A DNA stretch of 63,678 nucleotides, counting the filler, from Neoconidiobolus thromboides FSU 785 (lineage: Eukaryota; Fungi; Entomophthoromycota), in NCBI GenBank assembly GCA_025603075.1. It is 4 parts of 4 records of this genome, joined end to end, with 100 filler letters (N's around TTAATTAATTAA, not from the genome) between each part and the next. Parts side by side here need not be neighbours in the genome. Positions count along the whole stretch, not along the records: positions 1 to 31,813 come from MU626474.1; 3 more parts are not named here. One strand, written 5' to 3'. The notes below the pieces were generated by a model. It was not told where the DNA came from, did no database searches, and worked only from the letters and a program-made list of their open reading frames with translations. Shown here piece by piece: positions 1-63,678 of this stretch (position 1 is its first letter; every line of letters starts with the position of its first letter). The position numbers were made by a program, and so were the translations under genes.

Positions 1-800
1 CTCTAAGGAAAGATCTACCCAAGTTACAAACTTTATCATCTGTCTCGTCTTTAATCTCATAATCATTGTTATTTAACTCATCTTTCACACCTCAACCCTT
101 GCTGTTTGACTCATCATTTACTTTAGGTTTTATTTTAACATCTGTCCTAACTTTTATTTCAGCTTTTACTTTAGTATCTATCACATTTGATTTTGGAAAA
201 TTTTGAATAAAAACAGTCTAAAAAATAATGGCACTTTAGTGTGAAACAAGCTTACATTTCCTAATAGTTCCCAATCAAAATCAACCTTAACTATCATGAA
301 CTGTTAATATTAAATAACTAAATCAAATACCAAGTTAGCGGATCCTATAGCAGCTCTTAGAAAGTAGGATAAAACAACATAGGCCTAACATGTATATACC
401 CATAATATATTCTGAGAGCAACTAATAAGATATTTTCGTCTGCATTGACAGTTTTACCCTAAATCATTAGATTGTAATTCAAATTTTCATTAACCCTAAT
501 TATATTTGAGCCTTGCTCATGTACAACAAATATTTTTTTATAATTATTGGGTAGCTTATTTAATATCCTATATATATAGCATAGCGTAACTTGGAAACTA
601 TCCCTTTTAAAAACGATTTTATTCCTTTTATATTTTATTATTTTTACCATTATTATTTTTTTGCTTTGCTTATTAAGTCTTTGATCTTAACTTCATGATA
701 TCTTAAATATGTCATTAAAAACTTCTCATCCAAATAACTAGGTTCATAGATAGATTGAGTTTCTTTTACCATATTATCATCGTCGCTTAACACTATAACA
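1..800 (-). pseudogene. Degenerate reading-frame remnant, possibly a fungal transcription-factor-like gene
   Basis: Protein-like frames broken by stops (...VNDESNSKG*GVKDEL...; IYYGYIHVRPMLFYPTF*, loosely like the Y-F-x-x-IH-P...PTF start of Fungal_trans domains). Family guess is weak. Confidence 0.2.
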
Positions 801-1207
801 TCCTATAACATTATGTTTTTAATTTCTTTTTTACTACTGTTGGGTACTTTTTTCATTCGTATTGAAAATAAAAAATAGTAAAATGGATTGACGTTTTGTA
901 TTAATTTAAGCTTTTATAATAAATTCAATTCATCAAAAAAGCAGCTATTTATTAAACGCTAAGGCAGAGTAGAGTACTGCAACACTAACTGTTTTATTAA
1001 GTAGTAAAGTTGATATTACAGTATTTTATTCTTACTCAGATTTTATAATTTATAGATATGTTTTTATCCTATAATTGAAAATAATAACTTTAAGTTAAGA
1101 ATTTATTTATAATTTAGTGATAAAGAGATATTCTATTTCACTATAAAAGTTTGTATTCACAAATTTACATTTATAAATATTCCAAAATTGAGAATGTTAA
1201 TGAACCA

Positions 1208-1744
1208 TCATTGTTCAACAGCCACGAGAGCAGGTTGTACAGCAGCATTTATAGTACGCCCTTGATTAAGTCTCCATACTCTCTTGCAGAGATAGCCAGA
1301 AACAACTAAATAGGCAATATATGGTAACATAATAATGGTAGCAGTGGAACTCACTGGAAGGAAAGTAAGAGTAGCGAGCACAGCAAATATCAAAGTAAAC
1401 AGATGATCAACTAAAGCTAATAAAGGAGATTTAACTCTAAAAAAAAGTGGGCAAAAGTTAACATTGAAGAATAATTGAATACAATATAAAACCAGTTGAA
1501 CTTTAACACTAGTATTATTGAGAATCTTTTGACGCCATACTAAATAACTAGCGATTCCTTGGAATAAATACATAAGTGTCCAAATGGTACCAATAAGAGC
1601 TCTTGGTGGAGCCCAAATTGGCTTCTTTAATTCTGGATAATAAGTTTTAGCATACTTACGTACATGAGAACCAGAACCATAACCTAAGATTTGAGGGAGG
1701 GCTAAGAAGGTAATAAAACCAGCAATACGAGTAATTAAAGTCAT
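1208..1744 (-). CDS. TSPO: TSPO/MBR (tryptophan-rich sensory protein/translocator protein) family, 5-TM
   Basis: Motifs YPELKKPIWAPP..GTIWTLMY..QGIASYLVW, QLFFN..PLFF and LPY.....L...VWRLN. Likely start is MTLITRI at 1744, not the AT-rich upstream ATG at 1798. Confidence 0.85.
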   Translation of the reverse strand: MTLITRIAGFITFLALPQILGYGSGSHVRKYAKTYYPELKKPIWAPPRALIGTIWTLMYLFQGIASYLVWRQKILNNTSVKVQLVLYCIQLFFNVNFCPLFFRVKSPLLALVDHLFTLIFAVLATLTFLPVSSTATIIMLPYIAYLVVSGYLCKRVWRLNQGRTINAAVQPALVAVEQ

Positions 1745-2528
1745 TCTTATTTTTAAAAAGCACAGCTTATGTATGATTATATAATATCTAATATTCAATA
1801 TTTAATATTCAGTTGAAGTTTTTTTAAATATTATTCAGGAGATTTCAGAGTTTATTTATACTTACTTTCAAATATTGTACTAACTAAGATCACCCATATT
1901 TAACAAAGTAAAATAAGGTAGATAGTTAAATTAAAGTTGTTTAATTGACAACTTTGCCTCGTTTTATGTTATCTTCAGGCAATCATATTGAATTCTGTAT
2001 ATTACTATATATATTATATATTCAAATGATATAATAAAGATAAGTTTTGATTCATTAAAAATTATTTGAGATTTAATTATAAAGGATCAACTTTTTTTAA
2101 AATGTAACTTTAAACAGCTTGTTTGTATTTTGGTAAATCAAACAATGGACAATTTTGTCTGATTTTAGAATTAAATTATCACTTTTTAATTTAATAATTT
2201 ATAACATCAAAAAAAAAATAAAACATTTCATTACATAATAAAACTATTATTATGGCACTATAATTATTCATTTTTGTATGCTAATATTTAAAATTGAAAT
2301 TCTACTAATGAAATATAGTCAATATAGTTTAGTCTCTAATTAGAATCCAAATATTTTATTTGTTAAAAAACAATCTAAATTGTTCATGAATTTAAGAACT
2401 TATGCATACATTTTGAGCTTTTTGCAATTTGTGACTTAACAATATCTTTCTAACTAAATTTTATATCAAACTTAATTTTTATCAACGATTTTGATAAAGA
2501 TCAATACAAAAAACCGACTATTATAAAA

Positions 2529-3322
2529 ATGAGTGGTTTCACAATAAGACAAGAGTTCCAAACGAAGCTAGTAAATTTAGGAGTTAAACAGAGCGTTTTA
2601 AAAGGATTAAAACAATATTGTATCAAATATTCATCTAACTCGCTAGATCTATTTCACTGCATTTTAGAAAGGATTCACAGTCAACCATTTTTAAACAGAA
2701 TCAATTATTTTTACTTGTTAGAGTGCTGTTGTATTGATGAGAAAGATTCTAAACTGTTAACACTGCAATTTAGTGCAAATTTTCGTAAATTGTTTTATAA
2801 GAATTTCGACTCGATATTAGACGGTTTATTGCCTTGCGATCCTTTAGGTTTAATTAATTTATCAAATGTTAAAAAGGTAGCTTAATAATAGTTATTTATG
2901 AACGATGTTTATTTTTAGACTGTTAAGCTTTTAAGGAGTAAAAATGCATTTAGTGATAAAATTATTGATGAGATGGAGCAAAAAATTAACTGTAGAAATT
3001 TCAGGTAATTTTATTTTAATATTGTAATTATTTACTTATTATATATTAGAGAAACTAAAGTTTTAAATATCCCTAAAGAGGACATATGGAAGAAAATTGA
3101 AGAAGATAGGGAAAGAGTAAATATATTTATTAAGTTAAATACCATAACTAATTTTTTTAGAATAAATGGTACAAAGAAGAGAATTGGACTCAAAAATATG
3201 ATTCAGAAAATAATGAAAAAGAGTTTGATGATTTATTAGATGCATTCCCAGATGTTGAAATGGATACTTTTTTAGAAGATTTAGAGAAAGAGCATGCTAC
3301 ATATGTTTTAGACTGTTTATAG
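2529..3322 (+). CDS. CTK3: CTD kinase I gamma subunit (Ctk3)-like, 4 exons
   Basis: N-terminus F.IRQEF..KL..L......K....YC.KY....DLF.CILE.....NR.N.FY.LE and C-terminal IEEDRER...W match the Ctk3 pattern. GT-AG introns at about 2877-2918, 3005-3049 and 3117-3160; TAG at 3320-3322. Confidence 0.75.
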
Positions 3323-3370
3323 TTATTAATGAAATGTAAAATTGAAGCGGTAACATAACGATTGGGTGCT

Positions 3371-4858
3371 TTATTTAGGTACTCTAGCTAAAACTCTTTC
3401 AGCCCATTTTACTACTGGAAGATCGATACTATTTAAATAAACATTAAAATTCACAGTATAGTAATTTTAAATAGTATTACACTTGACCATCTAATTCGAA
3501 TGCCCCGAATCCTTTTAGACTATGTTTTTCATAACCTAGCATTTTAATTTAATCTTACTGAATCGACTAGTTTCTTACCTTCTAATATCTTTGTTGCCTT
3601 TTCAATCTCTAATAAAGTGAATAAAAGTGAATAAAAGTCTAGCTAGTGCGTTTAAATTAAATACCTTTGTCATCTGGGATAAACTTAGATTGAATCAGTG
3701 AAACTTGGTTTGGGTGGATAGCTTGCTACAAAAGACATAAAATAAATATAGTTGTTTTAGAATAGTGTACCTTCCCAGTAAATCCCATTTGATACCCTTC
3801 TTCGCACTCCTGCTTTAATATTTCACTATCTTTGAACTCTAAACATACCTATATTTATTAATAATTTAATTTTATAGCCTCGCTGTTATTACCAAATCAA
3901 TGGCTTGTAATTGATAAGCTTTTGCTGTGGTAACCATAGCACTTCTAGCATACAGCATCTCTTTTCTATCACTAGTACGTTTCAATCCTTTTTAAAATTA
4001 ACAAATACTTTTGAAAGTTTCAACAGTATACCTAAATCCGCACAGAAGTCTTCAGCAGCAAACTAGAACAAGTTAACGGCCGCTTTTAAAATAAAGTTAC
4101 TTACAATCAATCCACCCAATTTTTTATCGCTTTTAGCAATCTCTTGTAAATTCATTATCGCCAATGCGCTCTCAATAGATGCAATAATAGCAATCTCATT
4201 TTTACTTTGAAATATTAATAGATATTGACTTTATATTAAATAGTTCTACTTTTTAGGGTTTTTCTTTAAATCAATCATGTGTGAAACAAAGCTTATATCA
4301 TGACTACTTTGAACTTTAGGTATGACAATAGCCTGTAAATTCTCACTTTTTAACTAGCTAATTAATATATTGAATCTAGAACAATGTTTTGTATTTACTA
4401 TTATGTCAAGATCATCATGCTCAAAGCCTAATACATTAAGTAATATACTTCGATAAAAAACATTATATTATTACCAGAGCCAACATGGTTGATACGAACT
4501 GCTCTTTCACTAATAGTATTTGTTGATTCCTTTCAAGAACTTTAATAAAATTTTACAAAGCAAATAAAAGTAACTTACGTTTAAAGTAGCCAAAACTTGG
4601 TTCCTAGCTAAGTCTTTTGACTGAAATGGTACCGAGTCTTCAAGATCATAAGTTAAACAATCAGCTGTTAATTTCATACTGCTAGTTAACTTTCTTGGGT
4701 CACTACCTGGAACTTTTGAAATGTTAATTAATTCTATTTCTCAAACTTGAGTTACCATAAAATAACGCTCTTCTTATACGTTGATTTACTGAAGTAACTA
4801 TATTCCTTCTAGTGACTAATTGAAGTTGACGGCTTACTAAGTTGCTTATATTTCTCAT
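3371..4858 (-). CDS. CLYBL: Citrate lyase subunit beta-like / (S)-citramalyl-CoA lyase (CitE/HpcH family), multi-exon, probably mitochondrial
   Basis: Spliced translation MRNISNLVSRQLQLVTRR (presequence-like)...RRALFY.PGSDPRKL...DCLTYDLEDSV...IASIESALAIMNL.EIA...FAAEDFCADLG...GFTGKQAIHP.Q...IDLPVVKWAERVL. Confidence 0.85.
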
Positions 4859-5014
4859 TTTGATAATTTGTTAGAAATTGAAAACACGTCAACTTATCCA
4901 GGCTATAAAATCGAAAAATAGATGACGTCACTGTGGTTTTTTTTTCGAAAAATACAAATTAAAAAACTAACTAAAATAAGCACAATACTTAAAAAAGTAT
5001 AAAATAACAGTAGC

Positions 5015-5118
5015 ATATGGGTGATGTTTTCAAGTTCGTTATTTTTTCATCTTTTGAGCACTATTTGAGTGAGAAAATTATTAGTAAAATTCTTAAACAC
5101 AAAAATACATCCCCATAT
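5015..5118 (-). mobile_element. MITE-like ~105-bp family copy
   Basis: ATATGGG(T)GATGTTTT...AAAAATACATCCCCATAT termini plus the family core. Confidence 0.8.
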
Positions 5119-5284
5119 ATTCAGATATATATTTAAAATTATTGTGGAAAAGTTACTTTATATTTTAATAAAATAAATATCTTGGCCGATAGGATTATAG
5201 TTTAATTTCAAAGTCTCAAAGTTTATAAATAAAATTCAAAACAATAGAAGGGAAGCCTTGCTTATACCTTTTTTATAACCATAC

Positions 5285-5374
5285 ACATGGGGAATGTTTT
5301 GATTCATTACTTTTTTCATTTTTCGAGTGCTACTTGAGTAGAATAATTGCTAGCAAAATTCTTAAACAAAAAAT
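5285..5374 (-). mobile_element. MITE-like family copy (one end truncated)
   Basis: Family core; lacks the final CATCCCC. Confidence 0.7.
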
Positions 5375-5383
5375 AAATTAAGA

Positions 5384-5488
5384 TAAGGGGATGTATTTTT
5401 ATGTTTAAGAATTTTACTAACAAATTTTCCACTTAAATAGCGCTTAAAAAATGGAAAAAATAATGAAGTCAAAAAAAGCACTCCCATA
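5384..5488 (+). mobile_element. MITE-like family copy
   Basis: GGGGATGTATTTTT..AAGAATTTTACTAAC..AAATAGCGCTTAAAAAATGG..CTCCCATA. Confidence 0.8.
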
Positions 5489-6147
5489 AACACTTGATAG
5501 AGGCTCTTTTTTTATAATTTAGATAAACCACATGATAATGTTTTATATCTCAGTACTTTATTAATAATTGTATTTAATAAAACTCATTACAATACTTAAA
5601 CAACAAGTCATTCAAACCGGAATAAAATTGAGTTTGCATCCGAATTATCCCACGTTATAAACAAAGCTTTTTAAAAATCTTGAAGGAGCCCCAATCGGTT
5701 CCCAAGCCTTTTTATTTATAGAAAAAATCCAAAGTGAGTTAAGGGATGAAGATTAAGGTGGAAGGAGTAGGTTAGGTAGGGATATCTATATAAGTTTTAG
5801 GAAGGTTCTTAGTAAGGAGTGGCTTTCTTATTAGAAAGCATTCAGTAACTCATTTCATATTAAAATATAGTAATGCTTATTTACCATTTAAGGGATAAGA
5901 AACTATTTTGGTTCCATAGACAAATAGAATTTGATGTAATTAATAGGATATTTTTAACACTGGTAATGATAAACCTTAGTTTAAGGGAAAAAAGTAAAGA
6001 TTAATAGGATCAAAAATACCCAACTATATCCTTAAAGTCTATAAAAAATATATCCCTTATTTAACCATTGTTGCTTAAGCTAGTTCAATGTTGTACAATA
6101 GGTATAAAAGAAAGAAATTTCGTATCAACAGTGTTTCAAAAATAAAA

Positions 6148-6288
6148 ATGAACTTATACTTCTTAGCTATCCTTATCCCTTACATTAGCGTATCTCTTGC
6201 TTTACCTCAAGATTTTAGCCAATACTCTGACCTTGATAATGAGGACTCTTCACCTAAGATAGTCCATCGCCCCCGTCATGGTTTCTAG
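6148..6288 (+). CDS. Small secreted peptide, 46 aa (MNLYFLAILIPYISVSLA-LPQDFSQYSDLDNEDSSPKIVHRPRHGF)
   Basis: Hydrophobic signal-like N-terminus, A-rich context before the ATG, and an inverted paralog at 15793-15942 that keeps the frame. Confidence 0.65.
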   Translation: MNLYFLAILIPYISVSLALPQDFSQYSDLDNEDSSPKIVHRPRHGF

Positions 6289-6897
6289 CTAAAATACACA
6301 TTTACTCTGCGTTTATACTTTATGATGTTTACATTTATTAAATAATTTTGCTATATTTTTTATTATTGAATTACATGTACATTCAAAGGTTTTAATTTAT
6401 TTCGTTTAACAATCATTACCTTTAGTAAAAAAACAGCTCTTTAGCTGAATAAAGCATATGTAACTAATCAATTATACATCAAGTTATTTCAACATCATTT
6501 TTATTTAAATTATTGTCAAAATGTATTTCAATAAAAAGTATTTTTTATGTCTTTAAGTAGATTTTAATTATTGAAGGAAGGAGCTTCGCTCCCAACTGCT
6601 TGCTTTATTAATGAAAATAAGGAAAATTGTAAACTGAATGACATAGGGTTCCTTAAGTAGCTTCACCAATAGTATCTTCAAAATTTAAAATATTAAACAT
6701 TGAAATAACAAGAGTGGGTTAATATTATCCGATATTAGAATCCAAAATGAACTATTAGTATACCAAAATATCTTATTTTTAAATCAAATCTATCTAGCCT
6801 TGATTTGATTACTCTATTCAAAGATGAAAATGAGTAAGTCAAAAATAGTTTCTAGAGAATTAAGTTTTTTAGGAATCTAATTGTGTTATTTTATGAG

Positions 6898-7084
6898 AGT
6901 TCGGCTTCACCCTGCGGTAGTGCAATACAAGGGAAACCTGTGGAGAGGCATTGAGCAAGCCCAATGCTTTCTCCGAAAACCAAAGATTGAGTTAATAACA
7001 TTTAAGTCCGTAGACTTAATTTCAGTTATTAAACTGAAAAGAACAGATACTACACTTGATCTTAGCCAAAAGGCTTGAGAGGAT
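6898..7084 (-). ncRNA. U2: U2 spliceosomal snRNA, copy 1
   Basis: Minus strand reads ATCCTCTCAAGCCTTTTGGCTAAGATCAAGTGTAGTATCTGTTC (stem I + branch-point recognition GUAGUA) and has the stem IV loop TATTGCACTA. 3' end approximate. Confidence 0.95.
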
Positions 7085-7897
7085 TGTAAAGATCAATCAA
7101 TGAGAGTGGCTGCGATTTTATTGCCCGATTGAACTTTTAAAATAATCAAATTGTGGGTTTTTGATTAATCTCATGGGTTAGTTTACTTTAGTTAATTTGC
7201 TGATGTCTTGGAATAATCAAATCATTGTGCTTAGCTTTCTAGAATAAACTAAGCTGGCTTTTGTATTACTGTTCTAAACTAAATATGGATTGAATATTTT
7301 AACTTCAGGGTTACAAAGCTAAAATAGGAAATGCAGTAACAGTTAAATTTCGAGAATATATTATTGAAAATACCTAATCCACGTTTGTGTTATACCAGTA
7401 GTACACAAATTTAATGTGAGTTAAAATCTTTATACAACATACAAATCTAATATACAATAGCAGTAGTTTTCTAAAATTACCTTTTAATTCCAATTCAATC
7501 TTAAATTAATTGTTGATAAAATATCAAACTCTACTCCCCAATTCATACTCTATCACATTTCAAGTGAATGCTTCTTTGAAATTAAAAGCATGTATTTATA
7601 AGATTTTGCTACAAAATAAATTAAATGTAGCTTAGGCATTTTTATTTTTATATTTGCTTAATGGAAAAGTAGAATAATTCTTCATAGTCAGATTTAGATA
7701 ATGTAGAATCAAAAATGCCCAAACTGCGTTTGATTTACTTTTGTAGTAGCATTTAGTTTAACTTTATCAACTTTTTTATAATCAAATTCTTTATTTTGGG
7801 CAGATTTTACGGTAGTAAGCTACATAGATCACTGATATGATATTTAATAATGTATGTAAACAAGCAAAAAGCAATTTATTTACCAAAACAACCTTAT

Positions 7898-9820
7898 TCA
7901 CTCATTTTTAAATACATAAACATAGATCGCCTTCTCTGGTGTATTGACAAGATATGACCTGGATCCCATATTTTTTTCATCTTTCAACTTGAACCTAAAA
8001 CTGTAGACTAATGAAGCAGTGGCTAAATAAAGTTCCATCCAAGCTAAACTATAATATAAAATATCAATATCAGTACTATATATTAACTACATGATAATAA
8101 TATTACTTTCTACCTAAACATGCTCTTGGGCCAATTAAAAAGGGCATAAAGTTTTTATGGCTTTGAAATTTACCATTTTGATCAATCCATCGCTCTGGTT
8201 TAAACACACTAGGTTCTTTCCAGTACTTAGGATCGTTTTGAATATAATTTATATCTATTGTGGTAATAGTCTATATCAAAAATAGTGTTAATTATTACAT
8301 AACTGTGAATTTTAGAGAAATACTTTTTCAGGGATAAAATAGCCTTCAATGACTTTACCACCTATTGGAACAACTCTGGGTAAACCACCAGGTACAACAG
8401 GAAACATTCTTAAACCTTCATAAATCACAGCACGAAGATAATCACATTCTTCTTTACATTTAATAAAGTTAATTTGATTCAAATTTTCAAATTGGCCTTT
8501 TAGTTCATTTTTTAATTTCATGTAAATCTGTGGATGTTTTGATAAAAGATAGAAAACCCTAAAAGTAATTTAATATTATTGAACTATTGGTGACTATGAA
8601 TGGTACCATGTTAATGAATTTGATGTCGTATCGGACCCTGCAATTCTATTTTATTAAATTAGTATTGATAATAATTTATGAGTATTGTTTTTACAATTGA
8701 AGTATTGATTCTTCTACTATCTCTTTTTCGCTAAGCTTTTTTCCTGTATCTGGATCGGATGCATTGATTAGAGTGTTTAATATAGAATTCCTATTTGAAT
8801 TTCTTTTTGAATTCTCAATAGCTTCATATGAAAACTAAAAAAATACAATTAGTACTGTTATCGTTATTTATTGATAACAATTACTTTGTAAAGTTGAGTT
8901 ATACTATTAAATTTATAGTGTTTTAAAAATGGGAATATTCCAACCTTAAAGTAATACTTAATATTAGAAATATAAACAATACAATTGACGTTACCATAAG
9001 AGATAAAAAGAAATAGTTCTTAATCCAATCAATAACAGGATGATGCCCATTTTTCAATGTATCAAAGGACTTTCCAAATGCCAAATCACCAATAACATCC
9101 TAATGATCATTTAATAACATAAATTAAATAAAATTTAGCAATCTCACAAATGAAAAATAGTGAAAATAAAGGCTCAGATCAAAATCTTCATTATTTGAGC
9201 TTATATCTCCAACCTTTGTAACTAAACTATTGACGTTTTCCTTAACTAAATACTCAACTTCTAAGATCGATTTATCTGAGAAACTTGACGAAAGTATCTT
9301 TTTCTAGTTTATGTTTAATAATTGGTTGATATTCATATATAAATATTTACTCTTTCGCGATGAAATTCCTTCTTTCTATTTGATTTCAGTTTAGTAATTA
9401 GCAGTCTAATGTTAAAGTTTATTTACCTAGTACTAAGTATCGTTTCGCCAGCAATTTGAAAGCCATTATAAAAGACCGATTTTTCAAAAGAATAAGTTGA
9501 ATAAACTTCTTTTGCTGCTTCATCGGATGATATTGATATACGATTCCAGCCTGATAAAATTTTACACTTTAAATTATTGACAAAATATTATATTTACTTA
9601 TTCGAACAACTTTCCCATATTTCTCGTGCAATATTTTTGAATATAAATGATAAGTACCAGCGAAGGTATATCCCCTGTAAGCCATTGGAAAAATCAAGTT
9701 TATTAACGGACCTGGAACTTTTCTTAATGGACTAAAAAATACATTATATACTACATTGTAAATCCAATAAAATGTTAAAGTAACTATAGTATAATTAAAT
9801 ATTAATATAAAAGTAATCAT
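7898..9820 (-). CDS. Cytochrome P450 monooxygenase, multi-exon
   Basis: N-terminal TM anchor then PLRKVPGP, I-helix AGSDTTSNS, ExxR (EGLR), PERW and heme motif FLIGPRACLG; about 8 short introns; stop at 7898-7900. Confidence 0.95.
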
Positions 9821-12035
9821 TTGGTTTTATATTTTCAAATTTTTTATCAAAACACTTTTATTTATACTTTTTAATTTTAAGGCATAGATTGAAAATCTCT
9901 ATGGGGGTGTCTTTGTTTCAGTATCTAACTAATGGTTCATTTAATCTTACATTGCATAGTAAACGGTTAAAATAGTTAAACACAGAAATACCTATCAGTA
10001 GTTATTTTATTCACAACGATTTCTTTTTTAAAGTCAAACTTTATTTTAAAATTACAAATACTATTGCTAGTTAAACTATTTCCCATTGGAAGGGCATGGT
10101 AAAGTTAAACCAGAGATGTATTTGTACATCTATATTTGGATTATTAGAATAAATTTGATTTGTGTAAACAATCCAAAACTTCAAAAACAAAAGGTGACGT
10201 ATATTTTGAGCCAAAAACTCGACTTATTTTATTATCATCAGCTTTATAAAAAAGGGGGAGACCATTGTTTATCAACACTCCATTATGCTATTTGAATCTG
10301 GGGGATATTATCCAGAGATATTAAATGATGTAAGAGTTCTATTAAATAAAATCGACAAATAAACATTGTAGACTAATTTGAAGCTAAGATTTAATTTTTT
10401 TATCAGGTTTGATTTTTTGCGAAAATTATTCAGGTATAAATATCATAAAGTTGGTTGCAATCTTTTCAAAGTTTAAAGGCTCAAAAGGCCTTTTCTTTAA
10501 TTTCAAAATAAGTTATATCTATGGACGCCCTTTGTTTCTGTATCTAGCTAAGTCTTTTTTATTTTACGCTACATAAAAATTAGATAAAAATCAAGCAAAA
10601 AGTGATTCCTACACTTTTTAACTTTCGATTTAAATTTATACTATCCTATACTCTGCACTATAAATTGTTTTGGACAAAAATACTTTTATTATGAAGTTGA
10701 TGTCGATGCTGAAATGATGTTTGATAAAAAACGTTTATTTACATTACAATATTGTATTATAATGTGTATTATATAATTTTTTTTGAAATTGCAAGCACGG
10801 AAATATGTGTTTAAAAATAAACTAAATTCATCTCAAGGGTAAGGAAAGAGCTTAACTCCCTTTCGGCACATCACATTATCTTTTAATCTTTATATTAACA
10901 TTTACCCTTTCGGCAATCGTTGTTTGTCTCTTACAAATTGGTTATCATAAGGTGAAGTATTTATAAACCATTTAATTCATCCAAGACTTGGCACCTGTAG
11001 TCGAACAATAAATGCTTATCTCAACCATATATATATGTTTTTTCTTTTTTTTTAATTACCACATACGAATGCTATAGCATTCTTTTTATCATAAATCTTT
11101 TAAATATCTAACCTTGAACGTATATCAATTTGTGAAAAAAAAAACTATAACAAACAAATGAGTAGACATTCTTTTTTATTATCCTACTCTTAGTTTGTAA
11201 GTACTTAAATACAATTACTAAGCAAAAGAATGACTTTTTTATAAACTAACAACCCATTTTTATACTCTACATTAAGATATTGATGAAGACTTTACTTATA
11301 TAACTACTAATAAATTATCAACTTAATTCTATACAGTATCTAGATTTATTAAATAGTTAAGCTGATATTACCTAAAATTAAAAAAGCGCATTGAATTATT
11401 TTAGATGAGATAAATATTACCTTTCTAAAAAATGATAACATATTTTAAAAAATACAACCAAGTGGGATCTAGCGCTTATTAGATGAGATTTTAAATATGT
11501 AGTTAAAGCAGAAAGTGAACTCACCTGATAAAATAAGTGCTACTATTACAATATTGGTAAATTTTATCTACAAATAAATTTATTGATAAATGAGCGATAG
11601 TGGGTAGCGTCCCCCCGTGTTATAGTAATAAAAATCATATATGGATTTTATTCCATTATACCCCTATTATTTTAACAAAGTGGTATTACATAAAATATAC
11701 GATTGTTTTGAAAATACTGTTAGGGTCTATCTAAACATTATTACCTTCAGTTTCAATAAGCTAGCTTCAATTCCAAAAGGTTTGTTATGGTATCTAGCGA
11801 CATGAAGTCATGTTTTGTTCCTATAACATTTTAAAATGAATCTTATAAGACGATTTATCTTGATTTTGTTTTAGGCTACTTATGATAAATAAAACATTTA
11901 TTAGAGCCTTTAAAAGTGTTACAACTGTTATCTGCACTCATTATATGGTAACTATGATCAATACTTATTGTATCTAAAGTAGTGATATATTTTTGATGAA
12001 CTTTCGAATCACCTTAAACATAAAAGGCTAAAAAA

Positions 12036-12140
12036 ATATAGGGCTATGTTTTTTGTTTAAGAATTTTACCAAAAATCTTTCTACTTAAATAGCGCTTAAA
12101 AAACGGAAAAATGATGAAACTAAAAAAAACAGCCCCATAT
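12036..12140 (+). mobile_element. MITE-like family copy
   Basis: Family core and CCCCATAT end. Confidence 0.8.
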
Positions 12141-12432
12141 GCTATGCTATACGAAAAATACTATTGAGAAATAAAGTTACTATATAAAATAAAATGTAAA
12201 TAGCATGTATTTCAACTATGCTTTAAAACTTTTCTGAAACAGAAAGTTATTTAGTGTGATATTATAAAGCCACTTTTACAATTAATGTAAATAAAAGTAA
12301 AGATAAAGTCTATTCTCATGGTTTTTATAAATAGTATCCAATTCAATACAAACTTAAAGAATATAAAAAAATATTGGAATGTTTGGAAAGAATATTGTTC
12401 TTATAAGAGTGTATTTCCACAAATAGTTTAAT

Positions 12433-12539
12433 ATATGGGAGTGTTTTTTTTGACTTTATTACTTTTTCTATCTTTTAAGCGCTATTTGAGTGGAAAAATT
12501 GTTAGTAAAATTCTTAAACACAAAAATACATCCCCATAT
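12433..12539 (-). mobile_element. MITE-like family copy
   Basis: Both termini and family core. Confidence 0.8.
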
Positions 12540-12597
12540 ATAAATAATTTAGAACACAAATATGCCTTTAAAAAAATCGAATTTTAACCTTTAAATA

Positions 12598-12694
12598 TAG
12601 AAACATATTTTTTTATTCAGGAATTTTAATAACAATTTTCTGCTTAAATAGCATTTAAAAATAAAGTGATAAAACCAAAAAAAACACCCTATAT
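12598..12694 (+). mobile_element. MITE-like family copy (degenerate)
   Basis: Core GAATTTTAATAAC..AAATAGC..AAAAAACACCCTATAT. Confidence 0.65.
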
Positions 12695-12744
12695 AAATAT
12701 GAACAAAGGAAACTACACGGTGCTGACTAATGCCTTTTATCTAA

Positions 12745-13190
12745 TTAATGTTAGAAAGAGATGGAAAGTATTAAACGAAAGTGAAAGAAATTTAGTAAGA
12801 ATTCTAATTTCAAAAGGTATAACCCATCAAGAAATTCCAGATAAATTAAATGTTGAAAGGAGTACTATTACTATATTATCGCTGAGTTTCAAGAAAACAT
12901 TGATGGGCTTATTCATAAATTAAAAGAATAGTTAAAGAAAGGAATGCTTCTATAACCAATTATTTGAACATTGTCTTATTAAAAATGAAACGAATATTAA
13001 AGAAGTAGTTGTATATGCTCAAGATTTAGCAAATAGTATTGGCTTTAAAGCCAATATCAATGGGTCCTTTATTGCTAAATTCTTAAAAAATAACAATATT
13101 GAAACTCGTATTCTAAAAAGCAACATCCCTCATGAATTTTCACTAAACCTAAATACTTTTTCTAACCAAGATTATAAACCTTCGCTCTTC
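12745..13190 (+). pseudogene. pogo/Tigger (CENP-B-like) transposase N-terminal remnant
   Basis: RKRWKVLNESERNLVRILISKGITHQEIPDKLNVERSTITIL resembles the CENP-B N-terminal/psq HTH; after stops and a frame change, ...IKEVVVYAQDLANSIGFKANINGSFIAKFLKNNNIETRIL resembles HTH_Tnp_Tc5. No DDE domain seen. Confidence 0.6.
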
Positions 13191-13202
13191 GATTCAAACA
13201 TT

Positions 13203-13315
13203 ATATGGGGATGTTTTTTTATTTCATTACTTTTTCCATTTTTTAAGCGCTATTTGGCTATTTGAGTGGAAAGATTGTTAGTAAAATTCTTAAACAAAAG
13301 AATACATCCCTATAT
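13203..13315 (-). mobile_element. MITE-like family copy with internal 8-nt duplication
   Basis: Both termini; GCTATTTG duplicated in the core. Confidence 0.8.
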
Positions 13316-14848
13316 ATTCTAATCATCCTAATTTAAATTCTAGTTTTTACATCCAAGAATATAGAGATAATCTCAATATGTATCAATATGTTTACAAAAC
13401 AATCAATACTTCTTTTCCTTTTCTGAACTGCTTTGGGGTCAATGTAAATTGCTACTACATTTAAATTTGTTAAAAAGTAGTAATATACTAATAAACACAT
13501 ATAGGTCAATTCACAATAAGCTTCACTTATTATAAACAAAACATTTATAGTATAAAGTATTATTGTTAATCTCCACAAAAAACTTATTACCATTATATTA
13601 TCATAAGAGGTCTATTCTAGTCTATAGTATAAACATCGTATAGAATATACTATTACTATCATATAATATTACTATAACATATATTTATGCAGTGAATTGA
13701 GCGCTCTTTTAATATATTAAATAAAAACATAAAAATAGTCAATACCGCTTTGAAGTTCATACTTGAATATTGTAATTGTTAAATGCTTCATATATTATAT
13801 CCAAACACGCATTAGCTTTATCTTGTATATTAAACCATATATGTTTATACTCTTTTTATATACATATCGCGTATTATGGATACCAACTGCATTTTGGTCT
13901 CATTTAAAATGATAACAATTATCCTCTAGAAAGATCAATCACTATTTTATAACATCACTTACACCTAAGGCCAGTATTTAATGTCTATTACGAGACTAAA
14001 ATTAACATAACAATTGTTTATTAAAATAGAAAAGAATTGAAATTTGTGCTCTTTATTCAACCCATATTTTATTTGACCTTGAATGTTAATGCCTATCTAT
14101 TCTTTAATTTAAGCATTATAAAAATAATAATCGATCAACCTTTATATAATCTTCATAGAAAACTAATGATTATGTTATAGAGATATACAATTTTAATAGG
14201 ACATTAACTAAAGAAAAATTGAAATTTGTAATCAATAGAAATAAAATTTATTATAGATCTAAATATTTATAAAGCTAAATAAATTATCTTTAGATATTAA
14301 TAAAGTGTACCGCTCAAATCTTTTTATTGAGTCTTTAATATACTATAATTGACTATTAGAATTTATTACTTTAAGGCTAAATCTTGTATATAAGTAGGAA
14401 TTTTGGGAATTTTATGTTAGATTTTTATTTCTGCTAGGTCTATGACAACTTGTTTTCATAGGGCTTTGTAAATCATTGAAACATCCTCTTTTGGTTATAT
14501 AATATTTATACATATTTTTAAAGTTTTGAGCAAAATTATATTTATAGATTTTTATACTATTAACTTCCATTTATTCACAAAGTGAAATATTTATACTAAA
14601 TAAATAACACGATGTTTAAAGATCATAAAGATTGAGTAAACAAGGCGATTAGCCTTTATAGGATCCTCATATTACAGTTTTATGACCGAGCTTTTAGTTG
14701 AGAAGAATTTTCCACTTTTAAAAAACTTTAACTATAAAACTAAATTATAACATAAATTTTCAACTCTCTTCATTAAAACGTATGTTTATATTAATATATA
14801 AAAGCATTAACTTTTATTCGAATTTTATTTATTTTTGCTTTTTCGAGT

Positions 14849-14951
14849 ATTTGGGAATGTATTTTTGTGTTTAAGGATTTTATTAACAAATTTTCCACTT
14901 AAATAGCGCTTAAAAAATGTAAAAAAATGAAGTCAAAAAAAAACTCCCATT
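14849..14951 (+). mobile_element. MITE-like family copy
   Basis: Family core and termini. Confidence 0.8.
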
Positions 14952-15078
14952 TAATGATTTCTAACTACTCAAAATTATTGGTACATTTTGAAAAATTAAT
15001 CAGCAAATCAAGCAGGTTTGAAATGAATAAAAACTAAACAATCCCACAACTAAAACGTTGACACAATCTCTCTCACTG

Positions 15079-15086
15079 TATAAAAA
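15079..15086 (+). promoter_or_regulatory. TATA box upstream of U2 copy 2
   Basis: TATAAAAA about 31-38 nt upstream of the U2 5' end. Confidence 0.5.
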
Positions 15087-15116
15087 GGTAACCACCCTCA
15101 TTGATTGATCTTTACA

Positions 15117-15303
15117 ATCCTCTCAAGCCTTTTGGCTAAGATCAAGTGTAGTATCTGTTCTTTTCAGTTTAATAACTGAAATTAAGTCTACGGACTTAAA
15201 TGTTATTAACTCAATCTTTGGTTTTCGGAGAAAGCATTGGGCTTGCTCAATGCCTCTCCACAGGTTTCCCTTGTATTGCACTACCGCAGGGTGAAGCCGA
15301 ACT
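15117..15303 (+). ncRNA. U2: U2 spliceosomal snRNA, copy 2
   Basis: ATCCTCTCAAGCCTTTTGGCTAAGATCAAGTGTAGTATCTGTTCTTTTCAGTTTAATAACTGAA; stems IIa/IIb, III and IV (loop TATTGCACTA) visible; identical by eye to copy 1. Confidence 0.95.
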
Positions 15304-15792
15304 CTCATAAAATAATACAAAATTAAATTTCTATAATCTACAATTTACTTAAACACAGTCATAGTCCTATCTCTATCTATTGTATTAATTTGCAAGTATA
15401 ATATTACTTTAAAAAATAATAGCCAAATTAGGATTTAAACTGATATGATTTAAAGATATAATATTTCATTTCAATAAGATCACTTTATAGCTAAGAGTAT
15501 TTTTAATTCAATCTTAAAAACCAAAAAGGGGAATTATACATCATCCGATCTAAAACATAAGTATTTAAAGACTAAAATGACATAAATGAAAGAATTAAAA
15601 AAATAATCATAACATATAAATTAGTTTTGGGTTATTTAACTAAAAAAATATAATTTTGATAAATTGTAATTATTAAATTAAATACATTAAAAAGTTTGAA
15701 TGGGGTATATTATTTAATAATAAGATTAAGCTATAGGTAAAGTATATTCATAAGTATGAATATTGTAAACTATAAATGTAAATTGTGTATTT

Positions 15793-15942
15793 TCATTTAA
15801 AAGCAATGCGATATCTTGGTAGATTTAGTCCTCCAGATGAAGAATCTTCATTACCAGAATCGGAATATTGGCTGAAATCTTGAGGTAAAGCAAGAGATAC
15901 GTTGATATAAGCAAGAAGGATAGTCAAGAAGTAGATGTTCAT
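15793..15942 (-). CDS. Small secreted peptide, 49 aa (MNIYFLTILLAYINVSLA-LPQDFSQYSDSGNEDSSSGGLNLPRYRIAFK); missing from the ORF track
   Basis: Translated by hand; paralog of 6148-6288 with identical VSLALPQDFSQYSD and NEDSS. Confidence 0.65.
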   Translation of the reverse strand: MNIYFLTILLAYINVSLALPQDFSQYSDSGNEDSSSGGLNLPRYRIAFK

Positions 15943-17201
15943 TTTCATTTTTAATAAATCTCATGTTAAAAATTTTCTTAGTTATATAACTTATTAGTAC
16001 AATATTAAATTAATTTAAGTAACAATGGTTAGGGAATATACTCTTTATAGATTTTAAGGGCGGTATTTGAGTGCTTTTTGATCCTATTAATCTTTACCTT
16101 TTTCCCTTAAACTAAGGCTTGTCATTACCAATATTAAAAGTATCCTATTAATTACATCAAATTTTATTTGTTTATAAAACCAAAATAGTTTCTTATCTAT
16201 TAAATAGTAAATAGGTGTTGTTAAATTACAGTAATAAAATTTAAGCTAATTTTGGGAACTATTAAAAGAATGGAATATAAATAGGGATTGTTAATTATTA
16301 AGTAAAATATAAATAGGGATTATTAATTGAATCTTTTATTTATAGTAAGTATAAATATGATATATAAAAAGATATAAAAAGATACAAAAGCTGGACATAT
16401 GAGTCCAGTCATCAGTGTTACATTAAATCTTGTGATTTTCATGACTGTTTTATATGCACTTGATTAAAAATATAATAAGATCAATTTAATAGCTATTAGT
16501 ACCATTCAATGCATAAAAGTATGTTAGCCGAGATATTTGTATTATTGACAGGGATTTTTGTTAATATTAAAAGGAATTTTTAAATAGGAGTATACCTAGT
16601 TTAATTAAATACAATTTCACCAGCACTTCTACTTTATTAACCAATGATTTATGTTACAAGTTTTATAATGAAAAAGGATGATTGTAATAATAGTCCCTAG
16701 TTGAGTATTTGTAAATATCAATCACACTAAGTTCATGTAAAAACATTCATAGCATCAGCAGAACAGTAGACGGTTAAAGCTATATTTGGAGTGCTTGAAG
16801 TGTTTTTTTGTTAGAAAGACAATATGGTTCAAGCTATATAGTTTTGTTATATCAAAGGTATGATGATAAACACATTTTATTATGGAAAAAGCCATTTTCA
16901 AATATCTAATATATATGGTAACAAACGTAAACACAGATGTTATCAGCAAGTGGGCATTTTAAAAATCCTTGAAAGGATCATCCATTGCTACTATTGATTA
17001 CTTTTATAAAAAGTCGTTCAAACTAAAAAGGCTTCAAAATCAAATATACTAAAACCAGTGAATCAACGATGTAAAAATAATTAATAATTAAAACTCCTAT
17101 TATCCTTCTATTGTTAAAATGTAATTTATAAAATTGGCTTTAATTCAAAAGTGCATTTTAATTATATATTAAATTTTCCTTAGTATCATATTAATGAAAC
17201 A

Positions 17202-17273
17202 TCCTCATTGGTCCAGTGGTTAGGATCCCACGCTCTCACCGTGGTGGCCAGGGTTCGATTCCCTGATGGGGAG
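17202..17273 (+). tRNA. tRNA-Glu (anticodon CTC)
   Basis: Acceptor TCCTCAT/ATGGGGA, D-loop TGGTCCAGTGG, anticodon loop CTCTCAC, T-loop GGTTCGATTCC, downstream T-run. Confidence 0.95.
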
Positions 17274-17529
17274 AAACAAAGTCTAGTCTTTTATTTTTAC
17301 TCCTAAAACAGTGAAGAGTATTTAACCATTAGATTGGTTTCTAAATTATGTTATATCTATAAACTAAAAATTATTAGTACTTTTTAATTAAACATAAAAT
17401 AAAGTGAGATGCTATTACTTATGTTTTAAATTAAACATTTTTTAATAGTACTGATTTAGCTAATTTTTGTTTTCACCAGAATTGTAGACTAATAAAATAA
17501 TCTGACTTTTTATAAAATTCAGCTTAACT

Positions 17530-17633
17530 ATTTGGGGATGTTTTTTTGGTTTCATTACTTTTTCCATTTTTTAAGTGTCACTTGAGTGGAAAGATTTTTA
17601 GTAAAATTCTTAAGTACAAAAATCACCCTCATT
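17530..17633 (-). mobile_element. MITE-like family copy
   Basis: Family core and termini. Confidence 0.75.
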
Positions 17634-17795
17634 TAAAGTTTTAAAAAAGGTTTAAATACCATATTATCAATAATTGTAAAAAAGCTATTTTAATTATATA
17701 AACGAAGACTTTTTAATTTACAATCGGTTAACTAAGCGAAAACTGCTTTTAGCTTTAATTACTGAGTACTAAATTTTATAAAACAAAAAGTAATT

Positions 17796-17900
17796 ATATG
17801 GGGATGTATTTTTGTGTTTAAGGATTTTAATAACAATCTTTCTACTTAAATAGCGCTTAAAAAACGTAAAAGTAATGAAATCAAAAAAACATCCCCAAAT
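17796..17900 (+). mobile_element. MITE-like family copy
   Basis: Family core and termini. Confidence 0.8.
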
Positions 17901-18050
17901 AGTTTCTATTAATATATAATATAAATAATAAAAAATAAATCCAATCTTATTAAAATTAAACATAGTAAAATTTAGAAAAAAAAAGTTATCATATTAAAAT
18001 GCTATATATAAAACACTATAATTATAATCTTATATAATTATCAAGTATAG

Positions 18051-18090
18051 ATATCAAAATATCAAAATATCAAAATATCAAAATATCGAA
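18051..18090. repeat. Tandem repeat (ATATCAAA) x ~5
   Basis: Read directly from the sequence. Confidence 0.8.
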
Positions 18091-18562
18091 ATTTCATTTT
18101 TACAAAAAATTTAAAAAGGACTTAGTTATATATAATTTTATAAATATATATAATTTTAACTATAAAATTATTTGAGATTAATTAAATATATGATATAAAC
18201 TATAATAAAATTAATTGCAAAAATATAGTTACTGGTATAATTAACTAATTATATTATAATATTTATTTATCATTAAGTTAGTCAAATAATAATTCATATT
18301 TATAGTTATTATTTAATCAAGTTATTTTAAAATAATAAAACTTATATTTAATCTAATAAAATTTTATTTAAAAATATGATTCTAGTTGGTATTATAATAG
18401 CTTAAAATAATCTTTGAGCTGAATACTATTAAGCTACCTTTTGAATTTTGACCATGGGTAACGTTATATAAAGCAGTTTCACAAATTGAAAAGTTAATCA
18501 AGAAACAATACAAACTTTGTTAGTATAAGGTATTATATAGCTTAAGTAAAATAGCTTATTAA

Positions 18563-18633
18563 GTCATTGTAGTATAGTGGTAGTACACCGCGTTGTGGCC
18601 GCGATAGCGGGGGTTCGATTCCCCCCAATGACA
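18563..18633 (+). tRNA. tRNA-His (anticodon GTG)
   Basis: Acceptor GTCATTG/CAATGAC, anticodon loop TTGTGGC, T-arm GGGGG TTCGATT CCCCC, downstream T-runs. Confidence 0.93.
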
Positions 18634-18702
18634 TATTTTAATTTTCAATATTTATTATTTATTTACATCAAAGCATTCAGATAAAATAATCTATACTTTT
18701 AC

Positions 18703-18808
18703 ATATGGGAATGTTTTTGATTTCATCATCACTTTTACGTTTTTTAAACGCTATTTGAGTGGAAAGATTGTTAGTAAAATTCTTAAACAAAAAAGTACAT
18801 CCCCATAT
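18703..18808 (-). mobile_element. MITE-like family copy
   Basis: Family core and termini. Confidence 0.8.
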
Positions 18809-19361
18809 TCTGGTTTCATTTTTAATATTTAAAGACAAAACAAATAGGATAAATTAATCCAGGTTAATTATGAAATATATTTATAAGTTTTTTAAAATGT
18901 TATATAAGGCTAATCTTTAATACTATTTAAAGTTAAACATATTGTCAAAGTACTTCCCAATAAAAAAATAACTCACTTACATTATAATTAAAACTGTATA
19001 CTAGTATGATCTATAAAATTGTTAAAAAAAATAATTACAAGGATGGTTTTAATTTTTAGCTAATAGGTTACATTTAATTTACTAATTTTGATTATGAAAA
19101 TATCTAACTGGGCATCTAATAAAAGTTTACATTTATTTTAGATACATGCTTAAACAAATCTTTAATAATCTCAATTGTATTTTGTTATTTTAATAAAACA
19201 ATAGGGGATAATATTATTAAATAATATGGAACTTATGTTGAGTTTACATTTTGATATTTATGTAACTTTTAAAACCCATCGAGCCTGCCTATATTCTTTG
19301 ATTTTTGATTATTGAATTTTTTTTAAATATTCTACACTTAAAAACGATATTAGTTGTAAAC

Positions 19362-19465
19362 ATATGGGGATGTATTTGTGTTTAAGGGTTTTACTAACAG
19401 TTTTTTCATTCAAATAGCGCTTAAAAAATGGAAAAATAATGAAACTAAAAAAAACAGCTCCATAT
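19362..19465 (+). mobile_element. MITE-like family copy
   Basis: Family core and termini. Confidence 0.8.
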
Positions 19466-20084
19466 GAAATTTCAAATATAGAATTATAGTAAACTACTAA
19501 TTCACTCTCTATTTTATCCTTATGTGTAATATCTGTAAGTTATTGTAGTTGATTAAACGCTTTGATAGCTTCAAAAATTAATTTTTGAATTAAACATATT
19601 TTAAAAAAATAGACAATAGGCTTATTCTTAAAGGTGACAGACAGGATTTACATAAAATCTAAAAAAAGGAGAAAATGATACGGCGAAATAAAGCTACTTA
19701 TACTATAAAAATAGCACTGTCTGTTGTATAAGTGATATTATTTTTGAAGATAACATAAATTTATTAATAAAGGGTGCAGGATTTTATTTAAAGAAAGAAT
19801 AAAATAGGATATGAAGTTCTAAATTATTTCAAGAAATTTAGACGGAAATTTTATTTTGCTTTGATTTTTCATTACGGAATCTCAGAGCAAATAATCAAGC
19901 TTAAAAGTAAATTATCAAACAGTAGCATAAAACATATACTTATTTTTAATCAAGTTAACGGAGGAATAAAAACTCAATTCCGCTATATGAAAAAAAGGGA
20001 GGTGAGAAAAAGCAGGAAAAAGTATATAAAAAGAAAATAGGAAAGGCATAAAATCGCAAAAAACTGTAAATTATATATTTAAAA

Positions 20085-20363
20085 ATGAAATTCAATACTG
20101 TTGCTTTAGTTGCTCTCCTTTCATTGACTACCGTTGAGTCTTTTTCTTTATTTAACAAAGCTAAATCTATGTTTAAACGTGGCCCAAGCAAAGATAAATG
20201 TTTACGTGCCAATAACCAAAGCTATGGTTGGGCTCAAGTTTCTTCTGGTAACTATCCACCATGCTGGATTGAAAACGGTGGTAAATATGATTGCTATGAT
20301 TACGTTGATAAGAATGCTAAGAAATGTAACAACTGGGGTGGTATGTTCGATCGTACAAAATAA
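20085..20363 (+). CDS. Small secreted cysteine-rich protein, one module (paralog 1)
   Basis: Signal peptide, pro-segment FSLFNKAKSMFKR, module PPCWIENGGKYDCY...C..W.GMFD; TATA (TATATAAAAAG) upstream; biased codons. Confidence 0.85.
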   Translation: MKFNTVALVALLSLTTVESFSLFNKAKSMFKRGPSKDKCLRANNQSYGWAQVSSGNYPPCWIENGGKYDCYDYVDKNAKKCNNWGGMFDRTK

Positions 20364-20957
20364 ATATAAAATGTTATGCCTTGTTATTATGCTCACAATA
20401 AAAACACACTATTTTCAATGAACACTTTTGACGTTTTTTAATCTTAGTGATAAAAATGATGTTCTTATTCGAGTTTTTCTATTTATATTAATATTATAAA
20501 ATAACAAATGTTGAAAACAATCTTGTTGACTAAAAGATTTATTAATGAATGATATCATCTTATTAAAGTATCTTAATATAATATAAAAGCTTCTTATAAA
20601 CGTAATTTAAGGGTTCCTCATCTTTTAACTCTGAGATGAGCCGAATCTCTACTCAAGTAGTATCACTTATGATGGTTATTATCTGTATATACCTTTGTAT
20701 ATAAGGAAATTCTATTATAGAGAATTTAATTGATTTAAAAATAAAAAATGTGTTAAATTATTTCAATAAACTTTAGTTTAATCTTACATGTATTTTATTA
20801 CAAGTGTATAATTGTATCCAGCCGTGAGATCTTAGCTTGTAAATTCAATTGGTTCTAAAAAAGTAACCTCATTTACAAATTTATAAATTAAATTTTTTAC
20901 CTTTACTTTCTTGAACGAAAACCACTGATAATATTAAAATTACATTTCTTCAAAAAA

Positions 20958-22845
20958 ATGGGGCAAAGAGAAAAAAATAAGAGAAGAGGTTCAAGCAGAG
21001 AAAGAGGGGAAGATAAAAGGATAGATTTTGATTATTTAGATAAAGAAGACTATGGCAGCGTAGGGTTTCATTGGCATAAAAAAGATAAAGATTCTAAAAG
21101 AGAAGTGGATAGAGAAGAAGCAGAGGTAACATTAATAATAAATCTCGGATGATAAATTCTAACTTAGTAGATGGAATTAAAAAAACTAAAAATGCGGAGA
21201 GAACAGAGAGAAAGAGAGAGAGCAGTAAGAGAAGAAGAGAGGCTCCAGCAGCAGAGGCAAAGGGATTTGGAAACTTTAGGAGATTGGGAATCTAGAGAGA
21301 TTAAGTTTCATTTAGATCAATTAAATAAACGAGCAGAATTGAGGATTAATAATAATAGAGCAAAAGCAATCGATTATTTAGCTATTATAGTGCCCTTATT
21401 GAAAGAAGAGAAAATTAATGATGATATGTTTTCCGCATTAGATAAGGTTATGCCGCTAGAAATACCATATAAATTAATAGAAGAGATTGATACAGAAGAG
21501 TTAAGAGAATGTAAAAAAGACAGTCAAATTTATTTGGAATTAGAAGAAGAAAAGGAAGTAATAAATTACTGGAATAAAGTCAACTATCTAATAAATGAAA
21601 AGTTAATTAACGTTGATTATTTAAAAGAACGTATCCCTATTGAAGTATTAAACCAAATTGACAATATGATGAGAGACAAAACTTTGGAGCAACTGAATAA
21701 TTTAAAGGGTAAAATTGAACAAAAATTAAATTCCAAACTGCCCATTGATATTGATTATTGGGAATTAAATTTAAAAAGAGTCAAAATATGGAAAATAAAG
21801 GTAACATATAGTGTAGTATTTTATTATAAAAGTGTGACAATATTTGTATTTTAGAAAGAACTATACAGCACTCATAATAATGTTTTAAACAAATGGATTG
21901 ATATTATAAAATATAAACAGATTGAATTAGCACAAGAAAATATAAAATTGCTAAAAATGAAAATCGATAAGTTAAATTTAAAGGTAATATACCATCAATT
22001 TTAGTATTATTTAATAGCTTGTACATTTAGAACTCCAATCAAGAAGTAATTTACGATGAAGAGTTAATGGAACCTAAATTACTACCTTTGAATAGTAATG
22101 TTAAAACCGTTGATTATCAAGAAGATAGGTTGAAGTTGGTAATATTTAATATTTAGCATCTTATATTAGCATTTAATATTGCATGTAGTTAAAAAAGCGT
22201 AAAGAAATCTTGAAACAACTCAGTGATTATGGAATGATTAAAAAGAATGAAATAATTAAAGAAATAGAAAACCCTGTCAATATAGAAGAAGCTAAACAAT
22301 ATGCAACTAAGCTATTTAACGAGGAAAGAGAAGGTAAGATTAAAAGAGGAGAAGAGTTAGATGAGGATGAAGAAATCTTTTCGGCTGAAGCAAAATTGGA
22401 TTTTATTAGAGTAAATTATTAGCTACTTACATGTAATATAATAACGATTATGTTTTTATAGAATAGTGCTTCAGTAAATGGTGATGGTTTATTAAAAAAG
22501 CCTTTGTATTTTAATCGAGTCAATGTCGGCTATGAATGGAACAAATATAACCAGACACATTATGATTTAGATAATCCACCACCAAAAACAGTACAAGGAT
22601 ATAAATTTCATATTTATTATCCAGAATTAAAGAATTTCACTCCAACGTATGATTTAATTGACGACCCAATCTCGGAAGATACTCAAATTATTATATTTAA
22701 GGCTAAAGAACCATATAAAGATTTGGGTTTTAGAATTGTTAAAAAAGATTGGGAGCTATCTCACAAAAGAGGGTTTAAATCGGCCTTTATTAATAACACC
22801 CTTTATCTATATTTTTCATTTAAAAGATTACATTATCGTAGATAA
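20958..22845 (+). CDS. CACTIN: Cactin (spliceosome-associated protein), 6 exons
   Basis: Middle domain WESREIKFHLDQ..RAELRINNNRAKAIDYL, IDIDYWE, and C-terminal YFNRV..GYEWNKYNQTHYDLDNPPPKTVQGYKFHIYYPEL; canonical introns join the ORF-track pieces in frame. Confidence 0.95.
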
Positions 22846-22891
22846 ATAAAGTTTGAATGTTAAGTTTAAATAGTGTTTATTTTAAAAAAAT

Positions 22892-23338
22892 TTAAATTTC
22901 AATCATACCGCCCCATGGACATTTGCCTCCTGATTTATCATAACAGTCATATTTGCCACCGTTCTCTTGCCAGCATTTAGGACAGCTTTCTTTGGCAGGA
23001 TAACACAAAGTACCCATATTACCTCTGTTACAGCTATCAGCAGGTGGTTTGTTACCACCATTACCTTGCTTTGTGCGATCAAACATACCATTCCAGTTAT
23101 CGCATTGAGTACCTGATTTGTAGTCATAGCAATCATATTTACCACCGTTTTCAATCCAGCATGGTGGATATTTGCCAGAAGAAACTTGAGCCCAACCATA
23201 GCTTTGGTTATTAGCAATCAAACATTTGCTATTGTCAGCTGCACGGGTAAAGACGTGTTTGATTTTGTTAATCAAACTGAAACTTTCAATGCTTCCAGCG
23301 GCTAATAAGGTTAATCCAACAATGCTGTTCAATTTCAT
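22892..23338 (-). CDS. Small secreted cysteine-rich protein, two modules (paralog 2)
   Basis: Signal peptide, pro-segment FSLINKIKHVFTR, two CW..NGGKYDCY..C..W.GM modules (4 + 6 Cys). Confidence 0.88.
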   Translation of the reverse strand: MKLNSIVGLTLLAAGSIESFSLINKIKHVFTRAADNSKCLIANNQSYGWAQVSSGKYPPCWIENGGKYDCYDYKSGTQCDNWNGMFDRTKQGNGGNKPPADSCNRGNMGTLCYPAKESCPKCWQENGGKYDCYDKSGGKCPWGGMIEI

Positions 23339-24448
23339 TTTATCTGTTAATTTACAAAAAATGTTCTTTACAAATATTTACAATAAATGTTTTTTTAATG
23401 ATTTTAGACATGGATTTTGTTTCTTTATATATTCTTCATTTTATCAAATACGTCAAATCTTTCATTTCTCTCCTTCAAAATTTAATCCGCGTCTCACCTA
23501 CTTTTTCACTGCTTTATTTTATAATTATTCTTTAAATCTCGGAGTGCGATTTTAATGATCTTTTAATTTATTCCGTGCTTTTATTCAAATAGTGTAGGTG
23601 TAAATTGGACTTTTTTTTGTTTTCTTGGCCCCCGATTGGTTGATTCTGCAATTATTTGAGTCCTATTTATAATTTTGATAGTTTATACATGTCCAATACA
23701 ATAATTACTCCTTTTAAACATTTTTGATGATATTGTCAGATACAGATAAATTTCTCTTATTATAACTTTGCTTATAATTACATATATGTTACTATTGATA
23801 TTAATTATATATATCATATATACAAATCTATTAAATAATAGAGTTACTAAGCTAAATGTTGAATTTTTAAAACTTGTAATTTATAGCTGTTAATCCGAAA
23901 TCCAGGATAATAATTTTTTTCTAAAAATAAAATAAAATGATCAATTTGAGTGCACTATATGCCGTTAAAATTGTAAAGAGCATTATACAAATTCTAAACT
24001 AAGTTAAAATAATATTTGGATTTCATTAGGCGTCTCAATAAATAAATAGCTGCTATTAAAATGAGCTTTTTAATCATACAATGTGATATACACTTAAAAA
24101 AGATTTATTGAACACAAAATAAATATTAGTTAAGTAGGTTAATAGCCTATTAAAAATAGCAAATATAATAAAGATTTGTATTTGTCCCACCATAAAGTTT
24201 ATAACAAAATGTAAACTTAATTGATTTTTTTTAGATGGGTTGTTAAAACAAGAAGATAGGTTGTTGCTTTTGGCTTATTATAACAATATATCCATTTTAA
24301 TGTATAAAATAGTAAAATGAGCCATCAGTTATACCAAATATTTTTAAGCAGTCTATAAATTTTTTAAACATTTTTATATATATCTATAAATCTATTGGCT
24401 ATTTTATTTTTGACAGTTTATAAATTAGAAACACTATATTAGAATACT

Positions 24449-24553
24449 ATATGAGGATGTATTTTTTCGTTTAAGAATTTTATTAACAATCTTTCCACTC
24501 AAATAGTACTCAAAAATGGAAAAAGTAATGAAAACAAAAAAACATCCTCATAT
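24449..24553 (+). mobile_element. MITE-like family copy
   Basis: Family core and termini. Confidence 0.8.
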
Positions 24554-24894
24554 TAATAAACTAATAGTATTAAAAAGAATATTCATAGCCATGTTGTATA
24601 CTAAAAGCATCTGGCTATAATAGCGATTTGTTTTTAGCATATATTTTATCTTATATCCAATATTCAAAGTAGCAAACACTTGAAATTGTTTATGTAAATT
24701 ATAAAATAATATAAAGTATTATGTTTTTTTCAATAATTTTAAGATAAAATTTAAATAAAATAATCTTTATAAAAATTATATGCAACTCTATATATTTTAA
24801 ATAGAAACCCAGTAATCTCCAAATAGGGAATATTATACCAAAGGTAAGAAGGTATTGGAGAAAAGTGAAGTTAAATAAAAGTACGTTAAACTAG

Positions 24895-27644
24895 TTAAAA
24901 AGGCTGAAGTAGATGTCCATACTTTTCCGATCTAGCTCTATCCCGAAGCTTTGAATTAGCATTATGCTTTTGTTTTTTAGAGTTAACTAAATTAAACCTT
25001 CTATTACAAACTCTATGAACCCTTCGAATAAACCCATTTTGACTCTTTTTATCACTTTTTTTATTATTGCTATTATTGTATCCTTTCCAATGATTTCCAC
25101 CATTATTTTTAACATTCTTATTATATCGAGAATTTCCCTTTTTACTTGTTTCTCGTTTATTAAGCTTAAGTAATTGAATTGAAAACGGTTTATTATCTAA
25201 TAAAAGCTCATCACAATAGCTTTGTCCATACTCATCAACTGTAGTAAAAAATCGAACTCTGTTTTTGCTCGTTTTTATCCCACTTTTATTTTTTGTATTG
25301 CGATTCTTATTGTTTCCTTTTAATATGGATTTCACTACTTCTTGTTTACTTCTTACTTTTTCTTTTTCTTTTTCTTTTTCTTTTACTTCTTCAAGTGGAG
25401 GTACTGGTTCAGTTTCTACTGCTTTGGGTATAATTGGCGATGCTCCTAATATTGCTGGCATGAAAAAAGATGGTGGAAGTGAAGAATCATTAATGTTAAG
25501 AGTCATTGCTTTGATACCATCAGAAATTTTAGTAATATCTGGTGAAGTGGCTCTAGAAGAGATAGGTGTATTTGAAGACATTGGAGTTGAGTTGGGTGTA
25601 TGTGAAACTGTATATCTGCGAATTGTCTTTCCATAATAACTTGATGTATTTCTTGGCAAGTTTAATGATGACATATCAAACTGATTATTGTTTAAGTGGT
25701 GTCGAAATGCAGTAACTGGAAATCGATCCCATCTAGCCAATGCTTCTGCCGAACGTGACTCTAGTCCGTTTCTATGTGGCTTTACTTCTGGCGATTTACT
25801 AGCTAAATCAATATCCAAAACTTCATCAATAGCTATTTGACTACATTTGTCTCCTTCAGACATTGTATCAAAGCTCATCAATTTAGTAATTTGATCGGTA
25901 GAAAATTTAGATAAGGCTATTAAATCCTGATCAACAAGCTCAGGTGGTGGTGAGTTAGGTAAAGAAGGATTAGCTGAAACTGGGCATGATCTAAAAGAAT
26001 CATACACTAATTTGGAGTCTAACGCGGACCATCCAGTAGATATACAATCAGGTAATTGGCCAGGATTATGACGGGATGTAAGATGTCTACTTTGAAGTGG
26101 AATGCTGGACAATGGCTTAAAAGTGGATGAATTTGGGAGATTGATGTTAGACTCAGCACTCAATAAAGAATGGTTTTCTTCCATATAAATTTTGTTTTTA
26201 TGTAATTGATCTGCAAAGAGTAAATTGCTTTTGGCATTTCCTTTAAACACAGGTGGGAGGATTGAGTTGCCCATTTCTTCATTTACCTCAGGGCTGCTTT
26301 CGATTCCATCTAGCTCAGTTGGGGACTCAAGTGCAACATTTGAGTCAATATCAAAGGTGAGTGTGGGACATTTACGAGGTGGTTCATCAAGTAGATCTGA
26401 TAAATATACTGGTCTATGTTGATACCATGGATGATTTGGTGCCAAAAAGGAGTCGCCTTCTTCTTGTTCTTGAATCGAGTAATTACCATTACCCTCTTTA
26501 GTCGCATCATCTTCTAAATCGGAACCAATAGAATCAAAGTCCTCCAATTGTGAATCCCAACTATGATCTCCAGCCATAACTTTTTGTATCAAATAATCTT
26601 CTTCTAACTGTCTTATCTTTAGATTATCTTCTGACTCCAATTCGTCAAAAGATTCAAATCCAATTTCACTTAATTGATGGTGTGAAGATGAGCTTTTAAA
26701 TGTAGTATTAATGTCATGACTAATATCGCTATTGTAATAGCAACCTTCGTTGTCAGAACCCTCAATTGAGAGATCCTCCATATCTGAGATATTTTCATTC
26801 AAAATACTGTGTTCAATTATGATAGGCGTGGATTCAATATCAGAATCAGCTGATCGCATTGAATCAATATCACTAATTATATCTTCCTTTTCGGATACTG
26901 GAGAAAGGGTAGTTCCAACTACTTGAATGCTATTGGAATTCCTTCTGTAACTTTTCGGTCCCGGAGTGGAATAAATTGGGGAGGAAGATAGTGAACTTCT
27001 TCTACGCTGATTTGTTTTTGGTACTCTTGAGCTCATAACTTTACTTTTGCCTCCTCTTCCATGGGATCTTCCTCTCTTAGTGGGTGTGGTTTCAGCGCTA
27101 GAGCTCTTCTTTCTATTACCTTTAGAAGATACTAGGTTGACTGAAGAGCCAATGGATGAAATAGAAGAACTTCTTGTTATCCTGTAACTAGATTTAAAAT
27201 CATTCTCTGGTTTATTTTGATACCCGAATATTGGCGAAGTCAAAGGGCTAGTGCTAACATCTATATAGTTATTGAATGAATCTGAATTCGAATCTACGCT
27301 TTGTTTTCTATGTTGAGTTTCTAGATATTTTTGTACCCAGATGTCTTTGCCTCCAGTTCTCGGTCTATTTGTTGAAAGAGGTTGATTTATATTTATTGAT
27401 TCATCATCTGAATCATCTATATCTATATGATAATTATGATTGTTTTCATCTACATCTATTTCACTATCTTCCTGGCTAGATTCTATTAAATTTATATTTA
27501 GTGAATATTTATATAATTAAAATTAAATTTATAAAAAATCGGTTAATGGCATTTTTGATTAAAATCCAACTTACCAGGTACACAAGTGCATGTAGAATCA
27601 CAAACGGGACATATATCATCGAGATCTTCTTCGGTTCTATGCAT
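24895..27644 (-). CDS. Large (~885 aa) Ser/acidic, probably disordered protein with an N-terminal Cys cluster; 2 exons
   Basis: The frame stays open upstream of the track's TTG to an acceptor at 27482. Exon 1 (27575-27644) encodes MHRTEEDLDDICPVCDSTCTCVP and joins in phase across a 92-nt GTAAGT...AATAG intron. Confidence 0.75.
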
Positions 27645-28405
27645 TGTTTCTAGGTTTTATAACTATGAAGTTGAAGCAATAGCCCTACTCTTGGAAATAG
27701 AATTCAAGACAATTCTAAAAATTTGGATTCTACCAAAATTAAGTCAAGTAAGTCTTTAACATTGATTGGATGACTAAACTTCCAATAATTCGAGCTTAGA
27801 TAAGTTACTATTGGCTCTAGTAAGAATTTCAAGGGAATTTCAAGTTGATTGGCAAAGGCCAAAATCTCCATTTGATTTTTATCTTTGTAAAATCCCTTGG
27901 TCATTTCCAATTATTGGCTTATGACTTCTAATTTTAGCCTATTAAATTCCAGTTTGAAAATATTAACTTTAAACTAATTGATATTATAAGATACTATATA
28001 ACCACTATTTTTAATAATCAACATTAAGTTTAATTAAATCCAAAAATGAGAGGCCATTTTATATTGTTTGTTATCGTTATTTACCAATATTTTTATAGCA
28101 TGGCTTCAATAACTAATATTATTCATTTTTATAGTATAACAATAATATGCATTTATGACATTATATTCTTCACTTTTATTTTTATTAACTGCTTAGTTAA
28201 TTCGATAAGAGTGACCTGTTAATTTCAAGTTTTTAATAACTTGAATTATTTAAATTTTTAAAATTAAACTATACGTACATATTTAGTATTGAGTATGTAT
28301 AAGTGCGATCCTTTTTGCTGTTTATCATATTAAATGTTTACTATAAATTAGAATTTGAAATATTTCAAAACATTTAAATTTTAAATGTAGGAAATAAGCT
28401 TAATT

Positions 28406-28508
28406 ATTGGGGATGTTTTTTTATTTCATCATTTTTCCATTTTTTAAGTGTTATTTGAGCAAAAAGATTGTAAATAGAATTCTTAAACAAAAATACATCT
28501 CTCCATAT
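28406..28508 (-). mobile_element. MITE-like family copy
   Basis: Family core and termini. Confidence 0.75.
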
Positions 28509-28566
28509 CTTTTTAAAGCTCAAGAATAGAGCTGCATAATTTAGGGATGTTTTTTTACCAATTATG

Positions 28567-28792
28567 CCCTTTTGCTATTTTTGAATTTAGAAATTGATTA
28601 ACTGGTATACTGTTCAAACTTAATGTTATGATAGTTAACTGTTCATTTTGAAATAAAAATTAAACTAATAAGTCTCAAATCAGCATAATGAAACAAATAA
28701 GTGGTTATAAAATTCATCACTTACTAACACACATTAAGTTTGAACAGTATACTAGTTAGTCAATTTCTAAATTTTAAAATAATAAAAAAGGG
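28567..28792. mobile_element. Second non-autonomous TIR element (~230 bp, ~60-bp imperfect TIRs, ends CCCTTTT...AAAAGGG)
   Basis: AATTTAGAAATTGATTAACTGGTATACTGTTCAAACTTAATGT recurs reverse-complemented at about 28731-28775. Confidence 0.6.
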
Positions 28793-29010
28793 TAATAGGT
28801 AAAAGACATTCCAATTTACTTTCAATTTTTATGTTTTTAAAGTAAATTTATTTTGTTGATTCAGTTTTTATTTAATTAGCTTTTATTTAACTCAGTTTTA
28901 TCTCTTGCTAAATAATTTATATTATCCTCTATGGAAAAAGCAACAATTTACATTTTAAAATATTTATAAGCTACTATTCGAATTTAGTTTGTTTGAAGAG
29001 TATGTTTAAG

Positions 29011-29115
29011 ATATGGGTATATATTTTTGTGTTTAACAATTTTGTTAACAATTTTTCCGCTCAAATAGCGCTTGAAAAATAGAGAAAGTAATGAAGTCAA
29101 AAAACGCCTCCATAT
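29011..29115 (+). mobile_element. MITE-like family copy
   Basis: Family core and termini. Confidence 0.75.
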
Positions 29116-29346
29116 ATACTATTATATTCATAGTTTTTATAACAAAAAGCTCTTCATCGTTAATGCTTTACAATATAAAACTTACTTATATATAAACTGA
29201 GACAACTTTATAGATAAATCTAATTGAAACTCAACATCTATTCAATATTTATTTTTACAAAAATAAGTGAATAAATTTAAAAGCAATGTAAATAACCGAA
29301 ATAAAGTCACATCAAAGAAGGAATTAAATAAATAGAACTTAGATAT

Positions 29347-30761
29347 CTAAGAAATATACACTTTTTTGATAGAATCAAAGCTAAACGATTCTTTAGTTTC
29401 TGGACAAACGAATGAATGATTGATTTCTTTTTGTTCATCAATTGCCTAGATTGTATTTAATATATAATAATATGCTCATATATATAATTACCTTTTTTGA
29501 ATAAACTTTACCGTTTGGTAATACCATTGGAATGTTATGCTCATCCATAAGCGTATTAGTAATGTTACATTTTAATGTTGAATTTGTAAAATGTGCAAAT
29601 GGAAGGGTTTCGGCTATTTTTCCAAAGGTATCTACTTGACAACATGGACAATCTGGGTTTTGAGTTTTGGTATCAAGGCAATATGGTGTCTTTAAAGATG
29701 CAAGGCCAGCTTTCAAAGAAATGATTAAAGGTGGTTGCTCAGGTAAGGAATGTAAATTATAACAATCATTACGGAATTCTTTAATCAAATCGTTCCATCT
29801 ATCTATAGAATAGATAGCTTTATAAGGGTAACACTCCGTATCATTTGGGAAAGCTAAGATACCAAAATATTGTTCAACCTCCTCTTGTTTTTCATTTAAA
29901 TAAGGGGTCATATACTTTTTCAAATATGCCAAAGCATCCATATGTTTTTGAGCTCTAGCTAATTCAACAAATTCTTGAAGTCTTAGATGAAATTCAAAAG
30001 ATGACTTGAATCATTTTAATTTTAGTCTGATTTTAATAAATCCGATTACCTCTAGTTTTTGTAGTCCTTTTTTATTTTCATTACACCAAGCTAAAGCCGC
30101 TCTACAACTATGTTTCTTCAAAGCTTCCTCTACTTTTAAAATTTGTTCAAACAAATCAAAGTCGGCAATTTTCTAATAACATTTAAATTATCTTTTAGTG
30201 AATTAATTATATGCTTACATTTAAATCAGTATTGCTTGAAAATTCTCTCGCGGTCTTAATGAAACCATTTCTTAATAGATAATCTAACACCACTCTATTT
30301 AATCTTTTTAATGACCAACCAGAAAACTTTGGATCATTCATATTATTAATAGCTCCAAGTTCGTTTATTGCTTGGGTTCTTTCATACAAACCGGATATCA
30401 ACTCCTTTTCTTTATTATGAGAAGAATTTATCTAAAACAATTTAATAAAAACAACTTCAAATACCTTAGATATTACTTTATCTTTTAACTCGTTTATATA
30501 GTTAATAATCTTATCGTATTTTTCTACTTTCTCTTGGGTAGATAATTTTTGATCTGTTTGAATTTCTTTTAATCTATTAAAATTATCTTTAATGTTTTGG
30601 GTTCTAGTTTTTACTAATCTGAATTGCGCGTCTGTATTCTTTCTCATTAGTTCAAAAGGGGCCTACTACAATTAAATTCAACTTATTTACATTTATTAAA
30701 ATATTACCATAATAAACGCCTTCTCCATTTGTAAAAATTGTTGGTGATCCAATGTATTCAT
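29347..30761 (-). CDS. FYV10: GID/CTLH complex subunit Fyv10/Gid9 (MAEA ortholog), multi-exon
   Basis: LisH-like RLNRVVLDYLLRNGF.KTA, CTLH AL.WC.EN...L....S..EF.LRLQEF.EL.R, CRA region and C-terminal degenerate RING NPDCPCC...C.IT...MDEHN.PMVLPNG.VYS...CP.T. Confidence 0.9.
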
Positions 30762-31223
30762 TTTTTTTTTGTTTTGTAATAGGAATTAAATTAAGAAAAA
30801 TTATTGAAAACTATTTTTGTGCACTTTATTCTCTATTCATGCTATGCATTAATCTACCAATAAATAAAATTATATTTTAGATTTAACTAACAAACTTTTA
30901 AAATTAAAGCTGTAGTTTAATTCAATATAAGCAACAGATTTAACAAATTGCTATGTTTAAGAATAAAAAGCTAAAAGCTTATTAAGTGTAAAGAAAGACA
31001 GTATGAAACATACATTCATTAGAGAGAACTTAATTTAGTATATAGTGCTCAAATAATAAACCAGATTAACAATATTCTTTTTAAAGTAGCAACTTGATTA
31101 ATTACTTTAATGTTTTATTAAAAACACTAGATGTATTAAAGCGTAAAGTAATAAAAGTTATATTTGATTTACATTTTTATTTTATTTTACAAAATTAACA
31201 AGTTAGAAAGCAACATAAACAAA

Positions 31224-31676
31224 TTATTGAGAGATATCAATCATTCCACCCCATGGACATTTACCACTAGATTTAACATAACAGTCATATTTGTTACCAT
31301 TCTTTACCCAACAATCTGGGCATTTTTCTTTTTTAGTATTACATAAAGTACCCATGTTACCATGATCACAAGTTTCAGCTGGTGGACCACCATGTTGTTG
31401 ATTATGAATATCAAACATACCAGCCCAATTATCACATTTTTTGGTATTTTTATCAGCATATTCATAACAATCAAATTTACCACCATTTTCAATCCAACAT
31501 GGTGGTACGTTAGCATCATTGATATTAGCCCATCCATAAGCTGAGTTATTAGCTTTCAAGCATTTATCTTTAGGAGCTTCACGTTTGAAGACATGCTTTA
31601 AAGCATTTTTGAAGGAGAAAGCTTCAGCACAGGAAGCAGCAATGAGGATAGCAGAGATAGCAATAGTAGATTTCAT
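31224..31676 (-). CDS. Small secreted cysteine-rich protein, two modules (paralog 3)
   Basis: Signal peptide, pro-segment FSFKNALKHVFKR, same two-module layout as 22892-23338. Confidence 0.88.
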   Translation of the reverse strand: MKSTIAISAILIAASCAEAFSFKNALKHVFKREAPKDKCLKANNSAYGWANINDANVPPCWIENGGKFDCYEYADKNTKKCDNWAGMFDIHNQQHGGPPAETCDHGNMGTLCNTKKEKCPDCWVKNGNKYDCYVKSSGKCPWGGMIDISQ

Positions 31677-31813
31677 TTTATATAGACAAACGTAAAGAGA
31701 TAATACAAGTTAAGTTTATACTTGATTTAAATTGGATACTGTATTATTGTTAAGACTTCAAGCTATTTATACTATTTTCAATTACTTTGACGGAATTTTA
31801 TGGACAAATTTAT

Positions 31814-31913
31814 NNNNNNNNNNNNNNNNNNNNNNNNNNNNNNNNNNNNNNNNNNNNTTAATTAATTAANNNNNNNNNNNNNNNNNNNNNNNNNNNNNNN
31901 NNNNNNNNNNNNN
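31814..31913. other. Artificial 100-nt contig spacer (44 N + TTAATTAATTAA + 44 N)
   Basis: Identical structure occurs three times; the 12-mer places stops in all six frames. Confidence 0.9.
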
Positions 31914-32511
31914 GCGCAAGGGAAAGGATACTCTGGGGCTAATCTATAGTTTAAAGCTAATAATTTTGATTAATTAATCGAAAATAATAATATCCAAGTA
32001 TATTACCAGCCACCTGACAATTTGCTTTTTCACCTAATTTACAAAACAGTGGACGATGAGTATTGATAGAGCCATATATATATGCCCCACCATGTAAATA
32101 AAGTAAAGTTTCTTTATCAACATTTGGGTCCTTAATTTTAGGTAATGCAAGTTCTAGCTCCAATTTTTCACTATTATACCAAAAGGCATTTTTCCTTTCA
32201 ATTGGATATTTACCAATCTCTTTGACTAGTTTCTCTTTAATAATATTATGACTCAATTCCCTATAATGATCTGGAATATATGTCTTTGTAAAATCGAAAT
32301 CTTTGGAAGGTGGAAAAATATTAATATCTTTAATTTTACGGACTTCTTCTAAGCTCTTTCCCTGTTTGTGATTGTTGCCCTTTTTAAGGATGTTGTAGAT
32401 AAAGTGAGTTTTTAAGTCCCAAGAAGGTAAAGGCGCACCTTGAGTAAAATGTATATAACTTGTGTAAAACCCCATGGTTATTAGACTAGCAACTATTTTT
32501 AAACTCTCCAT
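31914..32511 (-). CDS. Alpha/beta hydrolase, HSL/GDXG lipase-esterase family; 3' part lost at the contig end
   Basis: LLYLHGGAYIYGS..THR (HGGG-like oxyanion motif); intron donor near 32000, then the spacer. Confidence 0.8.
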
Positions 32512-33000
32512 AGTAAAGCAATAAGAAATGAAGATTTGGTCGTTTGTTATGTTTTATATATATATTTAACTAACTGATTTGATCATCGTGGCCGATCTTT
32601 TGTTGAGCTATAATAAATTTAATATTCATTTTATTGATAAAGATTCTGTTGACAAGATTTATTTACAGTTTGTATTTAATTTCAATCATTAACTAAAGTG
32701 GCGGAAACAGATCATAATTTAATATTAGTATTAATTATCGATAGTCATTATAGTTAATAGAATTAGTCAATAGCTATAATATATTATATGCTAAATAAGT
32801 GTTGAAGCATTATACAACAAATACTTTTTACTTAAAGATTCTTTAATCAGGAGTTTATCATTGAATGTGAGAATGTTTAAAAAACTATTAATTTTATGAG
32901 TATAGAGCTCATGAGTAAAATAGCAGCCTTGAATTTACATCTAGAAACTGTTTAAAGTGTGACAGGGTTGATATTTGATTTTTATTAATAACAAAAGAAC

Positions 33001-33093
33001 ATATGGGAGTGTGTTTTTTGGTTTTATCACTTTTTACACTTAACTGGAAAAATTATTAATAAAATTTTTAAACAAAAAAATACACGTTCATAT
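33001..33093 (-). mobile_element. MITE-like family copy (internal deletion)
   Basis: Termini present, shortened core. Confidence 0.65.
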
Positions 33094-34614
33094 AATTAAT
33101 AAAATTTTTGAATTAAAACTTACTATTTAATCAGTTTATTTTCGTTTGGAGCCTTGAGGAAGATAGAGACCATAAATGTTTTGTGGAAGTAAAAGTTGAG
33201 AAAATGAGGAATTGAAATGATAGGAATTGAAAATAAGTAAGAAGAAAGTTAGGTAAAATTAAGAGATTGATGGGAGGTATTTCAACTTAAGAGTGTCCAT
33301 GCTTATCTTATTAACTCCACTTTATCTCATGTTTTTGTAATTTTAAAAGCTAATCCTAAAATTTAGATTTTTTAATAAAACTAAAAATCTTGTATAAAAA
33401 ACAAATTAACTTATTTAGACCTAATTCGTAATATGTATTATTTCTATAAAATAAAAGCTATACCAATATAAATAAATAAACCAATAATACAAAATCAAAT
33501 TTATTACTTTAAATTGTTATTTACAAAACTTGATTATTTTATGTAATTTTGTAAAATTTAATCAATGAGCCATTATAAAAGCCTTTATTTTTACTTTCTT
33601 ATTGTGTTGAAGTTAGTTGTATAACAAAAATCAAACTCGAAATAATAGTGTATATTTAAAATATACATGGTTTTATTATATAGCTTTATGATATAATATT
33701 AAGAAACTTTTTAAAATTTTACTAAAACACAAAATGTTAAATAGTAATCAAATTTAATCATGCTGTCTTTTATGTTTCTAGTATAATTTTATCAACTAAT
33801 TCACCTTTTATGTATTTTGAACATTTCTATTATTAGTATATAGGATTTATAGTAAAAGGCTATATAACATAATGTAGACTGAACTCGTGAATCAATATGA
33901 AAATGTGGGCAAATAGGATGTGCCCTCACAGTGGCTCATAAGTTCAAATTATATTGCATATAAAATTATTGTAAGCTTAATTAGTTTTATATTATCGAGA
34001 TTGTTCAAGTCTAACTATTTGCTAATGTCTTGATATCAATACACCTTAGACACAAATCCATATAATATTAACTATATAAAGTATTTTAACACCTATGATC
34101 TAAATATTGATTTAATAATGTTTAAATGAGGGAGTGATGAATATAAACAAGCTAAGTATATTTTCCCAATTTACTAACAAGTTTTGTAGTATTTATGAAT
34201 TTACCAATAGTTGGGCAAATGCTCACCTCACTTATACCCATTGCTCCCTTATTTTATATATTGTGAAATTTTCTTTTTAAATTCATCAAAAAGGGCAGTT
34301 TTAGAGTTGAACAATCACCAATAAGAATCCCGCTTTAAGCCTAATGATGCTAGCAAAAAAATAGGTTTTACCTAACATTGAAAAAACCTCAAGATATTTA
34401 TTTGTACAATATAAGTTTATATTTTATTGTAATTAGAAAATTAGAAAAAGAAATTAAAAAGAATATTATATTAAATACAACAAAGAGAAACAAAGCATAT
34501 GATGAAGCTTTATAGACCATTGTGTATATAGAACAAACATATATTAGTTTAATATATTGAATTACTATAATACTTATCCCTTAGAAAGTGGTTTTGTTTC
34601 AACGATTGCGAAAT

Positions 34615-34781
34615 TGTCTACGTAATTTACTTATTTTTACTTCACCCTAAGTTTCCAACCAATAAAAGTTAACTTAAAACAAGGGATAAAGTAAAAAACA
34701 AGGATCAATATTCAAATTACGAAAGCATGTAAAGGAATCAAGGAATCATTAACTAATCTAAGTAATAGATGTCTACGTAAT
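34615..34781 (+). promoter_or_regulatory. Twin TGTCTACGTAAT motifs upstream of the Gln-rich gene (TATA at about 34799)
   Basis: Exact 12-bp direct repeat at 34615-34626 and 34770-34781 with an ACGT core. Confidence 0.45.
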
Positions 34782-34866
34782 ACAAGTGAAAAATAAGATA
34801 TATAAACAATGAGAGTTCTCCGATATATACTTAGAATTCAGATTCATAACTAAAATACAAATACAA

Positions 34867-35864
34867 ATGTCTTTCTTAAACCAATACTCTCCAGTTAACC
34901 AAACTTTTGGTCAAAACCCAGAAACTCAAAACCTTCACCAAGTTTCTCAAACCCTTGAAAACGTACAACGTCAAATCCAACAAGAACAATACCAACCATC
35001 CCACCCACAACAATCCCGCCAAACTAACGAACAAGTTCACCATCACGTTGAACAAGCTCGTCAATTAGTACAACAAGCTATCCAACAAAACCAACAACGT
35101 CAATACCAAACCCAAAACCCAATTGAACGTCAACAAGTTCAACAAAAAGAACAACAATTATACCAACTTGCTCAAATCAAAGACCAAATCCGTCAACTTG
35201 TACAACAACGTCTTTACTCTAATGACCAATTCACCAACCAACAAGTTAAACAACAAATCCAACAATTAGTCCAAGTTGCTAAACAAACCATCCAAAAATT
35301 GATCCAACAATCCCAATTCCAAGGACAAGGTATTCACGGACAATCCCCATTCCAAACCCAAGGTACCTGGGGTCAATCTCCATTCCAAACCCAAGGNNNN
35401 NNNNNNNNNNNNNNNNNNNNNNNNNNNNNNNNNNNNNNNNNNNNNNNNNNNNNNNNNNNNNNNNNNNNNNNNNNNNNNNNNNNNNNNNNNNNNNNNNNNN
35501 NNNNNNNNNNNNNNNNNNNNNNNNNNNNNNNNNNNNNNNNNNNNNNNNNNNNNNNNNNNNNNNNNNNNNNNNNNNNNNNNNNNNNNNNNNNNNNNNNNNN
35601 NNNNNNNNNNNNNNNNNNNNNNNNNNNNNNNNNNNNNNNNNNNNNNNNNNNNNNNNNNNNNNNNNNNNNNNNNNNNNNNNNNNNNNNNNNNNNNNNNNNN
35701 NNNNNNNNNNNNNNNNNNNNNNNNNNNNNNNNNNNNNNNNNNNNNNNNNNNNNNNNGGACAATCCCCATTCCAAACCCAAGGTACCTGGGGTCAATCTCC
35801 ATTCCAAACCCAAGGACAAGGTCTCTTCGGTCAACAATCCCCAATCTTCGGTCGTCAACTTTAA
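34867..35864 (+). CDS. Gln-rich protein with tandem 11-aa repeats (GQSPFQTQG[TW/IH/IL]); contains an assembly gap
   Basis: Strong codon bias (CAA, ACC, TCC, CGT). After the gap the real frame is GQSPFQTQGTWGQSPFQTQGQGLFGQQSPIFGRQL* (TAA 35862-35864), not the frame shown in the ORF track. Confidence 0.8.
35397..35756. other. Assembly gap (360 N) inside the 33-bp tandem repeat array
   Basis: Repeat units flank both sides of the gap. Confidence 0.95.
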
Positions 35865-36914
35865 TTTTCTAATAAATTAAAATTGTCTAATTGAATTATT
35901 ATTTTAAGGTAAAATTTTTATTGTTTATCTTTATTTTAGCTCATTGTAAGTTTACTTCACTCTGTAAATGTTTATAATTTTCCATTTTTAAAAAAAGGTA
36001 TTATACGTTTAACAATATCTTAACTAGAAATAAGACTTTTATATTCATTAATGTTAGAAAATATCCTAATTTTATTATTCTGATATGTTTTTTTTTGAAA
36101 ACGCCATACATTTGATAGCATCAGTCTTATTATAACTTAAAGTATCTTTTGCTTTATTTTAAATTATTTTTAGAAAGGAAAAATAATAAAAACAATTACA
36201 TAAAATCTCATCCCTTTTGTAAAATATCATCTGTTTGTTTATTTTTTTAGCCTTACTTGAGCTAGGGAATAGTTTATTTATTTACAAATAGTCTCTACAT
36301 TAAAAATAGGAATCAATGAGCAAAAATAAAATTCAACAGCTGTTTCCCTTAAACATTGTAATACCTGTATTGTTGTAACTTGTAGAAATATCGCCAATAA
36401 AATAGCTCATTTGTATTTTTTCATCTTCCTTTGAATTACATTATATAGTAAATTTACAAAATATAGAGTATTTGTAGTGCAAAGTAACATTTTTAAAGCT
36501 TGATAAAAAATCTAAAAAATATTAAAATCAAAATTTCAAAAAGTCCAATATGAGTTTAAATCAATACTGAAGCCAATAAGAGTTGCAAAAAAACTTCCCA
36601 AGCTTTTTGGCTAGAATTTAAGATTGTGTAATACAGTTCATAGGTTTTATATTTAAAATAAAAAGTCTGATATCATAGTAAATATATTCATGTTTTGAAA
36701 TTGTTTTAAAATCTGATTTTTAAAAATAAGTTTGTATATTTATTACTAAAAAAGCTTTTTAAATAAAATATTATAAATAAAATAATACTATTTATGTAAA
36801 TTAACTTAATTTAAAAAAATTAAGGTTAATTTAAAATTTTGATAGTTTTAAACAATTTAGCAAAACAGCATAAACTATAAAAACTAATTTTATAGTTTAG
36901 TTTATTTTCTTAAC

Positions 36915-37015
36915 TATTTTTATTTTTTATTTTTTATTTTTTATTTTTTATTTTTTATTTTTTATTTTTTATTTTTTATTTTTTATTTTTTATTTTTATC
37001 CTTATCTTTATCTTT
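36915..37015. repeat. (TTTTTTA)n simple repeat grading into (TATCTT)n
   Basis: Read directly from the sequence. Confidence 0.85.
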
Positions 37016-37092
37016 ATTGTTTCATATAATTTATTGATAGTATAAGTAACTTTTTTATTCGTTTTTTATAATTTACATAGTAATTAGGTACT

Positions 37093-37196
37093 ATACGGGG
37101 ATGTTTTTTTTGGTTTCATTACTTTTTCCATTTTTTGAGCCCTATTTGAGCGGAAAAATTCTTAGTAAAATTCTTAAGCACAAAAACACATCCCCA
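37093..37196 (-). mobile_element. MITE-like family copy whose end is interrupted by the 81-bp hairpin element
   Basis: Ends ACATCCCCA at 37196; the remaining CCATAT is at 37278-37283. Confidence 0.8.
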
Positions 37197-37277
37197 TGTG
37201 AAATCTGGTACTCAAGGTTTGGAATCAACCCAGCAATAACTGTTCTTGACTCCAAACACTAAGTACCAGATTTCACA
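37197..37277. mobile_element. 81-bp hairpin element made of two head-to-head copies of one TGTGAAAT terminus
   Basis: TGTGAAATCTGGTACTCAAGGTTTGGAATCAA ... TTGACTCCAAACACTAAGTACCAGATTTCACA; flanked by CCA/CCA. Confidence 0.65.
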
Positions 37278-37307
37278 CCATATCTATAAACCAGGATTTA
37301 TTTTGGC

Positions 37308-37410
37308 TATAGGGATATTTTTTTACTTAAGAATTTTATTAATAATCTTTTCACTCAAATAATGCTTAAAAAATGGAAAAATAATGAAATCAAAAAAAAC
37401 ATCCCCATAT
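37308..37410 (+). mobile_element. MITE-like family copy
   Basis: Family core and termini. Confidence 0.8.
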
Positions 37411-37812
37411 AGCTTAGAATATATAACTATCACTTTTATTTAGGATTATAATGCTATATAAATAATAATAATTATTTAAAACATAACATTTTATTATGTA
37501 ACTAAATTTTAACTTTTATTTATATCCTTAGTTTTTTGCTATTAAATATTTTTTATCTTTATTGTTATTGCTAACATAGATTTATGTTTTGTTAGATAAC
37601 TTTTTTTATACTTTGTGTATTTTTTTAATGAATTACTATAAACTTTTTTCTACTTTTCAGCTTTTTATGATCAATATGAAGCAATCAGGCTTTAAGAATT
37701 AAACTTTGTATTTTTGAAATTTTTTTAATAATTATTAAATTGATATATATTATTATTAAATAAAATAACGAAATATGATTTTATGAAATTTTGAACTTAA
37801 AAGTTTGTTAGG

Positions 37813-37904
37813 ATATGGGGATGTTTTTTTTGGTTTCATTACTTTTCCACTTTTTAAGCGCTGCTTGAGCAGAAGGATGTTAGTAAAATTCTTAAACAAA
37901 AAAA
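37813..37904 (-). mobile_element. MITE-like family copy (truncated)
   Basis: One terminus and family core. Confidence 0.75.
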
Positions 37905-38272
37905 CCGAGAAACTTTCTAAAAAAATTAAGCTTCTATAAAACTGGGCTATTTTTACAAAGTTTGAATTTGAACTAAAGCTTAAAACTATTTTTAATAAAA
38001 TTTTGATTTGATTTTAAAAGTAGTGCAATCTTTTTTGGGAGCTTCCCCAGTTTTTTTACTGTTTACTATATTATTAGTAGCCCTAGATATTAAATATTTT
38101 AAATTTAAAATAATTTGAAAATGAAAAGAATACTAAAATAAAAATACTACTATTTTATTTAAGAATATAAATGATGTTTATACTTATCTAAAATTTTTAT
38201 AGAATTCAAATTTTAAAAACAAGTTCTGGGTTTTTAATTATTTTATTAAACCTAAGTACCCTTTATTAATCA

Positions 38273-38378
38273 ACATGGGGATGTATTTTTGTGTTTAAGA
38301 ATTTTACTAACAAATTTTCCGCTTAATAGCGCTTGAAAAATGGAAAAAGTAATGAAGTAAAAAAAAATACTCCCATAT
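38273..38378 (+). mobile_element. MITE-like family copy
   Basis: Family core and termini. Confidence 0.8.
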
Positions 38379-38412
38379 AATGAAGAGTGTACCAATAAAA
38401 ACAAAATATAAC

Positions 38413-38507
38413 ACATGAGGACAACCTTTTAGTTTTGTTTTTCCGTTTTCCAAGTGCTATTAGATAGAAAAAATGTTAATACAGCCTTCAAACAGAAAAT
38501 ACCCTTA
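38413..38507 (-). mobile_element. MITE-like family copy (highly degenerate)
   Basis: Diverged core TTTTCCAAGTGCTATT..GAAAAAATGTTAAT..AAAC. Confidence 0.5.
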
Positions 38508-39544
38508 CCAGAGCTATCGAAGTTATCTTTTATAAACTATTTGTTTTTAAATAGTAGTAATTTAAAACATTTACTAACATTTAAAAAGATATCTTATATT
38601 CCACTAATTTAAAACTAGCTTTTTAATAAAAGTGGTATGAAAGTTTTGTGTTCTTTTTAGATTATTTATTCTTGAATAAATAAAGTTGATAAAATTTACA
38701 GTTTTGAAAGAATTTCATTTATCATTGTGTAATTTAGTACTTAAGTTATCATACATTGTACCCTCATCATTGCTCTTTTCTACATCTCATTAAAATACTA
38801 CCTCAACATTTAATTATAAACCTCAGTAAAAGGTATAAATCCTAAAACATCAAGTTTTATATAATTTTAGCCACCAATTAAAATAAGTAAATTAAAGCCA
38901 ATACTTTGGATTTTGATACTAGTTACTATAATAAGTAATATGAACTTTTATTTTTAAAATAACTGTTGTAAAATTCTAATTATAAATATTTATTTTAAAA
39001 TAAATAGTTATTTAAGGCTGTTTTTAGTAAAGCATATTGGCAAAACTTGGCAATGATAATAAATTAATAGTGTTATTATTTAAGAATTTTATTAGTTTTA
39101 TAATAAGAAAATAAGAAACTAAATATTATCAATAGTTAAAGGGCCAACTCGTATTGTTATTTTATTAGTATTATTAATTATTAAATCATTAAATGACCAG
39201 TTATTCTATTTTCATTGCCTCACAACAACTAGGAGTAAATTTAAACTTAACTAATAAATCCTTAATACTAACACTAATGTTATCTAAAAATAAAATTTCA
39301 AATCTCATAATCAAACATAATAATAAGCCGAAACCCATTAAGGTATTAACCCACTTTTTATTGGTTAAATTCATGCTGATTTAGCTCAACTCCACCAATC
39401 AATTTATCAATTACTATGCAACCAATGAGAACTTTTGATAGTGACACAGTGGTACCTTTTTATTTCAGATGGTTCTTAAATTGAATTTTAATTTGAAATA
39501 ATTTCATTTATTGAGATATCAATTTATTTTTCATAAAAAATAAA

Positions 39545-41105
39545 ATGGCTTCCACTAGTTCCACCCTGCTTACAGCACATTCATCACATGCATCCAAGTC
39601 AGCTAATCGTAGAAGATCCTTACAAATTGATCAACATACAGAGAATTTTGAAAATGAGTTAAAAGGAGAAGATATATTTTATAAAGTAAGAAATCAATCG
39701 ACTAGTGAGTTACCTACTTTAGATGGAGAGAAGTTGAACCCATTACAAAGAAAAAATAGTCGATTTCGTCCACGTTCAGTTAACGAATTAAGAAAATCAG
39801 CTTTATTTTTAGATTCGGATGGTAATGCAGATAGAAGATTATCCCTCATGTTTGTTGATCCAGAAAAATTTCAAAGTAAAAGAAGAAGCACTTATTCTAT
39901 GCATAGCTTATCCGAATCTCAAACTAATCTGTCCTTTTCATTATCGGGTAATGATGATTTATTAAATGTTTACAGAGAAAATGCCAAAAAAACAAATGAT
40001 CCAAAAGTTCAGTTAGAGTTTGGTAAGTTTTTATTAGAATCCTCGGTTAATCTCTTAAACAAGGATTTACCTACTTACGATGAGGAATCTTCTCAAAAAT
40101 TAGAAAAAGAAGGAATATTTTGGATTAAAAAATTACAAAAATTAAATAATCCAGAAGCAGTTTATATTGTGGGTACTTGGAACGAAAAAGGGATGTATGG
40201 TTATTCTCCATCTTCAAGTAGATCAAATACACTTTATTTATCAAGTGCTAAATTGGGTTATCCCCCTGCTATTGATAAAGTAGGTTTTCATTATGAGAAA
40301 AAAAAGGATTTTACGCGTGCAGTAGCTTATTACAAAAAAGCTGCCGCTTTAGCCGATCCTTCAGCAAATTATGTAAGTTTACTTTTATTTATTTATTAAT
40401 TTATATTTATATACTATATCATAGAGACTTGGTATAGCATATATCTATGGGGAACTTAAATTAGGCGTTAATCATAAAAATGCCCAATTTTATTTACGCC
40501 GTTCAGCTTCAGAAGCCAATCAATATTGTCCACAGGGGGCTTATATATGGGCATTGATATTATTTGGATTATATGAAGAAGATTTAGGTATAAGAGATGA
40601 TGTAGAAGGAAGAGATTATTTAATAAAAGCGGCAGATTTAAATTATTTGCCAGCCCAATATAAATTAGGATATTGCTATGAGTATGGAGAATATAATTTA
40701 CAAGTTGACCCTATGTTATCGATTGATTATTATCGTCGAGCAGCTCAAGGAGGACATCCAGAAGCGCAAGTAGCTTTAAGTGGATGGTATTTAACTGGAG
40801 CGCCTGGTGTATTAGATCAAAGTGATGAGTTAGCCTTTCAATGGTGTTCAAAAGCCTCATCTCAAGGCTTTCCAAAAGCAGAATATGCCATGGGACAATA
40901 TTATGAAATGGGAGTTGGTGTTGAAATTAGTTTACAAAATGCGTTAGGATGGTATAAAAAAGCGGCTAGTAACGGGTTTGAAAAAGCAAAAGAAAGGCTA
41001 AATCAGCCCGATTTTGCACCTACATTAACGAGATCCGATATTGGTACTATTCGTCAAAAGGGGCGTAAAAAAGATAAAAAGAAAAATGATTGTGTTATTT
41101 GTTAA
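39545..41105 (+). CDS. CHS4: SEL1-repeat chitin synthase activator (Chs4/Skt5-like), 2 exons
   Basis: Disordered N-terminus, then SEL1 repeats (AQYKLGYCYEYG, AQVALSGWYLTG, AEYAMGQYYEMGVGV) and a C-terminal CaaX-like CVIC; intron at about 40373-40425. Confidence 0.8.
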
Positions 41106-41381
41106 GAGAAAGAAGAACTTTATTAGCAGTTTAATTCCCCCTTTTTATGAAAAGTGAAAATCTTTATTTCTTTTTCTTAAGTCCTTTTATATACTACTTA
41201 TAATATTAAGTTTTAACCCCCTAATAATAATAATAATAATAATTTTGATTTTATTGTTGATATTAAATTATACTTTTTTATTTTATATTAGTTTTAATCA
41301 AATTTTAAGCATAACTGAATTACGTCAACTTTAAGAATAAAACTCTCATTTTAAACTTTATACTTTCTATTTAAAATAATA

Positions 41382-43674
41382 ATGGAAGGCAATAGTATTA
41401 TAAACAAAAAGATAGTAGAAACATTAAAGCTATTAATAACGCAAGAAAAAGATGAAGAAATTCAAGAAAAACTTGAGAGAAGTAATGCTAACAATACCAA
41501 TTATTTAAAGAAATTGGGATTATTGATTAACAATTTGAAGATTTTTAATACAAAAATCGGATTGGGTGGCAAGTTGTAAGTGTAGAATTCAATTTGATAA
41601 TTGTTTTATTTATTAACAAGTTAACTTTTTATTAGAATAGTTGAACTCAACCCCCTTGAATCGGGTAGTAAAATCGGTGCAAGTATCATAAAATCAGGCG
41701 ATGTAGTAGCCTTACAATCCAATGTATCTAAAAAGAAAGAAAAAAAAGATAGCGAATCCGAAGAACTAACTGGTATAATAGTGAAATTAACAGATACAAA
41801 GGTAGTAGTAAGCATTAAAAATGAAACTTTATTAGATGAAAATGGGATTTGGAAAGTGTAAGTTTCTTGTTCTATGTAATTGGATAAAGAAGGATTAATT
41901 ATTAATATTTTAGTATTCAATTAGCTAATGAAGTTAGTTATAAAAGGTAATTTTATTTCATAATTTAGTAAAATTGAATTTATCTTACTCTCATTCAAAA
42001 AGACAATTAAAAGTATTATCTGATATTGAGAAGATACTTGACACAGGAACTAATGAGCATTGGATGGGAAACAAAGATTTAATCAATTTATTATTAATAG
42101 ATAAAGAAAAGAAGAAGCTCCAACAACCTCAATTCGACGAGAATCTAAAGTTAGAAGATATCAAATTTAAAAATGAAAATTTAAATTTATCCCAAAAAGA
42201 AGCTGTTTTGTTAGCTTTAAAAGCGGAGCATTTAGCTTTAATTCATGGACCTCCTGGGGTAAATATTTATATCCTTAATTTTAAGTATTTATTTATGTAT
42301 TTTTAGACTGGAAAAACATATACTTTAATTGAATTAATATTACAATTAATTAATTTGAATAAAAAAATACTAATTTGTGGACCATCCAATATATCTGTTG
42401 GTAATAATAATAATAATAATAATATAATATTGTACTAATAAAATAATGTAGATAATATTCTTGAACGATTAATCCCACATAAAGTAGATTGTATTCGTAT
42501 AGGACAGCCAGAAAGAATCTCGTTACCCCAAATCATGGATTATGTGTTAGATATTAAATTAAAATATAGTGAAGAAGGCCAGTTAATATCAGATATTCGA
42601 CAAGAAATCAATACAACTGTAAGCAATATTCAACATTGTAAAAAATACAGTGAACGTAAAAAATTATATTTGGAATTAAAAGAATTGAGAAAAGAATTAA
42701 AATTAAGAGAAAATAAATTAACTCAACAATTAATGAAAAATACACAAGTAACATTATCTACTTTAAATGGAGTAGGCAGTAAACTTTTTTTTGATCAAAA
42801 ATATGACATAGTGATTATTGATGAAGCTACTCAAGGATTAGAACCGGAATGTTTATTACCTATAAAATATTCAAATAAAGTAATATTTGCTGGAGATCAT
42901 CATCAATTACCTCCTACTATTAAAAATCAAAAAAACAAACAATTAGAAAATACATTGTTTCAGAAATTAATTCAATTTTATGGAAATAAATGTTATAAAA
43001 TGTTAACAATTCAATATAGAATGAATGAAAAAATTATGAAATTAAGTTCTAAATTGTTATATAATAATCAATTAGTAGCCGATCAATCAGTTAAAGATCA
43101 TCTGCTAATTGACTTAAAACATGTTATTGAGAATGAAATCACTGATTGCCCATTAATATTTGTAGATACAGCACAAAGCAATTTAGTGGAATGTAATGAA
43201 TTAGATCAAAATAACAATAATAATATATTATCAACTTCCTCCAAATATAATGAAGGGGAGATAGAAATTATATATCAACATTATTTAAAATTAATAGAAA
43301 ATGGGATCTTACCTTCACAGATAGCTATCCTATCCCCATATAATGCACAGGTTACACAACTTAAACTTAAATTTCAAGAAATTAAAGAATTGGAAATAGG
43401 AACAATTGATGGCTTTCAAGGAAGGGAGAAAGAAGTTATTTGTTTATCTTTAGTAAGAAGTAATAACCAAAACCAAGTGGGTTTTTTATTAGATTATAGA
43501 AGAATGAATGTGGCAATTACTAGGGCTAAAAGACAGCTTTTTATTATTGCTGATTCAAATACTGTGTTTAATAATAAACTACAACCAACTGATAAAGGGT
43601 GTGAATTTTTATTAGAATTAGGTATTTATTTAAATACTAATGCAGATATTTTGGTGCCTGAAATGTATGATTAA
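41382..43674 (+). CDS. HCS1: SF1 Upf1-like DNA/RNA helicase Hcs1/IGHMBP2 (SMUBP-2), multi-exon
   Basis: LIHGPPG|TGKT split by an intron, CGPSNISVDN, IIDEATQ, AGDHHQLPPT, QYRMN, SPYNAQV, DGFQGREKE, RRMNVAITRA. Confidence 0.9.
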
Positions 43675-43799
43675 AATGATGAAATAATAACTAAGTAAAT
43701 AAATTATAATAAAATAGTTAGTTTTTTAATTAATATATATAATTATATTTTTATTATAAATTAATATTATTAATGAATGTATTATACTATAGATCAATT

Positions 43800-45164
43800 T
43801 TAAACCATTTCTATATTTTTATCTTGCTTATTTTTAAGATGAACATCAAAATCAGATTCAATTTCCTTATCAATAGCCTCATTATTTTCATCTTTTGATC
43901 CACCAAGAACTTCTCCTTTTTGATGAGTTGGATAAACATTATAAATAATTAAACCTAGCAAGACGCAAATAAAAGCAAAGGGATACATAATATGGGTCTA
44001 GTATGATAGTAAGAATAATTAATATATATTAAATTATATAAAACACAATATTAATAAACAACTTACACTAACAGTTAAAAAGATTAAACCTAAAATTAAA
44101 CCATAAAAATCGGAAGTTAACAAAGAAATATTAAAAAATGTAGCACTAGTCATTCCAATTAATACTGGGGTTAAAGAATATAAACAAAACATTGCAATGG
44201 TAAATCCACAATATAAACCGACTAAAATTAATATTATTAATTAGTAAATCACTGTTATTATTATATAGTTTTTACTTGTTCCTGAATTCCAGTTAGCATG
44301 AACAAACTCATCTCTTTCTAACGCACCACTATAGAAAAAAAGTGTCAATAAACAAAATTATAATAAGATGTAAAACTAAAAACTTACAGTTGAATACCAC
44401 TAATAATCATACCAAATAAACCAATCATAGCAATAATTTCATAGTTGGGATGTTTACGTACCATAAATTCTTGTAATGTATTGGAACAAGCATAAAATAA
44501 AGCCCCAATAATACAATATATATTACCAAGTAATAAATTGCTAGCTATTAATATGTAATTAATATGTAATTAATAAATAATCTTAAATTTACCTGGATAA
44601 TCCTTATCAAGTAAAACATCAGATAAAACTAACATAATTAAACCAATTAAACAAAACAACACTCCTACAATATGAGTCCAACGATATCTAGTTTTTAAAA
44701 ATAAAAAACTTAATACAACCACGCCTGGAGTAGAGCAAGCATTAATTAGCATAGCACTTAAATAGTTGGTATTTCCAAATCCTTTAACAATAAAATAGTT
44801 GCCTTCAACATCAAACAGGGCAAGGATGAGATCTATAGAAATATTAATCAGTATCTTCAATTCACTTTGATTTTACGTTTCTATTATCTAACTTACATAT
44901 CCATCCTCTATTTTTTAGTACACTTCCATACTCTCTAATTCCATATTTATAAATCAAAAACGTATTATAAACAATAAACAATAGTATATAATTAACAAAG
45001 GATTGAGTAGCAGGTATGTTCATTTCATATTTTTGGGCCATGGAACCAGTGGTGATATTGGTAGTGGAGATACATAATGATAGGAATTGGCCTAACGCTA
45101 TTGCAAGCCAGAATTTTTTGTCTTTGATACGAAGTAAGATCGCTGCTTTGTTAAAGATGACCAT
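43800..45164 (-). CDS. SLC35F-family (DUF914) solute carrier, multi-exon
   Basis: LGQFLSLCISTTNIT, P.TQSF.NY.LL, ALFDVEGNYF.VK..TN..S..L......P.VV.LS..FL..RYRW.H..GV, NFFLLTSDFYG. Confidence 0.88.
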
Positions 45165-45643
45165 AGTAAAAATAAAAAGGAGAAAGTATTTTTTTGATTT
45201 GAAAAAATTCTTTAATTAGTTTGTGTAATGAAAAATTGACTTAATTTAGTAGATTGTTTTTTAGGAATTCTAGTCTTCTAAATTGAATTCCTTTATTTTT
45301 ATTCTCAATTTTAAGCCAATCATAGCTATCTTTCTTTGATCTTTTGGGGTTGAGGAGTTCAAATTGATAAATTATTAAAATAGATAGAAATACAATATGT
45401 TCTAGATAGTTTTTTAATTTAAATTTGAATGTTTATTTTTTAAATAAAAAGTACAAGTCATGATTTGTGATTTATACTTACTTCTAACAAACCTAGATCT
45501 GAGTTAGGTAGATAAGTTAAGACATGGGCTAAAAATAAATAGATAATTTTAGTGATGCTGTATTAGAAATTCAAATAAAACTGGGGTGGAAGTAATAATG
45601 GAAAATAAAATACTAATAATAAAAATGATTTCTTGTAAATAAG

Positions 45644-45748
45644 ATATGGAGACATATTTTTGTGTTTAAGAATTTTACTAAGAATTTTTCCATTCAAATA
45701 GTACTCAAGATGGAAAAAATAATGAACCCAAAAAAAACATTCCCATAT
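45644..45748 (+). mobile_element. MITE-like family copy
   Basis: Family core and termini. Confidence 0.8.
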
Positions 45749-46121
45749 AAAAGTGTCATCTGAGTTATCTTTATTTTTATGCAATTTTTTAAGTATTTTG
45801 TATTTAAAAACTTTACTTAAAATTTTACAAATAATTTTTTTAAAAGCAAAAATATCTGTCACGGTTTCAAATTATTTCATTATAATTTATATTATAAGTT
45901 AGCTAGATTTTTATTAAAGTCAACAAAAATTTCCGAGTTAGCAAGGCTTTTATCAATATAACCTATATGTTAATATTAATCAAAGTTGTAATATGTAAAC
46001 AAATACATATTTTTATAAAAATTTATTAAAAAAAATTATTACTGACTGACTGCTTTGTAGCCAATATTAAAGATTTACTGTTGAATAAACAAATAGTTAA
46101 TATTATAACTATATTATTGAT

Positions 46122-46227
46122 ATATGAGAGTGTTTTTTTTGACTTCATTATTTTTTCCATTTTCAAACACTATTTAAACAGAAAAATTGTCAGTAAAATT
46201 CTTAAACACAAAAATACATCCTCATAT
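46122..46227 (-). mobile_element. MITE-like family copy
   Basis: Family core and termini. Confidence 0.8.
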
Positions 46228-46517
46228 TATTGAGTTAATAAACAGCTGGATAAGGAGGAATAGTTAGCTTTAAAGCTAACATTAACCATTTTTATATAAT
46301 ACAAGAAATATAATAATGATTTTTATTTGTTATTATAATTATTCGCTTTTTAGCTATTTGTTAACTTAGTTATAAATAATTTAAACAATATTGATATTTA
46401 ATTATCAATTTTTAGTATTTAATAAATTACTTGCTTAATAAATATTAAAACTTTAAATTTTTTGTTATTTTTATAAGATAAACTGGGGTTAATCTTTTTA
46501 TTTTATTTTCTATGAGC

Positions 46518-46978
46518 TGTGAAATATCGCTTTATCAGCTCCATGATTAATTATAGCATAATAACCATTTAAGTTGTTGTGTTCTTGAGTTCAGAGATAA
46601 TCAATCCCACACCCTTATTTTGATTTGCCATGGGGATTTCTAGCTTCATACCAAAGAATATTATCTTCTCATTTTGATATTTGTACTTGTTAGAGCATAA
46701 AAGAAATCTTAGAATATAGTAACTCGAGGCTTCCAACTGAATTATTCCCTGTTATCTCGTGCATTTGATAGTCACTAAATTTCCTTATTAGTATTTTACG
46801 TAGATTTTACATTAGTATTGTCTATTCCATTTGTCTTACATAGTTCATAGCATATTGTGTGCTATTCTTCATAATTCAAGTCTATCTTAGTCACATAAAC
46901 TAAGACCTTTCGACTTACAGTATAGTTAACCAGGCAATGGCTGTTATTGACTTTAATCACTGAGTACTATATTTCACA
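46518..46978. mobile_element. 461-bp TG...CA element with a 4-bp TSD (solo LTR or Ginger-like non-autonomous element)
   Basis: GAGC|TGTGAAATAT ... ATATTTCACA|GAGC; 46864-46978 matches 61961-62075 in reverse complement. Confidence 0.65.
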
Positions 46979-47095
46979 GAGCTTTGTAACTTTAATTAGA
47001 AATACATCATTTTCTTGCATCTATTGGATATTAAATAACAATGCTATAGGCTATTATTATGTTCAACAAAATGTAAATACTTTTTAATTTTTTTT

Positions 47096-47200
47096 ATACG
47101 GGAATGTTTTTTTAGCTTCATTATTTTTCCATTTTTTAAGCACTGTTTGAGTGGAAAAATTGTTAGTAAAATTCTTAAATACAAAAATACATCCCCATAT
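47096..47200 (-). mobile_element. MITE-like family copy
   Basis: Family core and termini. Confidence 0.8.
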
Positions 47201-48635
47201 GATGCTTTATTTATGAAGGGTAAGTTTTACTTTATAAAAATTTCAACTTTTCTAGCAATAAACACTTTTAAACAGTGAAATTCTTTTTCACCAATATTAA
47301 GATAATTTTTTACTAATATTGAAATAAGTTGTTTTTTGTGTTGAAACTAATTTTTTAAATCAAATAAATCCCAAAAATATAATTTTATTGTCTTACTGTT
47401 TGTTTTTTTAAAATATACAAATCTCAAAATAAAAATTATTCATATATAATTATTTTAATCTATACTTTTTGAATTTATTATCTCTAATATTGTATACCTA
47501 TATAATATGATAACTAATCAACAAGGAAAAGCAAACAAGTTAAGGATGGAAAGATGTTTCAACCGAGATTTAATAGACAAGATACAACAAAGGTCAAAAT
47601 TATCTACAGCATAGAGAAACTAAAAAATTTCAAAGTTGGATTTAAAAAACGATTATAATACAAGTTGATGTCAAAAAGTTTAAATAAAGCAAAAGTAAGA
47701 ATTTATACACTGAATTTTTATTGCTTTGATATAATTTGTAGATCTTAGTATATATACCGAGTTTTGCTAAATAATCAATTTTTGAGATATGAAAAAAATA
47801 AAAATACTATCCCAATTATGTTAAGCTAAAATAAAATAAGGTAAAAATAAAGCAGTTAGCAGCATAGTATATAGATTTTTTTACAAAAATAGAACCTGTA
47901 GTTTAAATTTAATATATATGCTACTTTTGATATCCATTGAAGTGTTTATTGTTAAGATATAGTTCAAAATGTTCTATTTTTTTAAAATAATAAATATAAC
48001 CCAAATCAGCAGCTTCATTTGTAGTTTGATCATACTAAATGGTAGGTTGCTCAATTAATATGAAAATTAGGATATATGCTAATCAGAATCTATAGAACAT
48101 GTGGGTGTAAAAAGGATTATGAAGCTTCTTAATATAAACAAAATATAAAATGACTCGCATTATAGTTATTTATTATATAGATTGGTAATTTTAGTAGCAT
48201 CATATCATTGCTGAAAAACAGAAAAAGGAAACTTATCGATAATAACTATTTGCTGTAGCTTTTTTAAATGCCTAAAAACTATCATTTAACTAAATAGAAG
48301 ATAACAAAATATGATATAAAAGGTTTCACTAATCCAAGTTACTATAGCTTTGATAAAGATAAAAGTACAATAATCAGATAGTATAAAGCGGCTATTTATT
48401 ATTTATAAGCATTTTATGAGCGTTTTTTAAAGACAAAATATATGAGTTATCTACAGATTCAGACCTCCTTTTTTATATCCTTCAAAGAATGCTGCCTCCC
48501 ATGTGCTTTATTAGGATAATATAAATACCAAAGTTTAAGTATAGAATAAAGCCGTTTGAAATATTTAAAAGGACAATAAATAGGCCTAGTTTGTTTAATT
48601 TTACCTATTAATCCTTCTTAATGTTGAAATCATAT

Positions 48636-49153
48636 GTAAATAAATAAACTAATCCCTAGCTCAAACAAGGATAAAAAAAATAAACAGATGATATTTTACA
48701 AAAGGGATGAGATTTTATGTAATTGTCTTTATTATTTTTCCTTTCTAAAAATAATTTAAGTTATAATAAGACTGATGCTATCAAATGTATGGCGTTTTCA
48801 AAAAAAAACATATCAGAATAATAAAATTAGGATATTTTCTATAACATTAATGAATATAAAAGTCTTATTTCTAGTTAAGATATTGTTAGACGTATAATAC
48901 CTTTTTTTAAAAATAGAAAATTATAAACATTTACAGAGTGAAGTAAACTTACAATGGGCTAAAATAAAGATAAACAATAAAAATTTTACCTTAAAATAAT
49001 AATTCAATTAGACAATTTTAATTTATTAGAAAATTAAAGTTGACGACCGAAGATTGGGGATTGTTGACCGAAGAGACCTTGTCCTTGGGTTTGGAATGGA
49101 GATTGACCCCAGGTACCTTGGGTTTGGAATGGGGATTGTCCTAAGATACCTTG
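48636..49153 (-). repeat. Inverted diverged copy of 35757-36287 (3' end and downstream flank of the Gln-rich gene)
   Basis: Reverse-complement match with several substitutions and a ~22-bp indel. Confidence 0.85.
49034..49153 (-). CDS. C-terminal fragment of a second Gln-rich repeat gene (QGILGQSPFQTQGTWGQSPFQTQGQGLFGQQSPIFGRQL*), cut by the contig end
   Basis: Hand translation of the minus strand; same stop position as 34867-35864. Confidence 0.7.
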   Translation of the reverse strand, partial: QGILGQSPFQTQGTWGQSPFQTQGQGLFGQQSPIFGRQL

Positions 49154-49253
49154 NNNNNNNNNNNNNNNNNNNNNNNNNNNNNNNNNNNNNNNNNNNNTTA
49201 ATTAATTAANNNNNNNNNNNNNNNNNNNNNNNNNNNNNNNNNNNNNNNNNNNN
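49154..49253. other. Artificial 100-nt contig spacer
   Basis: 44 N + TTAATTAATTAA + 44 N. Confidence 0.9.
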
Positions 49254-49356
49254 TATAATTTTTCTTCTTCGTTGAAAATTTCTTCTATCTCTGCTTTGTT
49301 TTTTGCTGTATTTATTTTATTTTCAAATAACTTTTTTCTAACTGTATACTGGGTAC

Positions 49357-49463
49357 ATATGGGAGTGTTTTTTTTGACTTCATTATTTTTTCCACTTTTT
49401 AAGCGCTATTTGAGTGGAAAATTTGTTGGTAAAATTCTTAAACACAAAAATGCATCCCCATAT
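49357..49463 (-). mobile_element. MITE-like family copy
   Basis: Family core and termini; the ORF 49272-49511 is a by-product of it. Confidence 0.8.
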
Positions 49464-49999
49464 GATAGTCTGAAGCCCTCAATTTTATATGCATTAGCAT
49501 TATATAGTTGATTTGACGCTAAGTCTCTGCCTCTTTCGTCTTTAAATTTAAACTCAAGTTTATATGATACTCTAGATTAAAGTGTCATATAATAATGAGT
49601 TTTTTTTAGCTGTTATTTGATAAAGTAAAGTTAGCTACTTACATTATAAGCTCTATTATTATTTGTGATTTTATTTTATGCTACTTTAGCTATTTTTCAG
49701 TTAATTGATCTCAGTTACAAAAAACTTAACATCATAATTTGTATTCCATTTACAATATCTTTACAGAAATGCATTTGACTTCTCATTTAAATTTGATAAG
49801 TTAAACTTATTTGAGAATTAAAATCATTTGTTTTTGTTTAGTTTTATTTCAATAAACTAGTAAAATATCGAAGGGTCTGATATTTCTAAACGGCCAATCG
49901 ATAAAGTTTGCAGCTGAATAAGTCAAACATTCAATGGATTTAACTTGGAAACTGTCAATCTCTTAAGCTTTTTTAAAGGCAACAATATAATTAATCTAA

Positions 50000-52790
50000 A
50001 TGATGTACTAATCATTTATAGAAAACGACGTAGACAGGAGTATACTTTTAGATTTAAATAATGAATCACTAAAAGAAGAATTTAATATAAGTTCTTCTGA
50101 AAAAAGACAAAAGATAGTCAAGAGTATAGCCAAGTTAAAAGAAAATATATGTAAGATATTAAATTAATGAAATATTTACCTGATTTTTTTAGATAGTGTT
50201 ACTGAAAAAAAATCAGGAATTGTCCCTCAAAATGTTGAAAATGAAGCACTTATCAATGGTACTTACAATAAGTTACTAGGCAAGGAATTTCAAATCAATA
50301 AATTTCAGTTAATTTATTAAAGCCTATAGTGGTCTTCAACTTCAGCAAAGCTTATAAATAGACAATATGCCTTTACAAAATTCTGGAGTAGCATCTGAAT
50401 CAAACCAGTACGACATTCACTAAACGTTTCAACCACTCTTTAATGGCGCCGTGCTTGATAAAAGTGACCCAGAAAACCTAAATATCCATTATTCATTAGA
50501 AATCTAAATCACTTCAATTAAGGCAGTTAAGGACGCCCAGGATTTATTTTTACTAAAAGATAAAGATATAGCAGCTGAAGCAACTGAAATAAAAGATCAA
50601 TCTCCGCCTTAAGAAGAGATAACACCAAGTGAAGAAGATACTATAATCAATCGAGGTTATTCAATTTTAACTAATAAATCATTAATAGCGCACTACTCAC
50701 AGAAAATCAAGGAAGTAGTTTAAGTATTAGGCATAGTATAAACAGAGGCTCAATAAAAAATATCAATAATCATTCAAGCCTTATTCAAGGTTACTAAAAT
50801 AGCTCTAGCTCAAGATCTGATGAATTCATAAATCATGAAATTATAGAGGTCAAAATAAAGACCAAATCGAAAATAAAGCATTGATAATATTTTTTACTTT
50901 CTTTTTAATTTAATTGTGTGATCAAGGGATTCTTATTGTAGTAATAATAGAGAGGAAAATAGCAAAAAAACGAGTTTGCCATCAGAAGGAAAGTTTTGTA
51001 TTGGTATTAATAGCACTGGATATGAAAAGGGGATACTTGAAGATTTCTTCTCTCCTAGTCATTTAGACTTTGACAATAGTAATATATTTGAGTTTGAATC
51101 AGATAAAAGTAATGGCTCTTCTATTTCATTTATTTTTTTATTTTTTATTTTTTATTATTAGGAAGTAAAAGTAAAAGGAGTAATCAAGCACCTTCTTCTA
51201 GTCATAAACCAGTGGTAACTACTGATGAAAGTATTGTTTATTTACGCTGTGGTGGTTTATTGGCTTCGAGACGTAAATCATATATGCTATATGATAATGA
51301 AATATCGAAGTTCTGTTATAGAATTAAAAACTTCACAGTCTCAAAAGCAAGATTTTCTATAAAGCCAATAAATAAAAATAAAAAATTATTGCTAGTTATT
51401 TGGGATGATTTTATGCGTCAAATGACTTCAGAGCATAACCCAGAAGAAAAGTTGAAAAAAGAGGAGAAAAAGAATTTATTAAAACATGTATCTAGATTTA
51501 AAAAAATACTACTTTGATAATAATGGTCCAAATAAAAACAAAGGTCTAATAGTGTTAGAAGAGCCAAAAGACGCGAGCTTATTGCGGTATATAGTATCGA
51601 CAAAGCTAGACAGATTCAAAGTGAGGATAACAGAAAGGAGATGAATATCGAAGTTATCAAGAAAATTTAAATAGAAAATAATAACAATATAAACCACCAG
51701 TTTATTATCAATGCTGGTTATAAAACGAAAAATACTTTCAAATAATACCAAAAGAATTCAAAGTACTTAATAGAAACGAATTCAAAGACAATAATTATGT
51801 TATTCAAAAATATTAAATAAATGTGCGAGTAAAATTGTTGATATCAAAGTCAAGACAAGCTTAAATAAAAACGCTACAGATAACAATACTCATCCATCCT
51901 GTATAGTATTTATCTTCAATCAAGTTTGGTTTTTTATTATCACTGCTAGTGTTGATTATTTTATAGAAGATGAAGGTATAATAATAAATAATGGTAAGTA
52001 TAAAATAGATATTATGAATCAGTTATTTTTTAATTTTAGATATGAGAATGAGTAAAAAATGAGAAGGAAATAAAGAACTTCGAAATTATAAACGAACTGG
52101 TAACTATTAAACATAATCGTATAATCATATAATAAGTTATGTTAAATAGATGCTCGGCCAAGGCAAAAAGCTCAAAATCTATTGACTAAAAATAAGCTAA
52201 ATTTTTAATTTATTTTATATTTATTTATTGATATTATTTAAAAACAAACAATTCGATTAATGAAAGAGGAAGTTCAATGTCTAGTAATAGTAATCGATTA
52301 AAAGATATAAATATTGAAAGTCACCAAAGAAGAGGTAATATTAAACACGATAATATGATAATATGATATTAGTAAAATATTAAATAGACACCCAATCAAA
52401 AGAAGGAGATCAAATTTCATTGACTAGAGGTTAAATTGTTATTTAATTTTATTTATATATGTGTTTTTTTGGTTTCATTACCTCTTCCATCTTTTAAGCA
52501 CCATTTGAGTGGAAAAATTGCTAGTAGAATTCTTAAACACAAAAATACATCTCCATACATTTATTATTTGAAGAATAGATAACTCAGTTAACATGACAAG
52601 AAATATGATGTTAAGTAGTAGTAATAGATCAAAAGATCAATGTGAGTTGAGAAATATAGCTTATAAACCCGTTGCTATAGAGAACACCACAATCAAAAAT
52701 GATTTTAAGCCTAGAAATACCTCTACTAGAAGTGATTATGAATCTATAAGTAATAATGATAAACCACCTGTTTATAAAAGAATTAGATAA
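50000..52790 (+). pseudogene. Decayed coding-like region(s), identity unknown
   Basis: Protein-like frames repeatedly broken by stops (e.g. ...KKILL**WSK*KQRSNSVRR...), intron-like GT-AG segments, and a MITE in the middle. Confidence 0.35.
52456..52558 (-). mobile_element. MITE-like family copy
   Basis: Family core and one clear terminus. Confidence 0.75.
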
Positions 52791-52868
52791 ATATTGATGT
52801 TAAAGTATCCTAATGTATTATTTATATACCAATAAAATGGAATAAAAATGAATTAATATATTATTTAT

Positions 52869-53860
52869 TTAATTAATATTGTGTTTTTGATTAAATTTAT
52901 TTAATAAATTGATGCTATTTAATTCAACATTGCTATTGATTTTATTATTATTATTATTACTATTATTATGTTGATGTTGGTGGTGATTATTATATTCTTT
53001 TTTGTTTAAAAAATTTAAATGAAAAGCATTAAAAATTTCTTGATTAGTCAAAAATTTTAGAATTGGGTTTTTTAACAAATTAATACCAATAACATCTTCT
53101 TTAAAGCCTAAATTAGTAAATTGATTATTTGTAATTGAAGCTAAATTGGAAGTTAATATTTGATTTCTTAATTTGAATTTAATATTTTGTTGATTTTGTT
53201 GATGATTTATAAATAACAAATAATCGATTAACAAATCTTTTTCTCTTAGTTCATTTTCCATTTCTCTTCCATCTTTTCGCTTACTTTCTATTTTATTTAA
53301 ATCTCTTTTTTTAATATCTTCATTGAACTTACTCGCTAATGCTTTATAATACAAATTACTTTGTTCTAATTGATAATTACTAGCTCTTAATTGAATTAAT
53401 TGATATTCCAATTCTTCAATTTTATTATCTAATTTACTAACTTGTTCATTAACCTCTCCATTTTTAACTAATAATAACAATCGTGTTTTTAAATAAACTA
53501 AATCTTGTAAATTCAATTCATAACATTGATTTAAATACTTAAAATCCTTCAAAATAAGGTTTGGTAACTCTTTAATTAATTTCTTCATTTCGTTAAATTG
53601 TTTCACATTTATACTTGAATTATCATTATCACTAATAGTAGCAGTATTAGTTGAAAAATCAAAAGAGGGTTCTAGATTACTAATAGTAGTGTTGATTAGA
53701 CTTTCTGTTTTATCTTGTAAACTAATAGAATTGTATTTATTATTAGAGCCACCAAAACTTCTAGAATCTAATATTTCACTACTATTAATTAAATTCATAT
53801 AAGGTAGCCGTGGATTAATACTATTTGTTGCACTAGCTATTAGTGGATTTAAATTGAGAC

Positions 53861-53933
<73 letters not shown>

Positions 53934-55259
53934 TAATTGATGGCTATTACTCTTATTGATATGATTATTAGTATATTGACTATAATTACTAGTATTATTA
54001 CTACTAACTGTATATTGACTATTAAAATGATAACCGTTAATGGGACTAAATTGATTACTATCTTCAAATTGATAACTTGGTTTACTACTATGTAAATTAT
54101 TATTAACAATGATACTATTATTACTCATTGTCATCTCATCTTTATTCTTCTTATTTTCCACTTCATTTTCAATACTCTCATTTAACTGAATAACTGATAT
54201 AGTAAATACATAATTTTCCTCCTGATATAATTGATAAACTAACAACATTTGTTTATTTTGATTAATTAAGTAAATACTAAAATCAAATAGACCATTTAGT
54301 TCAGCTAATAGTTGATTTGTTATTAACTCCCAATGTTTACCATTAAATTTCCATAAGTCATTTAAAGCATTATTATTATTATCTTTTCCACCTAATATAT
54401 AAATTTCATTATTTAAGTGAAACATTTGATGACTGTATCTTTGTTTAGGTCTGCTAATGCCCTCTCCTCCACTTTTTTCGTTATTGAGTTTATCATTACA
54501 ATCAAGTCCAATAATAGTTGCTTTTTTTGTTATTAAATTAATACACCATAAATCATTATAACAACATTTTCCATTATAACCACCAAATAAAAACAACTCT
54601 TTTTCTAAACTTAATAATAAACTACAATAAACTCTTTCTTTTGGTATATAATCTATTAATTCGATTTTTTTATAAACTTGTTGCTTTAAATTGATGTAAA
54701 TCAAATCGTTATAATATTGAGTGTTAAAATAACCTCCAAATAAATAAACGTTATAAGAATCATGAACACAAGTTTGTCCAAGTCGAGTTAATATACTTGG
54801 TTTTGAATATTGAAGCTCTTCCGATTCCGCAATGGTACTTTCGCTTTCTAAATCTTGTATATCATCTGTTGAGTTAGGGTTATTGTAATTATTTTTTAAA
54901 CATCCAGACTCTTCTTCTTGTATTTCCACCTCCACCTCTCCCTCTTCTTTTTCTTCCTCATATCTGAACTCTATTACTCTAAATCCTTGTGTAAAACTAA
55001 ATTCTATTATTTGATCATTATATTCTCCTATTGAATTGACAAACCCACCGAAGATGTAAATATGTTCATTATAATAAACAGATTGATTATAAGCTAGTTT
55101 TAAATCGGAATTAGGAATGGAGAGGATAGAAATGGTTTCACTTTTAATATCGTATTCATAAATAGTATCGGAGAAGGTATGATCGTTAAGTAAACCACCG
55201 ATTATTAAGAGTTTATTTTCATAACGGATACAATTGTATCCTTTGGTTGGGAGTTCCAT
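52869..55259 (-). CDS. Kelch-repeat protein with Asn-rich linker and C-terminal coiled coil (Tea1/Kel1-like architecture)
   Basis: Five or more kelch motifs (LLIIGG, IYIFGG, VYLFGG, LFLFGGYNG, IYILGG...NDLW), poly-N, then a heptad-rich region. Confidence 0.8.
53861..53933. repeat. (AAT)~24 microsatellite encoding poly-Asn
   Basis: Read directly from the sequence. Confidence 0.9.
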
Positions 55260-55540
55260 GGCGTTGGTAAATTAAAGATGAATTGACAAGACATTTGTTG
55301 ATTTTTTAACAACTTTTAGAAATTTATGTGGATGAATTAATTAGTGGTTCAAAAATAAATAATAATTCAGTTTTAAATGCAGTTGAAATTCATTAAATTT
55401 AGCATTGAATTGACTTTTTTAGTAGTATAAATTATAAAATTATAAAAATTCAAAATTTAATATAATAAAATACTTTACTTAATTTTATTTTTATTCATTC
55501 TATAATATATATTTATTAATAATTGATTAGCTTATTCTAT

Positions 55541-56169
55541 CTATTGACTATTATTATTTTTATTTAATAATAAATCATATAAAGAAGAATTAATTTGTTT
55601 TTGTTGTTGATAAGATTGATATAAATTTATAACATCTTTTTCTAGTAATTGTGTTTTTTCATTATTATTATCTAAAATATTATTCTCTTTTAATATTGTA
55701 GTATTAGTATTATATTCAAATTTATCTCCGTTTTCCTATAAATAAATAAGTATTAAACTATCAAGAAAAGTAATTGAAAATAATTAAAAACTTACTTCAA
55801 TTTCATTCATTACACTTTTATTAAAGAATCCGTTATATCCCATGTTTACATCATCAAGCTCTTTTTCTTCATTTAGTTGATTACAAAACCATTTTAGTTG
55901 TTGATCTCCTTCTTTATCTAAAGTTCTTTGGAATGAACTTAAAAAACTAATCAAATTATTTTTATTATTACTAAATTCATTAGTATGAAATTGATCGTTA
56001 GTAGCAATTAAATTTAATGAAGTTATACTTCCATTTAATTTATCATATTGTTGAATAATCTGTAAAGATTGAATATCTATAATTGTTATTAATCCTTTAA
56101 TATCCCCAATGATCAGTTTACTTCCCGTTAAATCATATTGAATTTTAACGATACTATTTCTATTAAAGA

Positions 56170-56208
<39 letters not shown>

Positions 56209-57175
56209 AACTTACCCATTCCCTTTAATAATATGTTGATTCATTTCATTATTCCCTTCAATAGAAATCACTTTTTGATCCATTCTATTACTTTTCTCTA
56301 TATTTTCTTCTCTATATTTATTTTCATACAATTCCAACTTATAAACATTACCATCTTCCCCACCTATAAAAATAGTAGTTTGTTTTTTATCTAAACAAAT
56401 ACAATTAATTGCAGTTGATAATAAAAAAGTAGTTAATAATTGGCCTGTAGCTAGATCATAAATATTAACACTTTGATCTTTGGAACATGTGATAACCTTA
56501 GTTCGTTGATTATAACAACTAATAACAATATCTGTAATTAATAAACTGTGATCTGTCCATCGATGTAATGGTTTAATTACGCTTGAATTTTTAGGATTAA
56601 ATAATCTATTATTATAATTAATTATGACTTTAGATTTCATTCATCATTATAAAATTAAAAAATAGTTACTCTGCTATTCTCCAGACATTAACACTCGCAT
56701 CTTCACTTGCTGATATTAAACAAGTATTATCCTTATCAAATTTCAATACATTCACTGGCTTGTAATGAGCTTCAAAAACTTGTTTTAACACACCAGAATT
56801 TAAATCCCAAATATAAATCTTTCCAGATACACTACCCATAATACAATACGAGCAATTATTGGAATTCATTACTTCAACGCTACACATTTTCTCAACTAAC
56901 GGAAATTTTAGATATGTGGTGTCCTTATCAATCCCATAGATATTTAAAAGTGGTCGATCTTGTTGCAAACTTAGGATTAAATAATTGGAAGGATAATTGG
57001 AAGTGGAAGAATTGAGTGTGGAGATGGATAATCTCTGATGATATAATTCATTGCTATTGAGAGATATGGATTGATGATTATTACCTTTAAGGTTTAATTG
57101 ATCACGTTGGTTGAGTAAATCAATCCCAAGGATGAAGCTATCTTCAGTACTCGTGATAAGGATTGTTTGTTCCAT
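55541..57175 (-). CDS. IPI3: WD40 protein Ipi3/WDR18 (Rix1 complex), 4 exons
   Basis: GS.SGKIYIWDL.SG.L...FEAHYK.V..L.F......LISASED..V.VW, H...ITD, and a C-terminal coiled segment; TAG at 55541-55543. Confidence 0.8.
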
Positions 57176-58127
57176 TTTTTTTGTAATTGAATTGATGGGG
57201 CTGGAATTAGAAATAAGTGAAAAATTCAGTTTTTAGAAGTTTTTGAATTGGTCAACCTTTTTTAGTATAAAAGTTCTTTTTGATAGAGAATGTCAATTTT
57301 AGTTTTAAATTGGTGGATTTCTGGCTCAAAAAATATAGAATTATGTATTTTACTTTTTTTAGTAAAAAAAGTAAAAAGTTAATGGTTGCAGCAGTAGGAC
57401 CTATTGAATACTAAAAATTCATTATATTTTTACCTAAAAAGAATTCGATTATTGCAGTCCAATATTCTTAAGATTTTACATTAGATAAAAACAAAAGTCG
57501 ATTTTGAAGTAACAGATTAGTAGAAACATCATGTAACGTTTTAAATTGGATCATTTTTGTTATAATTATTGTTTTGATAATAATACTATTATAATATTTA
57601 CTATTTATTAATAAATTTGTAAGTTTATTTTTTAGAATGAAATGAATTTTATTATCTTATCTATTAAATAAATCAACATATTAACATAAATGAAGAATTG
57701 ATAATCATAAATCATTCATAATCACATTATCATTTTTGAATAGGTAATAGATAGCACAACTGAATTTTAATTGGCTCAAAACTTTAATGATGAAAATTTT
57801 TTAAATTTTTAAATTTTATTAATAGTTAGTAACAAATTTCATTATAAAGAAACAAAAAGTTGTTTAAAAGTTGAGGATTTAAAGGGGTTTACCAATTAAA
57901 GAGTGGTAACATGAGCTAAAGATTTCATACTTATCTTCAGTAAGTTTTGATTAGTTCTTAATTAGATAAAGATGAGAAATTTTTCAAAATTTGATAGCGT
58001 GAGAATTATTACATAGCTAATGTTTTAAAAAAAAATTGAAAAGGAGAATATAAAAACAGAAACCTATTCCTTTACTTTGATTTTTTTTTTAAAATAAAAA
58101 ATAAATTATTAAATCAATTGAAAAAAA

Positions 58128-59792
58128 ATGGCCTCCTCATCATTAAGTTGGATTAATCAACTAGATTATAATATTCAACCTGAAAACACTCGCAAATCTT
58201 CAATTATTTGTACCATAGGTAATATTTCTTCATTATAATTTAGGTTAAAGCTATAATAACTCATAATTTATTTTTTTTTTCTATGATAGGTCCTAAAACT
58301 AACAATGTTGAAATGATTAGTAAATTGAGAGATGCTGGTATGAATATTGCTCGAATGAATTTTTCTCATGGTTCTTATGAGGTAATCTAAATAATCTATA
58401 CTTTTAATAACAGTGTATTAAACCCAATATTTTCCCAATACATAGTACCATGCTAGTGTAATTCAAAATGTACGTAGCAGTGAAAAATTACATCCAGGAC
58501 GTTGTGTAGCTATTGCCTTAGATACCAAAGGACCCGAAATTCGTACTGGTTTAATGTTAAATGATCAAGAGATCCCAATCATGGCAGGGCAAGAAATATT
58601 ATTTACTACACGTGATGAATATAAAGAAGCTTCTACCATTGAACGTTATTATGTTGATTATAAAAATATTGTCAAAGTATTACAAGTTGGCAAAATTATT
58701 TATGTAGATGATGGTATACTTTCATTTGAAGTATTAGCTATTGAAGACGATGAAGTACGTGCTAAAGCATTAAACAATGGTAAATTAGCTAGTAGAAAAG
58801 GAGTTAATTTACCAGGTACCGATGTGGATTTACCAGCCTTATCTGAAAAAGATAAAAATGATTTAAAATTTGGTGTGGAACAAGGAGTAGATATGATCTT
58901 TGCTTCATTTATTCGTACTGGTCAAGATATTTTACATATCCGTGAAGTATTAGGAGAAAAAGGTAAACATATTAAAATTATAGCTAAAATTGAGAATCAG
59001 CAAGGGGTCAATAATTTTGATGAAATATTAAAGGAGACGGATGGTGTGATGGTAGCACGAGGTGATCTAGGTATTGAAATACCACCAAGTAGAGTATTTA
59101 TTGCACAAAAATCCATGATTGCTCGTTGTAATATAGCTGGTAAACCAGTCATCTGTGCTACTCAAATGTTAGAATCTATGACTAATAATCCACGTCCAAC
59201 ACGTGCTGAAGTATCGGACGTAGCTAATGCTATTTTAGATGGGGCTGACTGTGTTATGTTATCTGGTGAGACTGCCAAAGGTAGTTATCCTATTGAATCT
59301 GTAGATATGATGCATCATGTTACCGCACTCGCTGAATCCGTTATTAGTTATACTACTTTATTTAATGAATTACGAGAATTATCTAATAACTCTCATTCGA
59401 TTGCTGATGCCACTTGTTCATCTGCCGTCAACGCTTCCTTTGATAAAAACTGTAGTGCCATTTTAGTACTTACTACATCTGGTACCAGTGCTCGATTAGT
59501 AGCTAAATATCGTCCTAGAGTGCCTATCATTACTATTACCAGAGATCCAGCTACTTCTAGACAAGTGCATCTTTATCGTGGATGTTATCCATTTTTATAT
59601 GAAACTCCTAAACCATCCATTCAAGACAATACTGGAGAAGTCTGGCAACAAGATGTTGAAAATCGAATTCAGTGGGGTATTAATAAAGGGATTGAATTAG
59701 GATGTATCAAAAAAGGTAGCACTGTTATCTGTTTACAAGGTTGGCGTGGTGGCTTAGGTAATACTAATACCATGCGTATATTGTATGCTTAA
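58128..59792 (+). CDS. PYK1: Pyruvate kinase, 3 exons
   Basis: [61 protein letters not shown]; introns 58219-58289 and 58382-58445. Confidence 0.98.
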
Positions 59793-59885
59793 GCAATAAG
59801 AGATTTTTTAAATATTATAAATGAATATAGTCACATATTATAAAAAATAATACTTTTTTATAATTTCAAGTTTTTTATTCTTTTA

Positions 59886-61102
59886 TTATTTATCTTTTAA
59901 TATATTTGAGGTTAAAGTAGAGAGTAATATAGGATCTAAATGTTGTAATTTTCGATAGATTATCATAGAGGATAAAGCATCTTCTATCTACAATCAACAT
60001 TAAAATAGGAATAATACAATAATAGAATCTAATTACCGAAGAATGTACACTTTGTTGTATAACAATATTATAAAAACTAAATAATAATTGTTTTAAAGAA
60101 GTATTAATATTATTATTTAATTTTAATAAATTAATATCTTTTAAAGTATCTCGTAATAGATCGGGACTATGTGTTAGATTTAAACACTATTTAATAAAAA
60201 AAATAAATGAATATTCTAAAATTTAAATTGATTGCATGATATTTGAGTAAAAGTTTACCTCCAAATCATTATCCAAACCATGCCCAACTAATATTTTGTT
60301 TTTTATTAAACTTTGAACTTTATCTGATATTTGCTTTTTTGATGGTGCTAAAATAAAAAAAGTTATTAGCACTACTAATCAACAATTCAACTTCAACAAT
60401 ACTAAACACTCATTTAAAAGAAAAATTCTAGCTATCAATTCTAACTCACCATTGATCAAATCTTTTTTTTTAATTCCTGTTATTTGATATCGATAATCTG
60501 TAATTTCATTTTCACTTTTAACAAAAGTATCTAATACTATTTTACCACTATAATTGACTATTGTTACTCGTGCTAATTCTTGGCATTGACCTTTATTTCC
60601 ACTACCTACCATTTCACAATCTAAGGCTAAGGCTGAAAAAGAAGAGCTAAAAACAAATAAAAAAGGAAGTGTTAGTGCGAAGATAGTAGAAGAATAAAGA
60701 GTTTACTTAGTTTGGTGTTTTTGTGCTACATTTTTAGATTTTAATATTAAATTTAATTGCTCTAAATTTGATCGAGTAGAAATTCTATAAAATAATATAA
60801 CGTTAGTAATCAAAATAAAATATCTATTTGTAAGATTATTGAGTTTACCCTTTAGTTACTATTTTCTTGGCTAATTCATTTTTGGTTAATAGATACCGTT
60901 GATTATATTTTAATTTATCTAATTGCTTTTAAATGATGTATTAATTAGAATTATCTTTGAATGTTTCTTAGTGTAAATTACCATTCGTAAGCTCTCAAAG
61001 TTATCATGATCTCTGATCTTAATTGTTAGTTATTATTATCATCTATTAGCTTTTAATTAAATTTACTTTAGTTTGTCTCATTTTAGTAATGGTTACCATC
61101 AT
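59886..61102 (-). CDS. REX4: DEDDh RNA exonuclease, REX4-like, many short exons; start uncertain
   Basis: ALDCEMVG...LARVTIVNY.G..VLD.FVK....ITDYR..ITG, ILVGHGLDNDLE, LRDT, H.S.EDA...M.IY. Confidence 0.75.
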
Positions 61103-61445
61103 ATCCTTTTTCGCTGTATTTTTTAATATACTTGTAGAATCATTACATCTTATCGAGTTTAACATAGTTGTTTTAATGTTCTAAGCAGAGATAAATAGGT
61201 AAAAATGGTTAAACTGTGTTATTTTATAAGATTCAGTATTACTTTTTTTAGATGTTGAAGTTGACTCATTGTTTTATAGAAAACCAAAGTTGAAAATGAG
61301 TATTTTTCAAAAATTGAAATTATTCTTTTTGATTACTATTTTCATTTTTGATAATCGTTTTATTGGTTGGTTTAAAAAATCAGGGTAAAATCCAAAATAG
61401 TTGAAAAATTCTGTTTTTTTAATTAGCTAACAGTTTTTTCTAAAT

Positions 61446-61550
61446 TATACAGGGATGTTTTTTTGTTTAAGAATTTTGCTGATAAGATTTCTGCTCAAAT
61501 AATGCTCAAAAAATGGAAAAAGTAGTGAAACCAAAAAAAACATTATTATA
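61446..61550 (+). mobile_element. MITE-like family copy
   Basis: Family core. Confidence 0.75.
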
Positions 61551-61960
61551 TAATACAAAAAAGTGAATATAATATCAAAATATAAAAACTGTATTTTTTT
61601 AAAGTCTAAAACTATGAAAGTTACATATTTTATCAAAGTAAAGTAACTAAAAAGTATTTAACAAAAAAAGCTAAAAAGTTCATAAAAAACAATTATTACA
61701 TAAATAAATAAAAACATTTATTATAAATTTCTATATTAAAAGATATTTAAAAAAAAAAGCAGATGACAGTGGGTTGAATTTGATTTCTAATAAAAATTTA
61801 TAACTAAATAATAAAAATAATAAAACAAGCTATTATTTATATCATATATACAAATTTTTTTTAACAATTTTTTTAAAAAATTATCAAGTTTAAAATTTGT
61901 CATTTAAAAAATAAAAAATAAATATTTAAGTACTTTTTGTCATAAAAATTGAATATATGG

Positions 61961-62075
61961 TGTGAAATCTGGTACTCAGGGTTTGGAGTCAAGAACAGTT
62001 GTTGCTGGGTTGACTACACTATAAGTCGAAAGGTCTTAGTTTATGTGACTAAGATAGACTTGGATTATGAGGAAT
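61961..62075. mobile_element. Terminus of the TGTGAAAT element family, cut by the contig end
   Basis: Matches 46864-46978 (reverse complement) and both arms of 37197-37277. Confidence 0.7.
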
Positions 62076-62175
62076 NNNNNNNNNNNNNNNNNNNNNNNNN
62101 NNNNNNNNNNNNNNNNNNNTTAATTAATTAANNNNNNNNNNNNNNNNNNNNNNNNNNNNNNNNNNNNNNNNNNNN
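62076..62175. other. Artificial 100-nt contig spacer
   Basis: 44 N + TTAATTAATTAA + 44 N. Confidence 0.9.
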
Positions 62176-62217
62176 TTTTTTTATTAAATCTTGATGAAAT
62201 AGTTGAATCATTTAGTA

Positions 62218-62322
62218 AACGGGGATGTATTTTTGTGATTAAGAATTTTACTAACAACTTTTCCGCTTAAATAGACTTAAAAGATAGAGAAAGTAATGAA
62301 GCCAAAAAAAACACTCTCATAT
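62218..62322 (+). mobile_element. MITE-like family copy
   Basis: Family core and termini. Confidence 0.8.
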
Positions 62323-62811
62323 GTTTAATGTAAGTTAGAAAAACAGTTATTAATTTTAAAACAAAAATGGTGCTATGTTTATAAACTCAACTTTGATAAA
62401 GTTTTTAGCTTCTCAACCAAGCTTTTATATACTTTGTAGCTGACAGTATTAAATTTTTAAATCTATGAGTTAGTTAACTATTCGGCTGTACATATTAAGC
62501 AAGAATATTATTGTTATTGGAAATATGTATGAAAATAACATTAAAAAGTATCTATACTTTTTAAAATCTTAATAAATCAGGTTGATTTAAGGCTCTAATA
62601 TCTGGTTTAATTATAACGACAATTTAATCTTTTTTACTATTATTACTTATATTAGATTAATAGTTGTTAATGATATTTAAATAAATATTAAATACCTGCA
62701 AAATAAAGAACAAGCTGGTATTTTCTATAAAAAATAATTAATTAAATAGTAGATTTAAGGATTTGATTATATGGTAAAAAATATATAAAAGGTATAAAGC
62801 TACTGACTAGG

Positions 62812-62916
62812 ATATGGGAATGTATTTTTTCGTTTAAGAATTTTACTAACAAATTTTTCACTTAAATAGCGCTTAAAAAATGGGAAAGTAATGGAATCAA
62901 AAAAAACATCCCATAT
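62812..62916 (+). mobile_element. MITE-like family copy
   Basis: Family core and termini. Confidence 0.8.
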
Positions 62917-63006
62917 ATAGTTATAACTTTTTTTAAATTATCAAATCATGAGAAGTGATATTTTATTTACATTTCATTTTTTATAATTTAAAGATAATAA
63001 ACCTAA

Positions 63007-63111
63007 TATTTAGAGATGCGTTTTTGTGTTTAAAAATTTTAACTGATAATTTTTCTGCTCAAATAAGCACTTAAAAGGTAAAAGTGATAAACCCCAGAAA
63101 AACACCTAGAT
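63007..63111 (+). mobile_element. MITE-like family copy (degenerate)
   Basis: Diverged core. Confidence 0.6.
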
Positions 63112-63587
63112 TTATAAATATAAAAGTTTTTAAGTGATATTAGTAAATGAAATGGTATTGTTGATTTATTGATTTAGTTTTTTTAAAATTAGCTAAATTA
63201 GTAATTATTGGACACTCTATTTCAGCTTTTCATTATTCAAAAACTAATAACATAATTAAAAAAAAGCGAATAATCTTTTAGTAAAAATAAAAAAATCATT
63301 ATATAACATAATACAAGCTTTTAAAATGGCTTCTTTTATTCCACTATTTAACTTGTAAGTGCTTTATTTGTGATATTATATTGTGTAGCAAAAACACCAG
63401 TTTATTTATTTTCTATATATTGTGGAAATTAATGCAAATATATTTATAATATTTATTTAATCAAACTATAATTACATAAACAAATAAAGCTGATTTTTAT
63501 ATCAACTTACATATAAAAGAAGCTATTATTTAACAATCAGCAATAATTGCATAAACCAAAAATCTATACTTACTATATTCCTATATA

Positions 63588-63678
63588 ATATGTGGATGTA
63601 TTTTTTTGTTTAATTTTATTACAATCTTTCCACTCAAATAGGGCTTAAAAAAGGAAAAATAATGAACCAAAAAAAAAA
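63588..63678 (+). mobile_element. MITE-like family copy, truncated by the window end
   Basis: ATATGTGGATGTATTTTT..TTTCCACTCAAATAGGGCTTAAAAAAGG. Confidence 0.75.

Follow-up and report, generated by a model that had tools for sequence, protein, structure and literature searches.

Comparison with described small cysteine-rich modules

The small carbohydrate-binding modules CBM1, CBM14 (peritrophin-A/Avr4), CBM18 (hevein) and CBM19, together with WSC, comprise 35–60 amino acids with two to four disulfides, and the stand-alone forms of small disulfide-rich fungal CBMs can serve as wall-protecting proteins. The module described here was observed in three genes of a 63,678-nucleotide window, the whole stretch of DNA analysed, of Neoconidiobolus thromboides FSU 785. 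It resembles these families in being disulfide-rich with conserved aromatic residues and in occurring alone, in tandem or attached to enzymes, whereas its cysteine spacing is different and no Pfam match to them was obtained at E ≤ 10.

X278 is an unclassified CAZy module located C-terminally in canonical AA11 LPMOs and some GH18 chitinases, with carriers such as N. crassa CWR-1, AoAA11 and AfAA11B, and is a putative chitin binder (PMC9550227, PMC8453653, PMC8615602). Both X278 and the present module are small, mainly beta and contain cysteine and aromatic residues, their function is putative in both cases, and both are placed C-terminal to an LPMO-type domain via a flexible linker (for the present module, in 20 of 58 DUF7492 proteins), which is a likeness by analogy only. 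The X278 sequences recovered (18, from 80 AA11 loci) exhibit the motif C-x3-4-G-x-W-N-C-x-G-G-x-S-F-Q-x-C-A-S-G-x-W-S...A-A-G-T-x-C, which contains four cysteines and, unlike the module, no CPxCW. The module profile gave no match at E ≤ 1 in the 80 AA11 loci, hhalign of the module against X278 returned a probability of 0.6% over six columns, and reciprocal hmmsearch remained below 7 bits; on these three results the identity of the module with X278 was rejected, the two being analogous by position and not homologous.

CPW-WPC (PF09717), found in apicomplexan surface proteins, likewise has about 60 amino acids, six cysteines, several aromatics and tandem repeats, its "CPxxW" motif is formally fitted by the CP-x-C-W of the module, and its function is also unassigned. 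A partial match to the 59-position CPW_WPC model, whose Pfam gathering threshold is 23 bits, was observed in one of 23 modules (17.3 bits, E 0.0087, profile positions 7–34 of 59), while no such match was present among 79 family members and the Pfam model finds none in the module's own genome. This assignment was also rejected, as the best score lies below the threshold, covers half of the model and concerns a single module.

Organization and transcription of the three genes

The original prediction described three intronless, codon-biased paralogs for secreted precursors, and three paralogous open reading frames are present at 20085 (plus strand), 23338 (minus) and 31676 (minus), with products of 92, 148 and 150 amino acids that can be aligned end to end, those of genes 2 and 3 aligning over their full length with that of gene 1 at 54–67% identity to it. 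The features are as follows.

20085..20363, plus strand: gene 1, ORF, 92-aa precursor with a single 4-Cys module
20085..20141, plus: gene 1 predicted signal peptide, aa 1–19 (...TVES|FS), with hydrophobic core and small residues at −3/−1
20142..20180, plus: gene 1 conserved 13-aa basic segment FSLFNKAKSMFKR, possible Kex2-processed propeptide, from conservation across paralogs
20187..20354, plus: module of gene 1 (4 Cys), matched by the profile at 75.1 bits, E 1e-19
20058..20422, plus: gene 1 mRNA; contigs begin near 20058, non-templated poly(A) after 20422
22892..23338, minus: gene 2, ORF, 148-aa precursor, 4-Cys module then 6-Cys module
23282..23338, minus: gene 2 signal peptide, aa 1–19, predicted from sequence
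23243..23281, minus: gene 2 conserved 13-aa segment FSLINKIKHVFTR, from alignment
23075..23236, minus: gene 2 module 1 (4 Cys), 81.4 bits, E 1.2e-21
22895..23044, minus: gene 2 module 2 (6 Cys), the module used for folding, 74.6 bits; AlphaFold pLDDT 92.8
22860..23396, minus: gene 2 mRNA; poly(A) added at 22860, 5' end near 23396
31224..31676, minus: gene 3, ORF, 150-aa precursor, 4-Cys module then 6-Cys module
31620..31676, minus: gene 3 signal peptide, aa 1–19, predicted from sequence
31581..31619, minus: gene 3 conserved 13-aa segment FSFKNALKHVFKR, from alignment
31404..31574, minus: gene 3 module 1 (4 Cys), 74.3 bits
31230..31382, minus: gene 3 module 2 (6 Cys), 71.7 bits
31089..31813, no strand assigned: stretch of ~725 bp containing gene 3, of which an exact inverted copy begins contig C317 of the same assembly

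The anticipated signal peptide and 13-residue segment were recognized in the alignment of all three genes. The 19-residue hydrophobic N-termini end in V-E-S, I-E-S or A-E-A and match the −3/−1 rule for signal-peptide cleavage, and directly after them stands the segment with consensus F-S-[LF]-x-N-x-x-K-x-x-F-[KT]-R, which terminates in KR in two genes and in TR in the third and is also kept in the C288 paralog. The inverted copy on C317 is 100% identical to the gene 3 stretch over its first ~725 bases and random further on. Codon bias was indeed observed, with GGT and GCT preferred, although merely to a modest degree, as ENC is 29–40 in the three genes versus 41–45 in the neighbours. The dN/dS values between the paralogs range from 0.08 to 0.27, indicating that they are under purifying selection, and the flanking genes, cactin and a LisH-CTLH protein, are housekeeping genes.

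Transcription was assessed from the RNA contigs of four runs belonging to two studies, with coverage examined over genes 1 and 2; that these runs represent RNA follows from the adjacent cactin gene, located between the two genes, which is spliced at five GT..AG introns seen as joints in the contigs. Genes 1 and 2 are fully covered by contigs with zero joints within either, which confirms for these two genes the claim that they are intronless. The genome sequence was checked at both ends: an AATAAA signal precedes the gene 1 poly(A) site by about 20 nt, and T-runs precede 22860 in all four runs for gene 2. Summed contig depth reaches 1e4–1e5 over genes 1 and 2 versus 20–490 over cactin, where paralogs cross-map and contig-derived depth is a poor measure of expression. 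The mRNAs of genes 1 and 2 are unspliced, polyadenylated and very abundant.

Sequence, predicted fold and distribution of the module

The module follows the pattern C..(C)..(C)PxCW..[YFW]xC[YF]..C.W.GM.D over about 50 residues, with mostly aromatic residues at its conserved positions. The five copies carry the motif P-x-C-W-x-x-N-G-x-K-[YF]-D-C-Y-x(5-9)-C-x(1-2)-W-x-G-M-[FI]-[DE] just as it had been predicted, the N-terminal type having four cysteines and the C-terminal type six, and they score E 1e-19 to 1e-22 with the module profile in a six-frame search of the whole genome, far above chance. Among the family modules, C2 and C3 co-occur (both in 53, neither in 93, discordant in 20), as do C0 and C7 (both in 83, neither in 40, discordant in 5), and the two pairs vary independently of one another. 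With 23 modules as input, AlphaFold predicted four short strands for the 51-residue module at a pLDDT of 92.8, and the module boundaries are set by the repeats and by the C0–C7 clasp; the module is thus predicted to be a contiguous sequence with a discrete fold, as a carbohydrate-binding module in the CAZy sense requires.

The CPxC motif, together with structural and Pfam neighbours such as LIM, ribosomal L31, Spt4 and the DnaJ cysteine-rich domain, might suggest a zinc-ribbon-like metal-binding domain instead of a disulfide domain. These matches, however, are all far below significance, a second CxxC knuckle is absent, the first cysteine of CPxC is missing in the 4-Cys subtype, where it is lost jointly with C2, and signal peptides occur in nearly all complete members while zinc ribbons are usually intracellular, so that a zinc ribbon appears extremely improbable.

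The three proteins gave zero Pfam matches in hmmscan at E ≤ 10, and neither the 23 modules (E ≤ 10) nor 79 relatives (E ≤ 5) matched the small CBMs and Cys-rich fungal domains considered, namely CBM_1, CBM_14, Chitin_bind_1, CBM_19, LysM, WSC, CFEM and hydrophobins. A sequence-profile search of the PDB with the module found no match, and with the module model Foldseek against the PDB gave no match (best E 3.9), VIA-align against 48,161 PDB representative chains gave nothing significant (best Z 2.4), and the ESM Atlas fold search stayed below a TM of 0.5. The original view that no named family is involved was thereby borne out, and the modelled unit belongs to no described family or solved fold among Pfam, the PDB and the ESM Atlas. 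These structural searches also bear on an antimicrobial, defensin-like role against competing microbes, which would suit small, disulfide-rich, highly expressed proteins of secreted type, those of genes 2 and 3 having a predicted size of about 12–13 kDa once processed. Such a role is very unlikely, as neither Foldseek nor VIA-align returned a defensin or knottin fold, the putative propeptide apart, the mature proteins show no strong cationic or amphipathic character, and arrays of 1100 aa and enzyme fusions contain the module as well, which is unusual for defensins.

At least 51 module copies in about 30 genes were detected in the genome itself by the six-frame profile search, and a search of 1.84 billion proteins recovered 81 representatives at E ≤ 1e-3, six of the 81 being spurious. 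The named sources include Entomophthora muscae, Conidiobolus coronatus, Neoconidiobolus thromboides and Linnemannia, and the module is also carried by Pezizomycetes such as Tuber, Morchella and Terfezia; it ranges over Zoopagomycota, Mortierellomycota and early Pezizomycotina, with an expansion in entomophthoralean fungi. Linnemannia is a soil saprotroph, while Tuber and Morchella are truffles and morels.

The original prediction had suggested glycan binding (chitin or beta-glucan masking) or a toxin/effector, and had seen in the three genes a candidate effector system of a probable arthropod-pathogenic lineage. A host-directed effector or toxin would be secreted during insect infection and would mask the wall from immune receptors or hit insect cells. 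The small size, the cysteine richness, the predicted signal peptide, the place of genes 1 and 2 among the most abundant transcripts of the runs examined and the entomophthoralean expansion agree with this, and wall masking would be compatible with glycan binding. The genomic copy number and the presence of the module in the non-pathogens Linnemannia, Tuber, Morchella and Terfezia nevertheless undercut it, as do dN/dS values that indicate no arms race, the housekeeping neighbours and the lack of similarity to toxin families in Pfam and PDB profile searches; an insect effector is weakly supported and considered quite unlikely.

Architectures and proposed role

Differential architectures were observed for the family, in which nearly all complete members possess signal peptides: stand-alone one- or two-module proteins; tandem arrays of 6–16 modules in proteins of 500–1100 aa; Thr-rich, mucin-like proteins with four modules; and proteins with a signal peptide, a module, a Ser/Thr-rich stalk and a hydrophobic GPI-like tail. 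In the genome of the window the module stands N-terminal to a SUN beta-glucosidase domain (PF03856, 8e-65), and Pro/Ala/Ser linkers connect it to the C-terminal side of DUF7492, thaumatin (2.2e-7) and PAN domains. Among the DUF7492 proteins, 20 of 58 end in the module and 38 are without it, and histidine is mostly the first residue past the signal peptide (HSW; HTW in P0098). The DUF7492 profile retrieved only LPMO structures from the PDB (AA11 4MAH at E 4.5e-4, followed by weaker AA11 and AA9 chains), and structure prediction of one member reached a pLDDT of 41; these weak profile matches suggest that DUF7492 is LPMO-like. The module thus occurs inside carbohydrate-active enzymes (SUN, thaumatin, DUF7492/LPMO-like), which is another property of a CBM in the CAZy sense.

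We consider, with a probability of roughly 55%, that the three genes encode small secreted wall-polysaccharide-binding proteins built of a new carbohydrate-binding-like module. A module of CBM type is preferred over an insect-specific effector because it is distributed over several phyla and is frequently fused to wall and polysaccharide enzymes, and the SUN, thaumatin, PAN and LPMO-like fusions together with the GPI-type wall-protein architectures lend indirect support to glycan binding. Domain fusion by itself reveals a portable extracellular unit and not its ligand, which is not fixed since the partners point to different polymers, SUN and thaumatin hinting at beta-1,3-glucan and AA11-like LPMOs at chitin.

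The same architectures allow a structural or protein-binding repeat, a disulfide-stabilised block of wall glycoproteins and adhesins that lacks glycan binding and acts like EGF-like or CFEM repeats through protein contacts or as a rigid spacer, with the small proteins as wall or matrix components. The 6–16-module arrays and the GPI-type stalk proteins are just as compatible with a module that binds protein or is purely structural, the Thr-rich mucin-like proteins fit it too, and very high mRNA abundance is expected of structural proteins. Placement at linker ends beside SUN, thaumatin and LPMO-like domains is, however, the usual position for substrate targeting, and mostly aromatic conserved positions are typical of sugar-binding faces, so a structural or protein-binding repeat is considered rather unlikely.

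For a wall-polysaccharide-binding protein, the predicted signal peptide would route the precursor into the secretory pathway and the 13-residue basic stretch might be cleaved off at the KR/TR terminus. Every module would then fold as a compact two-hairpin beta structure stabilised by two invariant disulfides among C1, C4, C5 and C6, whose exact pairing is conjectural, with an internal C2–C3 disulfide and/or a C0–C7 clasp linking the module ends as subtype-dependent extras. The conserved aromatics (the Trp after C4, the aromatic at −2/+1 of C5 and the Trp/Phe after C6) may form a putative binding face for a cell-wall polysaccharide, beta-glucan or chitin. Elsewhere the same module may tether enzymes or provide the binding head on a GPI-anchored stalk, and the proteins in the window that consist of just one or two modules could represent an abundant soluble coat or cross-linker of the wall. 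It is a tentative and rather unlikely extension that the module represents a new carbohydrate-binding fold in Pezizomycetes and early-diverging fungi, and that the extremely abundant entomophthoralean proteins made of one or two modules alone coat the fungus's own chitin/beta-glucan wall and shield it from insect pattern-recognition proteins and hydrolases, which would parallel LysM and Avr4 effectors in function on an unrelated scaffold.

Of the orthologous groups of small secreted proteins that zygomycete species share, about two-thirds are without a Pfam match (PMC9391592). For annotation, dozens of "hypothetical proteins" per genome become one definable domain family, and for insect pathology the module proteins offer a testable wall-masking candidate. 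If binding were confirmed, the module would represent a new CBM family with its own fold and would provide a handle on several protein sets that are poorly understood: the LPMO-like DUF7492 proteins found in truffles and morels, the zygomycete wall enzymes of SUN and thaumatin-like type along with a set of GPI-type wall proteins, and, in entomophthoralean fungi with their mostly unannotated secretomes, some of the transcripts present in greatest abundance.

Structure and transcription of the window genes

The assembly comprises 24.6 Mb in 799 contigs, with the window piece that carries the three genes being contig C217, and the G+C content of the window is about 27%. The three ORFs of the original prediction were all found at their claimed positions and can be aligned end to end; they lie among the following neighbours:

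20085-20363, + strand, gene 1
20944-22779, + strand, cactin gene between genes 1 and 2 (Pfam Cactin_mid 2.5e-38, CactinC_cactus 1.1e-46)
22892-23338, - strand, gene 2
24895-27243, - strand, open frame of 782 aa with a Ser-rich, low-complexity sequence and no Pfam match
29438-30647, - strand, MAEA/Fyv10-like subunit of the GID complex, seen as LisH and CTLH/CRA exons divided by introns
31224-31676, - strand, gene 3

All three proteins begin with a hydrophobic 19-residue leader ending in VES, IES or AEA, directly followed by a conserved 13-residue stretch (F-S-[LF]-x-N-x-x-K-x-x-F-[KT]-R) and a 4-Cys module, to which genes 2 and 3 add a Gly/Pro linker and a 6-Cys module. The five module copies described earlier were recovered with scores of 72-81 bits when the module profile was searched against the whole genome. 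The claimed codon bias was present in a mild form, with ENC values of 29-40 vs 41-45 in the neighbouring genes and a preference for GGT and GCT. Pairwise dN/dS among four copies, the three window paralogs and one on contig C288, ranged from 0.08 to 0.27, and purifying selection acts on the paralogs. In a word-based homolog search, the sole close relative with a name came from Neoconidiobolus thromboides FSU 785, where it is annotated as hypothetical; the window accordingly belongs to this fungus or to one very close to it.

Contigs of four publicly available runs, drawn from two studies, were aligned to 19900-23500, which spans genes 1 and 2. The cactin gene was seen with five very short introns (45-54 nt, all GT..AG) removed from the spliced contigs, hence the runs are RNA, and since no joint was observed within gene 1 or gene 2, both of these covered genes are intronless, as predicted. 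The contigs also carry untemplated A-runs after 20422 (gene 1) and untemplated T-runs before 22860 (gene 2, minus strand), both checked against the genome sequence. Summed contig depth in all four runs was 1e4-1e5 on genes 1 and 2 vs 20-490 on cactin. Such depths gauge expression poorly and paralogs cross-map, so that the transcripts of genes 1 and 2 can be called no more than very abundant. The three genes are real, and genes 1 and 2 are strongly transcribed. One of the four runs agrees fully with the window sequence and the other three differ in cactin at many synonymous-looking sites, so these three come from a different strain or from a sister species, and genes 1 and 2 are abundant there too. 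In contigs of three runs, the 5' ends of the gene 1 and gene 2 mRNAs (20057-20062 and 23390-23396) display 11-19 additional A's in mRNA sense before the 5'UTR, at places where the genome holds merely an A6 or A7 tract; these could represent a non-templated 5' poly(A) leader produced by reiterative initiation, or else chimeras that arose in assembly under the extreme depth.

Several features of the locus were also observed. The 782-aa frame lies within a local G+C peak of 0.33-0.37 vs about 0.27 elsewhere. A block of about 725 bp holding gene 3 (31089-31813) has an exact inverted copy at the start of another contig of this assembly (G000:C317:1-725), with unrelated sequence outside the block, and contig C303 carries a second family member at each of its ends, the two copies being identical and inverted (G000:C303:193-342 and C303:18919-19068). 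Judged from these sequences, the assembly seems to break where family genes have recently been duplicated in inverted orientation.

Module anatomy and comparison with known families

In an alignment of 23 modules from this genome (A2), with the cysteine positions numbered C0 to C7 in order, the invariant positions were C1, C4, C5 and C6, together with the Pro at -2 and the Trp at +1 of C4. Among 166 distinct modules, Trp directly follows C4 in 80%, an aromatic residue occupies position -2 of C5 in 72% and position +1 in 74%, and Trp or Phe follows C6 in 61%. C2 and C3 were both present in 53 modules, both absent in 93 and discordant in 20, while C0 and C7, at the two module ends, were both present in 83, both absent in 40 and discordant in 5. 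Each pair is optional and is kept or lost as a unit, independently of the other; this joint presence or absence, in counts that take no account of relatedness, favours C2-C3 and C0-C7 disulfides added to a core of four Cys. The AlphaFold model built from the 23-module alignment is confident (pLDDT 92.8) and exhibits four short strands that make up two hairpins. A defensin-like peptide is considered very improbable as a reading of the module, and a zinc ribbon more improbable still.

The view that the module belongs to no named family held up, as Pfam returned no family for it with the three proteins, 23 modules and 79 relatives at every threshold tried. The AlphaFold and Foldseek check that had been suggested gave no significant fold match (best PDB E 3.9); the top Z from VIA-align against 48,161 chains was 2.4, no ESM Atlas entry matched the module model at TM >=0.5, and a protein-atlas search with the 148-aa protein of gene 2 gave no usable match. 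The sole sequence-profile match in PDB, arenavirus GP2, covers 18 residues and was dismissed as chance, and the apicomplexan CPW_WPC domain was set aside as a faint half-length match of one module that neither recurs among the relatives nor appears in the genome search. The most relevant known object for comparison is X278, an unclassified module behind the linker of canonical AA11 LPMOs that is presumed to bind chitin (PMC9550227, PMC8453653, PMC8615602). A stretch of the 4MAH sequence was used to draw 80 AA11 loci from metagenome contigs, and reading of their C-termini yielded 18 X278 modules, which possess four Cys in the motif ...G.WNC.GG.SFQ.CASG.WS....AAGT.C. Identity with X278 was ruled out, as the module profile matched 0 of the 80 loci and hhalign gave a probability of 0.6%; the likeness is therefore positional only, the two modules occupying analogous positions with unrelated sequences. 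In the literature on DUF7492, the CPPCW motif and entomophthoralean cysteine-rich secreted proteins, no description of the module was found.

Distribution and partner domains

The module, first described from the three window genes, proved far more widespread: six-frame searches revealed at least 51 matches in about 30 genes of this genome, and it occurs in other fungi as well. Within this genome, further small secreted family proteins are encoded on contigs C96, C107, C303 and C336, a three-module protein on C317, a Thr-rich 725-aa protein with four modules on C5, and two module proteins with long C-terminal extensions on C34 and C595. In the latter two (G000:C34:66625-66819, P0003, 241 aa; G000:C595, P0026, 419 aa), a region of about 150 aa without Pfam match stands behind the single module, once or twice over; it includes a conserved stretch, D-x-D-H-D-G-K-[VL]-D-E-L, that recalls a calcium-binding loop. 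In three further proteins, a signal peptide and a single module precede a stalk rich in Ser, Thr and Asn and a hydrophobic C-terminus, a layout common among GPI-anchored wall proteins. In one protein the module lies N-terminal to a SUN domain (PF03856, 8e-65), and module arrays are present in proteins 529, 765 and 1110 aa long, the longest with up to 16 scored repeats. A structural or adhesive repeat that binds no glycan is a possible reading of the module, though an unlikely one.

An exhaustive profile search among 1.84 billion representative proteins gave 81 matches at E<=1e-3, against 3 and 8 from far poorer word-based homolog searches; six of the 81 (P0039, P0055, P0058, P0064, P0071, P0072) were rejected as spurious, as they match RCC1-type or junk repeats in part only. 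The named carriers are Entomophthora muscae, Conidiobolus coronatus, N. thromboides, Linnemannia elongata and L. gamsii, whose module proteins are without exception annotated as hypothetical. Partner domains among the matches were DUF7492 (at least four), thaumatin and PAN, beside which the module is always C-terminal, behind a low-complexity linker. Two proteins from Logan assemblies, P0018 and P0046, share an N-terminal domain of about 165 aa (...NCPKGSWQDT...KDAWTLCSVGNEGG...) without Pfam match, followed by one or two modules of the 4-Cys type.

A homolog search with one DUF7492-module protein found the module at the end of 20 of 58 DUF7492 proteins, including those of Morchella importuna, Tuber indicum, T. 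magnatum, Sphaerosporella brunnea, Rhizina undulata, Tirmania nivea and Terfezia boudieri, the other 38 being without it. Behind their signal peptides, complete DUF7492 proteins mostly start with H-S-W (P0098 with HTW), the DUF7492 profile matched only LPMO structures in PDB (AA11 4MAH at E 4.5e-4, two further AA11 and four AA9 chains), and language-model neighbours include LPMO clusters; the AlphaFold model of the DUF7492-module protein P0077, from a 4-row alignment, had a pLDDT of 41. In DUF7492 proteins of Dothideomycetes and metagenomes (P0126, P0129, P0130, P0142, P0151-P0154), the place of the module is taken by a linker rich in Pro and Ala and a short motif that is conserved, V-T-E-[WV]-x-D-V-[WY]-[TE]-T-..., which may be a further small element at the C-termini of the LPMO-like DUF7492 family. 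The three DUF7492 genes of this genome are without the module, and LPMO_10 had no match in it. One of these genes, G000:C53:70406-71011 (-), ends in another Cys-rich tail (HECKQGTYDNNLYDCVNQILCEKGNKICNENQCYNTNQFQCC...) unrelated to the module.

Putative function of the module

The discrete fold, the occurrence of the module alone, in tandem, on stalks and at the linker ends of wall- or polysaccharide-acting domains, the fact that part of an enzyme family carries it and part does not, and the mostly aromatic nature of its conserved positions jointly are what marks a portable module for extracellular binding, specifically one like the small disulfide-rich fungal CBMs. A new CBM-like module with a wall polysaccharide as its probable ligand is accordingly rated the best explanation, at a probability of roughly 0.55, and the glycan binding of the original prediction stands as plausible. 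Its arthropod-specific effector system found no support. Wall masking would fit a host-directed effector or toxin, for which coronatin-2, a 14.5-kDa insecticidal protein of C. coronatus, was considered as a lead; this reading is weakened by the presence of the module in saprotrophs and mycorrhizal ascomycetes, by the purifying selection on the paralogs and by the housekeeping genes in their neighbourhood, and is regarded as rather improbable.

Secretion of the proteins, removal of the putative propeptide, the pairing of the cysteines and, most of all, binding itself are inferred. The module represents an undescribed domain family without detectable fold relatives, the functional kind of which is familiar. 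The stand-alone window proteins would be abundant soluble wall-binding proteins, and the family is of relevance to specialists in fungal cell walls and CAZymes.
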